A stretch of 64,000 nucleotides of DNA, from NCBI GenBank assembly GCA_017441845.1, contig JAFRVB010000004.1, positions 3,684-67,683 of the forward strand, written 5' to 3'. Under the pieces are notes generated by a model that saw only the letters and a list, made by a program, of their open reading frames with translations, made no database searches and had not been told where the DNA came from. Every line of letters begins with the position of its first letter. Position 1 is the stretch's first letter. Position numbers and translations under genes: made by a program. Positions 1 to 64,000 of this stretch are shown here, in pieces. The stretch comes from Bacilli bacterium (lineage in GTDB: Bacteria; Bacillota_I; Bacilli_A; RF39; UBA660).

Positions 1-381
1 CATAGAAAATATTTAGAAAATATAGATCTATATGAATATGAATTAAAGAAAGAGGCTAATGAAAAAAATAAAAAAGAATATATATTTAATTGCTTATCAG
101 ATATAAATATATTTCCTCAAATACAAGAATACTATATAATGTTAAATTCATTAGGATATGATTATAAGATTGAATATCAAGATAAAACAAGTAAAGAATA
201 TCCTGTTTTCAGGAAAATAATATCCTTCTATGAAAAAGAAAAGAACTATACTGAAGCGATTCGATTATGCGATATTGCAATCAAGTGTGGTATAAAAAAG
301 TACCACGGTAAAACTAGTATTATTGAAAAAAAGAAAAAATTAGAAGAACAAAGTAAGAAGAATAAAAATGAAAAAAAGTAA
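1..381 (+). CDS. 3' end of a CDS that begins upstream of the window; hypothetical protein with a Lys/Glu-rich tail
   Basis: Frame 1 is open from nt 1 to the TAA at 379-381; the track shows only the internal Met at 139. No motif recognised. Confidence 0.5.
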   Translation, partial: HRKYLENIDLYEYELKKEANEKNKKEYIFNCLSDINIFPQIQEYYIMLNSLGYDYKIEYQDKTSKEYPVFRKIISFYEKEKNYTEAIRLCDIAIKCGIKKYHGKTSIIEKKKKLEEQSKKNKNEKK

Positions 382-417
382 TTCGTTTACACTAAACAAA
401 AGAAAAAATTATTTTTA

Positions 418-426
418 TGATATAAT
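418..426 (+). promoter_or_regulatory. Extended -10 promoter element (TGaTATAAT) upstream of the MazG-like gene
   Basis: The sequence tgatataat lies 18 nt upstream of the ATG at 444. No good -35 is visible, which is typical of extended -10 promoters. Confidence 0.45.
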
Positions 427-443
427 TGAATTAGGTGGTAAGG

Positions 444-758
444 ATGAAAGAATTAACTAAAAAAGTAGTTGAGTTTACTCGTGAAAGAGATTGGGATCAG
501 TTCCATTCTCCAGAGAACTTAGCAAAAAGTATTTCAATTGAAGCAGGAGAATTATTGGAATGTTTTCAATGGAATAATGAATATGCTTTGGATGAAGTAA
601 AGGAAGAACTAGCTGATGTTATAAACTATTGTATATTAATGGCTGATAAATTAGGTGTTGACCCAGAAGAAATAGTTCTAGAAAAAATGGATAAAACCGC
701 AAAAAAATATCCGGTGGAGAAAGCAAAAGGAAAAAGTTTAAAGTATGACAAATTATAA
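444..758 (+). CDS. MazG-like (all-alpha, DCTPP1/RS21-C6-type) nucleotide pyrophosphohydrolase
   Basis: About 105 aa. RDWDQFHSPENLAKSISIEAGELLECFQW ... EELADVINYCILMADKLGVD ... KYPVEK matches the small MazG-like family, including its EAxELLE / EELAD metal-binding helices. The track starts at GTG 435; ATG 444 lies behind GGTGG. Confidence 0.75.
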   Translation: MKELTKKVVEFTRERDWDQFHSPENLAKSISIEAGELLECFQWNNEYALDEVKEELADVINYCILMADKLGVDPEEIVLEKMDKTAKKYPVEKAKGKSLKYDKL

Positions 759-1242
759 TATTGACAAAGCTAAAAATGTTTTTAATCAAGCAAATGGTTT
801 TCTAAAATTCATTGATGAAAGTGAATTTATTGCACTTAATCCTATGTATCAAAATCCTTTTTATATTAATTGTTTGCTTTGCTGTGAATTATATTTAAAG
901 GCTCTATTAATATTAGATGGTAAAGATGAAAAATATTGTAAAAAAATGGGGCATAAACTATTAGATTTATTTAGTGGTTTAAAAAAAGAAGATCAAAATC
1001 AAATAAAAACAATATTACAAATAGTAATTGATGAAGATATATTTCAGTATTTAGATAGAATAAATGATGATTTTATAGAAATGAGATATGTTTATGTTAA
1101 TGGGGAAAATATTGATGCTAAAGAATTTAATAATAATTATGCCAAAACAATAGGTTTAATGTATAGATTACAAAACTATACTAGTCTTAAATTATATGGT
1201 AGAGATACCTATGAGGAAGTGAAAAATAATGCTGGTATATGA
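745..1242 (+). CDS. HEPN-like all-helical protein
   Basis: CCELYLKALLILDG...GHKLLDLF and a later EMRY segment resemble classical HEPN helices. The assignment is by pattern only, and no clean Rx4-6H motif was seen. The ATG overlaps the upstream stop by 14 nt. Confidence 0.45.
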   Translation: MTNYNIDKAKNVFNQANGFLKFIDESEFIALNPMYQNPFYINCLLCCELYLKALLILDGKDEKYCKKMGHKLLDLFSGLKKEDQNQIKTILQIVIDEDIFQYLDRINDDFIEMRYVYVNGENIDAKEFNNNYAKTIGLMYRLQNYTSLKLYGRDTYEEVKNNAGI

Positions 1243-3103
1243 AGGTATAAAATCTGGTTTTATTGAAGATGTAGACTTAGGAATAATTGCAGATAAGATT
1301 AGAAATAAATACATTGAAGTCATAAAAAAAAGACCAAGTGCACCTGAATTCAATTCATGGAAAAATTCTATGCAATATATGAGGGGTGTACTAAGTGATA
1401 ATGACATACCAAATAATATTGGTATAGCTATCGAATATAATATTCCGCCAACTGGTTGTAGAATAGATTTTATGATGTCTGGATATAAACAATCTAAATC
1501 AAATGTTGTAATTATTGAGTTAAAACAATGGGATAAAGCAACTGAAGTTGGAGAGATGGATGGGATATATAAAGTTAATACATTCACTGGCGGAGGAATG
1601 AGAGACGTTAATCATCCATCATATCAAGCCATGACATATGCCAACTTAATTAGAGATTACAATGAATCAGTTCAATTAGAAGATATTAACGTAGTACCAT
1701 GTGCGTACCTTCATAATTATTATTTTGATAATGATGATACACTATTATCAAATAATTATAAAGAATATGTAGAAGCAGCTCCATTATTTGGACATAATGA
1801 TGTATTAAAACTAAGAGATTTTATTAAAAGATACATAGAAGATGGGGACGAAGGAAATATTCTCTATGAAATAGATCATGGAAGAATAAGACCATCTAAG
1901 ATGTTACAAGATTCGTTATCACAAATGTTAAAAGGTAATAAAGAATTCTACATGATAGATTCTCAAAAAATTGTATATGAATATGCATTAAGATATGCAA
2001 TAGATACAGTTGCTAGTAATTCTAAAAACGTAATGATAGTTAGAGGCGGACCAGGTACAGGGAAATCAGTCTTAGCCATCAATTTACTCGTAGAATTAAA
2101 CAATAGAAATATGACTTGTTTCTATGTTACTAAGAATGCAGCACCTAGAACTGTTTATGCAGCTAAATTAAGAGGAGAATTTACAGCAACTCACATAAAT
2201 CATCTATTTCAAGGATCAGGAGGATTCTATGAAGAAGAAACAAACAAATTAGATTGTTTAGTAGTAGATGAAGCACATAGATTAAATGAAAAATCAGGAT
2301 TATTTCAAAATAGAGGAGAAAACCAAATTAAGGAAATAATAAATGCTGCTAAATTTTCAATATTTTTTATAGATGAAAACCAAAAAGTAACATTAAAAGA
2401 TATTGGCAGCGAAGATTTAATAAGAAAATTTGCTCAAGAACAAGGAGCAGGTATTTATACATATGAATTAGATAGTCAATTTAGATGTAATGGATCAGAT
2501 GGATATGTTGCTTGGCTAGATAATACTTTAGAAATAAGAGATACAGCAAACTTCGATATAGAGGGATTTGATTATGACTTTAAAGTATTTGATGATCCAA
2601 ATGAAATGAGAAGAGAAATAGAGGAAAAGAACAAGATTAATAATAAATCAAGAATAGTTGCTGGATATTGTTGGGAATGGCCTACAGGTAATACCAGAAA
2701 TGATTCTAATTATCATGAAATCAAAATACCTGAAAAGAAGTTTGAAATTAGCTGGAATCTTGAGTCTGGTGAAGCGTTTGCAATAGGTGAGAATTCTATT
2801 AATGAAGCAGGATGTATTCACACAGTTCAGGGTTTAGAGTTTGACTATGTTGGAGTAATAATTGGTGATGATATGAGATATGAAGATGGACATATTGTTA
2901 CTGATTATACAAAAAGGGCACGAAGTGATAACTCACTAAAGGGAATCAATAGAATAACAAATGAACAAGGAGAAGAAGTGGCTAATAAAATAGCTGATAC
3001 TATAATAAAGAACACATATAGAACATTAATGACTAGAGGAATGAAAGGTTGTTATGTTTATTGCACAGATAAAGAATTACAGGAGTATTTAAAGAATAGT
3101 TAG
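1229..3103 (+). CDS. PD-(D/E)xK nuclease-like N-terminal domain fused to a DUF2075 / Schlafen-group-3-like P-loop helicase
   Basis: N-terminus: GCRIDFMMSG ... VVIIELKQW (D ... ExK). Walker A: RGGPGTGKSVLA. Walker B: CLVVDEAHRL. C-terminus: IHTVQGLEFDYVGVIIG and TLMTRGMKG, typical of the DUF2075 / SF1-like C-terminal domain. The start overlaps the upstream gene by 14 nt and follows GAGGAAGTGA. Confidence 0.75.
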   Translation: MLVYEGIKSGFIEDVDLGIIADKIRNKYIEVIKKRPSAPEFNSWKNSMQYMRGVLSDNDIPNNIGIAIEYNIPPTGCRIDFMMSGYKQSKSNVVIIELKQWDKATEVGEMDGIYKVNTFTGGGMRDVNHPSYQAMTYANLIRDYNESVQLEDINVVPCAYLHNYYFDNDDTLLSNNYKEYVEAAPLFGHNDVLKLRDFIKRYIEDGDEGNILYEIDHGRIRPSKMLQDSLSQMLKGNKEFYMIDSQKIVYEYALRYAIDTVASNSKNVMIVRGGPGTGKSVLAINLLVELNNRNMTCFYVTKNAAPRTVYAAKLRGEFTATHINHLFQGSGGFYEEETNKLDCLVVDEAHRLNEKSGLFQNRGENQIKEIINAAKFSIFFIDENQKVTLKDIGSEDLIRKFAQEQGAGIYTYELDSQFRCNGSDGYVAWLDNTLEIRDTANFDIEGFDYDFKVFDDPNEMRREIEEKNKINNKSRIVAGYCWEWPTGNTRNDSNYHEIKIPEKKFEISWNLESGEAFAIGENSINEAGCIHTVQGLEFDYVGVIIGDDMRYEDGHIVTDYTKRARSDNSLKGINRITNEQGEEVANKIADTIIKNTYRTLMTRGMKGCYVYCTDKELQEYLKNS

Positions 3104-3145
3104 ATACTCTTTTTTCATGGAGATCTATTAAAAAATAATTAAAGC

Positions 3146-3154
3146 TGGTATACT
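3146..3154 (+). promoter_or_regulatory. Extended -10 promoter element (TGgTATACT) upstream of the Nudix gene
   Basis: tggtatact lies in the 70-nt gap after the DUF2075 gene. The RBS AGGTGA is at 3161-3166 and the ATG at 3173. Confidence 0.45.
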
Positions 3155-3172
3155 GTAAATAGGTGATATATT

Positions 3173-3559
3173 ATGATTACAGTAGTAGCTGCTTTAATAA
3201 AAAAAGATAATAAATATTTAATAGCAAGACGTTCTACCGGAGATCCTAATGTATATGGTAAATGGGAGTTTCCAGGAGGGAAAGTAAAAGAAAGTGAATC
3301 AGAAGAACACGCTATTGAAAGAGAAATAAAAGAAGAATTTGAAATGGATATTAAAGCTAAAAAATTTTTGATTAATAGTATCTGTGAGTATCCAACTAAA
3401 ATAATAGATTTGAAATTATATGAATGTGAATATATTTCTGGAGAATTCAATCTTCATGATCATTCAGAATACCAGTTTTTAAATAAAGAGGATATATTAA
3501 AATTAGATTTATGTCCTGCAGATATTCCGTTAGCAAAATATATAAAGGAGAACTTATAA
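3173..3559 (+). CDS. Nudix hydrolase, MutT/NudG-like (deoxy)nucleoside triphosphate pyrophosphohydrolase
   Basis: The Nudix box GGKVKESESEEHAIEREIKEEFEM is near-canonical (GX5EX7REUXEEXGU). The N-terminus VVAALIKKDNKYLIARR..G.WEFPGG is typical of MutT-type enzymes. Confidence 0.85.
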   Translation: MITVVAALIKKDNKYLIARRSTGDPNVYGKWEFPGGKVKESESEEHAIEREIKEEFEMDIKAKKFLINSICEYPTKIIDLKLYECEYISGEFNLHDHSEYQFLNKEDILKLDLCPADIPLAKYIKENL

Positions 3560-3560
3560 T

Positions 3561-6302
3561 ATGAAAAACAAATTTTTATCTAATAAAAACAGCGAGTTTT
3601 TAAATAAAATAAAGGATAATCTTAAAGCATGTAATTCGTTTTATTTTACTGTTAGTTTCATTAAAAAGGCTGGGTTGATATTATTAGAAAGAGAAATAGA
3701 AGAAGCGTTAGAAAGAGGCGCTGTCGGTAAAATAATAACATCAACATATCAAAATTTTACTGATATAAGCTCATTAGAACAATTCTATAATTGGCAAAAA
3801 GAGTTTGATAATTTTGAATGTCACCTAGATTATGAATGTTTTGGTGAAAGTGGATATCATTCTAAGGGATATATGTTTGAATATAATGATTCATTTGAAT
3901 TTGTAGTAGGGTCATCAAATATAACAAGATTTGCACTAACAAAAAACATAGAATGGAATGTTTCTTTAATAGCTAAAGATGATTTTGATTCTTACAAAGA
4001 AGGTTTAAAAGAATTTAATATTTTATGGAATAAAACATTAGAATTAGATTATAAATTAATCGAAAAATATAAACTACAATTAGATTATGCTATTGAAAAA
4101 TGGGATATGGATTATATAAATGCAACTGATACAACTATTAACCCTAATTCTATGCAAAGAAAAGCATTGAGGGAATTAAGAAGATATAGAGATACTGGAG
4201 TGAAGAAAGCATTAATAATTAGTGCAACAGGATCTGGAAAAACATACTTGGCCGCTTTTGATGCTCGTAACTTTGGGGCAAAAAGATTGTTATATATTGT
4301 TCACAGAGAATCAATTCTAAAAGATGCTAGAGATTCGTTTATAAAAATATTTGGAGCTGAAAGAACATATGGCTTTTTCACTGGTAATGAATCAAATCAA
4401 GAGTGTGATTTTATATTTGCAACCAGTAATATGTTAGGGAGACACTTAGATGAATTTGATAGAAATGAATTTGAGTATATTATTTATGATGAAGTGCATC
4501 ACGTGGTAGCTGATACTGGTAAAAAGATTTTTGAATATTTTAAACCAGAATTTATGCTAGGCTTAACGGCTACTCCTGAAAGAATGGATAATCAAAATGT
4601 ATTTGAATTTTTTGACCAAAATGTACCATTTGAATTAAGACTTAGAGACGCGATTAATAATGATTTAGTAGTACCATTTCATTATTATGGTATTAGAGAT
4701 GAATTGGTTGATTATAGTTCTAAAGATAGAATGGTAATAGCGAAAGCAATTGCAGCACAAGATAATATAGAGTTTATTAAAGAACAAATAGAGAAACACA
4801 AAAAAGTAGGAGAAAAATTAAAATGTATTGCTTTCTGTACTAACATACAACATTGTAAGTTAATGGCTGAAGAACTTTATGAAGAAGGGTATAATACAAT
4901 ATCTTTAACAGGTATAAACGATACTGGTGTTAGAATAAAAGCATTTAAAGATTTGCAAGATGATAATAATCCTTTAGAAATAATTTGTACTGTAGATATA
5001 TTAAATGAAGGAGTAGATATACCACAAATAAATATGGTATTATTCCTACGACCAACCGAATCACAAACAGTATTTATCCAACAATTAGGACGCGGTTTAA
5101 GAAAGTACCCAGGAAAAGAATATGTAACAGTACTAGATTTTATTGGAAATAATTATGATAGAGCAGTTCAAATTGCAATGGCGTTAGGAACTTTAAGTAA
5201 TACAACATATATAGAAAAAGCATATTTAAAAGACATGATTAGTACTAATTTTAAGTCTTTAGATATACCTAATGTGTTGATAGATATTGACGATTTATCA
5301 AAAGAAGAAATAATCGAATATATTGATAAAACGAATTTTAATTCTAAAGCATTTTTAGAAAAAGATTATACTAATTTTAAGAATTATATTAATAATGGAT
5401 CATATCCAAGTCACATGGATTTCTTAAATTCAGATGTCGCCCCCGATCTAATTAGAATTATAAAAACTTCATTTAGTGGATCTAAGAATATGTCATATTA
5501 TAATTTTTTAAAAAAGATCAATGAAGAAACAATTCCAATATTCAATGAGATTGAAATAAAAATAATAAACATAGTTGAAGATTTATTACCTATTGCTAGA
5601 TTAGATGAATACCTAATTATAGAACAAGCAATAAAAGAAGGTATTATAGATTTAAAAAGATTAGAAGGACGTAATGCGCACATTACAGAGAAAACCCTTG
5701 AAAATGCATATAATAATCTAGTTAAATTGGGAGTTTTAGAAAACAATAAATTTGATTTGCTAAGAATGAATAATGATGAATTGAAAGATTATTTAATAGA
5801 TACATTGAATTATGGAATAATTAGATATAATAGAGAATTTGGTGAATATGAAGGATTGTTTAAACTATACCGAAATTACTATAAAGAACAAGCATCAAGA
5901 ATTATGCTAAAAAATGGTTTGTTGCAAAAAGGAACTTACTATGAAGATGATGTGGCATACATCTTCGCTGGAATAAAAAAAGATGAAGATGGAAAATTAA
6001 ATTATAAAGATAAATTTTTGAATAGCAAAGTATTCCAATGGGAAAGTATTGCTGATGTATCTGAAAATGAAAAAAGGAATCTAAGAAACGCTAAGAAAGT
6101 TCATTTGTTTATTAGAAAAATGGAATCAGAAGATACAGTTACTTTACCTTATACTTATTTCGGATTAGGGAGCTTTACCAACGAAAGACCATGGTATACA
6201 GAAGAAGATGGAGTAAAACACCCTACATTATTATTTGATATTATCTTGGACAATGAAGTGCCTAAAGAATATTTTGTTGATTTTGAAATATCAAATAATT
6301 AA
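3561..6302 (+). CDS. PLD-nuclease / SF2 helicase / DUF3427 fusion protein with SauUSI-like type IV (modification-dependent) restriction endonuclease architecture
   Basis: N-terminal HKD motif: YHSKGYMFE...VVGSSNIT. Helicase motifs: SATGSGKT (I), IYDEVHH (II), LTATPER (III), QQLGRGLR (VI). The C-terminal region, with FQWES... and KVHLFIRK...PYTYFGLG, is typical of DUF3427. The start is 2 nt after the Nudix stop. Confidence 0.75.
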   Translation: MKNKFLSNKNSEFLNKIKDNLKACNSFYFTVSFIKKAGLILLEREIEEALERGAVGKIITSTYQNFTDISSLEQFYNWQKEFDNFECHLDYECFGESGYHSKGYMFEYNDSFEFVVGSSNITRFALTKNIEWNVSLIAKDDFDSYKEGLKEFNILWNKTLELDYKLIEKYKLQLDYAIEKWDMDYINATDTTINPNSMQRKALRELRRYRDTGVKKALIISATGSGKTYLAAFDARNFGAKRLLYIVHRESILKDARDSFIKIFGAERTYGFFTGNESNQECDFIFATSNMLGRHLDEFDRNEFEYIIYDEVHHVVADTGKKIFEYFKPEFMLGLTATPERMDNQNVFEFFDQNVPFELRLRDAINNDLVVPFHYYGIRDELVDYSSKDRMVIAKAIAAQDNIEFIKEQIEKHKKVGEKLKCIAFCTNIQHCKLMAEELYEEGYNTISLTGINDTGVRIKAFKDLQDDNNPLEIICTVDILNEGVDIPQINMVLFLRPTESQTVFIQQLGRGLRKYPGKEYVTVLDFIGNNYDRAVQIAMALGTLSNTTYIEKAYLKDMISTNFKSLDIPNVLIDIDDLSKEEIIEYIDKTNFNSKAFLEKDYTNFKNYINNGSYPSHMDFLNSDVAPDLIRIIKTSFSGSKNMSYYNFLKKINEETIPIFNEIEIKIINIVEDLLPIARLDEYLIIEQAIKEGIIDLKRLEGRNAHITEKTLENAYNNLVKLGVLENNKFDLLRMNNDELKDYLIDTLNYGIIRYNREFGEYEGLFKLYRNYYKEQASRIMLKNGLLQKGTYYEDDVAYIFAGIKKDEDGKLNYKDKFLNSKVFQWESIADVSENEKRNLRNAKKVHLFIRKMESEDTVTLPYTYFGLGSFTNERPWYTEEDGVKHPTLLFDIILDNEVPKEYFVDFEISNN

Positions 6303-6392
6303 ATTGTTAACAAAAATTGCGAAAGTTCCAATTAAAATTGGTAGAGAATATATTTCAAATAGTATATGATTTATTTGAAAGAAGGGATAATT

Positions 6393-6983
6393 ATGGAAAT
6401 TGGAAAAAAGATAATGGAATTGAGAAAGAAAAATGGTTTTTCTCAAGAAGAGTTAGCTGATAAAGTAGGAGTAACTAGACAAACTATTTCTAAATGGGAA
6501 TTAGGTGAAACTTCACCTGATTTAAAACAAGCTAAAGAGTTATCTAAAATATTTAAAGTAAGTTTAGATGAATTAGTTGATAATGATATAGAAAATATAT
6601 TAATAGAGAAAACATCTAATACTGAAAAATTAGCTGGATTAATATTAAAATTACTTAGATTCTTAATAGTATTTATTATTGTATTACCTATATTAGTAAT
6701 TATATTAAATATTGTAGTCAAAAATTATAGAGAGAATAATTCTGGTAGATTAGTTAATACTTCTATACAATGTACATTACATGATAAAGAATATTCTTAT
6801 GAATTTGAGTATTTTGAAGAAACTGGTCAAATTAAAGCAGCTGGTGGAGATGAATATCTAGCTAATATTACTAATGTTGATAATGAAAGTGATGCTTATG
6901 TAGCATTAGATAAGATAACTGCTTATGTAGAGAATAATAATGGTACCTGTAAAAGAAGTGAACCTAAAGAAGTAAAAGATTAA
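6393..6983 (+). CDS. XRE-family HTH transcriptional regulator with a transmembrane segment and an extracytoplasmic C-terminal domain
   Basis: LRKKNGFSQEELADKVGVTRQTISKWELGETSP is a Cro/C1-type HTH, followed by the hydrophobic helix LLRFLIVFIIVLPILVIILNIVV. The start is chosen at the MEIGKK Met behind GAAGGGA; the track starts at 6366. Confidence 0.8.
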   Translation: MEIGKKIMELRKKNGFSQEELADKVGVTRQTISKWELGETSPDLKQAKELSKIFKVSLDELVDNDIENILIEKTSNTEKLAGLILKLLRFLIVFIIVLPILVIILNIVVKNYRENNSGRLVNTSIQCTLHDKEYSYEFEYFEETGQIKAAGGDEYLANITNVDNESDAYVALDKITAYVENNNGTCKRSEPKEVKD

Positions 6984-6987
6984 TAAT

Positions 6988-7017
6988 AAAAGGCTTAGTT
7001 AAATTAAGTCTTTTTTT
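6988..7017 (+). terminator. Rho-independent terminator
   Basis: aaaggctta / taagtcttt stem (one G-T pair) with a 7-nt loop, followed by a T7 run. Confidence 0.6.
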
Positions 7018-7075
7018 ATTATAAATGATTGTTTTTATTAAAATATGATGTATAATTAATGGGCGAGGGATTAAT

Positions 7076-7912
7076 ATGATAGAGTGTTTATTAGAAGCAT
7101 TAATTGATACATTAAAAGTTATACCTTTTTTATTTTTAACATTTATTGTATTAGAGTATATTGAACATAAATTTACTGATAAGAACAAAAAGATGTTATC
7201 TAAAAATAAAAAGTATGGTCCAGCTATTGGAGGAGTATTAGGCGCAATACCACAATGTGGATTTGGTACAGTCGCAGCTAATTTATTCTCTGCTAGAGTA
7301 ATTACTATGGGTACATTAATAGCTGTTTTCTTATCAACAAGTGATGAAATGTTACCTATAATGATAAGTGAACAAGCTAATATACTATTAATATTAAAAA
7401 TAATAGGTTTTAAATTAATAGTTGGTATTATTATTGGTTATATTATTGATCTAATCTATAGAAAGAATCAAGAAAAAGCAGAAATACATGAATTCTGTGA
7501 ACATGAACATTGTGATTGTGAACATGATGGAATACTTCTTTCTAGTATTAAACATACTATTAAGATTGGATTATTTATTCTTTTAGCTAATATAATTATT
7601 GGATTATTAATCTTCTATATAGGAGAAGATAAAATATCTAGTTTATTACTACATCATAATATTTTAACTTATCTATTATCTAGTTTAGTAGGATTAATAC
7701 CTAACTGTGCTGGTAGTGTTATTATTACTGAGTTATTCTTATCTAATATGATAAGTGTAGGTACACTATTAGCTGGTTTATTAACTGGTAGTGGTATCGG
7801 TATATTAGTATTATTTAGAGTAAATAAAAATTTAAAAGAAAACTTAACTATACTTGGAATACTATACTTTATAGGTGTAGTTATTGGTATATTAGTTGAT
7901 TTCATAATATAA
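7076..7912 (+). CDS. Polytopic membrane protein, ArsP_2-like predicted metal exporter
   Basis: GPAIGGVLGAIPQCGFGTVAANLFSARVITMGTLIAVFLSTSDEMLPIM resembles the predicted 10-TM metal exporter family. The His/Cys-rich loop HEFCEHEHCDCEHDG supports metal binding. Confidence 0.55.
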   Translation: MIECLLEALIDTLKVIPFLFLTFIVLEYIEHKFTDKNKKMLSKNKKYGPAIGGVLGAIPQCGFGTVAANLFSARVITMGTLIAVFLSTSDEMLPIMISEQANILLILKIIGFKLIVGIIIGYIIDLIYRKNQEKAEIHEFCEHEHCDCEHDGILLSSIKHTIKIGLFILLANIIIGLLIFYIGEDKISSLLLHHNILTYLLSSLVGLIPNCAGSVIITELFLSNMISVGTLLAGLLTGSGIGILVLFRVNKNLKENLTILGILYFIGVVIGILVDFII

Positions 7913-7917
7913 TTTAA

Positions 7918-7941
7918 AACAGTCACAAGACTGTTTTTTTG
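7918..7941 (+). terminator. Rho-independent terminator
   Basis: aacagtc-acaa-gactgtt hairpin followed by a T-run. Confidence 0.75.
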
Positions 7942-7994
7942 ACAAAATAAGCAAAAAGTTATAAAATAATGCCTTAACCAAAGGGGAAATAGTT

Positions 7995-8807
7995 ATGAAT
8001 CAAGAAATAAAGTATAAAATTAGAAAAATAGTTACTTCAAATGTTATTATTGTATGTCTTGCTGGAATATCTATTGGTTCAGGTTATGAATTATATCAAA
8101 TAAAAAGTGGTTATGATGATAATCAAAAAGAATATGATGAATTAGCAGAAGAAGTAATAGAAGATAATAATCAAGAAGATAGATATGTTAATTTTGATTT
8201 ATTAAAAGAAATGAATCCCGATACAGAAGGATGGATCAAATATAATGATACGCACATAGATTATCCTGTAGTACAAGGAGAAGATAATAAAAAGTATTTA
8301 ACTGAATCTTTTGAAGGTAATTCTAATACTTTCGGAACTTTATTTATAGATGCAGGATGTAATGATCCATTTAATGATTTTACTACTATAATATATGGAC
8401 ATCATATGAAAGATGGTTCAATGTTTGGAGACATAAAAAAATTAAAAAATGAAGATTTTTGTAAAAATCATCCAGAATTAGAATTATATACTGAAGATAA
8501 AGATTGTACTCTAGAAATATGTGCTTTCTTAAGTCAACCAGCAGACTCAGACATATATAAAATAAATATAAATGATGAACAAGATAAAGAAGATTATATA
8601 AATATGGTTAAAGAATTAGCTTTATATCAAACAGATACTGAGATAAATACAAATGATAAATTAGTATTATTAAGTACTTGTGCTTATGATTTTGAAGATT
8701 GTAGATACATAGTAGTATGTAAGTTAAAAGAAAAGACTAAATACTTAAAAATAGAAGCACCTCTAGTAAGTAAACAAAAAATATTAATAAAAGAAAAGAC
8801 TAGATAA
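7995..8807 (+). CDS. srtB: Class B sortase
   Basis: N-terminal TM anchor; YPVVQGEDNKKYL, IIYGHHMKDGSMFGDIKKL, catalytic LLSTC and a downstream Arg (CRYIVV) match the SrtB pattern. Confidence 0.8.
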   Translation: MNQEIKYKIRKIVTSNVIIVCLAGISIGSGYELYQIKSGYDDNQKEYDELAEEVIEDNNQEDRYVNFDLLKEMNPDTEGWIKYNDTHIDYPVVQGEDNKKYLTESFEGNSNTFGTLFIDAGCNDPFNDFTTIIYGHHMKDGSMFGDIKKLKNEDFCKNHPELELYTEDKDCTLEICAFLSQPADSDIYKININDEQDKEDYINMVKELALYQTDTEINTNDKLVLLSTCAYDFEDCRYIVVCKLKEKTKYLKIEAPLVSKQKILIKEKTR

Positions 8808-8845
8808 AACCAGTCTTTTTATATTATAATTAAATTGGTGATATT

Positions 8846-9721
8846 ATGAGTAAAAGTATTATAGAACTAAAACATCTAAAGAAATATTATGATACTTCTA
8901 GAGGTATAGAAGATGTATCATTAAAAATAGATAAAGGAGATATCTATGGTTTTATTGGTCCTAATGGATCTGGTAAATCTACTACTATAAGAACTATTAT
9001 GACTCTTATTAATAAAACATCTGGTGAGATTTATATTAATGGTAAAGAATTAGAATTTGATGATGTCAAAGTAAAAAGATCTATTGGTTATCTACCTAGT
9101 GAAATAAATCTATATGATGATATGACTACTAAAGAATTATTAGATTATCATGAATCTTTCTATAAAGAAGATTTATCTAAAAGAAGAAAAGAATTAGTTA
9201 AATTATTAAAAGTAGATGAAAATAAAAAAGTAGGAGCTCTATCTCTAGGTAATCAAAAGAAAGTAGGTTTAGTTTTAGCTTTAATGCATGAACCTGAAAT
9301 ATTAATATTAGATGAACCAACTAGTGGTCTAGATCCTATAATGCAAAACACTCTACATGATATCTTATTAAAAGAAAAAGAAAAAGGTACTACAATACTT
9401 TATTCATCACATGTTTTAAATGAAGTATCTAATATCTGTGATAAAGTAGGTTTTATTAAAGATGGAATAATTATAAAAGAAGATTTAATGGAAAATATTA
9501 AGAAAGAAAATTATACTTATTTAAAAATAATATCTAATGAAATAGATAAAATAAAAAAAGATTTAAAACTAAAAGTACATAAAGAGTTAAATAATGAAAT
9601 AGTATTTATTAATACTTTAACTCCTAAAGAATTAATAACTAAATTGAAAGATTATAATATAGAACACTTATTAATAGAAGAAGTACCATTAGAGGACTTA
9701 TTCATTAATTATTATAAGTAG
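8846..9721 (+). CDS. ABC transporter ATP-binding protein (ABC-2 exporter type)
   Basis: Walker A GPNGSGKST, signature LSLGNQKK, Walker B ILILDEPTSGLD. Confidence 0.9.
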   Translation: MSKSIIELKHLKKYYDTSRGIEDVSLKIDKGDIYGFIGPNGSGKSTTIRTIMTLINKTSGEIYINGKELEFDDVKVKRSIGYLPSEINLYDDMTTKELLDYHESFYKEDLSKRRKELVKLLKVDENKKVGALSLGNQKKVGLVLALMHEPEILILDEPTSGLDPIMQNTLHDILLKEKEKGTTILYSSHVLNEVSNICDKVGFIKDGIIIKEDLMENIKKENYTYLKIISNEIDKIKKDLKLKVHKELNNEIVFINTLTPKELITKLKDYNIEHLLIEEVPLEDLFINYYK

Positions 9722-9729
9722 GTGATAAT

Positions 9730-10521
9730 ATGATAAAAAGAGAATTCAAAGTAAATTTAAAAAGTTTTCTAATTTGGTTAACTATCTTAGTACTTATGTT
9801 TTTAGTAGTATATTTAATCTATCCATATATGATTACTGATGAAACTATGAAAGAGTTTGATGAGATGATGAAGATTTTTCCACCAGAAGTTCTAACAGCT
9901 TTCAATATGGATATAGCTTCTATTTCTACTGTTTATGGTTGGTTTAAAACAGAAGGATTTACTTATGTGTTACTAATTATTGGTTTATATGCTTCAATCT
10001 TAGGTGGATCTATTCTATTAAAAGAAGAAGATGATCAAACTATTGAGTATTTAGATTCATTACCTATAAAAAGAAGTAATATAGTTACTAATAAAATAAT
10101 AGTAGGAATTATTTATGTACTATTATTAAATATATTATTATTTATATTTAATTATATATCTTTAACTATAAGTGGAGATTTTAATCAAAAAGAATTTATC
10201 TTATTAAGTATAACTCCTATACTTATAGCGCTACCTTTATTAGCAATTAACTTATTTATCTCAACATTCTTACGTAAGACCAAGGGAACTATAGGAATAG
10301 GTTTAGGAATAGTATTTATATTTTATGTATTAAGTGTATTATCTGAAATAACATCTAAAGTAGAATTCTTAAAGTACTTTACTATTTATACTTTAGCTGA
10401 TGTTAGAAATGTAATAATGGATGTATCAATTAATCCAATAATGATATTAATAAGTTTAGGTATCACAATAATCTTTATTATTGGAACATACTTAAGATAC
10501 AATAAGAAAGAATTAGTATAA
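9730..10521 (+). CDS. ABC-2 family transporter permease
   Basis: Six predicted TM helices. It lies immediately downstream of the ATPase (8-nt gap). Confidence 0.7.
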   Translation: MIKREFKVNLKSFLIWLTILVLMFLVVYLIYPYMITDETMKEFDEMMKIFPPEVLTAFNMDIASISTVYGWFKTEGFTYVLLIIGLYASILGGSILLKEEDDQTIEYLDSLPIKRSNIVTNKIIVGIIYVLLLNILLFIFNYISLTISGDFNQKEFILLSITPILIALPLLAINLFISTFLRKTKGTIGIGLGIVFIFYVLSVLSEITSKVEFLKYFTIYTLADVRNVIMDVSINPIMILISLGITIIFIIGTYLRYNKKELV

Positions 10522-10532
10522 GGGGTGAGAAT

Positions 10533-10802
10533 ATGAACGAGATTCAAGAATTAGAAAGAAGAGTTTCTGCTATCGAAGAAAGAAATAAAAGAGTAGAAGG
10601 AGATAAAGCTTGGGAAACTTCAGCTTTAAGAAAAGGATTAATAGTAATATTGACTTATATATTTGCTGTATTATATTTAAAAGTGGCTGATACAACAAAC
10701 CCATTCTTTGGAGCTGTTGTACCTACAGTAGGTTTTTACTTATCAACACAAACTTTAAAATTAATAAAAGATAAATGGTTAAGTAATAGAAAAAATGATT
10801 AA
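10533..10802 (+). CDS. Small membrane protein, hypothetical
   Basis: Charged N-terminal helix followed by two hydrophobic helices; RBS GGGGTGAG upstream. No family recognised. Confidence 0.5.
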   Translation: MNEIQELERRVSAIEERNKRVEGDKAWETSALRKGLIVILTYIFAVLYLKVADTTNPFFGAVVPTVGFYLSTQTLKLIKDKWLSNRKND

Positions 10803-10815
10803 AATAAGGTGAAAT

Positions 10816-11529
10816 ATGATTTATGTAACTGGAGATACACATCGTAATTTTTATAGATTATTAGCGACTTCTTTTCAAGAAGATGATATCTTAATCATTT
10901 TAGGAGACTCTTGTATTAATTATAATTTAGATATTACTGATAATATGATAAAGCATATATTATCAAAGTATGAAAATAAATTCTTTATAATACAAGGTAA
11001 TCATGAAGAAAGACCAGAAAACATTTCTACCTATAAAGAAGTAGATATGTTTGGAGGAAAAGTCTTTATTGAAGATGACTATCCTAATTTAATATTTGCT
11101 AAAAATGGAGAATTATATAATATTGATGATAATAAAATATTAGTAATTGGAGGAGCTTATTCAGTAGATAAATATTATCGTTTAAGGAATAATTTAAGAT
11201 GGTTTAAAGATGAACAATTAACTAAAAAAGAGGAAAAAGAAATATTAAAAAAGTATACTGGTAAAAAAGTAGATTATATTTTATCTCATACTTGTCCTGA
11301 GAAATATACTCCTGGTGAAGCTTTAATCCCAGGATTAGATGAAACATTAATAGATCATTCTATGGAAAGATTTTTAGATCAAGTAGAAGAAAGTGTAGAG
11401 TATGATAAATGGTATTGTGGACATTTTCATATAGATAAAGAAATAGATAAAATAGAATTTATGTATTATGGTATAAAAGAATTATCAAAAACAAAAAAGA
11501 AGGTAAAGACTAAAAAAAGGACTCAATGA
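10816..11529 (+). CDS. Calcineurin-like metallophosphoesterase
   Basis: Metallophosphoesterase motifs GDTH, GDSCIN, GNHE, SHTCP, GHFH. Confidence 0.75.
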   Translation: MIYVTGDTHRNFYRLLATSFQEDDILIILGDSCINYNLDITDNMIKHILSKYENKFFIIQGNHEERPENISTYKEVDMFGGKVFIEDDYPNLIFAKNGELYNIDDNKILVIGGAYSVDKYYRLRNNLRWFKDEQLTKKEEKEILKKYTGKKVDYILSHTCPEKYTPGEALIPGLDETLIDHSMERFLDQVEESVEYDKWYCGHFHIDKEIDKIEFMYYGIKELSKTKKKVKTKKRTQ

Positions 11530-12356
11530 GTCCTTTTTGTTAGCTTTAATACTTTATCATCTCTATCATGATCAATACCTTCAAATTTAATAACTTCAGT
11601 ATCATCTATTTCATTCACATAATAGTGAATATCTGCATCTTTTCTACCATAGAAGTACGCATAATAGATTTCTCCATTATCAGTTAAATTATTATCTCTA
11701 AGTTTAAGTATTAAATCACGATATCGTTTTAAATTTTCTTGATAATTACATATATTAGATAAGTAAATAGAATCATATTTTTTATCTAATCCATCAAAGA
11801 TATCATAGATATCTCCTAGATAATAAGATTCATATTTATCTTTTATTCTTTCTTGTAGTAATTCATATCCTTCATTAGTTAAATAGAAATTCCTATCAAT
11901 ATAATCCCCACCAGCTACTCTAGGGAAGAATAAAAATGTACTTTGAATACCTCCAACAGAACCAAAACTATTAACATAATTAGACCAAAATACATAAGAG
12001 TTCGCATCTAATAAAGGTTTAACTTTATCAAAATGTTTTCTTGAATTATTAGTTAAAAATTCAAAGAAGTCTCTTTTATTTAAGGATTTAACTGCTGCTT
12101 TCTTAAGTCTTAAATAATATAAGGCAAATTTATTTATATCAAAACAATCTACTGTATTAGCTCCTTTTAATATTAAATTAAGATAATGATCTCCAGAACC
12201 AACTACAGTTAATACATCTTTATCAGTAACATCTTCCATATATCCAGAAATATTTTCTGTTGTATAAGGATAAATCCTATCATATTCAGTAAATTCCTGT
12301 CTATGATCTATTCTATTAGTTATAATGTCTTTCGCTTTATAAAAATCTTCTTTCAT
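11523..12356 (-). CDS. DUF3419/BtaA-like SAM-dependent methyltransferase-fold protein
   Basis: VLTVVGSGDHYLNLILKGANTVDCFDINKFALYYLRLKKAAV resembles the DUF3419 N-terminal Rossmann segment. Pattern-level call only. Confidence 0.5.
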   Translation of the reverse strand: MKEDFYKAKDIITNRIDHRQEFTEYDRIYPYTTENISGYMEDVTDKDVLTVVGSGDHYLNLILKGANTVDCFDINKFALYYLRLKKAAVKSLNKRDFFEFLTNNSRKHFDKVKPLLDANSYVFWSNYVNSFGSVGGIQSTFLFFPRVAGGDYIDRNFYLTNEGYELLQERIKDKYESYYLGDIYDIFDGLDKKYDSIYLSNICNYQENLKRYRDLILKLRDNNLTDNGEIYYAYFYGRKDADIHYYVNEIDDTEVIKFEGIDHDRDDKVLKLTKRTH

Positions 12357-12437
12357 AATATCTCCTTAGTGATTGATTATTATAACACAGATGTATAAAA
12401 AATGATATAATATTAATAGAGTAGAAGAGGTATATAT

Positions 12438-13640
12438 ATGAATAAAAAGATTTTATTAATAATAGTTTTAATATTATTTATACCATGTATAGTTAACGCA
12501 TTAGATTTTCCAAATACTAATTCTAAAATGGTAGAAATATATGACTTAAATGATAACAAATTAATTTATGAAAAAAAATCTAATAAACAAACATCAGTAG
12601 CTTCTCTTACTAAGATAGTTACTAGTATTACTGCGATAGAGAATATCAAAGATTTAGATAAAAAAGTAACTATTACTAATGACATGATGAAAACGGTTAG
12701 TTGGGAAGCATCTAAAGCTGGGTTAAAAACAGGTGATGTTGTGACTTATAGAGATCTACTATATGCATCAATGCTACCTAGTGGAGCTGATGCGACTAAT
12801 TCGATGGCTATCGCAAGTACTGGAAGTATTGATAAATTTGTTTCTAAAATGAATGCTTTGGCTAAAAAGTTAAAATTAAAAAATACTCACTTCGTAAATG
12901 TAACAGGCTTAGATATAAAAGGTCATTATTCTTCCGCTGATGATATGCGTATAATACTAGAATATGCTTTAAATAATGAAACATTTAAAAAGATATATAC
13001 TACTCGTAATTATACTTTATCTAATGGCCTAAAAGTAAAATCAACAGTTTCTAAATATGTTAATGAAGTTAATACATCTAAAATTCTAGGAGCTAAAACT
13101 GGTTTTACTGATGCTGCTGGATATTGTTTATCTTCTTTAAGTAATATTAATTCTCATGAATTTATAATCATCGTTTTAAATGCTAAAGTAGAAAATGGTA
13201 AACACTATAATTTAGTAGATACAGTAAATCTAATAAACTTTTTAAATAAAAACTTTAAGAATGAATACTTAGTAAAAAAGAACGATCTAATCAAAACATT
13301 ACCAGTTAAATTAAGTAAGATAGATAAATATGAAATACGTGCTACTAAAGATGTTATTAAGTATTTACCATCTGATTACAATAAAGACGATTTTAAAATC
13401 AAATATACTGGTTTAAAAGAATTAAGTTTTAAAAATAAAAAAGGTAAAGAAATAGGTACTATCAAATACTATTATGAAAACAAATTAATAGATAAAGAAA
13501 AAGTAATTTTAAATAAAGATATTAAAGTTAGTTTCAAAAAACTATTAAAGAAATATTTCTATATACCATTAATCTTAATAGTAATAATTCTATTCTTGAT
13601 AACAAGAAAAAAGAAAAGAAAAAACATTAAAAAGAGGTAA
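12438..13640 (+). CDS. D-alanyl-D-alanine carboxypeptidase (serine-type, PBP5-like) with a C-terminal membrane anchor
   Basis: Signal peptide; SxxK (SLTK), SxN-like SGAD and KTG (KTGFT) motifs; C-terminal TM helix followed by a basic tail. Confidence 0.8.
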   Translation: MNKKILLIIVLILFIPCIVNALDFPNTNSKMVEIYDLNDNKLIYEKKSNKQTSVASLTKIVTSITAIENIKDLDKKVTITNDMMKTVSWEASKAGLKTGDVVTYRDLLYASMLPSGADATNSMAIASTGSIDKFVSKMNALAKKLKLKNTHFVNVTGLDIKGHYSSADDMRIILEYALNNETFKKIYTTRNYTLSNGLKVKSTVSKYVNEVNTSKILGAKTGFTDAAGYCLSSLSNINSHEFIIIVLNAKVENGKHYNLVDTVNLINFLNKNFKNEYLVKKNDLIKTLPVKLSKIDKYEIRATKDVIKYLPSDYNKDDFKIKYTGLKELSFKNKKGKEIGTIKYYYENKLIDKEKVILNKDIKVSFKKLLKKYFYIPLILIVIILFLITRKKKRKNIKKR

Positions 13641-13654
13641 AAACCTCTTTTTTT
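13631..13654 (+). terminator. Rho-independent terminator
   Basis: aaagaggt-aaaa-acctcttt hairpin followed by a T-run. Confidence 0.8.
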
Positions 13655-13761
13655 GTGCTAAAATAATGTAAATGCAACCAACTTTCTACAAAAAACAACC
13701 TAAAGTTGGTAGAATGCAACCGGTAGAAATTATAAAATTGTATGTGAAAAGGAGGGATTGT

Positions 13762-15252
13762 ATGAACAATCAATTTTCAGAAAATTTGAAAAAAATCAGA
13801 AAAGAGCATAATCTTTCACAAGAACAATTAGCTGATGAACTAGGAGTATCTAGACAAGCAATTTCTAAATGGGAGTCTGCTGTAGCTTATCCTGAAATGG
13901 ATAAGATAATTGCTTTATGTGATAAATTTAATCTTAATATAGATGATTTACTACATAAAGATATTAAAGAAGTAAAAGGAGAAGAAGAATCTAAGAAGAA
14001 ACTAAATGGTTATATCGATGATTTCTTAGAATTTATCACTGATACAGTAAATATGTTCAGTAGTATGAATTTCAAAAGCAAAGTTAAATGTTTATTTGAG
14101 CAATTAATCATTATCTTAATTTTAATTATTGCTGGTAATCTTATAATCTCAATGATTAATTCATTATTTCATACAGTATTTAGTTTTGCTCCAGCAAAGG
14201 TAATGTTTCCAGTTATGAATGTTATAAACTCTTTACTAGGAATCTTCTTAACTATTGTAGCTTTAATAATTTTAGTACACATATTTAAAACAAGATATTT
14301 AGATTATTATAAAGAAGTAAAAAAAGAAAACGAAGTAGAGAAAGAAGAAATTATTGACGAGCAAAAAGACGATTCAAAGAAAGAAACAAAGGAAGAAAAA
14401 TTTTCTAAAGAAGATGAAAAAGTAATAATTAGAGATCCTAAACATAGTGAATATAAATTTATTAATGGTTTAGGTAAAATAGTATTATTAATAGTTAAGT
14501 TCTTCTTATTATGTTTTGCTTTAAATATTATAGCTGTATTAGTATGTTTAGCTATAGGATTTGTAGCTTCATTCTTAGTATATAATACAGGCTCATTCTT
14601 TATAGGTTTACTACTAACGATATTATCTTCAGCAGTTATCTCAGTTATTTTCTTATTATTAATATTAAATTTTGTATTTAATAGAAAAAATGATAAAAAG
14701 AAAATGATATGGGCATTTATCTTATCAATAGTATTCTTTGGAGTAGGTTGTGGATTAATCTCAACTGGAGCACTTCAATTTGATGTAAGTGAAAATGATA
14801 ATAATCTAATAAAAACAGAAGTAAAAGAACATAAAATGAATGATAAATTAATATTGTTTGCTCATAGAGATGATGTTAAATATATTGAAAAAGATATTAA
14901 TAATATAAAAATAGAATATACAGTTAATAAGTATTGTGATTTAAAAGAAAATGATGAAAAGAATGAATTAACTGCTTATACTGAATGTACTAATCCTACT
15001 GCTATGGCTAGAGATGCAATCAAAGAATTAAATAATAAAAAATTAGTTAATATCAGTAGTGATATAAGTACTATTAAAGTTTATGCTTCTAAAGATAATA
15101 TTAAAAAGTTAAAAAATAATAGATCTTCTTATTTTGAAAAAATAGAGAAAGAAAACAAATGGTGTGATGAAAGAATTAATGAATTAGAAGATGAAAATAA
15201 TGAATTATCTGAAGAACTTTCTGAATTAAAAAATAAAGAAGAAAAGGACTAG
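13762..15252 (+). CDS. XRE-family HTH regulator fused to a multi-TM region and a C-terminal coiled coil
   Basis: IRKEHNLSQEQLADELGVSRQAISKWESA is an HTH, followed by several hydrophobic helices and an acidic coiled-coil tail. The start is set at the Met behind GGAGGG; the track's 13672 start runs through the upstream operator-like repeats. Confidence 0.75.
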   Translation: MNNQFSENLKKIRKEHNLSQEQLADELGVSRQAISKWESAVAYPEMDKIIALCDKFNLNIDDLLHKDIKEVKGEEESKKKLNGYIDDFLEFITDTVNMFSSMNFKSKVKCLFEQLIIILILIIAGNLIISMINSLFHTVFSFAPAKVMFPVMNVINSLLGIFLTIVALIILVHIFKTRYLDYYKEVKKENEVEKEEIIDEQKDDSKKETKEEKFSKEDEKVIIRDPKHSEYKFINGLGKIVLLIVKFFLLCFALNIIAVLVCLAIGFVASFLVYNTGSFFIGLLLTILSSAVISVIFLLLILNFVFNRKNDKKKMIWAFILSIVFFGVGCGLISTGALQFDVSENDNNLIKTEVKEHKMNDKLILFAHRDDVKYIEKDINNIKIEYTVNKYCDLKENDEKNELTAYTECTNPTAMARDAIKELNNKKLVNISSDISTIKVYASKDNIKKLKNNRSSYFEKIEKENKWCDERINELEDENNELSEELSELKNKEEKD

Positions 15253-15301
15253 AAATAGTTCTTTTTTAGTTATAAAGTGTTATAATAAAGTCGGTGATAA
15301 T

Positions 15302-16183
15302 ATGAAGACAGAAAAGAATATTTTTATTGCATTTATATTAAATATATCGTTCTCAATATTTGAATTCTTTGGAGGGTTATTTACTAATTCAGTAGCTATT
15401 CTTTCTGATGCGATTCATGATTTAGGAGATGCCCTATCTATTGGAATATCATACTTTCTAGAAAAGAAAAGTAAAAAGAAAGCAGATAAGAAATATACTT
15501 ATGGTTATGTTAGATATTCAGTATTAGGTGGAGTAATTACCACAACCATCCTATTAGTTGGATCAATCTTAGTAATTATTGCGTCTGTTAAAAGATTGTT
15601 TAATCCAGTAGATATTAATTATCATGGTATGATTATCTTTGCTGTAATTGGAGTAATAGTTAACTTTATTGCAGCTTATACTACGAGAGAAGGTAACTCT
15701 ATTAATCAAAAAGCAGTTAATCTTCATATGTTAGAAGATGTTCTAGGATGGGTAGTTGTCCTTGTTGGTGCAATTATCATGAACTTTACTGATATAAAAA
15801 TATTAGATCCAATAATGAGTATTGGAGTAGCTATATTCATATTAGTTAATGCTTTAAAGAATTTAAAGAAAGTATTAGATGTTTTTTTAGAGAAAACACC
15901 TAATGATATAGATATTGATGAATTAAAAGAACATTTATTGAAGATTAATGAAGTAGAAGATATTCATCATATTCATATTTGGAGTATAGATGGATATAAT
16001 AATTACGCAACTATGCATATTGTAACTAAATCTAATAATATAAAAGAAGTTAAAAAGAATATAAGAGAAGAATTAGAAGAACATAATATCTGTCATGCTA
16101 TATTGGAAACAGAAGATGAAGTTTGTGATGATGAAGAATGTCATGTTGATCTAGGAGAACATCATCATCACCATCATCATTAA
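15302..16183 (+). CDS. Cation diffusion facilitator (CzcD/ZitB-like Zn/Co/Cd efflux transporter)
   Basis: AILSDAIHDLGD and HMLEDVLGW are the metal-site motifs in TM2 and TM5. The C-terminus has a cytoplasmic domain and a His7 tail. Confidence 0.85.
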   Translation: MKTEKNIFIAFILNISFSIFEFFGGLFTNSVAILSDAIHDLGDALSIGISYFLEKKSKKKADKKYTYGYVRYSVLGGVITTTILLVGSILVIIASVKRLFNPVDINYHGMIIFAVIGVIVNFIAAYTTREGNSINQKAVNLHMLEDVLGWVVVLVGAIIMNFTDIKILDPIMSIGVAIFILVNALKNLKKVLDVFLEKTPNDIDIDELKEHLLKINEVEDIHHIHIWSIDGYNNYATMHIVTKSNNIKEVKKNIREELEEHNICHAILETEDEVCDDEECHVDLGEHHHHHHH

Positions 16184-16247
16184 TAAAAAATATATGGAAA
16201 AATTAGATTAAATAGTCTATAATCTAATTGTAATTATAGAGGTTAAT

Positions 16248-17483
16248 ATGAAGAAAAAAAGACTTAAAAAGAAATACATAATAATAGTAATAGTCGCAGT
16301 AATTCTACTATTAGTTTTATTGTTCTTTCTTTTTGGAGATAATTTCTTAAAATTAGAGACTAAATCTAAAAAGACTACTGAAGTAGAGTATGCTACTAAA
16401 GATTTTAAATATCCTAAAGTTACTTGTAAGTATTTAGGTATAGATAAATCTAAAAATATTAAGAGACTAAATAATATTGATCTAAAGAAAGTTGGTAAAC
16501 AAGATATTAAATATTCTTGCAAGACTCTAACTTTTAAAAAAGATATTAAAGTTAAATATGATGTAGTTGATAAAGTAGCTCCAGAAATGAAATTAAAAGG
16601 AGATAAATCTTTAACTATCTATGTTGGAGAGAAATATGTAGATAAAGGTGTTACTGCTACAGATAATGTAGATGGTGATATTAGTAAAAAAGTTGTAGTT
16701 GAAGGTACAGTTAATACTAAAAAAGAAGGTAAAACTGAAATAACTTATACTATTACAGATTCTTCTGGTAATAAGACTACTTTAAAAAGAACTGTAACAG
16801 TTAAAAAAAGACCAGTTAATGGACCAAGATATAGCGGTGGTGGATCTAGTATGGGTTGTGGAGAAGCTGGAGTCATCTATCTTACTTTTGATGATGGACC
16901 TAATGGCTTATATACACCTGTAATCTTAGATGCTTTAAAGAAACATGGAGTTAAAGCTACTTTCTTTGTTACTATGGCTGGACCAGATAGCATGATTAAA
17001 AGAGAATATAATGAAGGACATGCGGTTGCTCTACATACTGCCTCACATGATTATGGTTACATCTATAGTTCTAGTGCTAATTATTGGGCTGATTTAAATA
17101 AAGTAAGTGCTAGAGTAGAAAGATTAACTGGTAAGAAATCAATGTTAATGAGATTTCCTGGAGGAGTATCTAATACTATATCTAGACATTATAAAAATGG
17201 TATTATGTCACAACTAGCTAAAGAAGTAGAAGATAAAGGATATACATACTTTGACTGGAATATTTCATCAGGAGATGCTGGGGGTACAACAGATCCTAAT
17301 CAAGAATACAGAAATGTTGTTAATTCATTATCTAAGAGTAGAGGAAATGTTATCTTAATGCATGATATTAAAAAACATACATCACTTGCTATAGATAGTA
17401 TAATTAAATATGGAAAAGATAATGGTTATCAATTTAAAGTTTTAACTAGTGATGTTATATGTCATCAAGGAATAAATAATTAA
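16248..17483 (+). CDS. Membrane-anchored polysaccharide/peptidoglycan deacetylase (NodB domain) with an Ig-like (DUF5011-type) domain
   Basis: N-terminal TM helix; Ig-like segment DKVAPEMKLKG...TATDNVDGDIS...ITYTITDSSGN; NodB motifs TFDDGP, HTASH and LMHD. Confidence 0.8.
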   Translation: MKKKRLKKKYIIIVIVAVILLLVLLFFLFGDNFLKLETKSKKTTEVEYATKDFKYPKVTCKYLGIDKSKNIKRLNNIDLKKVGKQDIKYSCKTLTFKKDIKVKYDVVDKVAPEMKLKGDKSLTIYVGEKYVDKGVTATDNVDGDISKKVVVEGTVNTKKEGKTEITYTITDSSGNKTTLKRTVTVKKRPVNGPRYSGGGSSMGCGEAGVIYLTFDDGPNGLYTPVILDALKKHGVKATFFVTMAGPDSMIKREYNEGHAVALHTASHDYGYIYSSSANYWADLNKVSARVERLTGKKSMLMRFPGGVSNTISRHYKNGIMSQLAKEVEDKGYTYFDWNISSGDAGGTTDPNQEYRNVVNSLSKSRGNVILMHDIKKHTSLAIDSIIKYGKDNGYQFKVLTSDVICHQGINN

Positions 17484-17484
17484 A

Positions 17485-17508
17485 AAGAAGAGACAAATCT
17501 TCTTTTTT
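17485..17508 (+). terminator. Rho-independent terminator
   Basis: aagaaga-gacaaa-tcttctt hairpin followed by a T-run. Confidence 0.75.
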
Positions 17509-17540
17509 GTTATAAAATACTATATCAAGGAAGTGTTATT

Positions 17541-17741
17541 ATGGATATAGATAAACTTATTGAATACATGTATGCTACAGATCAATTAGATGATAACTTT
17601 GGATTAAAAGAAAAATGTCCAGTATGTGGAAAAGAATTAGAAAAGAGTAATGATAGAGATTATCCTTATTATTGTCCTAATTGTGATATGGTAGTTAATA
17701 AAAATAAAACTGAAGGTAAAAAGAAAATATTAGTTCCTTAA
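17541..17741 (+). CDS. Small zinc-ribbon protein, hypothetical
   Basis: CPVCG ... CPNCD are two CxxC pairs within 66 aa. Confidence 0.5.
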   Translation: MDIDKLIEYMYATDQLDDNFGLKEKCPVCGKELEKSNDRDYPYYCPNCDMVVNKNKTEGKKKILVP

Positions 17742-17828
17742 TGTAAACTAATATTTTTTTTATCAAATTAATTCGACAAATTTATTGTTTAATTATATAA
17801 TGATAAGTGAAGATAAGAGGTGTTTACT

Positions 17829-18782
17829 ATGTATTCAATTCTAAGATTAGACCAAGTAGAAGGAAAAGACAGATTAAAAATATTTGATAAGATAGGTGCA
17901 GATGCTGAAGTAACTGATTTTGCTGTTTATAGAGGTGCTGGGGCTTTCCCATTTAAGGGAAAATATTTAGCTGCTAAAGGTATGGAAGTAGAATCGCCAA
18001 TTTTAGATAAAAGAAGTGCTAGATATTGGACTTCAACTAAAGTTCCTGGATCAATTTCTAAATGCTATGCCTATGGTAAATTAGATAAGGAAGAAGTACC
18101 TGCTTGGAGTGATGAAATCGGAGTAAGAATTTGCGTAGACCTTGATAGTATTAGAGATCAATTAACTGATATCAGAACAGTTGACTATGGACATGGAGAA
18201 GTAACAATAGCTAATTTTGGTGAATTCCCACAAGATAGAGTTTTATCAAACTCAGGAAGAAAAAAAAGAGAAGATTTTCATCAGATGTTTCCAAATTCTG
18301 ATGATGAAGTTAGAAGACTTACTGAAGCTTTTGAAAGAGGAGACATGAAACCAACAGCTAAAAGTTATTCAACATGGGGATATAGAACAGAACTTTATAA
18401 TGATGGAACTGAAAGACATTTTGAACAAATAGAGTCACCTGAATATGAATACGAAGGTAGAAAATATGCTCTTGTTCGTCCCGCAACATTCGAAGAATCT
18501 GAAATGTGGGGTAGAGGATTTGCTTGGATAGAAGTAAAACCAATTGAATGGTATATCGATGAAGAAAGTGGATTAGCTATCTCTAAAGACATATTACTTG
18601 GAGGTATGCCAATAAGTAGAAAAGGATTCTATTTAAATAATTTCAACAATACAATTATTCATGAATTCTTAAATGATGAATTTGCTTTAGATATAAAACC
18701 AATTGATAATAAAAAAGAAATGATTGAAGAAATGTTAGAAGAACCTGAAGAAGAAATAGAAAATAAAACAAAAACGTTATAA
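17829..18782 (+). CDS. Hypothetical protein with DUF6273-like segments
   Basis: The C-terminal IEWYIDEESGLAISKDILLGG ... IHEFLNDEF and the N-terminal RYWTST resemble the DUF6273 pattern (low certainty). Start set at ATG 17829, behind AAGAGG; the track uses GTG 17820. Confidence 0.4.
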   Translation: MYSILRLDQVEGKDRLKIFDKIGADAEVTDFAVYRGAGAFPFKGKYLAAKGMEVESPILDKRSARYWTSTKVPGSISKCYAYGKLDKEEVPAWSDEIGVRICVDLDSIRDQLTDIRTVDYGHGEVTIANFGEFPQDRVLSNSGRKKREDFHQMFPNSDDEVRRLTEAFERGDMKPTAKSYSTWGYRTELYNDGTERHFEQIESPEYEYEGRKYALVRPATFEESEMWGRGFAWIEVKPIEWYIDEESGLAISKDILLGGMPISRKGFYLNNFNNTIIHEFLNDEFALDIKPIDNKKEMIEEMLEEPEEEIENKTKTL

Positions 18783-18809
18783 AAAGTAGTCTAATGACTA
18801 CTTTTTTTT
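18781..18809. terminator. Bidirectional rho-independent terminator between convergent genes
   Basis: agtagtc-taat-gactact hairpin flanked by an A-run on the 5' side and a T-run on the 3' side. It overlaps the stop codon of the TetR gene. Confidence 0.75.
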
Positions 18810-19375
18810 CTATTTAATAAATATTTTCTAGCCCCATCTAAACTTAATTTCTGAATTATATCAGCTATCTCTTCTATATCTTTATCAAAATCATTTTTAA
18901 CCCAATAATTCACAATACCTAAAGCTCCATTAAAGATAAAGATTATTGAGTGTTCTACTTCTTCCATATCAGTATCTATTCCTAGTTCTTTACTCCATTT
19001 ATCTAAACATTTTTCATAAGCTAGTTCTAATACTTCATTTAAGAAATATATATTATGGTTAGTATTAAATAATATTTTTACTAACTTTTTATTTTTCTCG
19101 AAGATAGTTAATATCTCTTTAGAAAAAGCATAAACAGATTCTTGTTCATCTAAAGCATCAATAGCTGGAGAATTCATTAACTCTTTTCTGAAATCTTCTT
19201 CTATTTTATCCTTTAAATCATATACATCTAAATAATATCTATAGAAAGTAGCTCTATTAATATCAGCTATCTTACATATTTCAGTAACAGTAATTTTAGA
19301 AATCTCTTTTTCTTCTAGTAAACTTAAAAATGTATCGACGATTATCTTCTTAGTATATTGTACTCTTCTATCCAT
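18791..19375 (-). CDS. TetR/AcrR family transcriptional regulator
   Basis: N-terminal HTH ITVTEICKIADINRATFYRYY, followed by a helical ligand-binding domain. Confidence 0.85.
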   Translation of the reverse strand: MDRRVQYTKKIIVDTFLSLLEEKEISKITVTEICKIADINRATFYRYYLDVYDLKDKIEEDFRKELMNSPAIDALDEQESVYAFSKEILTIFEKNKKLVKILFNTNHNIYFLNEVLELAYEKCLDKWSKELGIDTDMEEVEHSIIFIFNGALGIVNYWVKNDFDKDIEEIADIIQKLSLDGARKYLLNRKKSSH

Positions 19376-19389
19376 AGAACCTCCTTTTT

Positions 19390-19473
19390 AAACAATTATT
19401 ATATTGATTGTTTAATAACTAACATATATCTAATAATTGGTTATTGATATATAAATTACTTAGATTATATAAT
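19390..19473. promoter_or_regulatory. Divergent promoter/operator region between the TetR gene and the acyl-CoA ligase gene
   Basis: IR1: AAACAAT-N10-ATTGTTT (19390-19413). IR2: AATAACTAA-N14-TTGGTTATT (19414-19445, one mismatch). Putative -35 TTGATA (19444-19449) and -10 TATAAT (19468-19473). IR2 abuts the -35. Confidence 0.45.
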
Positions 19474-19515
19474 AAAATCAAGAGATTTTCAACAAGTGTT
19501 TAAAAAGGAGATAAT

Positions 19516-21234
19516 ATGAAAATACTAGATAAAGTAAAAGAAAAACTAAATTATAATAAAAAATGGGATAAATATTATGGTAAAGGTAAAAATAAAATTA
19601 AAGTACCTAATTTATCTTTATATGAATTCATGAATGAATCTAGCCTAAATTATATTAATAATTATGCGATAAATTATTTTGGTAAAAGAATGACTTATAG
19701 AGAATTCTTTTATGAGATAGATAAATGTGCTAAAGCACTTAGAAGTCATGGTATTAGACCAGGTGATGTTGTTAGTATATGTATGGCTAATACTCCTGAA
19801 GCTATTATTTCATTTTACGCTGTTAATAAAATAGGGGCTATCTCTAATATGATTCATCCATTATCAGCAGAAGAAGAAATCAAGGACAGTTTAAATGCTA
19901 CAAATAGTGTAATGTTAATACTTATTAATGTTGCTTACGATAGGGTAAAAAATATTATTGATGAGACTAATGTTTATAAAACAGTCATTGTATCTGCTAT
20001 GGACTCAATGCCTTCGTTTACTGGATTAGGTTACTTTCTTTTAGAAGATAGAAAAGTAAAAATACCTAAGAATGATGGAGAGTTTATTCAATGGAGTGAA
20101 TTTATCAAAAAAGGAGAAAACTCTAATGCTAAAGTATTAGTTAAAACAACTAAAAATCAACCCGCAGTTATCCTTCATTCAGGAGGTACTACAGGTACTC
20201 CTAAAAATATAGTTTTAAATAATGGAAATATTAATGTCGTTATAGAACAAGTTCGTATTGGATTACCAGATCTAGATGAAACTGACAAGATGTTAACGAT
20301 ACTTCCTTTATTTCACTGTTTTGGTTTAGTAGAATGTGTTCATTATCCATTATGTAGTGGTGCTGAAATCATACTAATTCCTAAGTTTGATGCCTCTCGC
20401 TTTGATAAATTATTAACTAAATATAAACCAACAATAGTACCAGGTGTACCTACTCTTTTTGAAGCTTTAATCAATAATAAACATATGAAAAAAGTAGATC
20501 TATCTTTCATAAAATACATAGTATCTGGTGGAGATACTATGAATGCTGAAAAGAATAAGTTGTTAAATGACTTCTTAGCTGAACATAATTGTAATACTGA
20601 ATTAAAACAAGGTTATGGTATGACTGAAACTTCAGGTGGATGTATCTTTGGAGTACTAGGGACAGCTAAATTAGGTAGTGTTGGAATACCACTACCAGGT
20701 AATGAAGTAAAAATAATGGATATTAATTCTGATCAAGAGATGAAAGATGGTGAAATAGGAGAAATCTATATAACTGGACCATCTGTAATGACAGGATATT
20801 TAGATAATATTAAAGAGACCAATGAAATACTTCAAAAAGATAAAGCTGGTAAGATTTGGGTTAAAACAGGAGACTTAGGTTATTTAGATAAAGATGGATT
20901 ATTATACTATGTTCAAAGATTAAAAAGAATGCTTATTGTATCCGGATATAATGTTTATCCTTCTCATATTGAAGAAGTTCTAAATAAACATGAATATATT
21001 CTAAGTTGTGGAGTAGTAGGTATTCCTCATCCATATAAAGTACAAGTACCTAAAGCTTATATAGTATTAAAAGAAGATGTAAAAGCATCTCATAAAGTAA
21101 AAAAAGAAATAAAAGAATATTGTAAGAAAAACCTAGCTCATTACATGTTACCCAAAGAATTTGTCTTTAAAGAATCTCTTCCTAAAACTAAATTAGGTAA
21201 AGTAGATTATCGTGAATTAGAAAAAGATAAATAA
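19516..21234 (+). CDS. AMP-dependent acyl-CoA synthetase/ligase (long-chain fatty-acid-CoA ligase-like)
   Basis: AMP-binding motif ILHSGGTTGTPKNI, plus GYGMTET, TGDLGYLDKDG and the C-terminal LPKTKLGKV. Confidence 0.85.
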   Translation: MKILDKVKEKLNYNKKWDKYYGKGKNKIKVPNLSLYEFMNESSLNYINNYAINYFGKRMTYREFFYEIDKCAKALRSHGIRPGDVVSICMANTPEAIISFYAVNKIGAISNMIHPLSAEEEIKDSLNATNSVMLILINVAYDRVKNIIDETNVYKTVIVSAMDSMPSFTGLGYFLLEDRKVKIPKNDGEFIQWSEFIKKGENSNAKVLVKTTKNQPAVILHSGGTTGTPKNIVLNNGNINVVIEQVRIGLPDLDETDKMLTILPLFHCFGLVECVHYPLCSGAEIILIPKFDASRFDKLLTKYKPTIVPGVPTLFEALINNKHMKKVDLSFIKYIVSGGDTMNAEKNKLLNDFLAEHNCNTELKQGYGMTETSGGCIFGVLGTAKLGSVGIPLPGNEVKIMDINSDQEMKDGEIGEIYITGPSVMTGYLDNIKETNEILQKDKAGKIWVKTGDLGYLDKDGLLYYVQRLKRMLIVSGYNVYPSHIEEVLNKHEYILSCGVVGIPHPYKVQVPKAYIVLKEDVKASHKVKKEIKEYCKKNLAHYMLPKEFVFKESLPKTKLGKVDYRELEKDK

Positions 21235-21236
21235 AA

Positions 21237-21261
21237 AGAGTGTATAATGACACTCTTTTTT
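21237..21261 (+). terminator. Rho-independent terminator
   Basis: agagtgt-ataatg-acactct hairpin followed by a T-run. Confidence 0.8.
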
Positions 21262-21334
21262 ATTAAAAAAGTTTGTATGAATTTTAATAATATTATATAA
21301 TAAGATGAGAGGATTGTATAAAGGAGATGATAAC

Positions 21335-22108
21335 ATGATGCCAGTATTATTTGTCTCACATGGAACTCCAGATTTTGCTAAAGAAGACAGTGAACTAACT
21401 AAAAAACTTAATGATATTGGTAACAAGATTATCGAAAAATATGGTAAACCTAAAGCTATTCTGATGCTATCATCTCATTGGACTACTGTAGGTAATTATG
21501 TTCAAGAAACTGAATATCCTGATCAGATATTTGATATTTATGGTATGCCTGAAGAATTATATCATATATCATATTCAGTTTTAGGAGACTTAGAATTATC
21601 TAAAAAAGTAAAAGCAATCCAAAAATTAAAAGTAAAAACTGATAATAGTTGGGGAATAGATCATGGAGCATGGGCAGTACTTGTTCATATGTTTCCTAAA
21701 AAAGATATTCCAGTAGTACAACTAAGTATCAATGAATTATATAATCCAAAAGACTGCTATGAAGCAGGAAAATTATTAAAAGAATTAAGAGAAGAATATT
21801 TAATTATCGGATCAGGAAGTGTCGTACATAACTTACGTTTAACAGACTGGTCTAGTGATAAAGGTACAGGAGAATGTATTGCTTTTGATAACTACATTAT
21901 GGAAGCAGTAAGAACTAGAAATGATGAAGAAGTAATTGCATTTGATAATAATCCAAATTCAAAATATGCTGTACCAACAACAGAGCACTTGATGCCACTT
22001 CTTTATTGTTTAGGCGCTAGTGTTGATGAAAAAGTAGAAGTATTCAATAATGTTCAAACAAAAAATGCTATTTCAATGACAAGTTATTTAATAGGAAACA
22101 ATGAGTAG
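21335..22108 (+). CDS. Class III extradiol dioxygenase (YgiD / 4,5-DOPA dioxygenase-like, LigB family)
   Basis: MPVLFVSHGTP ... AILMLSSHW ... WGIDHGAW ... GSGSVVHNL fits the family pattern. Start set at the Met pair behind AAGGAG. Confidence 0.7.
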   Translation: MMPVLFVSHGTPDFAKEDSELTKKLNDIGNKIIEKYGKPKAILMLSSHWTTVGNYVQETEYPDQIFDIYGMPEELYHISYSVLGDLELSKKVKAIQKLKVKTDNSWGIDHGAWAVLVHMFPKKDIPVVQLSINELYNPKDCYEAGKLLKELREEYLIIGSGSVVHNLRLTDWSSDKGTGECIAFDNYIMEAVRTRNDEEVIAFDNNPNSKYAVPTTEHLMPLLYCLGASVDEKVEVFNNVQTKNAISMTSYLIGNNE

Positions 22109-22136
22109 GAATTTAGTATTTTGCTAAATTCCTTTT
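22108..22136 (+). terminator. Rho-independent terminator
   Basis: ggaatttag-tattttg-ctaaattcc hairpin followed by TTTT. Confidence 0.75.
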
Positions 22137-22154
22137 ACTTAGAAAGGGAGATAT

Positions 22155-23750
22155 ATGACAACACAAGTAATTATAGCTCAAGTCTTTAGTGTGATTAGCT
22201 GGTGTTTATTACTTTATAGTTATTACAAAGAAGATGTTAAAGACTTAATCAGAATCCAAATATTAGTATCATTAATGGATATACTATGTTATATCTTTTT
22301 AGGTGCAATATCTGGAATCATAGTAGCGACATTTGAACTTATTCAAGGTATAGCTTTCTATAAAACTGATAAAGCCAAAAATATCTTTTTATTAACTATA
22401 CCAATCTATATAGTATATGCTTTATTTACTTATCATACTCCTGTCGCCCTATTACCAGTACTCGCAACATTCATAGATAATTTAAGTTTAACTAGAGGTA
22501 AAACTTTCGCAACTATTGGAGGAATTCTAGCACAAACTTCTTGGGCAGTATATGACTTCTCAGTATACTCATATGTTGGAGCTTTAACAGATATTATTAT
22601 TGTTATATCTAATTTATCTATTTTAATTTTAGGTTACTCTTATATTAAGAGAGTTAATAAACTAAATGTTAATAGATGTAGCTATTTATCTAATAATATT
22701 AATAATGTTCTTCATCAAATAGATAAAACTAATTATCAAGAAGATCTTTTATATGAACCACATCATAATAAAGAATTATTTAATAAAAATAAAGATTCTC
22801 TTCTTCTAATTAATTATAAAAATAAAATAATAGGTTATGTATCATACTATGTAATATCAAAAGAAGAAGTAGATAAAATAATAAATAAACATAAATATGA
22901 TATAAACTATTCTATTGATAATATAATTAATTTTAAAAAGAATAGTAAAAACTATTTAATAATAAATAATATAAGTCTAAATAAAAATTATCAGAATAAG
23001 GATAGTATTGATCTAATTATTGATAATATTAAAAGATATTTAAAAAGAAAATATTATCAAGGATATAAGATAGAACAGATTATTTCTCCTGCTATAAATT
23101 CTTTCGAAAAAAGAGTTTTAGAAGTATCTGGATTTACTAAGTATAAAGATTATTCTAATGATACTACTCTATATACTATGAGTAGAGAAGAATTAGAAAA
23201 TATATTTTTAGGTACTGGTAAATATAAATTATTAGATGAAGATGAAATAACTGATAATGTTTTTGATGAGATATTAAAACTAGATAAGAGAAATCTAACT
23301 AAAGAAGATTTATGGGATACATCTTATCAAAAAGAAGTATTTAATAAGAATAAAGATAGTTTTATAATAATTACTAGGAATAATAAAGTAGTAGCTTATT
23401 TAAATTATTTATCTATTACTAAGAATACTTATAATAATATTAATGAAAAACCTATAGATTTAAAAACTAGAGAGATTAAAGGATATACTAGATATGATTA
23501 TAATTATATAAATATAGAATCCATAGTTATAGGTAAAAAATATCGTAATAATGAAATTAATAATATGTTAATTAATACTTTTATTAATAGGATTAGAGTA
23601 TTAGATAAAGAAGATTATTTTATTAGAGGTATTAATGCTAGACCAAATACTAATACTTGTAGAAGAATAGTTAGAAAAATAGGTCTAAGTAGAAGAAAAA
23701 ATAATTTATATGTATTAGAAGATAATAAGTTATATGAAAAATTAAAATAA
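22155..23750 (+). CDS. YgjV-like membrane domain fused to two tandem GNAT-like (acetyltransferase-fold) repeats
   Basis: The N-terminal ~170 aa form 5-6 TM helices (YgjV-like). Two paralogous soluble modules follow (EDLLYEPHHNKELFNKNKDSLLLINYKNKIIGYVSY vs EDLWDTSYQKEVFNKNKDSFIIITRNNKVVAYLNY). Confidence 0.5.
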   Translation: MTTQVIIAQVFSVISWCLLLYSYYKEDVKDLIRIQILVSLMDILCYIFLGAISGIIVATFELIQGIAFYKTDKAKNIFLLTIPIYIVYALFTYHTPVALLPVLATFIDNLSLTRGKTFATIGGILAQTSWAVYDFSVYSYVGALTDIIIVISNLSILILGYSYIKRVNKLNVNRCSYLSNNINNVLHQIDKTNYQEDLLYEPHHNKELFNKNKDSLLLINYKNKIIGYVSYYVISKEEVDKIINKHKYDINYSIDNIINFKKNSKNYLIINNISLNKNYQNKDSIDLIIDNIKRYLKRKYYQGYKIEQIISPAINSFEKRVLEVSGFTKYKDYSNDTTLYTMSREELENIFLGTGKYKLLDEDEITDNVFDEILKLDKRNLTKEDLWDTSYQKEVFNKNKDSFIIITRNNKVVAYLNYLSITKNTYNNINEKPIDLKTREIKGYTRYDYNYINIESIVIGKKYRNNEINNMLINTFINRIRVLDKEDYFIRGINARPNTNTCRRIVRKIGLSRRKNNLYVLEDNKLYEKLK

Positions 23751-23786
23751 AATGATACAATTATGTTAAGGTAAAGGTGGTTGACT

Positions 23787-24632
23787 ATGTATAAGGTATA
23801 TGAAAACAAACAAATAAGTCCAGATTCTTACTTAATGGAGATAGAAGCTCCATTATCAGTTAAGAAAGCACTTCCTGGTCAATTTGTAATAGTAATGGCT
23901 AAGGAAGATAGTGAGAGAATTCCACTAACTATTTATGATTATAATTCTAAAGATGGTATTTTAAAGGTTATTTATCAAGTTATTGGAGCTTCAACTGAAG
24001 AATTAACTTATGTAAAAAAAGAATTGTTCTCAGTAGCCGGACCATTAGGTAATGCTAATGAAATATGTGCTAATCCTGATAAATTTATGAATAAGAGAAT
24101 TTGTTATGTTGCGGGAGGAGTAGGTATCGCACCTGTTTATCCACAAGTTAAATTCTTACATAGAAGAGGATTAAAGATAGATGTTATTTATGGATCTCGT
24201 CAAGCTAATATGCTTTTAATTAGAGATAAGATTGAAAGAGTTTGTAATAAGATCTATTATGCTACAGATGATGGTTCATTTGGAACACATGGATTTGTTA
24301 CTGATATCTTAGAGAAAAATATTCATCATTATGACATCGTAGTCGCTATCGGACCTATACCTATGATGAAAGCAGTAGCTGAGGTTACTAAGAAATACAA
24401 TAAGAAATGTATAGTTTCAATGAATCCACTAATGGTTGATGGTTCTGGAATGTGCGGAGCTTGCCGTTGTGAAATAGAAGGAAAACCAAAATTTGCTTGT
24501 GTAGATGGACCTGAGTTTGATGGTCACAAAGTTAATTTTGATTTAGCGATGAAAAGAATGAAGATATATAAAGAAGAAGAAGCAATCAAATGGGAAGAAA
24601 TGAAAAAACGTCTTGCCAAGGAGAAGAAATAG
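23787..24632 (+). CDS. Ferredoxin-NADP+ reductase-like FAD/NAD-binding subunit (NfnA / glutamate synthase partner, PyrK-like)
   Basis: FAD/NAD-binding fold (RIPLTIYD, VAGGVGIAP) plus a C-terminal Cys cluster GMCGACRC...FACVDGPEF. Confidence 0.8.
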   Translation: MYKVYENKQISPDSYLMEIEAPLSVKKALPGQFVIVMAKEDSERIPLTIYDYNSKDGILKVIYQVIGASTEELTYVKKELFSVAGPLGNANEICANPDKFMNKRICYVAGGVGIAPVYPQVKFLHRRGLKIDVIYGSRQANMLLIRDKIERVCNKIYYATDDGSFGTHGFVTDILEKNIHHYDIVVAIGPIPMMKAVAEVTKKYNKKCIVSMNPLMVDGSGMCGACRCEIEGKPKFACVDGPEFDGHKVNFDLAMKRMKIYKEEEAIKWEEMKKRLAKEKK

Positions 24633-24642
24633 GGGTGATTTG

Positions 24643-26004
24643 ATGGAAAAGAATGAAAAAGCAAAAATGAGAACTCAAGACCCTAAAGTAAGAGCTAAAA
24701 ACTTTAAAGAAGTAGAACTAGGTTTTACTAGAACACAAGCTTTAAAAGAAGCTAATAGATGTCTTCATTGTGCTGTACCTAAATGTGTTGAGGGATGTCC
24801 TGTTAATATCGCAATACCTGACTTTATTGAACAAATAAAATTAGGTAATATTGAAAAAGCCTATGAAATAATAAGTGATTCATCTAGTTTAGCTGCGATA
24901 TGTGGAAGAGTTTGTCCTCAAGAAAAACAATGTGAAAGTAAATGCGTTCGTGGTCTTAAAGGAGAAGCAATCGCTATTGGTTCACTAGAAAGATATGTCG
25001 CAGATGAAGCTATCAAAAATGGTTTTGAATCATTAAAGAAGAAAAGAAGAAATGGTAAGAAAGTCGCTATTGTTGGAGCTGGACCCTCTGGTCTAACTTG
25101 CGCTGGAGACTTAATCAAAGAAGGCTTTGAAGTAACTATTTATGAAGTTCTTCATCAAGCCGGAGGAGTATTAGTATATGGTATTCCTGAATTTAGACTT
25201 CCAAAAGATATTGTAAAAAAACAAGTTGAATCTCTAGAAAAACTAGGAGTAAAAATAAATTTAAATGTACCTATAGGTAATGCTTTAACTATTGATGATT
25301 TAAAGAAAGAATATGATGCAATTTACTTAGGTACTGGAGCTGGTCTTCCTAAATTTATGGGTATCGAAGGAGAAAATGCTCAAGGAGTATTCTCTGCTAA
25401 TGAGATTTTAACTAGAATTAATCTAATGAAAGCATATAAACCTGACTCTAAAACACCAATCAAATTAGGCAAAAGAGCTTATGTTATTGGTGGAGGAAAT
25501 GTCGCAATGGATGCTGTTAGATCATTGAGACGTTTAGGAGTAGATGCTCACATACTTTATAGAAGAAGTTTAGATGAACTACCTGCTCGTAAGGCAGAAG
25601 TTAATCATGCTCAAGAAGAAGGAGTTAAGTTTAATCTATTAACTAATCCAGTAAAAATATTAGTAGATGAAAATAATAATGTTACTGGTATGGAAGTAGT
25701 AGATATGGTACTTGGTGAACCAGGAGAAGATGGAAGAAGAAGTGTTACAGAAAAACCTGGATCTAATCATGTGGTTGACTGTGATATGGTTGTCATGGCA
25801 CTAGGTACTGGACCAAATCATGCTGCTTTAAAGGATAGTAAAGTAGAACTATCTGATAGAGGCTTAATAGTTGTTAATGGTACAAAAACATCTGATAAGA
25901 AAATATTTGCTGGTGGAGATGCTGTAACAGGAGCCGCAACAGTTATTTTAGCCATGGAAGCAGGTAAGAATGCTGCTAAAGAAATAATTGAATCATTAAG
26001 TTGA
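24643..26004 (+). CDS. NADPH-dependent glutamate synthase small-chain-like oxidoreductase (NfnB/GltA-type)
   Basis: Two Fe-S Cys motifs (CLHCAVPKCVEGCP; CGRVCPQEKQCESKC), dinucleotide folds VAIVGAGPSGL and VIGGGNVAMD, and the C-terminal FAGGD. Start set at the Met behind AGGGGTGA. Confidence 0.85.
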   Translation: MEKNEKAKMRTQDPKVRAKNFKEVELGFTRTQALKEANRCLHCAVPKCVEGCPVNIAIPDFIEQIKLGNIEKAYEIISDSSSLAAICGRVCPQEKQCESKCVRGLKGEAIAIGSLERYVADEAIKNGFESLKKKRRNGKKVAIVGAGPSGLTCAGDLIKEGFEVTIYEVLHQAGGVLVYGIPEFRLPKDIVKKQVESLEKLGVKINLNVPIGNALTIDDLKKEYDAIYLGTGAGLPKFMGIEGENAQGVFSANEILTRINLMKAYKPDSKTPIKLGKRAYVIGGGNVAMDAVRSLRRLGVDAHILYRRSLDELPARKAEVNHAQEEGVKFNLLTNPVKILVDENNNVTGMEVVDMVLGEPGEDGRRSVTEKPGSNHVVDCDMVVMALGTGPNHAALKDSKVELSDRGLIVVNGTKTSDKKIFAGGDAVTGAATVILAMEAGKNAAKEIIESLS

Positions 26005-26049
26005 TTATAATTATTTTTTTTGCTATATTAAACCAAAAGGACTGAGTAT

Positions 26050-27139
26050 ATGGAATTAAGAGAAATAAAAAAAGAACTAGAAGATAATCTAGAAATAATT
26101 AATAATCTATGGAGGGCACTTTGACATAGATTCTATTCAAACTGAAATAGATAAGTTATCTAAAGAAACAGAAAAACCAGATTTTTGGAATGATCGAGAA
26201 GAAGCAGAAACTATAATTAAAGAATTAAATGATAAAAAAGAAGTAGTAGAAAACATCAAAGAATTAAAAACAAAACTAACAGATAACTTAGAATTACTAA
26301 ATCTAGTCGATGAATCTGAACTAAGTGATATAGAAAAAGATACCAAATTATTAACAGAAGCTGTTGAAAAAACAAATTTACTGTTATTGCTGAATGGACC
26401 ATATGATAAAAATAATTGTATTCTAGAAATTCATCCAGGAGCTGGAGGTACTGAATCATGTGATTGGGCATCAATGCTTTATCGGATGTATACTAGGTAT
26501 TGTGAAAAGAAAAACTATAAAGTAGAAATCTTAGACTATCAAGATGGAGAAGAAGCAGGTATAAAGAGTGTATCTATGCTAGTTAAAGGATTGAATGCTT
26601 ATGGTTACCTTAAGAATGAAAAAGGTATTCACAGATTAGTTAGATTATCTCCATTTGATTCAAACAATCGAAGACATACATCATTTGTTTCAGTAGAAGT
26701 AACTCCAGAGATAGAGAAAAATGATGAGATTGAGATCGATGAGAAAGATTTAAAGATAGATGTTTACCGTTCAAGTGGAGCAGGAGGACAAGGAGTTAAT
26801 ACTACAGACTCAGCTGTCAGAATTACTCATCTACCTACTAAGATAGTCGTAACTTGTCAGAATGAAAGAAGTCAAATTCAAAATAAAGAACATGCACTTA
26901 ATGTTCTTAAAAATAAATTATTAATACTAAAAATGGAACAAGAAGAAGATGAATTAAACAAAATAAAAGGAGAATCTAAAGAGATAAACTTTGGTTCTCA
27001 AATTAGAAGTTATGTTCTTCATCCATATTCAATGATTAAAGATCATAGAACTAATGTTGAAACATCTAATACTGATAAAGTATTAGATGGAGACTTAGAT
27101 ATGTTTATAGAAGAAAACTTAAAAAGGAATGTGAGGTAA
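26050..27139 (+). CDS. prfB: Peptide chain release factor 2, expressed via a programmed +1 frameshift
   Basis: ORF0 (26050-26124) ends in CTT TGA C. The +1 frame continues with no stop through to 27139 and carries the SPF (RLSPFDS) and GGQ (SGAGGQGVN) motifs. Confidence 0.9.
26111..26125 (+). promoter_or_regulatory. prfB: prfB +1 frameshift site: internal SD-like GGAGGG followed by the slippery CTT TGA C
   Basis: ggagggcactttgac: the SD-like element is 2 nt upstream of the CTT codon, followed by the in-frame UGA and then C. This is the canonical RF2 autoregulatory arrangement. Confidence 0.9.
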
Positions 27140-27143
27140 TAAT

Positions 27144-28706
27144 ATGAAAAGTTTATTCGCTGTATCAACAATGACATTAGTAGGATTATATGCCCTACTA
27201 TCAATAGTACTTTTAGCGGTCTGCTTAATTTGTGATATCCCAATGATATATGGAGTTGGAGCTGCGATTATTGTTTTAATAATTCAATTCTTAATATCAC
27301 CATTTATCACAGATATTACTATTAAATGGTTTTATAAAGCACACTTCGATGCTGAAATACCAGAATATTTAGAAAATTTCATCAAAGAAGTATGTGCCCA
27401 AGAAAAGATGAAATATCCAAGAGTTGGAGTAATCGATGATGGGGCACCTAATGCTTTTACTTATGGTCATACTAAAAATGATGCTAGAGTTGTTATCACT
27501 AGAGGTTTAATGGAGTTATTAAACGAAGATGAAGTTAAAGCTGTAGTAGGTCACGAACTTGGTCATGCTACTCACTATGATATGTTATTCATGACAGTAG
27601 CTCAATTAGTACCATTAGTTCTATATTTTATCTATCTAACTTTAACAGATAGTGATAATGATAAAGATGGAAAAGCTGCTATCGTTGGAGTAATAGCTTA
27701 TATTCTATATATAATTTCAGAATATATTATTCTATGGTTATCAAGAACAAGAGAATATTATGCTGATGAATTCTCAGTAAAAACAACTAAGAATCCAAAC
27801 TCTCTAGCAAGTGCTCTAGTAAAAGTAGGCTTTGGTTTATCTCTACAAGGAGATAGTAAAAAATCTACTTCTAAATTAGGGGCTCTAGGTATCTTTGATT
27901 CTAAAACATCAAAATCTCTAGTAGTTTCAACAAACAATAATCAAGATGATCATACTATGATTAAAAATGCTATGAAATGGGAGATGTGGAATCCATGGGC
28001 ATTCATTTATCAATTAGGCTCAACTCACCCATTAATTTCAAAAAGATTAATTGCTATATCTAAATATTCACAAGAATTTGGTCAAGAACCATACATAGTA
28101 TTTGATCTTCAAAAACCAGAATCTTATGTAGATGACTTCTTCTTTGAAGTATTTATTAAATATCTACCAGTATTAATAGTAATTGTTACTGTAGCTGCAG
28201 TATTTTTATTACCAAACTTTACTAAATTAGTAATAGGAGTAGGAGGAATACTTCTAATGCTTAGTTTACTTGGTTTATTTAATAGATCACATCGTAAAGG
28301 ATATCAAAAATCTACAGTAAGAGATTTACTAGGAGAAGTAAAAGTATCTGGAGTAACTTCAGTATCTTGTGAAGTAGAAGGAGAAATTATTGGTAAAGGT
28401 AATCCAGGATGTATCTTCTCAGAAGACTTTATTATTAAAGATGAAACAGGAATTATTTTCTTAGATTATAATCAACCATTATGGATAATTAATAAAATAT
28501 TTGCGTTATTTAAATCACAAGAGTATTTTAATAAAATAGTTAAAGTAAAAGGATGGTATCGTAGAAGTCCTGTCCCATATATAGAAATATATGAATATGA
28601 AGTAGATGGTAAGACTAAAAAAGTATTTACTTATGGATTAACTAAAGGAATATATTATGCTTTATTAGTATTATTTATCGCAATATTAATTTTAGGAGTA
28701 CTATAG
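27144..28706 (+). CDS. M48-family (HtpX-like) zinc metalloprotease with an extra C-terminal membrane/soluble extension
   Basis: HELGH zinc motif, a downstream EYYADE, and STHPLISKR. A further ~200 aa carries 2 TM helices and a beta-rich domain. Confidence 0.8.
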   Translation: MKSLFAVSTMTLVGLYALLSIVLLAVCLICDIPMIYGVGAAIIVLIIQFLISPFITDITIKWFYKAHFDAEIPEYLENFIKEVCAQEKMKYPRVGVIDDGAPNAFTYGHTKNDARVVITRGLMELLNEDEVKAVVGHELGHATHYDMLFMTVAQLVPLVLYFIYLTLTDSDNDKDGKAAIVGVIAYILYIISEYIILWLSRTREYYADEFSVKTTKNPNSLASALVKVGFGLSLQGDSKKSTSKLGALGIFDSKTSKSLVVSTNNNQDDHTMIKNAMKWEMWNPWAFIYQLGSTHPLISKRLIAISKYSQEFGQEPYIVFDLQKPESYVDDFFFEVFIKYLPVLIVIVTVAAVFLLPNFTKLVIGVGGILLMLSLLGLFNRSHRKGYQKSTVRDLLGEVKVSGVTSVSCEVEGEIIGKGNPGCIFSEDFIIKDETGIIFLDYNQPLWIINKIFALFKSQEYFNKIVKVKGWYRRSPVPYIEIYEYEVDGKTKKVFTYGLTKGIYYALLVLFIAILILGVL

Positions 28707-28718
28707 TACTCTTTTTTT
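28696..28718 (+). terminator. Rho-independent terminator
   Basis: gagtac-tata-gtactc hairpin followed by T7. It overlaps the stop codon. Confidence 0.7.
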
Positions 28719-28749
28719 GATATAATATAGACAGAAAGGAAGGAATATT

Positions 28750-29355
28750 ATGAATTTTTCAGAATTAAAACAAAATGCTAAACAATCTTTAAAAGGAAAA
28801 TGGGGTCCTACAATTGGAGTATTATTACTATATACTATTATCACTGGATGCGTACAAATATTTGTAACTCCTAAAACAGGACAAGATCCAAATACTACAG
28901 TTCAATTTTCAACTAGTTTAGTAAGCTTAATATTAACAGCACTTTTAGTATTAGGATATAACACATATTTCCTAAAACTATCTAGAAATGAAGAAGTAGA
29001 AGTTGGTATCTTATGGTCAAAAGTAAATCAATTTGGTAGAGCTTTCTTAGCAACATTCTTATTAGGATTAGTTGTAGGATGTGGATTCATCTTATTAATA
29101 ATCCCTGGAATCATTTTTGCTTTAATGTTCTCAATGACTATGTATATTATGTCAGACGATAAAGAAATTTCTGCAATTGACGCTATGAAGAAGAGTGCTG
29201 AAATGATGAAAGGCCATAAAGGTGAATTGTTCCTATTATACTTATCATTCTTTGGTTGGCTAATCTTAGGTTTATTTACTTTTGGTATATTATATCTATG
29301 GTTAATTCCATATATGGAAACAACTATTTGTAATTTCTATAATAAGATTAAATAG
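28750..29355 (+). CDS. DUF975 family membrane protein
   Basis: The N-terminus ELKQNAKQSLKGKWGPTIGVLLLY and the topology match the DUF975 pattern. Confidence 0.7.
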   Translation: MNFSELKQNAKQSLKGKWGPTIGVLLLYTIITGCVQIFVTPKTGQDPNTTVQFSTSLVSLILTALLVLGYNTYFLKLSRNEEVEVGILWSKVNQFGRAFLATFLLGLVVGCGFILLIIPGIIFALMFSMTMYIMSDDKEISAIDAMKKSAEMMKGHKGELFLLYLSFFGWLILGLFTFGILYLWLIPYMETTICNFYNKIK

Positions 29356-29438
29356 AATTTCGAAAGGAATTCTTTTTTCTTGAATAATAATAACAATTTT
29401 TATATAATGATTATAGAATATAAAGGTAGGGGATTTCT

Positions 29439-30170
29439 ATGAACGAAGATACTAGAACAGTAGATGCTAATGTTACTGAAATTAAAGGAAATAAGATTAA
29501 AATTAAAACAGTAGAGGGAGAAGAAAAGACTATAAAGAAAGATCTACTAAGTGAAGAAGTAGATGTAGGAGATACTTTAGAAGTAGTGGTTAAAGATAAA
29601 AAATTATCACATAAAGTTACTAAAGCTAGATTAATTACTAGAGGAGAAAATTCTATTGAATTATTAAAACTATTAGGTCTAGCAAGTATAGTATTAGTAA
29701 TTTGTTTTATTGTAGCTTATTCAGGATTCCTTTCTTATTGGATAAATCAATTTAAAGAAGTAATGATGAATGGTACTCAATCACAAGCTCTACATATTGC
29801 GGATATAATGACTAATTTAATTGGAGTATTCATTATCGCAACAACACTAATCTTAACAATTATTTGGAAATTATTTGTTAGAGATGAAGATATGCAATCA
29901 GATGGAATATTAAAATTATTAGGAATAGTCACAATCGCTACAATCATCTGCTATATAATAGTATATTTAAGTTTCTATAGTAGTTGGTCTCATCTAATAC
30001 ATACTGTAATGATTAATGGAGTAATGACAGATAAACTATTAGTATCAACTATAATGTCTAAATTATTAGGTATATTTGTTATAGGTTCAGTACTAATATT
30101 AAATATTATTTGGGGATTTTATTCTCATCATAAAGAGTTTGTTAAATCTATAGATAGTAAAAAAGAGTAA
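29439..30170 (+). CDS. Hypothetical membrane protein with an internally duplicated 2-TM module
   Basis: The soluble N-terminus is beta-rich. Two paralogous modules follow (LLKLLGLASIVLVICFIVAYSGFLSYW... / ILKLLGIVTIATIICYIIVYLSFYSSW...). Confidence 0.55.
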   Translation: MNEDTRTVDANVTEIKGNKIKIKTVEGEEKTIKKDLLSEEVDVGDTLEVVVKDKKLSHKVTKARLITRGENSIELLKLLGLASIVLVICFIVAYSGFLSYWINQFKEVMMNGTQSQALHIADIMTNLIGVFIIATTLILTIIWKLFVRDEDMQSDGILKLLGIVTIATIICYIIVYLSFYSSWSHLIHTVMINGVMTDKLLVSTIMSKLLGIFVIGSVLILNIIWGFYSHHKEFVKSIDSKKE

Positions 30171-30188
30171 AATTTACTCTTTTTTTTG
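30164..30188 (+). terminator. Rho-independent terminator
   Basis: agagta-aaatt-tactct hairpin followed by T8. Confidence 0.7.
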
Positions 30189-30260
30189 TTTATAACCCTT
30201 GTGAATGTTTATTTATTTATACTTTATATGATATACTTTAAAAGTAAGGATGGTGATTAG

Positions 30261-30959
30261 ATGGATTTAATTAGATTAAAAAATATCACTAAAAGATACA
30301 AAAATGGAGTAACAGCCATCTATGATTTATCTTTAGCAATCGAAAAGGGTTCGTTCACTTTTATAATTGGTGGTTCAGGTTCGGGTAAATCAACATTAAT
30401 TAAGATGTTATATCGTGAAGAAAAACCAACTAGTGGACAAATAATCTTAGGGGGACTTAATGTTGCTAAATTAAGAGATGGAAAAGTATATAAATTAAGA
30501 AGAAAACTAGGAATAGTATTTCAAGATTATAGATTATTAGAAAAACAAACAGTTTATGAAAACGTTGCTTTTGCTTTAGAAGTAATTGGAGCACCTGACT
30601 CAGAAATAAGACCAAAAGTTTTAACAGCTTTAGAAGAAGTAGGTCTAAAGAATAAGGTTCATGAATATCCAGATAAACTATCAGGTGGAGAAAGACAACG
30701 TGTTGCGATCGCTAGAGCTATCGTTAATAATCCAAAATTATTATTATGCGATGAGCCTACAGGTAATCTAGATCCCGAATTAAGTAAAGAAGTTATGGAT
30801 GTTTTAGACTCTATCAATAAAAATAGAGGAACAACTATCATTATGGCTACACATGATAGTGATATAGTTAACAGAATGAAGAAAGATGTTGTAACACTAA
30901 AAGAAGGACATCTAGTAAGCTTCGAAGAGGAAGGGCAGTATAACTATGAAGGCATTTAG
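30261..30959 (+). CDS. ftsE: Cell division ATP-binding protein FtsE
   Basis: Walker A GGSGSGKST, signature LSGGERQR, Walker B LLLCDEPTGNLD. It lies directly upstream of and overlaps ftsX. Confidence 0.9.
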   Translation: MDLIRLKNITKRYKNGVTAIYDLSLAIEKGSFTFIIGGSGSGKSTLIKMLYREEKPTSGQIILGGLNVAKLRDGKVYKLRRKLGIVFQDYRLLEKQTVYENVAFALEVIGAPDSEIRPKVLTALEEVGLKNKVHEYPDKLSGGERQRVAIARAIVNNPKLLLCDEPTGNLDPELSKEVMDVLDSINKNRGTTIIMATHDSDIVNRMKKDVVTLKEGHLVSFEEEGQYNYEGI

Positions 30960-31845
30960 GATGTTAAGAAGAAGCATAAGAGATGCTTTTAAAAGTATAA
31001 TAAGAAACGTTTCATTATCATTTGCTTCAGTAACTTGTATTACCATTACTCTACTTATTGTTGCTGTCGCATTAATAGCTTCAAGAAATGTAGATAATAT
31101 TACAAATGAAATAGAAAAAGATTTAACAATAGTAGCCTTTGTTAAAAAAGAAGCAGATACTAAAGATATTGAAATGATTAAAGATCAATTAGATTCTATG
31201 TCTAATATAGAAAAATATGATTACCAAACAAAACAAGAAGTAAAAGAAAAAATGCAAGCAGAATCAGATGTTTTCGCAACAGTATTAGATGAATGGGATG
31301 ATGATGAATCTCCATTAAAAGATACATTCCAAATAAAAGTAAAAGATGTTAATAAATTAAAAGATACTGCGGAAACTATTAAATCATTAGATAAAATTGA
31401 AACAGTTAAGTATGGAGAAACTCTAGTAGATAAAATGATTAGAGCCTTCAATACTATAAAGAAAGGTACTTATATACTAGTAATTGCTCTAGTAATTGTA
31501 ACTGTATTCTTAATAGTTAATACAATTAAATTAACTATATCTGCTCGTAAGAGAGAAATAGGTATCATGAGAGTAGTTGGTGCTAGTAATTTTAGTATCA
31601 AATTACCATTCGTAATAGAAGGTATGTTCCTAGGACTATTAGGTTCAATAATCCCAATAATATTTATGATTTATGGATATATCTATTTCTATAATAGAAC
31701 TGATGGATATCTATATTCTGAAATAATAAAATTAATTCAACCAGATCCATTCGTATATCAATGTTCATTAATTTTATTAGTAATTGGAATCTTAGTAGGT
31801 ATGTTAGGTTCATTAAGCGCAGTAAGAAGGTATTTAAAGATATGA
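30946..31845 (+). CDS. ftsX: Cell division permease FtsX
   Basis: TM1, an extracellular loop domain and three C-terminal TM helices, with the RREIGIMRVVGAS motif. Confidence 0.85.
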   Translation: MKAFRMLRRSIRDAFKSIIRNVSLSFASVTCITITLLIVAVALIASRNVDNITNEIEKDLTIVAFVKKEADTKDIEMIKDQLDSMSNIEKYDYQTKQEVKEKMQAESDVFATVLDEWDDDESPLKDTFQIKVKDVNKLKDTAETIKSLDKIETVKYGETLVDKMIRAFNTIKKGTYILVIALVIVTVFLIVNTIKLTISARKREIGIMRVVGASNFSIKLPFVIEGMFLGLLGSIIPIIFMIYGYIYFYNRTDGYLYSEIIKLIQPDPFVYQCSLILLVIGILVGMLGSLSAVRRYLKI

Positions 31846-33020
31846 TGAGGGATAAAGTAAAAGGATTTCTAATTTTAATAGCTTTATTACTACCAATAAT
31901 CATACCAGTAAATACAAATGCTAAAACTATAGCTCAGTTTGAAAAAGAAGTACAAAAGTATACTAAAGCTTTAGAAGATAAAGAAAATGCTATCAGTAGA
32001 AATAATCAAAAGATTGATAGTATCGAAACAAAAGTAAAAAATATTCAAGAACAAATAAAAGCTGCTGAAAAGGAAGTAAGAGATTTAGAAATAGAAATTA
32101 AAAAATGTAATAAAGAAATTAAAAGAAAAAAAGAACAATCTAAAAAGTTAATGGAATATTACCAAATATCTAATGGAGAAAACTCTTATTTAGAATATGC
32201 TTTTGGAGCTACATCAATTACTGATTTAATATATAGAATGTCAGTAGTAGAACAATTAACTGAATACAATAGTCAACTAATGAAAGAATTAAAAGAGTTA
32301 ATTAAAAAGAATGAAGAAAGACAAAGGCAACTTGCTCAAAAGCAAAAAGACTTAAAGAAATTAAGAAAAGAGTTAGAAGAAGAACAAGAAAAACTAGAAA
32401 TATCTAATCAAAGAATAAGAGAATCTATGCCTAGTGTAAGAGATCAAATTAAAGCTGCTAAAGCTAATGTCGCTTACTATAAACAACTAGGTTGTGGAAA
32501 GAATGAAGATATTTTAAGATGTCAATATCGTATAGAACAAGCCAGTGGAGGTGGAGGAGGATCTATACCAAGTACTAATGGATTCTATCGACCAATGCAA
32601 CATGGTTACTTAACTCAAGGATATGGTGGATATGGTGGACACTTAGGAGTTGACCTATCAAGTTCTGATAAATCTATACCAATCTATCCAATAGCTTCAG
32701 GTAGAGTATTCTTCAAAGGATATGATTCTTATGGAGCACTAGTAGTTAAGATTAAACATAATTATAATGGTAGATATATCTATTCTACATATGCTCATAT
32801 GAGAAGTTTTGGATCTATCTCAAAAGGACAATTTGTAACAGCCTTCACTAAAATAGGTAATATGGGTTCTACTGGTTGGTCTACTGGACCACATCTACAT
32901 CTAGAAATCACATCATGTGACTGGAATCCAGGAGGAGGATGTTCTTGGTATACATATCAACAATCAACAATCAATCCATTCAGTTTAATAAATATACCAA
33001 GTTCATGGACTAATAGATAA
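31842..33020 (+). CDS. Coiled-coil M23 (LytM-type) peptidoglycan endopeptidase, likely an FtsEX-controlled hydrolase
   Basis: Signal peptide, a ~200-aa coiled coil, then GGHLGVDL (HxxxD) and GPHLHLE (HxH). Start set at ATGATG overlapping the ftsX stop; the track's 31761 start lies inside ftsX. Confidence 0.8.
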   Translation: MMRDKVKGFLILIALLLPIIIPVNTNAKTIAQFEKEVQKYTKALEDKENAISRNNQKIDSIETKVKNIQEQIKAAEKEVRDLEIEIKKCNKEIKRKKEQSKKLMEYYQISNGENSYLEYAFGATSITDLIYRMSVVEQLTEYNSQLMKELKELIKKNEERQRQLAQKQKDLKKLRKELEEEQEKLEISNQRIRESMPSVRDQIKAAKANVAYYKQLGCGKNEDILRCQYRIEQASGGGGGSIPSTNGFYRPMQHGYLTQGYGGYGGHLGVDLSSSDKSIPIYPIASGRVFFKGYDSYGALVVKIKHNYNGRYIYSTYAHMRSFGSISKGQFVTAFTKIGNMGSTGWSTGPHLHLEITSCDWNPGGGCSWYTYQQSTINPFSLINIPSSWTNR

Positions 33021-33023
33021 AAA

Positions 33024-33044
33024 AAGACGGTTTAACCGTCTTTT
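33024..33044 (+). terminator. Rho-independent terminator
   Basis: aagacgg-tttaa-ccgtctt hairpin followed by a short T-run. Confidence 0.7.
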
Positions 33045-33070
33045 AATGTTATAATAAAGTAGGTGATACT

Positions 33071-33988
33071 ATGAGTAATGAATTAATAAATTCATTAATA
33101 GAAGAAATAAAAGTATTTATAGATAACGAATTATCTAAATATAATTATTCATCTGATATAAAACATCTATTATATTTAGTAATACCTGCTTTTATTATTA
33201 AATATGATTTAAAAAATAAAAATAAGATACTAACTACTTTTAAAGAAGTACCTTTAATCGAAACAAGCGAAGATGATAAAACTCATCAAGCATTCTACAC
33301 ATCTATTCCTAAACGTATAGATAATAAAATTATTACTAAGAAATATATTGTATTAAAACATTATCAAAATAAAGAATTAATCGAATTAATAGATAATATA
33401 ATACATGAATATAATCATGCGATTAATTCATATGAAAATGAAATAAAAATATCAAATAACTATATATATTTAAGAACAGGTCTATCTTATGCTAGATATG
33501 ATAAGACTACTTTGAAATATATTGGTTTAGATGATAGAGAGATTCTAGAAGAAATACTTAATACTAAACAAACAGAAGAAGTAATGGATATTCTAAAAGA
33601 GATGTCTAACTATGAAATAGAAGATTATTCATCTAAAACAACTCTATATTCTATAAATAATATTATAGATTCTAAATATTCATCAAAAGCTTATTCTCTA
33701 CAAACTACATTCTTAAAGAATCTAAGTAATAATAAAACATTTATAAATACATTATCTAATCTTAGATTTACTGGTAATATTGAAGAAATATCATATATAT
33801 TTGATAATTCAGTAGGTAAAGAAGGAAGTTATAATAAATTAATAACTATATTAAATGAAGTAACTAAATTAGAAAAAGAATATTCTAAAACTATATTTAA
33901 GAAGATTAAATTAAATAAGATTAAATCTCTATATAATGAAATTAATAGATTAATAGATACTTTTAATAATAATTATCATTATAAGTGA
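33071..33988 (+). CDS. Hypothetical protein with an HExxH motif (possible zincin-like metallopeptidase)
   Basis: IIHEYNHAINS contains HExxH. No other family signature was recognised. Confidence 0.35.
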   Translation: MSNELINSLIEEIKVFIDNELSKYNYSSDIKHLLYLVIPAFIIKYDLKNKNKILTTFKEVPLIETSEDDKTHQAFYTSIPKRIDNKIITKKYIVLKHYQNKELIELIDNIIHEYNHAINSYENEIKISNNYIYLRTGLSYARYDKTTLKYIGLDDREILEEILNTKQTEEVMDILKEMSNYEIEDYSSKTTLYSINNIIDSKYSSKAYSLQTTFLKNLSNNKTFINTLSNLRFTGNIEEISYIFDNSVGKEGSYNKLITILNEVTKLEKEYSKTIFKKIKLNKIKSLYNEINRLIDTFNNNYHYK

Positions 33989-34047
33989 TGAATGATTGAA
34001 GAAATAACTAATATGATTTATAATTATTATAGTAGGGAGTTGATAAT

Positions 34048-35193
34048 TTGAAGACTAAAATAGGTTATTCAAATCACAAACTTGCTTTTACTTCTAGTAT
34101 AGAAGCTGCCTCAATGGCTAATATAAAAGAAGCTAAGTTAGGATTAGTATTTACTTCTCCTAATCAAGAACAAGATCAAATAATAAAAGGTATTAAATCC
34201 TTAACAAACACTCCAATCATAGGATGTACATCAAGTATGGCAATTATGACACACCATTCATATGAAAATGAAAAGACTGGATATACTGGAATTATTACTT
34301 TTTCGGGAGATATAGTAGTTGGTGTAGCTGGTAAAGAAAAACGTAATATGGAAAATCCTCGTGAGATTGGGAAAGAACTAGCTCTAGAGGCGTTAAAAGA
34401 GATGAAAGGTGAAAAACCAAATCATTTCTTTATGACTGCGACTCCAGGAGATGAAGAAGAGTACATGCAAGGTATCCAAGATATTATTGGCTCTGTTCCA
34501 GTATTTGGAGGTACTGCGGCAGATAATGATGTATCTGGTAACTGGAAAATAATTTGTGAGAATAGAGTTATATCTGATGGTTGTGCCGTTGCGTTAATAA
34601 AATCAGATACTGAAATAGTAAATGTATTAGAAAATGGTTATAATGAAACAGGTCAAGCTGGAATAATAACTGGTGTTCATGAAAGAAGAGAATTAAAATC
34701 AATTGATAATGTAGATGCTTTAAGAAAATATTCTGAGTGGACAAAGTTTAATGAAGATGACCTAATGGGTAATAAAATACTTTCTGAATCGATTTTTGAT
34801 CCACTAGGAGTTAAAGATCCAATAGGTAGATTGATTGCGATACGTCATCCAATGTTTGCTAAAAGTGATGGAACAATTAATGTTGGAGGAGATTTAGTAA
34901 CAAACACAGCTATAATTCATATGAATATGGAACCTAGAGATATGTTAGAATCTATCAAAACAACAATAGAAGAGTTAGGAGATTGTGATTCTTATTTCTT
35001 AGTTCACTGTGGAGGAAGAAGATTAGGTCTATCGATGAAAGGTTTAGAACAAGAAATATTTAATAAAGTAAAAGAAGTAACCAAAGATAAAGAAGTACTA
35101 ATGGTATTCACTTTTGGTGAATATGGTACTTATGATCATTCAGCTAATACAGTTGGAGGATTATCTTTATCATTTACTGGTTTTAAAGAATAA
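34048..35193 (+). CDS. FIST-domain-like sensory protein
   Basis: The pattern GLVFTSPNQEQ...IIGCTSS...GGTAADN...FLVHCGGRR resembles FIST_N/FIST_C. TTG start behind GGGAG. Confidence 0.5.
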   Translation: MKTKIGYSNHKLAFTSSIEAASMANIKEAKLGLVFTSPNQEQDQIIKGIKSLTNTPIIGCTSSMAIMTHHSYENEKTGYTGIITFSGDIVVGVAGKEKRNMENPREIGKELALEALKEMKGEKPNHFFMTATPGDEEEYMQGIQDIIGSVPVFGGTAADNDVSGNWKIICENRVISDGCAVALIKSDTEIVNVLENGYNETGQAGIITGVHERRELKSIDNVDALRKYSEWTKFNEDDLMGNKILSESIFDPLGVKDPIGRLIAIRHPMFAKSDGTINVGGDLVTNTAIIHMNMEPRDMLESIKTTIEELGDCDSYFLVHCGGRRLGLSMKGLEQEIFNKVKEVTKDKEVLMVFTFGEYGTYDHSANTVGGLSLSFTGFKE

Positions 35194-35205
35194 AAGGAGG
35201 CTATT

Positions 35206-36642
35206 ATGAAAAGTTTAATAGGAAATGAATGGAAAGGTTCAAGAGATGGAGAAGTAATAGAAGTAATCAATCCAGCTACTAGAGAGTTGATTGATACCAT
35301 ACCATCTTTAACAAAAGAAGATGTTGATGAAGCAGTAGATTTTGCTTATCGTGCTCAAAAAGGATGGGAAGAGACACCTCTATTAGTTAGATGTGAAATC
35401 TTATCTAAATTTGTAAGATTAGTAGAAGAAAATCTAGATGATTTAGCTACTCTTTTATCACAAGAAACAGGTAAACCTATCAAAGAAGCATATAATGAAA
35501 TCAATAATATCTTTATAGGAGTACCAGCTTACATTGAAAAGGTTAAACATTTATATGGAAATGTTATTCCAAAAGGAACAGAAAAAGGTCAAGAAAATAC
35601 TATTCAATATACAATGAGACAACCTTTAGGTGTAGTAGCTGCGATTATACCATTCAACTTTCCAAGTGATATATTTATAAATAAAGTTCCACCAGCATTA
35701 TTAATGGGTAATGCAGTTATCTTAAAACCTGCTAGTGTTAATCCATTAACTTTATCAAGATATGTTGAATTACTTGTTGAAGCTGGAGTACCTCAAGGAG
35801 TAATAAGCCTAGTTCATGGTAGAGGATCAGTTGCTGGTAGAGCTCTAACTTCAAACCCTAAAGTTAATATGATTACTTTAACAGGTTCAACTGAAGCTGG
35901 ACAAGACGCTGCTAAATGTGCAAGTGAACATTGTGCTCATGTTTCACTAGAATTAGGTGGAAATGATGCAATGATTATCTGTGAAGATGCAGATCTAGAT
36001 TTAGCAGTTGAAGAAGTAGTTTGGGGAAGATTATATAATACTGGTCAAGTATGCTGTGCCTCAAAAAGATTCTTAGTACACAATGATGTAAGACAAGAAT
36101 TTATAAATAAAATGAGAGAAAAACTAGAAACTTTAAGAGTAGGTATGCCACAACAAGAAACTTCTGATATTGGATGTTTAATCTCAGAAGAGGCTGCTTT
36201 AGAAGTGGATCGTCAAGTTAAACAAACAATAGATGAAGGTGCAACTCTAGTATGTGGAGCTAGAAGAAATGGAGCTTTCTTCGAACCATGTATTTTAGAT
36301 AATGTTACTCCTAATATGGAAGTTGCTAAGGATATGGAAATCTTTGGACCAGTAATTCCAGTAATAGGATTTGATACTTTAGAAGATGCTATTAATATAG
36401 CTAATCAATCTAAATATGGATTAAGTGCTGGTATAGTAACAAGAGATATGAATAAAGCTTTCAAAGCTACAGAAAAACTAGAAGCTGGAGGAGTCGTAAT
36501 AAATGGAGCCTCATTCTTCCGTTCTTTTGAACAACCTTTTGGAGGATGGAAATACTCAGGTATTGGTAATGAAGGAATAATGACTACTCTAGAAGAGATG
36601 TCTAGATTAAAAACAGTAATATTAAAAAATGTTTTAAAATAA
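35206..36642 (+). CDS. NAD(P)+-dependent aldehyde dehydrogenase
   Basis: ELGGND catalytic Glu motif, catalytic Cys in GQVCCASKR, the FNFP cofactor-binding segment and EEMSRLK at the C-terminus. Confidence 0.9.
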   Translation: MKSLIGNEWKGSRDGEVIEVINPATRELIDTIPSLTKEDVDEAVDFAYRAQKGWEETPLLVRCEILSKFVRLVEENLDDLATLLSQETGKPIKEAYNEINNIFIGVPAYIEKVKHLYGNVIPKGTEKGQENTIQYTMRQPLGVVAAIIPFNFPSDIFINKVPPALLMGNAVILKPASVNPLTLSRYVELLVEAGVPQGVISLVHGRGSVAGRALTSNPKVNMITLTGSTEAGQDAAKCASEHCAHVSLELGGNDAMIICEDADLDLAVEEVVWGRLYNTGQVCCASKRFLVHNDVRQEFINKMREKLETLRVGMPQQETSDIGCLISEEAALEVDRQVKQTIDEGATLVCGARRNGAFFEPCILDNVTPNMEVAKDMEIFGPVIPVIGFDTLEDAINIANQSKYGLSAGIVTRDMNKAFKATEKLEAGGVVINGASFFRSFEQPFGGWKYSGIGNEGIMTTLEEMSRLKTVILKNVLK

Positions 36643-36669
36643 CAAGGTAAATACAATTACCTTGTTTTT
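36642..36669 (+). terminator. Rho-independent terminator
   Basis: acaaggtaa-atacaa-ttaccttgt hairpin followed by TTTT. Confidence 0.8.
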
Positions 36670-36711
36670 ATTTTATCTTATTATTGATATAATATACGTA
36701 GTGGTGATAAT

Positions 36712-37362
36712 ATGCAAAAAACAATAATATTTGATATGGATGGAACTATGTTTGATACTGAACCTTTATGGGAAAAAGCTTTCATAAGAACAGGTAGAGA
36801 ACTAGGATATCCATTTACTAAAGAATTACATGATAAAACTATAAGTTCAAATAGAGCTGGTCTAACTAGAATATTAAAAGGGGAATTAGGTGAAGACTTC
36901 CCAGTAGAAGAATTTATAGATAAATATGTAGAAAATATGGAATTGACAATAGAAGAAGATGGACTACCTATAAAGAAAGGATTAATGGAATTACTAGATT
37001 ATTTAAAAGATAATGATTATACTATAGCCATTGCTTCTTCATCTGACCTAGAAAGAATATTAAGAAACTTAAAGATAACTAATATAGATGAAAATATCTT
37101 TAATATAATAGTCAGTGGAGATCATTTTAGTAAAGGTAAACCTGATCCAGAAATATTCCTTGTAGCATGTCATTTGCTAAAGACTGATCCAAGAGACGCG
37201 ATAGTTATTGAAGATTCTAATGCTGGTATAAAAGCAGCTTATTCTGCAGGATGCAATCCAATCTTAATACCAGATGTTGATAAAATAACTGATGAAACAA
37301 AAGCTATGACAAATTATCAATTTGATTCATTATTAGAAGTAATAGATTTATTAAAACAATAA
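36712..37362 (+). CDS. HAD-superfamily hydrolase (beta-phosphoglucomutase/phosphatase-like, subfamily IA)
   Basis: Motif I FDMDGTMFDTE, motif II ASSS, motif III/IV KGKPDPEIF...EDSNAG. Confidence 0.8.
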   Translation: MQKTIIFDMDGTMFDTEPLWEKAFIRTGRELGYPFTKELHDKTISSNRAGLTRILKGELGEDFPVEEFIDKYVENMELTIEEDGLPIKKGLMELLDYLKDNDYTIAIASSSDLERILRNLKITNIDENIFNIIVSGDHFSKGKPDPEIFLVACHLLKTDPRDAIVIEDSNAGIKAAYSAGCNPILIPDVDKITDETKAMTNYQFDSLLEVIDLLKQ

Positions 37363-37380
37363 AAGAAAGGAGCTGATACT

Positions 37381-39330
37381 ATGGATACTTTTAAACTTAA
37401 AAGTGATTTTAAACCTTCAGGAGATCAGCCTAAAGCTATAAAAGAATTAGTAGAAGGATTAAATGAAGGAAAACATGAACAAGTATTATTAGGTGCTACC
37501 GGTACTGGTAAAACTTTTACTATCGCAAATGTTATCCAAGAAGTTAATAAACCAACACTAGTATTAGCTCATAATAAAACATTAGCTGGACAACTTTATT
37601 CAGAGTTTAAAGAACTATTTCCAGAAAATCATGTAGAGTATTTTGTATCATATTATGATTATTATCAACCAGAAGCATATGTACCTTCAACAGATACTTA
37701 TATTGAAAAAGATTCATCTATAAATGATGAAATAGATGAATTAAGACATGCTGCTACCTCAGCTTTAATCTCTAATAGAGATACTATTGTAGTAGCATCA
37801 GTATCTTGTATCTATGGTATTGGTGAAGTAGAAGAATATAAAAGTAAAATGTTAACTCTATCTCTAAACCAAACTATCGATAGAAACATCGTTATGAAAA
37901 AACTAATCGATATGTTATATGAAAGAAATGACCTAGATTTTAAAAGAGGTACATTTAGAGTTAGAGGAGATACTTTAGAGATAATCCCAGTTAACCAAAA
38001 TGAAAGTGGTTACAGAATAGAATTCTTTGATGATACAATCGATAGAATATCTGAAATAGATACTTTAACTGGTGCAGTAAAACAAAATAAAAAGAATGTT
38101 TCAATATTCCCAGCTAGTCACTACGTAGTAAGTGATGAAAATCTATCTCGTGGTATAGAAAGAATCAAAAAAGAATTAGAAGAAAGATTAACTGAGTTAA
38201 AAGCTGATAATAAGTTGTTGGCTGCAGAGCGTTTAGAACAAAGAACTAATTATGATTTAGAAATGTTAGAGGAAACTGGTTTCTGCTCAGGAATAGAAAA
38301 CTATTCAGCTCCAATGGCTGGTCGTAAAAAAGGAGAAACGCCAACTACTTTAATGGATTTCTTCCCAGAAGATTACCTATTAGTAGTAGATGAATCACAT
38401 GTAACACTACCTCAAGTTAGAGGTATGTATAATGGAGATAGATCAAGAAAACAAAACCTAGTTGATTATGGCTTTAGATTACCTAGTGCTCTAGATAATA
38501 GACCATTAAAATATGAAGAATTTGAATCTAAAATCAATCAAGCCATCTATATTTCGGCTACTCCAGGAGATTATGAATTAGAACATACTCATAATAAATT
38601 TGTGGAACAAATAATTAGACCAACAGGTCTTCTAGATCCAACAATAGAAGTAAGAAAAACTACTGGCCAAATAGATGATTTAGTAGGTGAAATCAGATCT
38701 CGTCAAGAAAAAGATGAAAGAGTATTAATCACAACTCTAACTATCAGAATGGCAGAAGAATTAACTAATTACTTAAAAGAATTAAATATAAAAGTAGCTT
38801 ATCTACATACAGAAGTTAAAACATTAGAAAGATTACAAATAATTCATGATTTAAGAGAAGGTAAGTATGATGTAGTAGTAGGTATCAATCTGCTTAGAGA
38901 AGGATTGGATATCCCAGAAGTGAGTTTAATCGCAATATTAGATGCTGATAAAGAAGGATTCTTAAGAAGTACCAGAAGTTTAATTCAAACTATTGGTCGT
39001 TGTGCTAGAAATGCTAATGGTCATGTCATAATGTATGCTGATAAAATGACCGATTCAATGAATGAAGCAATTAAAGAAACTGAAAGACGTCGTTCTATTC
39101 AAGAAAAGTTTAATGAAGAAAATAATATAACTCCAAAAACTATTAAGAAAGAAATAAGAGAAGTAATTTCTAATATAGCTGGAGGTAAGAAAACTAAACA
39201 AGAACAAGTTGATATCAAGAATAATATTGAAGATCTAGAAAAAGAAATGAAAGAAGCTGCTAAAAACTTAGACTTTGAAAGAGCTATGGAATTAAGAGAT
39301 ATTATTTTTGAAATAAAAGCATCTTTATAA
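37381..39330 (+). CDS. uvrB: Excinuclease ABC subunit B
   Basis: [39 protein letters not shown] and the C-terminal UVR domain [11 protein letters not shown]. Confidence 0.95.
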
Positions 39331-39344
39331 AGGGAGGGGATCAT

Positions 39345-39506
39345 ATGGATGCAAAAGAAGAAAAAGAATTAAAACCATCAAAAGAATTACAAGAAGCTCT
39401 AGATGAACTAGAGGAAATGGAAAAACATCCTGAAAAGTACAAAAAATATGATAATGTTGAGGAGATGTTTGAAGAAATATTAAACGACAAAAAAACTGCT
39501 ATCTAG
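39345..39506 (+). CDS. Small acidic protein (53 aa), hypothetical; absent from the ORF track (below its size cutoff)
   Basis: The ATG at 39345 is preceded by AGGGAGGGGA. The frame stays open to the TAG at 39504-39506 and is followed directly by a terminator hairpin. Translation: MDAKEEKELKPSKELQEALDELEEMEKHPEKYKKYDNVEEMFEEILNDKKTAI. Confidence 0.5.
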   Translation: MDAKEEKELKPSKELQEALDELEEMEKHPEKYKKYDNVEEMFEEILNDKKTAI

Positions 39507-39514
39507 CAGTTTTT
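39491..39514. terminator. Bidirectional rho-independent terminator
   Basis: aaaaactgct-atct-agcagttttt hairpin with an A-run and a T-run on either side, between convergent genes. Confidence 0.75.
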
Positions 39515-40193
39515 ATTTTAATCTTTGCTTAAAAACATTTAATAGTCTATAAACTGTAAATGAAAGCATTAAAATAACAATAATATATATAGGGGCATAG
39601 CTTGGATATAAAAATATACCTACGAATGCAACAATAATTATAAATACTAAAATAGAAATAACACTAATTACACCATAATAAAGTATGAAATTAGGATCAT
39701 TAAGTATTTTATCCAAATAAGATAATTTTGCTCTATCACTAGATTCATTCAATTCTTCAATAGATACAACTACTTCATTGCATTCTTTTATATATACAGC
39801 ATAGTCTTTATCAACTACAAAAGGATTGTCTTCTTCTGTATAACATACAATTCTTTTATATTTTAAAGCTTTAAATTCAAAACACATAAGGTGAACGCCT
39901 TCATCAGTAACTTCTTTCTTTATTAATGTACCAATAAACTTTTTAGGCTTTTTAATAGCCATAATAGTCACAAAAGGAACTGAAAATACGAAAAGTAAAA
40001 CAAATGGAATAATAGTAACTCTTATTTCAAGCCATTTCCCGATATCTCTTCCCACTTCGTTAAAAGAGTACCAACAAAACCATAATAAAAATATAGTAGC
40101 ACACCAAAAAATAATGAGCGCTAAAACATTTTCCTTTTTAGCTTTATCGATTGTATAAATAGAATTTGGATTTTTAACTGTATATATAGTCAT
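39513..40193 (-). CDS. Hypothetical membrane protein (4 TM helices with a central soluble domain)
   Basis: Hydrophobic helices lie at both ends. No family recognised. Confidence 0.5.
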   Translation of the reverse strand: MTIYTVKNPNSIYTIDKAKKENVLALIIFWCATIFLLWFCWYSFNEVGRDIGKWLEIRVTIIPFVLLFVFSVPFVTIMAIKKPKKFIGTLIKKEVTDEGVHLMCFEFKALKYKRIVCYTEEDNPFVVDKDYAVYIKECNEVVVSIEELNESSDRAKLSYLDKILNDPNFILYYGVISVISILVFIIIVAFVGIFLYPSYAPIYIIVILMLSFTVYRLLNVFKQRLK

Positions 40194-40289
40194 CTAGTAT
40201 CACCTATTTTAATTATATATATGCATTAAAACAAAGTCAAAAAATCATATAGAATAAATGAATAACTTGACAAATTATTGCAACAAAAA

Positions 40290-40306
40290 AACTGCTATAA
40301 GCAGTT
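40290..40306 (-). terminator. Rho-independent terminator of the DUF805 gene
   Basis: aactgc-tataa-gcagtt hairpin. On the - strand it is followed by a long T-run (the A-run at 40284-40290 on the + strand). Confidence 0.7.
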
Positions 40307-40313
40307 CTTTTTA

Positions 40314-40664
40314 TTAATAATTATTACCTTCATTAACAGCAGGTAAACAATAGAATACTATTAATATGATACTTCCAACAAATGGAATTAAAGATATTAA
40401 TACCCACCAACCAGATTTGTTAATATCATGAAGTCTTCTGATTTCTAGACCTAAAGCTGGTAAGAAAGTTGCTAGCATCCAAATAGTAACAATAGGATTA
40501 GTTGTATTAGGATCAGTATTAGTTCCCATAATTAATCCAGCAATAATACCAACAATACAACTAAGAATAAAATATCCTAATATAGCCCACCAGAAATCAG
40601 CTCTTGAAGTACGTCCTTTAAATACTGCATATTTTTGGAACATATCCTTTGTAGCATTAACCAT
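40314..40664 (-). CDS. DUF805 family inner membrane protein
   Basis: FKGRTSRADFWW and RRLHDINKSGWW are signature segments of DUF805. Confidence 0.85.
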   Translation of the reverse strand: MVNATKDMFQKYAVFKGRTSRADFWWAILGYFILSCIVGIIAGLIMGTNTDPNTTNPIVTIWMLATFLPALGLEIRRLHDINKSGWWVLISLIPFVGSIILIVFYCLPAVNEGNNY

Positions 40665-40751
40665 TAATCATCATACTCCTTTCGAATTTATTATATCATT
40701 ATTTTACAAATTTGAATAGAAAATATGTTATAATACACACGAGGCGATAGT

Positions 40752-43565
40752 ATGGATAAAATTATAATTAAAGGAGCTAGAGAGAATAATTTAAAAAATA
40801 TTGATCTTGAACTACCTAAAAACAAATTAATTGTAATGACAGGTTTATCAGGTTCTGGTAAATCTTCTTTAGCGTTCGATACTATCTATGCCGAAGGAGA
40901 AAGACGTTATGTTGAATCTCTTTCAGCTTATGCAAGACAATTCTTAGGTAACTCTAATAAACCAGATGTAGATTCAATTGAAGGATTATCACCAGCTATC
41001 AGTATAGATCAAAAAACCACATCTAATAATCCTCGTTCTACAGTAGGTACTGTAACAGAAATATATGATTATTTAAGACTATTATTTGCTAGGATTGGAG
41101 TTCCTATTTGCCCTAATCATAATATTCCTATAACTTCTCAATCTGTGGAGGAGATGACTAATAAAGTATTAGATTATGATGAAGGATCTAGAATTATAAT
41201 AATGTCTCCTGTAGTACATGGAGAAAAAGGTACTCATAAAGATTTATTAGAAAGATTACAAAAAGATGGCTTCATAAGAATAGAAGTAGATGGAGAAACT
41301 AAAGATTTATCTGAAGAAATAGATTTAGAAAAGAATAAAAAACATAATATCTCAGTCGTAATAGATAGATTAGTAATTAAAGATGGTATTCGTACAAGAC
41401 TTTTTGAAGCTATAGAGCAAGCTACTAAATTATCTCATGGGAAAGTAGTAATCAAATTATTAGGGGATAAAGAGAAAGAAATAGTTATGTCTGAGTCTTT
41501 TGCTTGTCCACATTGTGATTTCTCATTACCAGAATTAGAACCAAGACTATTTAGTTTTAATGCACCTTTCGGAGCATGCCCTGATTGTAAAGGTATTGGA
41601 GTTAAACTACAAATGGATCCAGATTTAGTAATTCCTGATAAAGAATTATCTATTATCGATGGTTGTATTAAACCATATGGAGATGAAGTAGAAAATATTT
41701 ATTACATGACTCTACTATGTCTATGTAAGCATTATAATATTGATACAACTAAACCATTTAAAAAATTAACTGAAAAAGAAAAGAAGCTTATTTATTATGG
41801 TTCAGAAGAACCAATTCATATTAAATATACAACTCGTGGAGGTAATACTACTGATAAATATGATTATTATGAAGGAGTATTATCTAATTTAGAAAGAAGA
41901 TATATGGAAACATCTTCTGAATGGGTAAGAGAATGGTTAGAACACTTCATGATTGAAACAGAATGTGATACTTGTCATGGAGCGAGACTTAATAAAGATG
42001 TTTTACAAGTAAAAGTAGGTAATAAATCTATCTATGATGTTACAAGTATGAGTATTAAAGAATTAATTAAGTTCTTTAAAGACTTAAAATTAACAAAAGA
42101 ACAAGAATCTATCGCAAGATTATTAATAAAAGAGATAACTGATAGACTAGATTTTCTAGCTAATGTAGGATTAGAGTATTTAACTTTAACTAGAAATGCT
42201 GGTACATTATCAGGTGGAGAAGCACAACGTATTAGATTGGCTACTCAAATAGGTTCACGTCTTACAGGAGTTTTATATGTATTAGATGAACCTAGTATAG
42301 GTCTTCATCAAAAAGATAATCAAAAACTAATAAACTCATTAATTCAAATGAGAGATTTAGGTAATACATTGATTGTTGTTGAGCATGATGAAGATACTAT
42401 GAGGGCTAGTGATTATATTGTTGATATTGGTCCAGGTGCCGGAGATGCTGGAGGAGAAGTAGTTGCTATAGGTACACCAAAAGAAATAGAAAAGAATAAA
42501 GAGAGTATTACTGGACAATATCTAAGCGGTAAAAAGAAAATACCTGTTCCTGAAAAAAGAAGAAAAGGTATTGGAAAATACTTAAAAATTAAAGGAGCAG
42601 AAGAACATAATTTAAAAAATATAGATGTAGATATACCTCTAGGTACTTTCACATGCGTAACTGGAGTATCTGGTTCAGGTAAATCATCTTTAATTACTGA
42701 AATTCTTTGCAAGGCTATCTCAAAAGAGTTATATAACTCCAAAGAAAAACCTGGTAAACATAAAAAGATTTTAGGTACTGAAAATATTGATAAAATAGTT
42801 GTAATATCACAATCACCAATCGGAAGAACACCTAGATCGAATCCAGCAACTTATACTGGAGTATTTGATGATATTAGAGCTTTATTCACAACTACTAAAG
42901 AAGCTAAGATGTTAGGCTTTGAAAAGAATAGATTCTCATTTAATGTTAAAGGTGGAAGATGTGAAGCTTGTCGTGGAGATGGTATTAAGAAAATAGAGAT
43001 GCATTTCTTACCAGATGTTTATGTACCATGTGAAGTTTGTCATGGAACAAGATACAATAAAGAAACTCTAAATATTAAATATAAAGGTAAAAATATAGCT
43101 GATGTACTTGATATGAGAGTAACAGAAGCATTAGAGTTCTTCTCAAACATTCCAAAAATTAAACATAAACTACAAGTTCTTAATGATGTTGGACTAGGTT
43201 ATATTAAACTAGGACAATCAGCTCCAACTCTATCAGGAGGAGAAGCAGAACGTGTTAAATTAGCTAAAGAATTACAGAAAAAAGCAACAGGAAAAACGCT
43301 ATTTGTACTAGATGAACCAACAACTGGACTACACACTGATGACATCTCTCGTCTTCTTGCAATTTTACAGAAAATAGTAGATAATAAAGATACAGTAGTA
43401 GTCATAGAACACAACCTAGATGTTATAAAAACAGCAGACTATATCATTGATTTAGGACCAGATGGAGGAGACCTTGGAGGAGAAGTAATTGCCACAGGTA
43501 CTCCAGAAGAAATAACTAAAGTATCTAAATCATATACTGGACAATTTTTAAAGAAAATATTGTGA
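40752..43565 (+). CDS. uvrA: Excinuclease ABC subunit A
   Basis: Two ABC modules (GLSGSGKSSLAFDT; GVSGSGKSSL), signatures LSGGEAQR and LSGGEAER, and zinc-finger Cys clusters. Confidence 0.95.
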   Translation: MDKIIIKGARENNLKNIDLELPKNKLIVMTGLSGSGKSSLAFDTIYAEGERRYVESLSAYARQFLGNSNKPDVDSIEGLSPAISIDQKTTSNNPRSTVGTVTEIYDYLRLLFARIGVPICPNHNIPITSQSVEEMTNKVLDYDEGSRIIIMSPVVHGEKGTHKDLLERLQKDGFIRIEVDGETKDLSEEIDLEKNKKHNISVVIDRLVIKDGIRTRLFEAIEQATKLSHGKVVIKLLGDKEKEIVMSESFACPHCDFSLPELEPRLFSFNAPFGACPDCKGIGVKLQMDPDLVIPDKELSIIDGCIKPYGDEVENIYYMTLLCLCKHYNIDTTKPFKKLTEKEKKLIYYGSEEPIHIKYTTRGGNTTDKYDYYEGVLSNLERRYMETSSEWVREWLEHFMIETECDTCHGARLNKDVLQVKVGNKSIYDVTSMSIKELIKFFKDLKLTKEQESIARLLIKEITDRLDFLANVGLEYLTLTRNAGTLSGGEAQRIRLATQIGSRLTGVLYVLDEPSIGLHQKDNQKLINSLIQMRDLGNTLIVVEHDEDTMRASDYIVDIGPGAGDAGGEVVAIGTPKEIEKNKESITGQYLSGKKKIPVPEKRRKGIGKYLKIKGAEEHNLKNIDVDIPLGTFTCVTGVSGSGKSSLITEILCKAISKELYNSKEKPGKHKKILGTENIDKIVVISQSPIGRTPRSNPATYTGVFDDIRALFTTTKEAKMLGFEKNRFSFNVKGGRCEACRGDGIKKIEMHFLPDVYVPCEVCHGTRYNKETLNIKYKGKNIADVLDMRVTEALEFFSNIPKIKHKLQVLNDVGLGYIKLGQSAPTLSGGEAERVKLAKELQKKATGKTLFVLDEPTTGLHTDDISRLLAILQKIVDNKDTVVVIEHNLDVIKTADYIIDLGPDGGDLGGEVIATGTPEEITKVSKSYTGQFLKKIL

Positions 43566-43572
43566 GGTGCAC

Positions 43573-43998
43573 ATGAAAAAACAAAAACAAAAAATAAGTA
43601 AAGGTATTCAATGGTTAATATATATAGCTATATATATAGTAATAATCATATTAATTAATAATTTATTTGATTCTATTTATATAGAACCAAAACATCAAAT
43701 AATAACAACTTTTGTCTTACTGTTATTATTAACAATTCTTAATCAAACAGTTAAGCCAATCTTAGTAAGATTAACAGTACCAATCATTGGTCTGACTTTA
43801 GGAATATTCTATTTATTCATTAACTTATTTATTTTAAAATTAGTTGATTGGATAATGGGACCAGCCTTTAATATGACTAGTTTCTGGCCAGCATTAGTAT
43901 TCTCAATCTTAATAACAGTGGCTAACTTATTACTAGGTATAGTATTTAAAGATGTTAAAAAGACTGGTAAAAAAATAATAAATAATAAGAAGGATTAA
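43573..43998 (+). CDS. YvlD/DUF360 (phage holin family 4-like) membrane protein
   Basis: LNQTVKPILVRLTVPIIGLTLGIFYLFINLFILKLV ... FWPALVFSILITVANLLL matches the family pattern. The start could instead be GTG 43567. Confidence 0.7.
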   Translation: MKKQKQKISKGIQWLIYIAIYIVIIILINNLFDSIYIEPKHQIITTFVLLLLLTILNQTVKPILVRLTVPIIGLTLGIFYLFINLFILKLVDWIMGPAFNMTSFWPALVFSILITVANLLLGIVFKDVKKTGKKIINNKKD

Positions 43999-44000
43999 AT

Positions 44001-44798
44001 ATGAACAGAGTAGCATTAGATTTAGGAATAATAAAAATATATTGGTATTCAATATTAGTATTTTTAGGTATAGTTGCTGCCTGTTTTCTTATTTATAAAG
44101 AATCTAAAAAACAAAAACTAAATAAGGAAGATTTAATAGATTTAATATTCTATGTATTAATATTTGGTATTATTGGAGCTAGAGTCTATTATGTATTATT
44201 TAATTTAAGTTATTATTTATCTAATCCATTAGAGATATTCGCAGTATGGAACGGAGGATTAGCTATCCATGGAGGATTAATAGGTGGATTGATTACTACC
44301 ATAGTTTTCTGTAAGAAAAGAAAGATTAATCTAACCAAGATGATAGATATCTTAGTAGTAGGTATCATTATTGGACAAGCTATAGGTAGATGGGGTAATT
44401 TCTTCAATGGTGAAGCTTTTGGTCCCGCCACTACACTAGCTTATCTACAATCTATTCATATACCTAAATTTATAATAGATGGAATGTTAATAGATGGAGT
44501 TTATCACATACCAACATTTCTTTATGAATCTACTTGGTGCCTACTAGGATTTATTTCTATGTTGATATTAAGGTCTTTTAAGAAATTACCTTTAGGAGCA
44601 CTAACTAGTTTTTATCTTATTTGGTATGGTATAGCTAGATTCTTTATTGAAGGATTAAGAACAGATTCATTAATGTTATTTAGTTTAAAAGTAGCTCAAT
44701 TAGTTTCAATAATATTTATTATTGCAGGTATAATAATACTAATTTATAATATAAAAAAGAAAAATATTTACTCTAAAACAAAATTACAAAGTAAATAG
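44001..44798 (+). CDS. lgt: Prolipoprotein diacylglyceryl transferase
   Basis: YWYSILVFLG, GARVYYVLF, WNGGLAIHGG, GRWGNFFNGEAFG, YESTW and FFIEGLRTDS. Confidence 0.9.
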   Translation: MNRVALDLGIIKIYWYSILVFLGIVAACFLIYKESKKQKLNKEDLIDLIFYVLIFGIIGARVYYVLFNLSYYLSNPLEIFAVWNGGLAIHGGLIGGLITTIVFCKKRKINLTKMIDILVVGIIIGQAIGRWGNFFNGEAFGPATTLAYLQSIHIPKFIIDGMLIDGVYHIPTFLYESTWCLLGFISMLILRSFKKLPLGALTSFYLIWYGIARFFIEGLRTDSLMLFSLKVAQLVSIIFIIAGIIILIYNIKKKNIYSKTKLQSK

Positions 44799-44809
44799 GA
44801 AGTGATATT

Positions 44810-45763
44810 ATGGATAATAAAAAAGTAGTAGTATTCGGTGGAGGAACAGGATTATCTAGATTATTAAAAGGATTAAAAAAATTCCCATTAGATATAACAG
44901 CTGTTATCACAGTGTCTGATAATGGTAGATCTACTGGTAAATTAAGAAAAGAATTTAATATTCCTGCGGTAGGAGATATTCGCCATGTTATCACAGCTTT
45001 ATCTGAAATAGATCCTACTATAATAGATATGATGTCTTATCGTTTTAAGACATATTCTGATTTAGATGGTCATGCTGTAGGTAACCTAGTTTTAACAGCA
45101 CTACTTGAACAAACAGGATCTTTAACAGAAGCAATTAAAGCTCTAAGTACTTTGCTAGATGTTAAAGCAACCGTTTTACCTATCTCAGAAGATAATTTAA
45201 CTTTAATGGCTGAAGATAAAGATGGAAATATTGTTGAAGGAGAAGAACAAATCTCTGAAGCTAATATGAAAATAAAAAGAATCTTCTATAAAGAAGATGC
45301 TAAAGTATCACGAGATGTAATAAAAGCTATAAATGAAGCAGATTTAATTGTATTAAGTATGGGTAGTTTATATACATCAATTCTACCAAATGTTATTTGT
45401 AAAGATGTTCAATTAGCGATCGCAGACTCTCATGCTAAAATAGTTTATGCTTGTAATGTTGTTACTCAACCAGGCGAAACAGATGGTTATACTGTATCTG
45501 ATCATATTAAAGCTATCAATAGACATCTAAAAGAAAGAAAAGTAGATGCAGTAATAGCTTCTAATAGTAAAATGAATGAAAAAATAGTTGAAAACTATTC
45601 TAAGTTAGAAAATAAAGAACCAGTAGTAATAGATTATAAAGAATTAGAGAAGTTAGGAGTAGAGCTAATAGAAGATGACTTAATCATCTTAGATGATAAT
45701 TATCTAAGACATGATTCTATGAGATTAAGTTTTCTGATATATAGTTATCTAATGAAAAGGTAA
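44810..45763 (+). CDS. YvcK-family gluconeogenesis/cell-shape factor (CofD-like fold)
   Basis: VVVFGGGTGLSRLLKGLK, VSDNGRSTG, GSLYTSILPN. Confidence 0.85.
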   Translation: MDNKKVVVFGGGTGLSRLLKGLKKFPLDITAVITVSDNGRSTGKLRKEFNIPAVGDIRHVITALSEIDPTIIDMMSYRFKTYSDLDGHAVGNLVLTALLEQTGSLTEAIKALSTLLDVKATVLPISEDNLTLMAEDKDGNIVEGEEQISEANMKIKRIFYKEDAKVSRDVIKAINEADLIVLSMGSLYTSILPNVICKDVQLAIADSHAKIVYACNVVTQPGETDGYTVSDHIKAINRHLKERKVDAVIASNSKMNEKIVENYSKLENKEPVVIDYKELEKLGVELIEDDLIILDDNYLRHDSMRLSFLIYSYLMKR

Positions 45764-46707
45764 TGTCATATACTACTAAAATAAAAGATGAAATAGCTTT
45801 ATCTAATGAAGAATATCAAAAACCAGAAATAATTGCTGAAACTTGTGGTTTTATAAGAAATAATAATACTATTACTAAAGGTAAAATAATATTAACTAAT
45901 GAAAATTTAAATATAATTAATAGAATAACTAACCACATGAAAATTCTATATCAAAAGAATGTACAAAGAGATGTAATTGAGAATTTAAATTTCTCAAAGA
46001 AAGAGTTATATCAAATAACTATTATTGATGAAGATAATTATATTTTAAAAGATTTAGGTATCTTAGATGAAAATAATAAGTATTTAGATAATCCTCCTAG
46101 TTATATATTAGATGATATGGAAACAATAAAAGCTTATTTAAAAGGAGTATTTCTAACTACTGGGAGTATTAATGATCCTAAGACTTCTAGATATCATATG
46201 GAATTATTAATATCTAAACCAGAAGAAGCTATATTTGTACAAAGATTATTAAATATGTATGAATTAAATGCTAAGATTCTAAATAGAGATAAAGGTTATA
46301 TGATCTATATAAAAGAAGCAGAAAAGATAAGTGATTTTATTAAAATTCTAGGAGCAAATAACGCAGTACTTTATTATGAAGATATAAGAATCTATAGAGA
46401 TGAAAAGAATCTTACTAATAGATTAAATAACTGTGAACAAGCTAATACAGATAAAATAGTACATACAGCTTCTAAACAATTAAAAGATATTAAATTATTA
46501 GAAGAAACAGCATCACTTTCTCTATTAGATGATAAGTGTATGCAAGTAGTAGAGTACAGGAAAAAATATCCAGAAGCTTCTCTAAAAGAATTAGCTGAAA
46601 TTATCTCTAAAGAAACTAATAAAAAGATAACTAAGTCAGGATTAAATCATAGATTAAGAAAAATAAAAGAACTAGCTGAAAGAATAAGAAAGAATCAAAA
46701 AAGCTAG
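45763..46707 (+). CDS. whiA: DNA-binding protein WhiA
   Basis: SYTTKIKDEI start, degenerate LAGLIDADG-like middle region (LKGVFLTTGSINDP) and C-terminal HTH (SLKELAEIIS...SGLNHRLRKI). Conserved position after yvcK. Confidence 0.85.
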   Translation: MSYTTKIKDEIALSNEEYQKPEIIAETCGFIRNNNTITKGKIILTNENLNIINRITNHMKILYQKNVQRDVIENLNFSKKELYQITIIDEDNYILKDLGILDENNKYLDNPPSYILDDMETIKAYLKGVFLTTGSINDPKTSRYHMELLISKPEEAIFVQRLLNMYELNAKILNRDKGYMIYIKEAEKISDFIKILGANNAVLYYEDIRIYRDEKNLTNRLNNCEQANTDKIVHTASKQLKDIKLLEETASLSLLDDKCMQVVEYRKKYPEASLKELAEIISKETNKKITKSGLNHRLRKIKELAERIRKNQKS

Positions 46708-46768
46708 TCTTTTTTTGTCTAGTACTATGTCAATACTATATATTTGAATAATAACTATTTTATTTTTA

Positions 46769-46777
46769 TGATATAAT
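46769..46777 (+). promoter_or_regulatory. Extended -10 promoter element (TGaTATAAT)
   Basis: tgatataat lies 30 nt upstream of the ATG at 46807. The 17-nt string atttttatgatataatt is identical to the one at 411-427. Confidence 0.4.
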
Positions 46778-46806
46778 TATTATACGAGGTAGAAGGGGTT
46801 GATACT

Positions 46807-48465
46807 ATGATAGAATCAGTAGAAGTAATCATTAATGGTAGAAAGAAAACCTATAATAAAGGAATAGCCTTAGAAGAAATAGCTCAAGATTATCAAGATA
46901 AGTTTAAATATCCAATTATTTTAGCTAGAGTTGAAAATAGATTAAAAGAGCTATCTTTTACTGTGGAAGAACCATGTACTATTGAGTTCTTAGATTTAAC
47001 TTCTAAAGAAGGAAATAATACTCATATCAATGGATTAGTATATGTCATGGTATATGCTGTTAAAAAATTATATGGTAAGAATGCTAATATCATAGTAGAA
47101 CACTCTTTAGATAAAGGTGTTTATATAGAATCAACATTTAAATTAACAGAAGAAAAAGTAAAAGAAATAAAAGATAAAATGAAAGAAATCATCGCAGATA
47201 ATAAACCAATTATTAAGAATAATGTTGATCGTATGGAAGCTATGAAATATTTTGAAAAAGTAGGAGATACTGCTAAAGCAGGAGTAATGAGTTATAGTAC
47301 TAATAATTATGTTACGCTATATCGTTTAGGTAATTTATATAATTATTTCTATAATTTAATGCCCATATCTACAGGATTAGTAAAAGATTTTGATTTAACT
47401 TATATTAAAGGTAATGGATTTATATTAAGATTCCCTACAGTATTTATTCAAGATAAGATTAAGAAGTATGAACACCATGAAAAATTATTTGAAGTATTTA
47501 AAGAATATCGTGATTGGGGTAAAAAATTAAATATATCTACATCAGTAGATTTAAATAGAATAGTTTCACTAGGTAAAACAAGTGATATGATCAAAATAGA
47601 TTCTACAGTACAAGATCATAGAATACTAAGTGTTGCTAGAGAAATAAGTGAAAGAAAAAATGATATAAAAATAGTCCTAATCGCAGGACCATCATCATCA
47701 GGTAAAACTACTACATCAAAGAAACTATGTATGTATCTTCAAATGTTTGGTATAAGACCTAATGTATTAAGTATGGATGATTATTTTAAGGAAAGAGAAG
47801 ATAATCCTAAAAATGAAGATGGTTCATATGATTATGAATGTCTAGAAGCATTAGATTTAAAATTATTTGATAAACAAATAGAAGATCTACTAAAAGGAGA
47901 AGAAGTAGTAGTACCAGATTTTAATTTTACTTTTGGTATAAAAGAATATAATAGAAAAGTAAAATTAGATGATAATGAAATTCTAGTAATAGAAGGAATA
48001 CATGCTTTAGATGATAAAATACTAACTAAGATTCAAAGAAATAAGAAATATAAAATCTATATCTCACCATTAACAGAAGTAAATGTAGATGATCATAATC
48101 GTATTTCAACTGCAGATAACAGATTACTAAGAAGGATAATAAGAGATAACAGAACACGTAGTTATACAGTAGAAGAAACATTAGAAGCATGGCAAAATGT
48201 AAGAAATGGTGAAGAAATATATGTATTCCCATTCCAAGATGATAGTGATGTAATAGTAAATACTGCTTCTGTTTATGAAATAGGAGTATTAAAAACATAT
48301 GTTGAACCATTATTATATTCAGTAGATATTGATTCACCATATTATGAAGAAGCTAAAAGATTATTAGATTTCTTAAAAGTATTTCTTCCAATACCAAGTG
48401 ATGCAATACCAGAAGATGCGATACTTAGAGAATTCATTGGGGGAAGTTATTTCGAATCTAAATAA
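46807..48465 (+). CDS. Uridine-kinase-family nucleoside kinase with an N-terminal TGS/ThrRS-like extension
   Basis: P-loop IAGPSSSGKTTTSKKL in the C-terminal half, followed by LVIEGIH and RLLRRIIRD. The ~280-aa N-terminal domain resembles the TGS plus second-additional-domain arrangement. Confidence 0.65.
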   Translation: MIESVEVIINGRKKTYNKGIALEEIAQDYQDKFKYPIILARVENRLKELSFTVEEPCTIEFLDLTSKEGNNTHINGLVYVMVYAVKKLYGKNANIIVEHSLDKGVYIESTFKLTEEKVKEIKDKMKEIIADNKPIIKNNVDRMEAMKYFEKVGDTAKAGVMSYSTNNYVTLYRLGNLYNYFYNLMPISTGLVKDFDLTYIKGNGFILRFPTVFIQDKIKKYEHHEKLFEVFKEYRDWGKKLNISTSVDLNRIVSLGKTSDMIKIDSTVQDHRILSVAREISERKNDIKIVLIAGPSSSGKTTTSKKLCMYLQMFGIRPNVLSMDDYFKEREDNPKNEDGSYDYECLEALDLKLFDKQIEDLLKGEEVVVPDFNFTFGIKEYNRKVKLDDNEILVIEGIHALDDKILTKIQRNKKYKIYISPLTEVNVDDHNRISTADNRLLRRIIRDNRTRSYTVEETLEAWQNVRNGEEIYVFPFQDDSDVIVNTASVYEIGVLKTYVEPLLYSVDIDSPYYEEAKRLLDFLKVFLPIPSDAIPEDAILREFIGGSYFESK

Positions 48466-48493
48466 TATCCACAACTATTGTGGATATTTTTTT
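48465..48493 (+). terminator. Rho-independent terminator
   Basis: atatccacaa-cta-ttgtggatat hairpin (10-bp stem) followed by T6. Confidence 0.85.
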
Positions 48494-48510
48494 ACATTTA
48501 AAAATGTAAA
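48491..48510. promoter_or_regulatory. Perfect 9-bp inverted repeat upstream of gap (candidate operator)
   Basis: TTTACATTT-aa-AAATGTAAA, about 70 nt upstream of the gap ATG. Confidence 0.3.
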
Positions 48511-48579
48511 AAATACTTTAGTTTATTGATTAGAATTTAATATTTATTTATAATTAATAATGTATAAGGAGGAATAAAA

Positions 48580-49584
48580 ATGGTAAAAGTGGCTATCAAT
48601 GGATTTGGTAGAATCGGAAGATTATGTTTTAGATTAATGGAAGAAGATCCTGATTTTGAAGTTGTTGCTATCAATGATTTAACTGATGCAGAACAACTAG
48701 CTTATCTATTGAAATATGATACTAATCATAGATGTTATAGATTAGATGATATATCATTTAAAGATGATCATATTATTGTAGGAGATAGAGAGATAAAGGT
48801 ATATGCTGAAAAAGAACCAGAAAAACTACCTTGGAAAGATTTAGATGTAGATGTAGTAATGGAATGTACTGGTCATTTCACTGATAAAGATAAAGCTATG
48901 GCTCATATTAATGCTGGAGCTAAAAAAGTAATTATTTCAGCACCTGCTAAAGGAGATTTAAAAACTATAGTTTATAATGTTAATCACAAAACATTAGATG
49001 GAAGTGAACAAATCATTTCAGCAGCATCTTGTACTACTAACTGTTTAGCACCTGTTGTTGCTGTAATTGATAAAGTATTTGGAATTGAAAAAGGATATAT
49101 GACTACAGTTCATGCTTATACTAACGATCAAGCAACACTAGATATTCCACACGCTAAAGGAATTAATGCTCGTCGTGGTAGAGCAGCTGCCGCAAACATT
49201 GTACCAACTTCAACTGGTGCAGCTTCAGCTATTGGTAAAGTTTGTCCTTCTCTAGAAGGTAAGATGAATGGTATAGCTATGCGTGTACCTGTACCAACTG
49301 GTTCAGTTGTAGACTTAGCTTTAGAATTAGGTAGAAAAACAACTGTAGGAGAATTAAATAATGTCTTAAAAACAGCTCAAAATGAAACTCTACAATTCAC
49401 AATGGATCCAGTAGTATCAAGTGATGTTATCGGTAGACGTTGTGGAGCCTTAGTAGATGGACAATTAACTGATGTTTTAGACGTTGATGGAAAACAAATG
49501 GTTAAGGTTGTAGCTTGGTATGATAATGAAATGAGTTATACTGCTCAAATGGTCAGAACAGCTAAATACTTAATGGAAATCTAA
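48580..49584 (+). CDS. gap: Type I glyceraldehyde-3-phosphate dehydrogenase
   Basis: VAINGFGRIGR, catalytic SCTTNCLAP, WYDNEMSY. Confidence 0.95.
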   Translation: MVKVAINGFGRIGRLCFRLMEEDPDFEVVAINDLTDAEQLAYLLKYDTNHRCYRLDDISFKDDHIIVGDREIKVYAEKEPEKLPWKDLDVDVVMECTGHFTDKDKAMAHINAGAKKVIISAPAKGDLKTIVYNVNHKTLDGSEQIISAASCTTNCLAPVVAVIDKVFGIEKGYMTTVHAYTNDQATLDIPHAKGINARRGRAAAANIVPTSTGAASAIGKVCPSLEGKMNGIAMRVPVPTGSVVDLALELGRKTTVGELNNVLKTAQNETLQFTMDPVVSSDVIGRRCGALVDGQLTDVLDVDGKQMVKVVAWYDNEMSYTAQMVRTAKYLMEI

Positions 49585-49603
49585 GAGCCCATGGCTCTTT
49601 TTA
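49584..49603 (+). terminator. Rho-independent terminator (possibly partial) between gap and pgk
   Basis: agagcc-cat-ggctct hairpin followed by TTTTT. Confidence 0.65.
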
Positions 49604-49676
49604 TTTGCATATTTAACAACTTTATGTTAATATAAAACAAAATTTGGGGGAAATATCCCTCAAAATTACGAATTCA

Positions 49677-49685
49677 TGTTATACT
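49677..49685 (+). promoter_or_regulatory. Extended -10 promoter element (TGtTATACT) upstream of pgk
   Basis: tgttatact lies 20 nt upstream of the ATG at 49705, which is preceded by the RBS GAAGGAG. Confidence 0.4.
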
Positions 49686-49704
49686 TAATTAGAAGGAGAA
49701 TAAT

Positions 49705-50877
49705 ATGAAAACATTAAAAGACTTAAATATAGAAAATAAAAAAGTACTACTAAGATGTGACTTCAATGTACCTTTAAAAGACGGAGAAATAACAGATGAT
49801 ACTAGGATTGTGTCATCTCTAAAAACAATTAAATATATAATGGATAAGAACGCTAAGTTAATTATCTTTTCTCATCTAGGAAGAGTTAAGGAAGAAGCTG
49901 ATTTAGAAGCAAATAACTTATTACCAGTAGCTAAAAGATTAGAAGAGTTATTAGGTAAAGAAGTAATCTTTTCTGAGACTACTAGAGGATTAGAAGAGAA
50001 GATAGATAATATGAACTATGGAGATATTTTATTAGTTCAAAATACGAGATATGAAGACTTAGATGGTAAGAAAGAAAGTGGAAATGATCCTGAACTAGGA
50101 GCTTATTGGGCTTCCCTTGGAGATGTTTTCGTAAACGATGCTTTTGGTACTCTACATAGAGCTCATGCATCTAATGTAGGTATAGCTTCTCACATGGAAG
50201 GAAAATCTTGCTTTGGTTTCTTAGTAGAAGAAGAATTAACTGCCCTACAAGTATTAGATAATCCTGAAAGACCATTTATGGTGGTTTTAGGTGGAGCTAA
50301 AGTAGCAGATAAGATTGGATTAATAGATAATCTAGCTAAGAAAGCAGATAAGATCATCATAGGTGGAGGTATGAGCTATACATTCTTAAAAGCTATGGAT
50401 AAAAATATTGGGAAATCTCTATTAGATGAAGAAAGTATAGACTTCTGTAAGGAAGTATTATCTAAATATAATGATAAGATAGTTCTACCAATAGATGCTG
50501 CTGTAACTAATGAATATACAGAAGATGAAGAATATCGTGTTAAAGATATAGATGACCTAACAGATGATGAAATGGGATTAGATATTGGCCCTAAGACAGT
50601 TGAGTTGTTTAATAATACATTGAGTGAAGCTAAAACTGTTATCTGGAATGGACCATTAGGAGTTTATGAATTTGAAAAATATCGAAAAGGTACTGAAGAA
50701 GTGCTTCTTGGTTTAGTAGATAATAACATTAAAACTATTTTAGGTGGAGGAGACGTAGTTGCTGCTGCTTCCGCATGTAATTTAAAAGATAAAGTATATC
50801 ATGCATGTACTGGAGGAGGCGCAACACTAGAATATTTAGAGGGGAAAGTTCTACCAGGAATAGATTGTATTAAATAG
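49705..50877 (+). CDS. pgk: Phosphoglycerate kinase
   Basis: LLRCDFNVP, SHLGRV, FVNDAFGTLHRAHAS, GGAKVADKI, GGGDV. Confidence 0.95.
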   Translation: MKTLKDLNIENKKVLLRCDFNVPLKDGEITDDTRIVSSLKTIKYIMDKNAKLIIFSHLGRVKEEADLEANNLLPVAKRLEELLGKEVIFSETTRGLEEKIDNMNYGDILLVQNTRYEDLDGKKESGNDPELGAYWASLGDVFVNDAFGTLHRAHASNVGIASHMEGKSCFGFLVEEELTALQVLDNPERPFMVVLGGAKVADKIGLIDNLAKKADKIIIGGGMSYTFLKAMDKNIGKSLLDEESIDFCKEVLSKYNDKIVLPIDAAVTNEYTEDEEYRVKDIDDLTDDEMGLDIGPKTVELFNNTLSEAKTVIWNGPLGVYEFEKYRKGTEEVLLGLVDNNIKTILGGGDVVAAASACNLKDKVYHACTGGGATLEYLEGKVLPGIDCIK

Positions 50878-50887
50878 GAGCGTTAAA

Positions 50888-51340
50888 ATGACTAAATCGA
50901 AGATAATTAATATAGCTAATAAAGATAATAAATATCATAAAATTCTATTTAATAAATTAGAAGAAAAAATTGGACCTAATGCGCCCAATTTTCTTAATGA
51001 TTTAGATTCAAAAGATCCAAATATAATAAAAGAAATAATATTTATAACAGATAATGAAGAAATAGAAGATATGTGTTTTATTAAAGGATATAATGATTTA
51101 AAAGATTGTGATATATTATTTGATAAAAATATTCTATTAAAAGAAACATATCTAAGTAATATAGAAGAATATGTTAAAGAGATACTAGATATGAAAACAA
51201 TAAAACTACATATTAAGAATCCTAAAGATATTAATAGATTATCTAAGTATGGATATGAAGATTTAGGAGAAGTAGAAGATGAAATAGTTTTATTAAAAGA
51301 TGTAAGTGAAGAGATTAAAGAAAAGAGGGTGAAAAGATGA
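50888..51340 (+). CDS. Hypothetical protein (150 aa)
   Basis: Coding-like ORF 10 nt after pgk; its end overlaps the start of the next gene by 4 nt. No family recognised. Confidence 0.5.
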   Translation: MTKSKIINIANKDNKYHKILFNKLEEKIGPNAPNFLNDLDSKDPNIIKEIIFITDNEEIEDMCFIKGYNDLKDCDILFDKNILLKETYLSNIEEYVKEILDMKTIKLHIKNPKDINRLSKYGYEDLGEVEDEIVLLKDVSEEIKEKRVKR

Positions 51341-52593
51341 GAATAGGTTTATTTGCTGATACATATCCTCCTCAAATAAATGGAGTTTCCACATCAGTGC
51401 AGATGTTAAAACAAGCTTTAGAGAGAGAAGGACACATAGTCTATGTAATCACATCAAACAATGAATCTGCTTTTAAATATAAGTATGATGAAAAAGAAAG
51501 AGTATTACGTGTACCAGGAATTAAAACAGGTCTATATGATTATAGATTATCTAGAATATACCCAGTACATTTAAGAAAATTTATTAAATCATGGAAACTA
51601 GAAGTAATCCATTCTCATCATGAGTTTAGTATAGGTATTATGGCTAGATTACTTGCTAAAGAATTGAATATTCCTCTAGTACATACACTACATACTATGT
51701 ATGAAGATAATCTAGAGATAATGACTAAAGGTCATTTTGAAAAGACTAGTAAAAAAATCTTAGAGGAATTCACTAATCTATTCTGTGATAAAACATGTAA
51801 TGAGTTAATTGTACCTACTGTTAAAGTATATACATTATTAAAAGATAAATATGGATTCACAAGAAATATTCATGTTATACCTAGTGGTATTGAAATAGAA
51901 AGATTCTATCAAGAAAACTTAGATAAAAAAGTAATAGAACAAATCAAAAAAGAAAATGGTATTAAGAAAAGTGATAGAGTATTAATCTATCTGGGTAGAA
52001 TTGGACCAGAAAAGAGTATTGATTTCTTAATAAAAGCAATGCCTAAGTTAATTAAAAAAGATAAAAATATAAAATTATTAATAGTTGGACCTGGTCCAGA
52101 AGAAGATAATTTAAAGAAATTAGCTAAAGATTTAGATTTAGAAAAAGATGTAATATTCACAGGAGGAGTACATTGGGAAGATGTTCCATACTATTATGCT
52201 TGTGGAGAGATACTAGTAACTGCTTCTACATACGAAACACAAGGATTAACTATGGTAGAAGGTATGGCAACTTCACTTGCCCCTGTATGTATTAATGATC
52301 CAGCTTTAACTAGTTGTGTAACTGATAAAATAGATGGATTAGTATTTAATGATGAAGAAGAATATATAGATGAAATAATGGCTCTAATTAAAGATAAAAA
52401 GTTATTAGAAGAAATTCAAACTAATGCTAGACGTAGAGCTGAAGATTATTCTTCTAAAGCATATGCTTCTAAAGTAATAGAAGTATATAAAGAAGCAATG
52501 GAATCTAAAAAGAAAAAAGATAATAAGAATATAGTTAATAGAATAGTTAATAAGATAAAAGGAGGTAGCAATGATAGTAGCGTTGAACAATAA
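51337..52593 (+). CDS. GT4-family glycosyltransferase (glycolipid / diacylglycerol glucosyltransferase-like)
   Basis: N-terminus MRIGLFADTYPPQINGVSTSV and the EX7E region ETQGLTMVEGMA are typical of GT4 (GT-B fold) glycolipid synthases. Confidence 0.75.
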   Translation: MRIGLFADTYPPQINGVSTSVQMLKQALEREGHIVYVITSNNESAFKYKYDEKERVLRVPGIKTGLYDYRLSRIYPVHLRKFIKSWKLEVIHSHHEFSIGIMARLLAKELNIPLVHTLHTMYEDNLEIMTKGHFEKTSKKILEEFTNLFCDKTCNELIVPTVKVYTLLKDKYGFTRNIHVIPSGIEIERFYQENLDKKVIEQIKKENGIKKSDRVLIYLGRIGPEKSIDFLIKAMPKLIKKDKNIKLLIVGPGPEEDNLKKLAKDLDLEKDVIFTGGVHWEDVPYYYACGEILVTASTYETQGLTMVEGMATSLAPVCINDPALTSCVTDKIDGLVFNDEEEYIDEIMALIKDKKLLEEIQTNARRRAEDYSSKAYASKVIEVYKEAMESKKKKDNKNIVNRIVNKIKGGSNDSSVEQ

Positions 52594-53266
52594 AAGTAAT
52601 TTTACGAAAGAGGAGTTTATTAAGTATTTAGATGAATTAAGTACTATAGAGACTAAACATAAGATTATACTTTGTCCTACAAGTGTTAATATAGCGTTAT
52701 TTGATATAGATAATGTTTCTTTAGGAGCTCAAAATGTTTCTAATAACTTAGCTGGAGCTCATACTGGAGAAGTAAATGCTGATCAATTAGAAAGTTTTAA
52801 AGTAAAATACTGTTTAGTAGGTCACTCTGAAAGAAGAGAAGAACAACATATTACCTCTAAAGATACTAATAAGAAGATTAAACAATTATTAGATAATCAT
52901 ATTACTCCTATTCTATGTGTAGGAGAAACAAAAGAACAAAGAGTTCATAAGAACTATAGAGCTGTTATTAGAGAAGAGTTATTAACTGCTATAAAAGATC
53001 TAGAGGAAGAAGAAATAAAAAGAATAATAATTGCTTATGAACCAATATATTCTATAGGTACAGGTATAGTACCTACTAATGATGAAATAATAGAAGTGTT
53101 AAATATTATTAAGAAGATACTTCCAGATAATAAGATTCTTTATGGAGGAAGTGCTAATGAAGATAATATTGATACTTTAAAAGAAATAAAAGAAATAGAT
53201 GGATTTTTGTTAGGAGGTTTAAGTTTAGAAGTAGAGAAATTAAAGTTATTTTTAGAAAAAATATAA
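52571..53266 (+). CDS. tpiA: Triosephosphate isomerase (short, divergent N-terminus)
   Basis: Catalytic Lys in NNKSN, VGHSERR and AYEPIYSIGTG (catalytic Glu) are present. RBS GGAGGT. The start lies inside the 3' end of the GT4 gene. Confidence 0.85.
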   Translation: MIVALNNKSNFTKEEFIKYLDELSTIETKHKIILCPTSVNIALFDIDNVSLGAQNVSNNLAGAHTGEVNADQLESFKVKYCLVGHSERREEQHITSKDTNKKIKQLLDNHITPILCVGETKEQRVHKNYRAVIREELLTAIKDLEEEEIKRIIIAYEPIYSIGTGIVPTNDEIIEVLNIIKKILPDNKILYGGSANEDNIDTLKEIKEIDGFLLGGLSLEVEKLKLFLEKI

Positions 53267-53292
53267 TCGGATTATAGGGGGTATTCGAGAAT

Positions 53293-53763
53293 ATGGATTT
53301 TAGCGATATAGACGCATACTCGATTAGGGAGTTAACTAACTCCCAAGTAATCGAATTATTAAATAACCTTGATATAAAACCACTACTTGTATTAATTAAA
53401 GAAAACTCATATACATTAGAAGAAGAAATAACGTCTTTATTTAAGAAAATTGGTATTCCAAGTTATTTGAAGGGGTATAATTGCCTTTTAAAAGCAGTAA
53501 TCTTAATGATTGATAATGATTTTGATATATCAATCACTAAGAAATTATATCCAATTATTGCGAAAGACCTACATATGAATATTAACCAAGTTGAGAAGAA
53601 TATTCGGAAGGCTATCGAAGTATCTTGGTCTAATATAGATCCAGATCAAATAGATAAATTATTTGGTTATACCATCAACATAAATAAAGATCATCCAACT
53701 AACTCACATTTCATAATTACTATCGCAAAATATATACTAAAAACTCATAAAAGAATTGACTAA
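53293..53763 (+). CDS. Stand-alone Spo0A C-terminal (DNA-binding) domain protein, lacking a receiver domain
   Basis: IGIPSYLKGYNCLLKAVILMI ... TKKLYPIIAKDLHMNINQVEKNIRKAIEVSWS ... LFGYTININKDHPTNSHFIITIAKYI parallels the Spo0A effector domain (TK.LYP.IAK....T.S.VERAIRHAIEVAWS ... LFGYT....KPTNSEFIA). Confidence 0.8.
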   Translation: MDFSDIDAYSIRELTNSQVIELLNNLDIKPLLVLIKENSYTLEEEITSLFKKIGIPSYLKGYNCLLKAVILMIDNDFDISITKKLYPIIAKDLHMNINQVEKNIRKAIEVSWSNIDPDQIDKLFGYTININKDHPTNSHFIITIAKYILKTHKRID

Positions 53764-53817
53764 ATGAACAAAAAAAAGTATACTTAATTTAGAAAATGTG
53801 TTAGGAGGATACGATTT

Positions 53818-55092
53818 ATGGAACGAAAAATAGATGAATTTTTCCATAAATGGAAGAAAGACCTTATCAGAAAACCACTTATTTTATATGGACCAAAACA
53901 AGTGGGTAAGACTTTTTCTGCGCTAAATTTCGGAGAAAAAGAATATAAAAATATAGCTTATTTTAATACTGATAATAATAAAGAATTATTATCGTTATTT
54001 AAGAAAGAAAGACAAGCAGATAGATTAGTATTAAATCTATCACTTATCTGTGGAGAAACTATTCTAGAAGATGATACTCTATTAATATTTGATAATTTAG
54101 ATGAAGGAATAATTGCTAAAGGATTAAAATCTTTATCTAATCAACAAGTTAATTATCATGTTATAGGTATTACATCTCGTAGAAGTATCCTACAAGAACT
54201 AAAAGGAGAAGAATTCCAATTTAAAGGAATGTATCAATTAGATTTTGAAGAATACTTAATAGCTCATAATGAAAAATCATTAGCTGAGTTAATAAAAGAT
54301 TCATTCGCCAGAAGAAAAACTTGTCCATTTCATAAAGTAGCTATGGATCTATTTCAAAGATATATCATTACTGGTGGAATGCCAGAAGTAGTAAAAGCAG
54401 ATCTAAGAGACGCTACAGATTATGAATTAGATGCTATAAAACAAAAAATAATAGATGTTTATGAAAAAGAAGTAGTATTCAATAAAACATTAATAGATAT
54501 CCCAAGATCTCTAGATGTTATTGAATCTATTCCTAATCAATTAAATAAGAAAAATAAAAAGTTCCAATATGGAACAATCAAAACAGGTAGTAGACAAAAA
54601 GACTATGAAAAATCAATTAAATACCTAGTTGATAATCAATTAGTATATAGATCATTCAAAATAAAAGAAGTTAAATCCCCATTAACTTCATGTAAGATAA
54701 AAGATAGTTTTAAATTATATTTTCCAGATGATGGATTACTATTTACTATGTTACATTTAAATAAGAAAAAAATTATTACTGATGATGATATAAAAGAATT
54801 ATTATATGAAAATCATATAGCTAAAACTTTGACTGAAGGTGGATATTCTCTATATTATTATCAATCTGAAGGTAAAGCTGAAGTTAACTTTGTAGTTCAA
54901 AATAGACAAGGTACAATCATACCTATCGAAATAACTACTAAGAAAGATTCAAAAGCTAAATCATTATCAGTACTAATGTCTAAATATACAGTACCTCAAG
55001 GTATAAGAGTAACTGAGAATAACTTCTCAACTAAAAAGGATATTAGATATATCCCAATATATGCAGTATTCTGCTTAAATGAAAATCAATAA
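53818..55092 (+). CDS. AAA-family ATPase with a DUF4143-type C-terminal domain
   Basis: Walker A LILYGPKQVGKTF, Walker B LLIFDNLDE. Its length and C-terminal beta-rich domain (AEVNFVV...IPIEI) are typical of AAA_14/DUF4143 proteins. Confidence 0.7.
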   Translation: MERKIDEFFHKWKKDLIRKPLILYGPKQVGKTFSALNFGEKEYKNIAYFNTDNNKELLSLFKKERQADRLVLNLSLICGETILEDDTLLIFDNLDEGIIAKGLKSLSNQQVNYHVIGITSRRSILQELKGEEFQFKGMYQLDFEEYLIAHNEKSLAELIKDSFARRKTCPFHKVAMDLFQRYIITGGMPEVVKADLRDATDYELDAIKQKIIDVYEKEVVFNKTLIDIPRSLDVIESIPNQLNKKNKKFQYGTIKTGSRQKDYEKSIKYLVDNQLVYRSFKIKEVKSPLTSCKIKDSFKLYFPDDGLLFTMLHLNKKKIITDDDIKELLYENHIAKTLTEGGYSLYYYQSEGKAEVNFVVQNRQGTIIPIEITTKKDSKAKSLSVLMSKYTVPQGIRVTENNFSTKKDIRYIPIYAVFCLNENQ

Positions 55093-55117
55093 AAAACACT
55101 CACAAGAGTGTTTTTTT
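55091..55117. terminator. Bidirectional rho-independent terminator
   Basis: aacactc-acaa-gagtgtt hairpin flanked by A- and T-runs, between convergent genes. Confidence 0.8.
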
Positions 55118-56072
55118 ATTCATCGCATTTCAATATATAATTATCATAGTCTGGAGTTCTAGCATCTAAAACTAATTTCCCACTAGTATCGCTTACCCAT
55201 GTGCTAAATTTTAAATCGCCAATTTGAATATCAGCTTTTTTTCCTTTGTTTTTAGTAATAAAATCAGTTAGTTTTGCTGAATCCTTACCATTATAATCAA
55301 GCCTATTTAACGCCATAAATGCATTGGTAGGATCAGGTGCTTGTAATTGTGTAATTGTTATATATGCAATTTCATCGGTTTTTTGATAAGCACCAACTTC
55401 TATTTGATAATTAGTATCATAAGAAGAATATTCTATAGTATTACAGAATAAAGCAGATGGATTTTTTTCTCTTAAACCTGTAACACCACATAATGTTTTA
55501 TAAAAATCTTTTGCTTTAGTATTTTTAAGGTAAATAACTTTTGCCTTAGTCTTTTGTTTTTCGGTTTTTTGTTCAACTTGAGCAGAAGGAGTAGGAGTTG
55601 ACTTTGTTGTTGTAGATTCTTCAGTATCAGGAAGTAAACTTCCCCATACACAAATCAAAATAATTGGAAGTACTATTCTTAGAGCAAAAATTGTTTTATC
55701 ACCTAAATTAGTTTTGTCCGATAGTAACGTATATATACATTTAAAACAAGATAAACCTGCAATTATACCTACAATAGATACAAGGATTCCATCTGCAAAA
55801 TCTAAACTTGCTAATATTATTAAACCTCCAAAAATATATAAGGCAACAACACCAATTTTCTTAAATGTTTGCCCAGCACCATTATCAACCTGACTTAAAT
55901 TTACATCAGATTTTTTGTTTTCTATAGGTTTTTCATTTTTGATAGATTCTACAACCTTTTCATCCTTTTCAACTTTTTCAACTTTTTTTGAAGGATCATA
56001 TGGTTTTCCACATTTAGGACAAAAAGTATATTCATCTTTAAATTCATTCTTACATTTTCTACATGTTTTCAT
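55116..56072 (-). CDS. Zinc-ribbon membrane protein with an extracytoplasmic C-terminal domain, hypothetical
   Basis: N-terminus CRKCKN...FCPKCG (zinc ribbon), three TM helices, a Thr/Ser/Pro-rich linker and a ~150-aa C-terminal domain. Confidence 0.6.
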   Translation of the reverse strand: MKTCRKCKNEFKDEYTFCPKCGKPYDPSKKVEKVEKDEKVVESIKNEKPIENKKSDVNLSQVDNGAGQTFKKIGVVALYIFGGLIILASLDFADGILVSIVGIIAGLSCFKCIYTLLSDKTNLGDKTIFALRIVLPIILICVWGSLLPDTEESTTTKSTPTPSAQVEQKTEKQKTKAKVIYLKNTKAKDFYKTLCGVTGLREKNPSALFCNTIEYSSYDTNYQIEVGAYQKTDEIAYITITQLQAPDPTNAFMALNRLDYNGKDSAKLTDFITKNKGKKADIQIGDLKFSTWVSDTSGKLVLDARTPDYDNYILKCDE

Positions 56073-56080
56073 AAAACCTC

Positions 56081-56884
56081 CTATTTAAAATAACTTTCTG
56101 GAATTTCATAATTTGGTTTATCATCAATGGTCTTTTGAAGTTCATTTTTTGCTTCATCAATTTTGGCATCATAATCTAAAACAGATTGTTCCTCTTCGGG
56201 TTTTAAAAAACTACTAGGAACTTTTGTTGTAGATAATTGTTGAAGTTTACTTACAATATTTTGTGCTTCTTCAAGACGTTCATTGTATATGGGACTAGAT
56301 TGTTCAACATTTTGATTTAATACAGGAATTTGTATAAAGAAACCATTTATATCTACATTAACTCCAATAAAATTGCACATTGGAACTTCGTTTGAAACAG
56401 ATTTTCCAGAAGAAGTATTTTTGCCCATAACACCACCAGCAATTGCACCAGCAGGTCCAAGCAAAGCGCCACCAACTACAGCCTTTCCTAGAGATACATG
56501 CTTTTTTGTTTTACCAGTGGACGTTGTAATAGTTTTAAAAGAATCTTCTTTAACTACTTCAGCACCTTTTACATCAGAAAAAATATGCAAATTATCATTA
56601 ATTTTAATTTTTCCTTCAGTCATATTATATTCAAATGGTGCAGATCCACAGTTTTGCCAACGATTTTTAGTGATGGTTTCAATTTCTTTTTCTCTAGCAG
56701 TTTCCAATTCTTTTAATTTATTTTCAGCCATGGAAACTCTATTGTTGTAGTCCTTATCCTGTTCTTTGTGTATTTTTTTGCTAACATTTTCTAAATATTT
56801 AGAAAATTTTGCTTGATTAGTGCCACAGTAACCACAAAATAATTCATCATTACCTATTTCTTTTTTACATTTAACGCACTTCAT
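56081..56884 (-). CDS. Zinc-ribbon protein with a coiled coil, a bacterial PH-like segment and a glycine-zipper helix, hypothetical
   Basis: CVKCKK...FCGYCG zinc ribbon and GKAVVGGALLGPAGAIAGGVMGK glycine zipper. Start set at the Met behind AAGGAGG (revcomp of 56888-56894); the track's 56977 start adds 31 implausible residues. Confidence 0.6.
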   Translation of the reverse strand: MKCVKCKKEIGNDELFCGYCGTNQAKFSKYLENVSKKIHKEQDKDYNNRVSMAENKLKELETAREKEIETITKNRWQNCGSAPFEYNMTEGKIKINDNLHIFSDVKGAEVVKEDSFKTITTSTGKTKKHVSLGKAVVGGALLGPAGAIAGGVMGKNTSSGKSVSNEVPMCNFIGVNVDINGFFIQIPVLNQNVEQSSPIYNERLEEAQNIVSKLQQLSTTKVPSSFLKPEEEQSVLDYDAKIDEAKNELQKTIDDKPNYEIPESYFK

Positions 56885-57031
56885 AATAGCCTCCTTATCA
56901 TAGTTATTATTCCTATATAAATAATAACATAAAGGATAAAAAAAATATATAGATAAGTTTATTAATAAAATAGTCAATAAATTGACTATTTTTTATTATA
57001 AGTTTGATATAATATAAATAGAGGTGATTTT

Positions 57032-57505
57032 GTGTTAGGTTATAATGATAAAGTATTTTTATCAGTATCTAATGTAATGAATAAAGAGGGAGAAAAATAC
57101 CTAATTAATATATCTCTACCCAATAATTTTGAATATATTGGATTTCCAGATGATGTAATAAAAGTATCAGTCTATGAGAAAGAAATCAAACAATATGGAG
57201 AAGGAGATAAAGTTTTCAATATCTTAGTAGGTAAAGTAAGTACAATGGATGACTTATTTGAAGATGAAGAAATTGTTACTTTCTCTGAGATGTTAGCCGA
57301 AACAGATTATGTTAAAACAGATGATCCTGTTTGTTATTATAAAAATGACGATGGTAATTGTGTAATTTTCGCTAAGATTGAAGATGGAGATATCGTTGTT
57401 AAAGATGTAGAAGAATTAGAAGAACAAGTAATGGATATTTCATATGATTTTGAAAAAATCCAAAGAAGTATAAATAAAATAAAAAAATATGTATATAAAA
57501 AATAA
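57032..57505 (+). CDS. Acidic hypothetical protein (157 aa), first gene of the dinB cassette
   Basis: GTG start 4 nt after AGAGGTGA. It ends 13 nt before dinB. No family recognised. Confidence 0.5.
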   Translation: MLGYNDKVFLSVSNVMNKEGEKYLINISLPNNFEYIGFPDDVIKVSVYEKEIKQYGEGDKVFNILVGKVSTMDDLFEDEEIVTFSEMLAETDYVKTDDPVCYYKNDDGNCVIFAKIEDGDIVVKDVEELEEQVMDISYDFEKIQRSINKIKKYVYKK

Positions 57506-57518
57506 TTGAGGTGATAAG

Positions 57519-58721
57519 ATGAAAAGAATTATATTTCATATAGATGTTAATAATGCTTTTCTATCTTGGACTGCAGTTAAAATGTTAAATGAGGGATCCA
57601 AAGTAGATATACGAGAGATCCCTTCTGTAATTGGAGGAGATGAAAAAGCTCGTCATGGTATAGTACTAGCTAAATCTCCTGTAGCTAAAAAAATGGGTAT
57701 AAAGACTGCTATATCTTTATATGAAGCCAGAAAAATATGTCCAAAATTAAAAGTCTTTCAAGCAGACTTTTATTGGTATGGAGAATGTTCTTATAAATTA
57801 ATGAAATATTTAAGTGATTATTCTCCATCACTAGAACAATTCTCAATAGATGAATGTTTTATGGATTTTACTGGTACTAATTATCTATATAAAGACTATA
57901 TAGAATTAGCTAATAAGATAAAAGATGAAATTAAAGAAAAATTTGGTTTTACCGTTAATATAGGTATAGCTAATAATAAACTATGTGCTAAGATGGCATC
58001 TGACTTTGAAAAACCTGATAAAGTACATACTTTGTTTGATGATGAAATAGCTAAAAAACTATGGCCTCTCCCGGTAGGAGAGCTATTTATGGTGGGTAAA
58101 AGTACTACTGAAAAATTAAATAGTATGAATATTAAGACTATTAGAGATTTAGCTAATACTGATATTAAAAAATTAGAAAAAGTCTTTAAAAATCAAGCTA
58201 TTAACTTACATAATGCTGCTTGGGGAAAGGATGATTCACCAGTAGAAAGCGAAAGAAGAAAGAGAAAAAGTATCAGTACTGAGACAACTCTACCTAATGA
58301 TGAAAATGATAGAGATAAATTAAAGAAAATATTATTCTCTCAAAGTGTTGAAGTAGGTAGAAGCCTAAGAAGAAAAAAGATGTATGCTAAAACTATAGGT
58401 ATTATCTATAAAGATTTAAAATTTAGAAGAACATCTAATCAAACTACTATAGATAATCCTACTAATGATGATAAAGAGATATATAAAGTAGTATCAGATC
58501 TATTTGATTCTACTTATAACGATGAATATATACGACTAATTGGTGTAAAATTAGCTAATTTACAAGAATCAAAGGAGAAACAAATCTCAATATTTGATAA
58601 AATAGAAGAAGAGGATGATATATTCCAAGAAACTATAGATAAAATAAACAATAAGTTTGGTAAAAACATAGTTGAACCAGCATCCTTAAAAGTAATCACT
58701 GATAATAAGGAGGAGAAGTAG
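57519..58721 (+). CDS. dinB: Y-family DNA polymerase IV
   Basis: IFHIDVNNAFLSW (N-terminal catalytic Asp), SIDECFMD (DE catalytic pair), NKLCAKMASD, and HhH-like and little-finger regions. Confidence 0.85.
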   Translation: MKRIIFHIDVNNAFLSWTAVKMLNEGSKVDIREIPSVIGGDEKARHGIVLAKSPVAKKMGIKTAISLYEARKICPKLKVFQADFYWYGECSYKLMKYLSDYSPSLEQFSIDECFMDFTGTNYLYKDYIELANKIKDEIKEKFGFTVNIGIANNKLCAKMASDFEKPDKVHTLFDDEIAKKLWPLPVGELFMVGKSTTEKLNSMNIKTIRDLANTDIKKLEKVFKNQAINLHNAAWGKDDSPVESERRKRKSISTETTLPNDENDRDKLKKILFSQSVEVGRSLRRKKMYAKTIGIIYKDLKFRRTSNQTTIDNPTNDDKEIYKVVSDLFDSTYNDEYIRLIGVKLANLQESKEKQISIFDKIEEEDDIFQETIDKINNKFGKNIVEPASLKVITDNKEEK

Positions 58722-59695
58722 TGGAATTTAATTTTTCAGACATAAGTAACCTTTCTGAAGAAGAATTACTAGAAAGATTAGATCATAATCAAAGAACAGC
58801 TGTCTTCAAGAAAAGTGAATTAGAAAAATTAAAAAGTGTTAAAAATAAAAAGAAGATTGTTATCGAAACACCTCCTAAGACTTTTAGTGTGCCTAAAGAA
58901 GTATTAAAAGAAGAAGTAATAAAAGATGATTTAGATGATGAAACAGATGAATTTGAAGATGCTATAGAGTATTATTTATCAAACTTAAGAGAATTAGATA
59001 TTAATAGTATTACTAATTTAGAAGATGAATTACCACCAAGAGAACACTATGATTATAAAAAGATAATCTTAAGATTATTAATAGAATATAAAAAAGAGAT
59101 TAATGAAATAAAAGAGGTTATTGATGAAGATAAATCCTTATCAAAAGAAGAATTAATAGAGTTAAAAGAAGATATTAATAAGAATAATAAGATGATGAAA
59201 CTCTTAAAAAAATCTCTTGAACCAGTTAAAGAAGAGAAAAAAGAGCAAAAACAAAAGAATAATATAATATTTGCTAAAACTCCTGGAGGCAATGTAAGAG
59301 TAATAGAAGAATTAGAAAGTATTCCTTCAGAGTACTATCCATTATTTCAAGAATTATTTGAATCTATTGAAGATGGCACATTCAAAGGAATTAAAAGATT
59401 TACTAATAATGATGCTTTAAAAGGTACATTAGAAGTAAGAGAATTTAAAGTAAGAGTAGTATTTGCTAAATTAAGTAAGAGAGATTATATGGTTATTACA
59501 GCTTTTACTAAGAAAGTAACTAATGATAGGGGTTATTTATTACCAGTTAAAGCAAAAATATCAGAATATAGACAAGAAGAAAAAACTATTAAAGAAAAAG
59601 TAGGAGATCCTTCATTTCAAGAAGAAAATAAAGAATATAGAGATAGATTATTCTCTATGTTAGATACTAAAAAGAAGAAGGAGAAGGCACTATGA
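58721..59695 (+). CDS. Coiled-coil protein with a C-terminal RelE/ParE-superfamily (HigB/Gp49-like) domain
   Basis: Residues 181-285, IIFAKTPGGNVRVIEELESIP...LKGTLEVREFKVRVVFAKLSKRDYMVITAFTKKV...AKISEYR, follow the Gp49/HigB pattern (F..t..G..pv.efl ... L.g..glyElR....yRv.f......ivll.aF.KK). The GTG start shares its G with the dinB stop codon. Confidence 0.5.
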   Translation: MEFNFSDISNLSEEELLERLDHNQRTAVFKKSELEKLKSVKNKKKIVIETPPKTFSVPKEVLKEEVIKDDLDDETDEFEDAIEYYLSNLRELDINSITNLEDELPPREHYDYKKIILRLLIEYKKEINEIKEVIDEDKSLSKEELIELKEDINKNNKMMKLLKKSLEPVKEEKKEQKQKNNIIFAKTPGGNVRVIEELESIPSEYYPLFQELFESIEDGTFKGIKRFTNNDALKGTLEVREFKVRVVFAKLSKRDYMVITAFTKKVTNDRGYLLPVKAKISEYRQEEKTIKEKVGDPSFQEENKEYRDRLFSMLDTKKKKEKAL

Positions 59696-60450
59696 CAATA
59701 GAAGAAATTAAGAAAATAGCCCAAGATAGAATAGAAGTGTTAAAGCTTTCTTTAGAAGAAGAATCTCCATTATATGAATACTATAAAGAGTTTTTTGAAG
59801 AACATCCATTTAATAAAAAAACAGATTTATTAAATATATCAAGAACTGATCTAATGACTGCTTTCTTACTAACAACAGATCGTTTTGATAATATTAGTAA
59901 TTTAAATTTTGATTGTATAACAATGAGTCAACTTTTAGAAAGAGTATCATATGAAAACTTATATGAATGTATTTTAGCTGTAGATAAATATCTAGAAAAT
60001 TCATCAAAAGAAGAAAGACATTATAAAAAAATATTCTCTAAAATGAATAAAGGAGAATCTGATATTTATGGAGTATTTGCTCCATTAGGAGATACTATTA
60101 CTAATCAATCAAGAATAAAACTATTAGCTAAATATATCAATGAATATGAAACAGATATGACAGATGCTCTATTTCTCGCAACTATAGTTAATTATATTGA
60201 AGAATGCAAAGATAATGTAGATAAAGAATATCCAAATATAAGTGATAGAGAAAGAACTAATAAATATATGAGTGAAATTACTCATAAATTAGATCTTAAA
60301 CTATTTAATAAAAGTATAAATATAATTAAAGAATACTATAGAAAACTAAGTAATAAAGAAGTTAATAATAAGAAACAAATCCAAAGAGATATCAGAGGAT
60401 ATGAAAAAGTATTAAATGAAATAGATAGTATATTGATCAAGAAGAAATAA
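59692..60450 (+). CDS. Helical hypothetical protein (252 aa)
   Basis: ATGA overlap with the upstream stop codon. No family recognised. Confidence 0.5.
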   Translation: MTIEEIKKIAQDRIEVLKLSLEEESPLYEYYKEFFEEHPFNKKTDLLNISRTDLMTAFLLTTDRFDNISNLNFDCITMSQLLERVSYENLYECILAVDKYLENSSKEERHYKKIFSKMNKGESDIYGVFAPLGDTITNQSRIKLLAKYINEYETDMTDALFLATIVNYIEECKDNVDKEYPNISDRERTNKYMSEITHKLDLKLFNKSINIIKEYYRKLSNKEVNNKKQIQRDIRGYEKVLNEIDSILIKKK

Positions 60451-60650
60451 AGAATTATAAGAATTTCATCAAGAATATAACAGATGAAACTATAATATTA
60501 GAATTCTTAAAACTAGTTTATAAACATAATAATGAGTATTATGAAAAATTAAATAAAGAACATAAAGTTATCAATGAAGATACTAAACTACATTACTATG
60601 CCTTATTAGAAAAATATGGTATTTCAAAAGATGAAGTAGATTTATTCTCA

Positions 60651-61259
60651 ATGATGGAACACAATCTTGAAGATTTATCTGAAATGTTAAAAGAATTACA
60701 TAAAATAAGTGATAATAAAGACTTTGTTATTAAAGGTATTCAAGAAAGTAATATAGCTAGAATAAAAGACTTAGTATCATTAAAAGATAAAGGATTTATA
60801 TGGAGTCATTCTATTTATGAAAATGCTGATTTATTAGAATTAGATAGTGATAAATATAATAAAATGATTAATAGTATAGACTATGTTAATGAAAAAGGTC
60901 TAAATCCAGGAATATTTATAGATGAAGTAGAACTATTAATGGATGATAATAACATCAAAGAAAAAATAGATCTACTAGAAAAAGAAAACAAACTAATTCA
61001 ATTAAAAAATACTGAGAGTTATGAATTCTTTAATAATGATCATCTAAAAGAAAAAATAAACCTAATACGTAGATTAGATTTAGATAGATTTATGAAGGAT
61101 GATTTAGATTTATTAAATGAAGAAAACCTAGAAAGAGTAATGATACTAGGTGAAATAGACTATGAAATAGAAACTAAAGAAGAATTAATTGGTATACTTA
61201 GAGATGATAAATTCATAGTACCTGATAATAAAATAAATGATTATATCTTTAAAATATAA
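60651..61259 (+). CDS. Helical-repeat hypothetical protein; the reading frame is open from 60429 with no canonical start before 60651
   Basis: The first ATG is at 60651 with no clear SD. The same frame is stop-free for 74 codons upstream and overlaps the end of the preceding ORF, so this may be the 3' part of one larger gene. Confidence 0.4.
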   Translation: MMEHNLEDLSEMLKELHKISDNKDFVIKGIQESNIARIKDLVSLKDKGFIWSHSIYENADLLELDSDKYNKMINSIDYVNEKGLNPGIFIDEVELLMDDNNIKEKIDLLEKENKLIQLKNTESYEFFNNDHLKEKINLIRRLDLDRFMKDDLDLLNEENLERVMILGEIDYEIETKEELIGILRDDKFIVPDNKINDYIFKI

Positions 61260-61261
61260 AA

Positions 61262-61288
61262 AAGTTTGTATAAAGTGCAAACTTTTTT
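61262..61288 (+). terminator. Rho-independent terminator
   Basis: aagtttg-(9-nt loop)-caaactt hairpin followed by a T-run. Confidence 0.7.
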
Positions 61289-61315
61289 ATTTACGAAAAT
61301 TTATTAAAAAAGTCC

Positions 61316-61344
61316 TTGCATTTGTTGATATTACTTGTTATAAT
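61316..61344 (+). promoter_or_regulatory. Near-consensus sigma-A promoter of the S10 ribosomal protein operon
   Basis: -35 TTGCAT (61316-61321), 17-nt spacer ending in TGt, -10 TATAAT (61339-61344). Confidence 0.7.
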
Positions 61345-61500
61345 TAAATACGTATGACTGCATAGATGTGCGAGGTTGTTGATACGCCAGGTTAAGTTGT
61401 TAATTAGTTTAAAGAAAAACTACAAAAATGCTTAAAATGTGTATCAGGTTTTCGTACGGAGCAAGTCTATACTCGATATAGGCGAAAGGAGGATTTTTAC

Positions 61501-61818
61501 ATGTCAAAAGAAAAAGTTCGTATAAAAATCAAAGCTTACGATCACAGAATCTTAGATACAGCAGCTAAAAAAATTGTTGAAACAGTTAAGAGAACTGGTG
61601 GAGAAATATCTGGACCAGTACCACTTCCAACTGAAATTGAAAAGTTCACAATTCTAAGAGCTGTACACAAATATAAAGATTCACGTGAACAATTTGAAAT
61701 GCGTACACACAAAAGATTAATTGATATCAAAAATCCAAGCAAGGAGACTATTGATGCATTAGCTCATTTAGATTTACCAAGCGGAGTAGATATCCAAATT
61801 AAAACAATTACAAAATAA
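61501..61818 (+). CDS. rpsJ: 30S ribosomal protein S10
   Basis: [14 protein letters not shown]...ISGPVPLPT...[28 protein letters not shown]. Confidence 0.97.
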
Positions 61819-61833
61819 TAGGAGGAAATATTA

Positions 61834-62670
61834 ATGAAAGGAATCTTAGGTAGAAAAATCGGAATGACTCAAGTATTTACTGAAGAAGGTAAATTAATTC
61901 CGGTTACTGTAGTTGAAGTGGAACCTAACGTTGTTTCACAAATCAAGACAGTAGAAAAAGATGGTTATGATGCTATTCAATTAGCAACTGGTACTACTAG
62001 AGAAAAACTTAGCAACAAACCAAAGATGGGTCACTTAAAAAAAGCTAATACTGAACCTAAGCGCTTCTTAAAAGAAATTAGAGGAGTTAACGTTAGTGAT
62101 TACACTTTGGGTCAAGTATTAAAAGCTGAAGATGTATTTGTTTCAGGAGAAGCAGTAGATGTAACTGGAACAAGTAAAGGAAAAGGTTTCCAAGGTGCAA
62201 TTAAACGTTGGAACCAATCACGTGGACCAATGGGACATGGTTCTCAATATCATAGAGGTGTTGGTTCACTAGGTACAATGTTACCAATGCATGTTATTAA
62301 AGGTAAAAAGATGCCTGGACATATGGGTAACGTACAAACAACTATTCAAAATCTTGAAATTGTATCAGTAGATACAGAAAATAATGTCATTTTAATAAAA
62401 GGAAATATTCCTGGACCAAAGAAATCATTTGTTATGATTCGTGAAGCTGTTAAAGGTGCTAATAAAAATGATGAATACAAGTTAGTATCATATGTTGAAG
62501 AAGCACCTGAGTCTAAAGAAGTAGTTCAAGAAGAAACTGCTCCTGTAGAAGAGTCAGTTGAAGAAGCTGTTCAAGAAGTAGAAGAAACTGTTGAAGAAAA
62601 AGCTGAAGAAACTGAAGAAGCTGCAGAAGAAGTAAAAGAAGAAACTACTGAAGAAAAACCAGCTGAGTAA
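61834..62670 (+). CDS. rplC: 50S ribosomal protein L3 with a ~65-aa acidic C-terminal extension
   Basis: [15 protein letters not shown] ... [22 protein letters not shown] ... GNIPGPKK, followed by a Glu-rich tail. Confidence 0.95.
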
Positions 62671-62725
62671 AATCATCACACAAGATAATTTGTAGATATT
62701 AAAGTGATGAAAGGAGGATTTACGG

Positions 62726-63352
62726 ATGAAAAAGGCTAAACTTTTTAACTTAAAAGGTGAAGAATTAAAAGACATTAATTTAAAAGATGATATATTTGGA
62801 ATTACTCCAAATCAAAATGTTCTAAGTGATGCTATTATTTTAAATTTAGCGGCATTAAGACAAGGAACACATAAAACTAAAAATCGTTCTGAAGTTCGTG
62901 GTGGTGGTAGAAAACCATACAGACAAAAAGGAACAGGAAATGCTCGTCAAGGTTCAAGAAGAGCAGTTCAATGGGTAGGTGGAGGAAGATATGGTACTCC
63001 AGTACCTAGAGATTATTCTATTAAACAAAATAGAAAAGAAAGTAGATTAGCATTATTAAGTGCATTATCAGAAAAAGCAGCTGATAAAGAGATCATGGTA
63101 GTTGATAATTTCAAATTAGAAACTCCTAAGACTAAAGATATGATTGAAATCTTAACTAACTTAAAAGTTGAAGATAAGAAAGTATTAATAGTAGCTAAAG
63201 AATTAGAAGAAAATTTAATCTTAGCATCTAGAAACTTAGGAAACGTAATCTTATTAGAAGCTGATGAAATTAATGTACTAGATATAGTAGCAACTAATAT
63301 TATGATTGTTACTGAAGATGCATTAAAAGAAATAGAGGAGGTGCTTAAATAA
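62726..63352 (+). CDS. rplD: 50S ribosomal protein L4
   Basis: RQGTHKTKNRSEVRGGGRKPYRQKGTGNARQGS. Confidence 0.95.
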   Translation: MKKAKLFNLKGEELKDINLKDDIFGITPNQNVLSDAIILNLAALRQGTHKTKNRSEVRGGGRKPYRQKGTGNARQGSRRAVQWVGGGRYGTPVPRDYSIKQNRKESRLALLSALSEKAADKEIMVVDNFKLETPKTKDMIEILTNLKVEDKKVLIVAKELEENLILASRNLGNVILLEADEINVLDIVATNIMIVTEDALKEIEEVLK

Positions 63353-63636
63353 TGAAAGACACTAAATATTTAGAAATAATTAAAGCACCAATCGTTACAG
63401 AAAAATCTGAATTATTAAGAAGTGAAGGTAAATATACTTTCTTAGTATCAGAAAAAGCTAACAAGATTGAAATTAAAGAAGCTATTGAAAAGTTATTTGA
63501 TGTTCATGTTAAAACATTGAAAACTATAAATATCAAAACTAAGAAAAGAAGAGTTGGTCGTTATACTGGACTAACTAATCGTGGAAAGAAAGCAATTGTT
63601 ACTCTAGCAGAGGGCGAAACAATTGAACTTGGTTAG
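63352..63636 (+). CDS. rplW: 50S ribosomal protein L23
   Basis: IIKAPIVTEKS...YTFLVSEKANKIEIKEAIEKLFDVHV. The start overlaps the rplD stop codon. Confidence 0.95.
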   Translation: MKDTKYLEIIKAPIVTEKSELLRSEGKYTFLVSEKANKIEIKEAIEKLFDVHVKTLKTINIKTKKRRVGRYTGLTNRGKKAIVTLAEGETIELG

Positions 63637-63651
63637 AAGGAGGATTAAATT

Positions 63652-64000
63652 ATGGCAATTAAAAACTATAAACCTACTACACCAGGTCTAAGAAAAATGA
63701 GTACTCTAGTTAATACTGAAATTACAAAGAGCACACCTGAGAAAAGCTTAACAGTAACTAGAAAGAAAAATTCTGGACGCAATAATCAAGGTAAAATTAC
63801 AGTTCGTCATCAAGGTGGCGGAGTAAAAAGAAAATATCGTATTATTGATTTCAAAAGAAATAAATTCGATGTACCTGGAACAGTAGCAAGCATTGAATAT
63901 GATCCTAATAGAACTGCTAATATAGCATTAATATATTATGCAGATGGAGAAAAGAGATATATCTTAGCTCCAAAGGATTTAAATGTAGGAGACAAAGTTA
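63652..64000 (+). CDS. rplB: 50S ribosomal protein L2, 5' part (runs off the window end)
   Basis: ATG at 63652 behind [24 protein letters not shown]...[28 protein letters not shown]. Confidence 0.95.

Follow-up and report, generated by a model that had tools for sequence, protein, structure and literature searches.

What is a Y-family DNA polymerase gene doing in a tightly packed cluster of uncharacterised genes: does it belong to a dedicated machine, or has a housekeeping gene acquired unrelated neighbours? This question is raised by dinB in a 64,000-nucleotide stretch of DNA, hereafter the window, from an uncultured gut bacterium. A first-pass annotation had described a five-ORF cassette of unknown proteins and proposed either a novel mutagenesis or DNA-damage-tolerance module, or a polymerase recruited into a toxin-like or defence context. 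The evidence presented below indicates that the locus is probably a composite, or patchwork, operon, in which two unrelated accessory units flank a vertically inherited housekeeping dinB, and not a dedicated DinB module.

Organization and transcription signals of the operon

The cassette consisted of four genes on the + strand, in the order p1, dinB, p3 and p45, while five ORFs are read from the window (57032–57505, 57519–58721, 58721–59695, 59692–60450 and 60651–61259). These coordinates were borne out by inspection of the ORFs and sequence, as were the 157-aa acidic product of p1 and the 13 nt between the end of p1 and the start of dinB. The overlapping codons reported at the two following junctions were real: dinB and p3 overlapped by TAG/GTG at 58719–58723, with AAGGAGGAG just 5' of the overlap, and p3 and p45 by ATGA at 59692–59695, with GGAG in the equivalent position. 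The order p1-dinB-p3-p45 was maintained in diverged lineages of the clade (the window, G004, L063, L065/L066 and one GCA_016648615 contig), and since the junctions overlap within this clade, co-expression has apparently been maintained also, a point against a plain patchwork.

A promoter had been placed in the intergenic region upstream of 57032, and an extended -10 element (TGaTATAAT, 57005–57013, + strand) was indeed identified there, being present as TGnTATAAT at the same place in the window, G004, L065 and L059. A Shine-Dalgarno sequence (GAGGTGA, 57021–57027, + strand) lay 5' of p1. Just 5' of the promoter stood a hairpin with A and U runs on its flanks (AUAGUCA..UGACUAU, 56967–56992, + strand; -9.3 kcal/mol, z = -5.2), which is terminator-like or insulator-like; G004, L065 and L059 had the same hairpin 5' of p1, where an A-to-G change still pairs as G-U on the + strand. 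The terminator expected after the last ORF was found at 61256–61290 (+ strand), as a 16-bp hairpin followed by a U-run (-14.1 kcal/mol, z = -6.3), and none of 200 shuffled sequences was equally stable. The transcription unit would therefore be expected to run from the extended -10 promoter to this terminator; the sole RNA trace was a 220-nt metatranscriptome contig, which lay on p1. There were no mobile-element genes close to the cassette, and integrase or phage genes were not present.

A single gene in place of the last two ORFs

The count of five ORFs was not sustained. Contigs from four public sequencing runs (X1–X4) differed from the window by one extra T behind 60432 and in no other respect; this T restores a single reading frame of 522 aa (p45, 59692–61259, + strand). 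The base was present in every relative, and alignment of the window with L065 produced a 1-nt gap at 60432–60433. Furthermore, the frame of the fifth ORF (ORF5, 60651–61259) was open back to 60429 but had no start codon, and the orthologues of p45 in relatives were single proteins of 522–526 aa. ORFs 59692–60450 and 60651–61259 are, therefore, one gene, whose acidic product belongs to a family not yet characterised.

Conservation of dinB and of its position

The polymerase (57519–58721, + strand) was assigned to the Y family (DinB/PolY type) through Pfam matches to IMS (PF00817, 2e-37), IMS_C (PF11799, 1.6e-25) and HhH, with PF21999 and PF11798 among the accessions matched. NCBIfam models of DNA polymerase IV were matched only below their equivalog cut-offs, the best scores being 307.9 bits against 381 for PRK03103 and 297.3 against 399 for PRK01810, so that the assignment extends to the Y family but to no subfamily. 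The catalytic residues were retained (D8 in FHIDVNNAF and D-E in SIDEC), and a predicted beta-clamp-binding motif was located towards the C-terminus, where QISIF (residues 355–359) fits Qxx[LIM]F. The operon did not correspond to an ImuA-ImuB-DnaE2 mutasome: the polymerase keeps these catalytic residues, and its partners had no Pfam matches to RecA/ImuA or DnaE.

Orthologues of dinB occurred at the conserved locus in 37 of 41 relatives, with 47–82% identity, and the neighbourhood recurred across the bacterial family as tpiA-Spo0A(_C)-AAA14-(gpmI)-dinB-...-rpsJ. Comparison of the window with L065 gave a dN/dS of 0.11. dinB is a core gene of the family, at a conserved position. Its partners are not. 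The neighbourhood was conserved without p1, p3 or p45 in G001, G002, G003, G014, G017 and G024, and the comparison of gene neighbourhoods as a whole showed that all partners were absent beside dinB in three genomes of the same genus and four of other genera, while p3/p45 occurred without dinB within about 8–10 kb in 19 of 20 loci examined. Synteny of the partners with dinB is thus confined to a narrow sub-genus clade, and the proposal of a novel mutagenesis or DNA-damage-tolerance module fails on this point.

That all four genes form one such dedicated machine is consistent with the tight translational coupling, the single promoter and terminator and the order conserved within the clade; however, p1, dinB and p3/p45 were distributed independently of one another, and this reading, largely refuted by synteny, must be regarded as extremely improbable. 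It is further opposed by the cassette's lack of likeness to UmuD, YolD, ImuA or ImuB and by the regulatory sequence. LexA is encoded in the genome and its own operator is GAACAATTGTTT, but a search for a LexA-type operator (GAAC-N4-GTTC type, at most one mismatch) found none near 56880–57520, nor upstream of p1 in relatives. Since the neighbours are distributed independently of dinB, the locus is better described as a patchwork operon than as a new mutagenesis machine.

p1 is rare, hypervariable and restricted to one family

The first gene, p1 (57032–57505, + strand), begins with GTG and encodes a protein with a pI of 4.4, modelled by AF2 as beta-rich with a long C-terminal helix (pLDDT 84, pTM 0.79). 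This model had no significant Foldseek match in PDB or BFVD; its best matches, weak and non-significant, were to small beta-barrels (Tudor, IF1 and CusF). No match to YolD (PF08863), Peptidase_S24 (PF00717) or Imu models of Pfam was obtained at E <= 1 among 43 members of the p1 family, and NCBIfam was also negative for p1, in agreement with the earlier statement that it is unlike UmuD, YolD and ImuA/ImuB.

The orphan family to which p1 belongs comprised about 42 clusters, all confined to this bacterial family, and was present in 11 of 401 genomes (about 3%). Its distant members neighboured HD_3, NUDIX, Fic, NTPase_I-T and other genes, mostly far from dinB. Adjacency to dinB was seen only in the sub-clade of the window and, in a different arrangement, in G080 from another genus, where a remote homologue abuts dinB in convergent orientation at a different locus; by a rough estimate only, the chance of such an adjacency is about 2%, and this too counts against a plain patchwork. 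L059 and L072 had p1, a p1 paralogue and dinB, without p3/p45. Between strains with 94% identical DinB, p1 was only 34% identical. It is, therefore, a rare, hypervariable protein restricted to one family.

A precedent for the position of p1 exists in Bacillus subtilis, where yqjX-yqjW and yolD-uvrX are operons in which the gene of a small beta-rich protein comes right before that of a Gram-positive Y-family polymerase (PMC6511836), just as p1 precedes dinB; YolD and UmuD' share SH3-like beta cores (PMC6511836). By this analogy, p1 could truly serve the polymerase as a small subunit or regulator, whether a counterpart of UmuD'/YolD or an inhibitor, with p3/p45 as an unrelated passenger. Within the clade it is always directly upstream of dinB, 13 nt away, and is sometimes duplicated; the second adjacency, in G080, is independent; the predicted fold is beta-rich with its faint resemblance to small barrels; and among its other neighbours are the nucleotide-pool enzymes HD_3, NUDIX and NTPase_I-T. 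In addition, the dinB promoters of G008 and G003 bear a LexA-like box, which is missing where p1 is present. Yet the absence of a LexA box also separates p1 from the YolD pairs, as does the lack of any YolD or S24 signal in the 43 members, and there is no co-occurrence with the polymerase: YolD accompanies its polymerases almost perfectly (204/207), while most genomes with an orthologous polymerase lack p1, including G001–G003 of the same genus (11/401, against 37/41 relatives for dinB). Most homologues are not near dinB, and the contrast in identity would be odd for the partner of a conserved enzyme. On balance, a role for p1 as polymerase subunit or regulator is unlikely.

p3 and p45 form a separate pair

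The third gene, p3 (58721–59695, + strand), encodes 324 aa, modelled as N-terminal helices, a RelE/HigB-like domain and C-terminal helices (AF2, pLDDT 78). The domain (residues about 178–268; 59252–59524, + strand; pLDDT about 90) has the order beta-alpha-alpha-beta-beta-beta (DSSP: E181–184, H193–199, H203–218, E236–241, E244–250, E255–263). Its top Foldseek matches, with probabilities of 0.99–1.0, were HigB (6af3/6af4; E = 1.2e-4 for 6af4), RelE (3g5o/9g12/3bpq; TMt = 0.79 for 3g5o) and HigB1 (7nbu). A profile of the domain alone ranked HigB 6af3 first, weakly (E = 0.26). R245 and K264 were invariant and E238 nearly so, and the Arg and Lys align with HigB '..RILF..FMKR'. In the window p3 had no Pfam match, and toxin models of Pfam and NCBIfam fell below threshold; the same applied to two relatives, one with ParE_toxin (E = 0.022) and another with RelE_StbE (E = 0.0057). 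The structural prediction nevertheless shows a RelE/HigB fold in p3, such that the description 'unknown proteins' no longer holds for p3.

The p45 family contained 638 clusters at 50% identity, with members of 522–690 aa, and had no consistent Pfam or NCBIfam match, no significant PDB sequence match and no known DNA-binding or neutralising domain. In 27 of 29 loci the gene immediately 5' of p45 was p3-like, the codons of the two often overlapping, and the pair was found in 48 of 401 genomes (about 12%) from at least 44 genera, with no dinB within about 8–10 kb in 19 of 20 loci examined. Purifying selection is evident from comparison of the window with L065, with dN/dS of 0.26 in p3 and, in p45, of 0.47 over the N-terminal half and 0.18 over the C-terminal half, in addition to the value for dinB. 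p3 and p45 constitute a conserved, co-oriented two-gene unit.

A close comparison is with HigB-HigA type II toxin-antitoxin systems such as Streptococcus pneumoniae HigBA (6af3/6af4), where HigB shares its fold with the p3 domain (Foldseek probability 1.0, E = 1e-4), the conserved Arg and Lys align, and the toxin-like gene likewise precedes its partner with overlapping codons. In contrast, p3 is extended by about 170 aa of helices at its N-terminus and ends in a helical tail, and p45 lacks an HTH or RHH antitoxin domain, being 5–6 times larger than the antitoxin. p3/p45 resembles a type II toxin-antitoxin system in being an adjacent, co-oriented unit, but p45 (522–690 aa, no known domain) does not correspond to a small labile antitoxin. 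p45 is far larger than, and unlike, any known antitoxin, a point against the reading proposed below.

Might the pair instead be a ribosome- or translation-associated factor of this bacterial family, its RelE-fold domain docking on the ribosome, whether or not it cleaves, and no toxin-antitoxin at all? Ribosomal protein operons follow it directly (rplU-ysxB-rpmA in at least six loci, and S10 in the window), it is kept in reduced genomes of about 1 Mb across those genera, and it is under purifying selection, with a very large and conserved partner and no mobile-element genes. Against this, its distribution is patchy and it is missing from relatives of the same genus; G004 combines an intact p45 with a broken or truncated p3, and p45 is duplicated in G088; and the fast-evolving N-terminal half of p45 suits an accessory, conflict-type system better. 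Such a function is a minority possibility, about as doubtful as that of p1 as a subunit.

It was also considered whether the cassette belongs to an anti-phage defence island in which p1 or p3/p45 would act as an abortive-infection system. The locus is variable and p1 hypervariable, the neighbouring AAA_14/DUF4143 ATPase matches the PADLOC candidate PDC-S01, and RelE-fold effectors are known in defence systems. Cami1, a CARF-RelE fusion (PDB 8phb), resembles p3 in having a RelE-fold domain within a larger multidomain protein, though the match was weak (E = 0.2–0.4) and p3 has neither a CARF domain nor a CRISPR context. However, PADLOC gave no match for p1, dinB, p3 or the 59692–60450 ORF, and the ORF5 fragment of p45 had no more than a marginal Cas4d match (E = 0.0011, 16.5 bits); AAA14 keeps its position at this locus across genera; and there were no integrase or phage genes, nor significant PHROG matches for the partners. 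A defensive role is very improbable.

Probable assembly of the operon and its relation to E. coli dinB

The patchwork operon would have arisen within one sub-genus clade, where two unrelated accessory units joined dinB and the genes were compacted to form a single transcription unit, at a variable site with the glycolytic/AAA14 block on one side and the S10 operon on the other. The first unit would be p1, small and fast-diverging, placed upstream of dinB; the second, p3 and p45, would be a self-contained module downstream. Judging from its modelled fold, p3 may cleave ribosome-bound mRNA, and p45 would be its obligate 522-aa partner, binding and restraining or regulating it by analogy with HigB-HigA, where the toxin also comes first. 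DinB itself is most likely an ordinary beta-clamp-dependent translesion polymerase that acts independently of p1, p3 and p45.

The closest precedent for the whole is E. coli dinB-yafN-yafO-yafP. There, too, a RelE-homologous mRNA-interferase module shares a transcription unit with the Y-family polymerase gene that precedes it, the dinB promoter driving yafNO (PMC2814082). With a RelE/HigB-fold gene translationally coupled to dinB, the suggestion of a polymerase in a toxin-like context survives, but in this weaker sense only. The E. coli operon is LexA-controlled, unlike that of the window; its antitoxin, the small YafN, precedes the toxin, whereas here the toxin-like gene is first and its partner has 522 aa and belongs to an uncharacterised family; and yafNO and p3/p45 have no sequence relationship. 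As only one sub-genus clade has the p3/p45-dinB arrangement, it arose independently of that in E. coli.

A bolder combination of these elements, in which p1 is a rapidly diversifying beta-barrel subunit or regulator that has replaced LexA control, and p3/p45 links translation arrest to translesion synthesis through its RelE fold, is improbable on present evidence. If true, it would represent an independent re-invention of the logic of E. coli dinB-yafNO, and the 638 clusters of p45 would be a new family of partners that regulate a RelE-type nuclease.

Organization of the operon

The ORF listing placed five reading frames on the forward strand: p1 (57032–57505, 157 aa, GTG start), the Y-family polymerase gene dinB (57519–58721, 400 aa), p3 (58721–59695, 324 aa, GTG start), p4 (59692–60450, 252 aa) and p5 (60651–61259, 202 aa). 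The first-pass annotation had described these as a cassette of five ORFs between a promoter region and a terminator; all of this stood except for the fifth ORF, which belongs with the fourth to a single 522-aa gene, p45 (59692–61259), giving a cassette of four genes. The gap between p1 and dinB was 13 nt, as claimed. The dinB/p3 overlap (taGTG, 58719–58723) was preceded by AAGGAGGAG, and the p3/p45 overlap (ATGA, 59692–59695) by GGAG. At the 3' end, a hairpin and U-run (61256–61290) had a folding energy of -14.1 kcal/mol (z = -6.3), equalled by 0 of 200 shuffles. An extended -10 box (TGaTATAAT, 57005–57013) was present upstream of p1, with a conserved hairpin 5' of it, and both elements were retained in four related lineages. 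This palindrome might be an operator, but its U-run and one change that preserved a G-U pair made an RNA hairpin of terminator type the likelier reading. The search for evidence of co-transcription produced a sole match, a 220-nt metatranscriptome contig on p1.

The sequence between the operon and the upstream AAA_14 gene was variable. In the window, it contained two zinc-ribbon/DUF4352-type genes on the minus strand (55116–56977), while the same position in relatives was occupied by a 541-aa protein resembling a surface protein, or by nothing. A putative small ribbon-helix-helix (CopG-like) gene was noted by eye directly upstream of p1 in same-genus genome G004 (L007, 5131–5415) and directly upstream of dinB in another, G003 (L047, about 5430–5620); it was absent from the window, where the two minus-strand genes adjoin the operon.

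The frame of p5 was open back to 60429, with no ATG, GTG or TTG codon in this extension. G004 had a single 524-aa gene in the place of p4 and p5, five further clusters of close homologues measured 522–526 aa, and p45 was intact in contigs L063, L065/L066 and one contig of GCA_016648615. Alignment with L065 revealed a 1-nt gap in the window at about 60436. Contigs from four public gut-metagenome runs carried an extra T behind 60432, being otherwise identical to the window over up to 4.5 kb, and when this T was added the frame read through to give 522 aa. The intact homologues and the extra T argue against two separate genes: the split represents either a minority allele or a fault of assembly, and the T missing at 60432–60433 was probably lost from the MAG through an assembly or consensus error. 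Programmed frameshifting at the p4/p5 junction was rejected, since the site was not slippery and four run assemblies included the extra T.

dinB as a core gene

Orthologues of dinB (47–82% identity) were found in 37 of 41 relatives. The gene order tpiA-Spo0A(_C)-AAA14-(gpmI)-dinB-...-rpsJ recurred in three genomes of the same genus (G001, G002 and G003) and in three of other genera (G014, G017 and G024), and in all six the p1, p3 and p45 families were absent from the dinB neighbourhood. The idea of a novel mutagenesis module was not borne out by this comparison; judged by sequence and synteny, dinB is part of the core gene set and occupies a conserved locus. Its product included IMS, HhH and IMS_C domains, intact catalytic residues and a clamp-type motif, QISIF. 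These features identify it as a Y-family polymerase of the DinB/PolY type, and no finer assignment was made because it scored under the NCBIfam equivalog cut-offs. It was the sole Y-family gene detected in this MAG, which is 67% complete.

Two neighbouring genes shared this conserved position. The Spo0A-like gene (window 53293–53763) was receiver-less in the window's genus, being 122–156 aa long with Spo0A_C only; its orthologues in G014, G017 and G024 (L049 9991–10785, L050 11172–11978, L051 2106–2849) were 247–268 aa long, and their extra N-terminal part appeared receiver-like by eye. The AAA_14/DUF4143 ATPase gene (53818–55092) matched the PADLOC candidate PDC-S01 (E = 1.6e-111). Because it was kept at exactly this locus across genera, it looks like a core gene rather than a mobile defence gene.

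The genome encodes LexA, and the promoter of lexA itself bears GAACAATTGTTT. The suggested search for a LexA operator recovered no such box upstream of p1 or dinB, either in the window or in p1-bearing relatives. Among p1-less relatives, LexA-type boxes overlapped the dinB promoter in G008 (L048, GAACCTATGTTT) and G003 (L047, GAAAAAATGTTC). This distribution suggests that SOS control of the dinB operon was lost in the p1-bearing clade.

p3 and p45 as a separate module

A p3-like gene lay directly upstream of a p45-like gene in 27 of 29 loci, usually with overlapping codons, and 48 of 401 family genomes, from 44 genera, carried the pair. At least six copies were situated directly upstream of rplU-ysxB-rpmA; the copy in the window was upstream of the S10 operon. 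When flanks of about 8–10 kb were inspected, dinB occurred near the pair in one of 20 loci (G085, at a distance of 3.6 kb), against about 0.3 expected, so that an association with dinB was not significant. Both genes were under purifying selection, and the N-terminal half of p45 evolved faster (dN/dS = 0.47) than the C-terminal half (0.18). By these comparisons, p3 and p45 form an independent module. Shorter p3-like genes were also found without p45, one of them with a small HTH-like ORF behind it.

No dinB partner scored above threshold in scans against Pfam, NCBIfam, PHROGs or PADLOC, and PDB sequence searches with p3, p45 and p1 profiles returned coiled-coil or chance matches only. The partners had been described as unknown proteins; structural comparison overturned this for p3 and upheld it for p1. 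The AF2 model of p3, built from 12 homologues (pLDDT 78), comprised N-terminal helices, a beta-alpha-alpha-beta-beta-beta domain at residues 181–263 (pLDDT about 90) and C-terminal helices. The leading Foldseek matches were HigB of S. pneumoniae (6af3/6af4, E = 1e-4), RelE (3g5o, 9g12) and HigB1 (7nbu) of M. tuberculosis and RelE of M. jannaschii (3bpq), all with probabilities of 0.99–1.0; weaker matches were HigB2 (5jaa, probability 0.75), Cami1, BrnT and ParE2. When the domain by itself was used as a sequence profile, HigB (6af3) again came first, among 177,635 PDB sequences, yet with E = 0.26; in this alignment, the invariant R245 and K264 of the p3 family coincided with an Arg and a Lys of HigB. 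Single relatives reached ParE_toxin (E = 0.022) and RelE_StbE (E = 0.0057). Given the structural matches, the profile ranking, the aligned residues and the matches of single relatives, the predicted RelE/HigB fold is solid; catalytic competence we infer. In G004, the p3 orthologue (L007, 7175–8145) contained stops in its N-terminal part, leaving a 201-aa ORF that retained the RelE-like domain, and p45 was intact.

The p45 protein is acidic (pI 4.9). Neither alone nor across 74 relatives did it give a consistent Pfam match, an NCBIfam match, a significant PDB-sequence match or a meaningful PADLOC match. The large family comprises 638 clusters at 50% identity, with a typical length of 600–650 aa, and the form in the window's clade was shorter (522–526 aa), some 90 aa of C-terminal tail being absent. 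In protein alignments A2/A4, this tail, present in most homologues, carried a strongly conserved motif (T-x-RTY-x-I-x-GV-x-ISKNKV-x-RNL). Repeats of ~32 aa resembling mTERF were suspected by eye in the C-terminal half and dropped when segment-to-segment comparison by hhalign stayed below 3% probability. Some genomes had two tandem p45 paralogues behind one p3-like gene (G088, L053 5394–9021; G272, L135).

p1 as a hypervariable orphan

The p1 family consisted of ~42 clusters, all of 153–160 aa and all unnamed, and occurred in 11 of 401 family genomes and in 0 of 400 class-level genomes. The AF2 model was confident (pLDDT 84, pTM 0.79), with beta strands at 8–123 and a long C-terminal helix; the best Foldseek values (E = 0.29 against PDB, 0.09 against BFVD) were taken as no match. 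YolD, Peptidase_S24 and Imu models matched none of 43 family members. Within the window's clade p1 always preceded dinB, and two tandem p1 paralogues occurred in L059/L072. The protein was hypervariable: p1 of L065 was 34% identical to that of the window, though the DinB sequences were 94% identical, with dS values of 1.17 for p1 and 0.31 for dinB.

Distant homologues adjoined HD_3, NUDIX, Fic/PemK, NTPase_I-T and other genes. In G080 (L119, 5256–7621), dinB and a convergent p1 homologue were adjacent, with an HD-domain gene beside them; the cluster is not related in position to the tpiA-rpsJ region and adjoins an IS3-type transposase. A second adjacency of this kind is improbable as a coincidence (roughly 2% by our own estimate), and a link between p1 and the polymerase is therefore kept alive as a minority reading.

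Discussion

The dinB block does not point to a new mutagenesis machine. On the most likely reading, a housekeeping translesion polymerase gene is located in a variable spot on the chromosome, where, in one sub-genus clade, the orphan p1 was placed ahead of it and the RelE-fold/partner module p3-p45 behind it, the whole being compacted into a single operon. On this model, p3 would act like HigB/RelE on ribosome-bound mRNA and p45 would bind and control p3; most likely, DinB functions without p1, p3 or p45.

For the p1-dinB order, the nearest precedent is yqjX-yqjW or yolD-uvrX, where a small gene lies upstream of a Gram-positive Y-family polymerase (PMC6511836). p1 resembled the YolD family of these pairs neither in sequence nor in co-occurrence. 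The window operon brings to mind the linkage of dinB with yafNO in E. coli, for which, to our knowledge, a functional explanation is still missing. That locus, dinB-yafN-yafO-yafP, is the nearest precedent for the arrangement; there, the dinB promoter also drives transcription of a RelE-homologous interferase locus (PMC2814082).

The operon is an example of a core repair gene to which unrelated genes have been joined in one compact transcription unit; it is of interest for the uncharacterised p3/p45 family and the orphan p1, rather than for a DinB machine. p1 merits follow-up as a small, hypervariable protein of orphan fold that met dinB twice independently. So does p3/p45, in which a RelE/HigB-fold protein bearing long helical extensions consistently has a large acidic partner. 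Retained across dozens of genera within an uncultured family of gut Bacilli, and often beside ribosomal-protein operons, the pair may represent a new way of controlling a ribosome-dependent nuclease.
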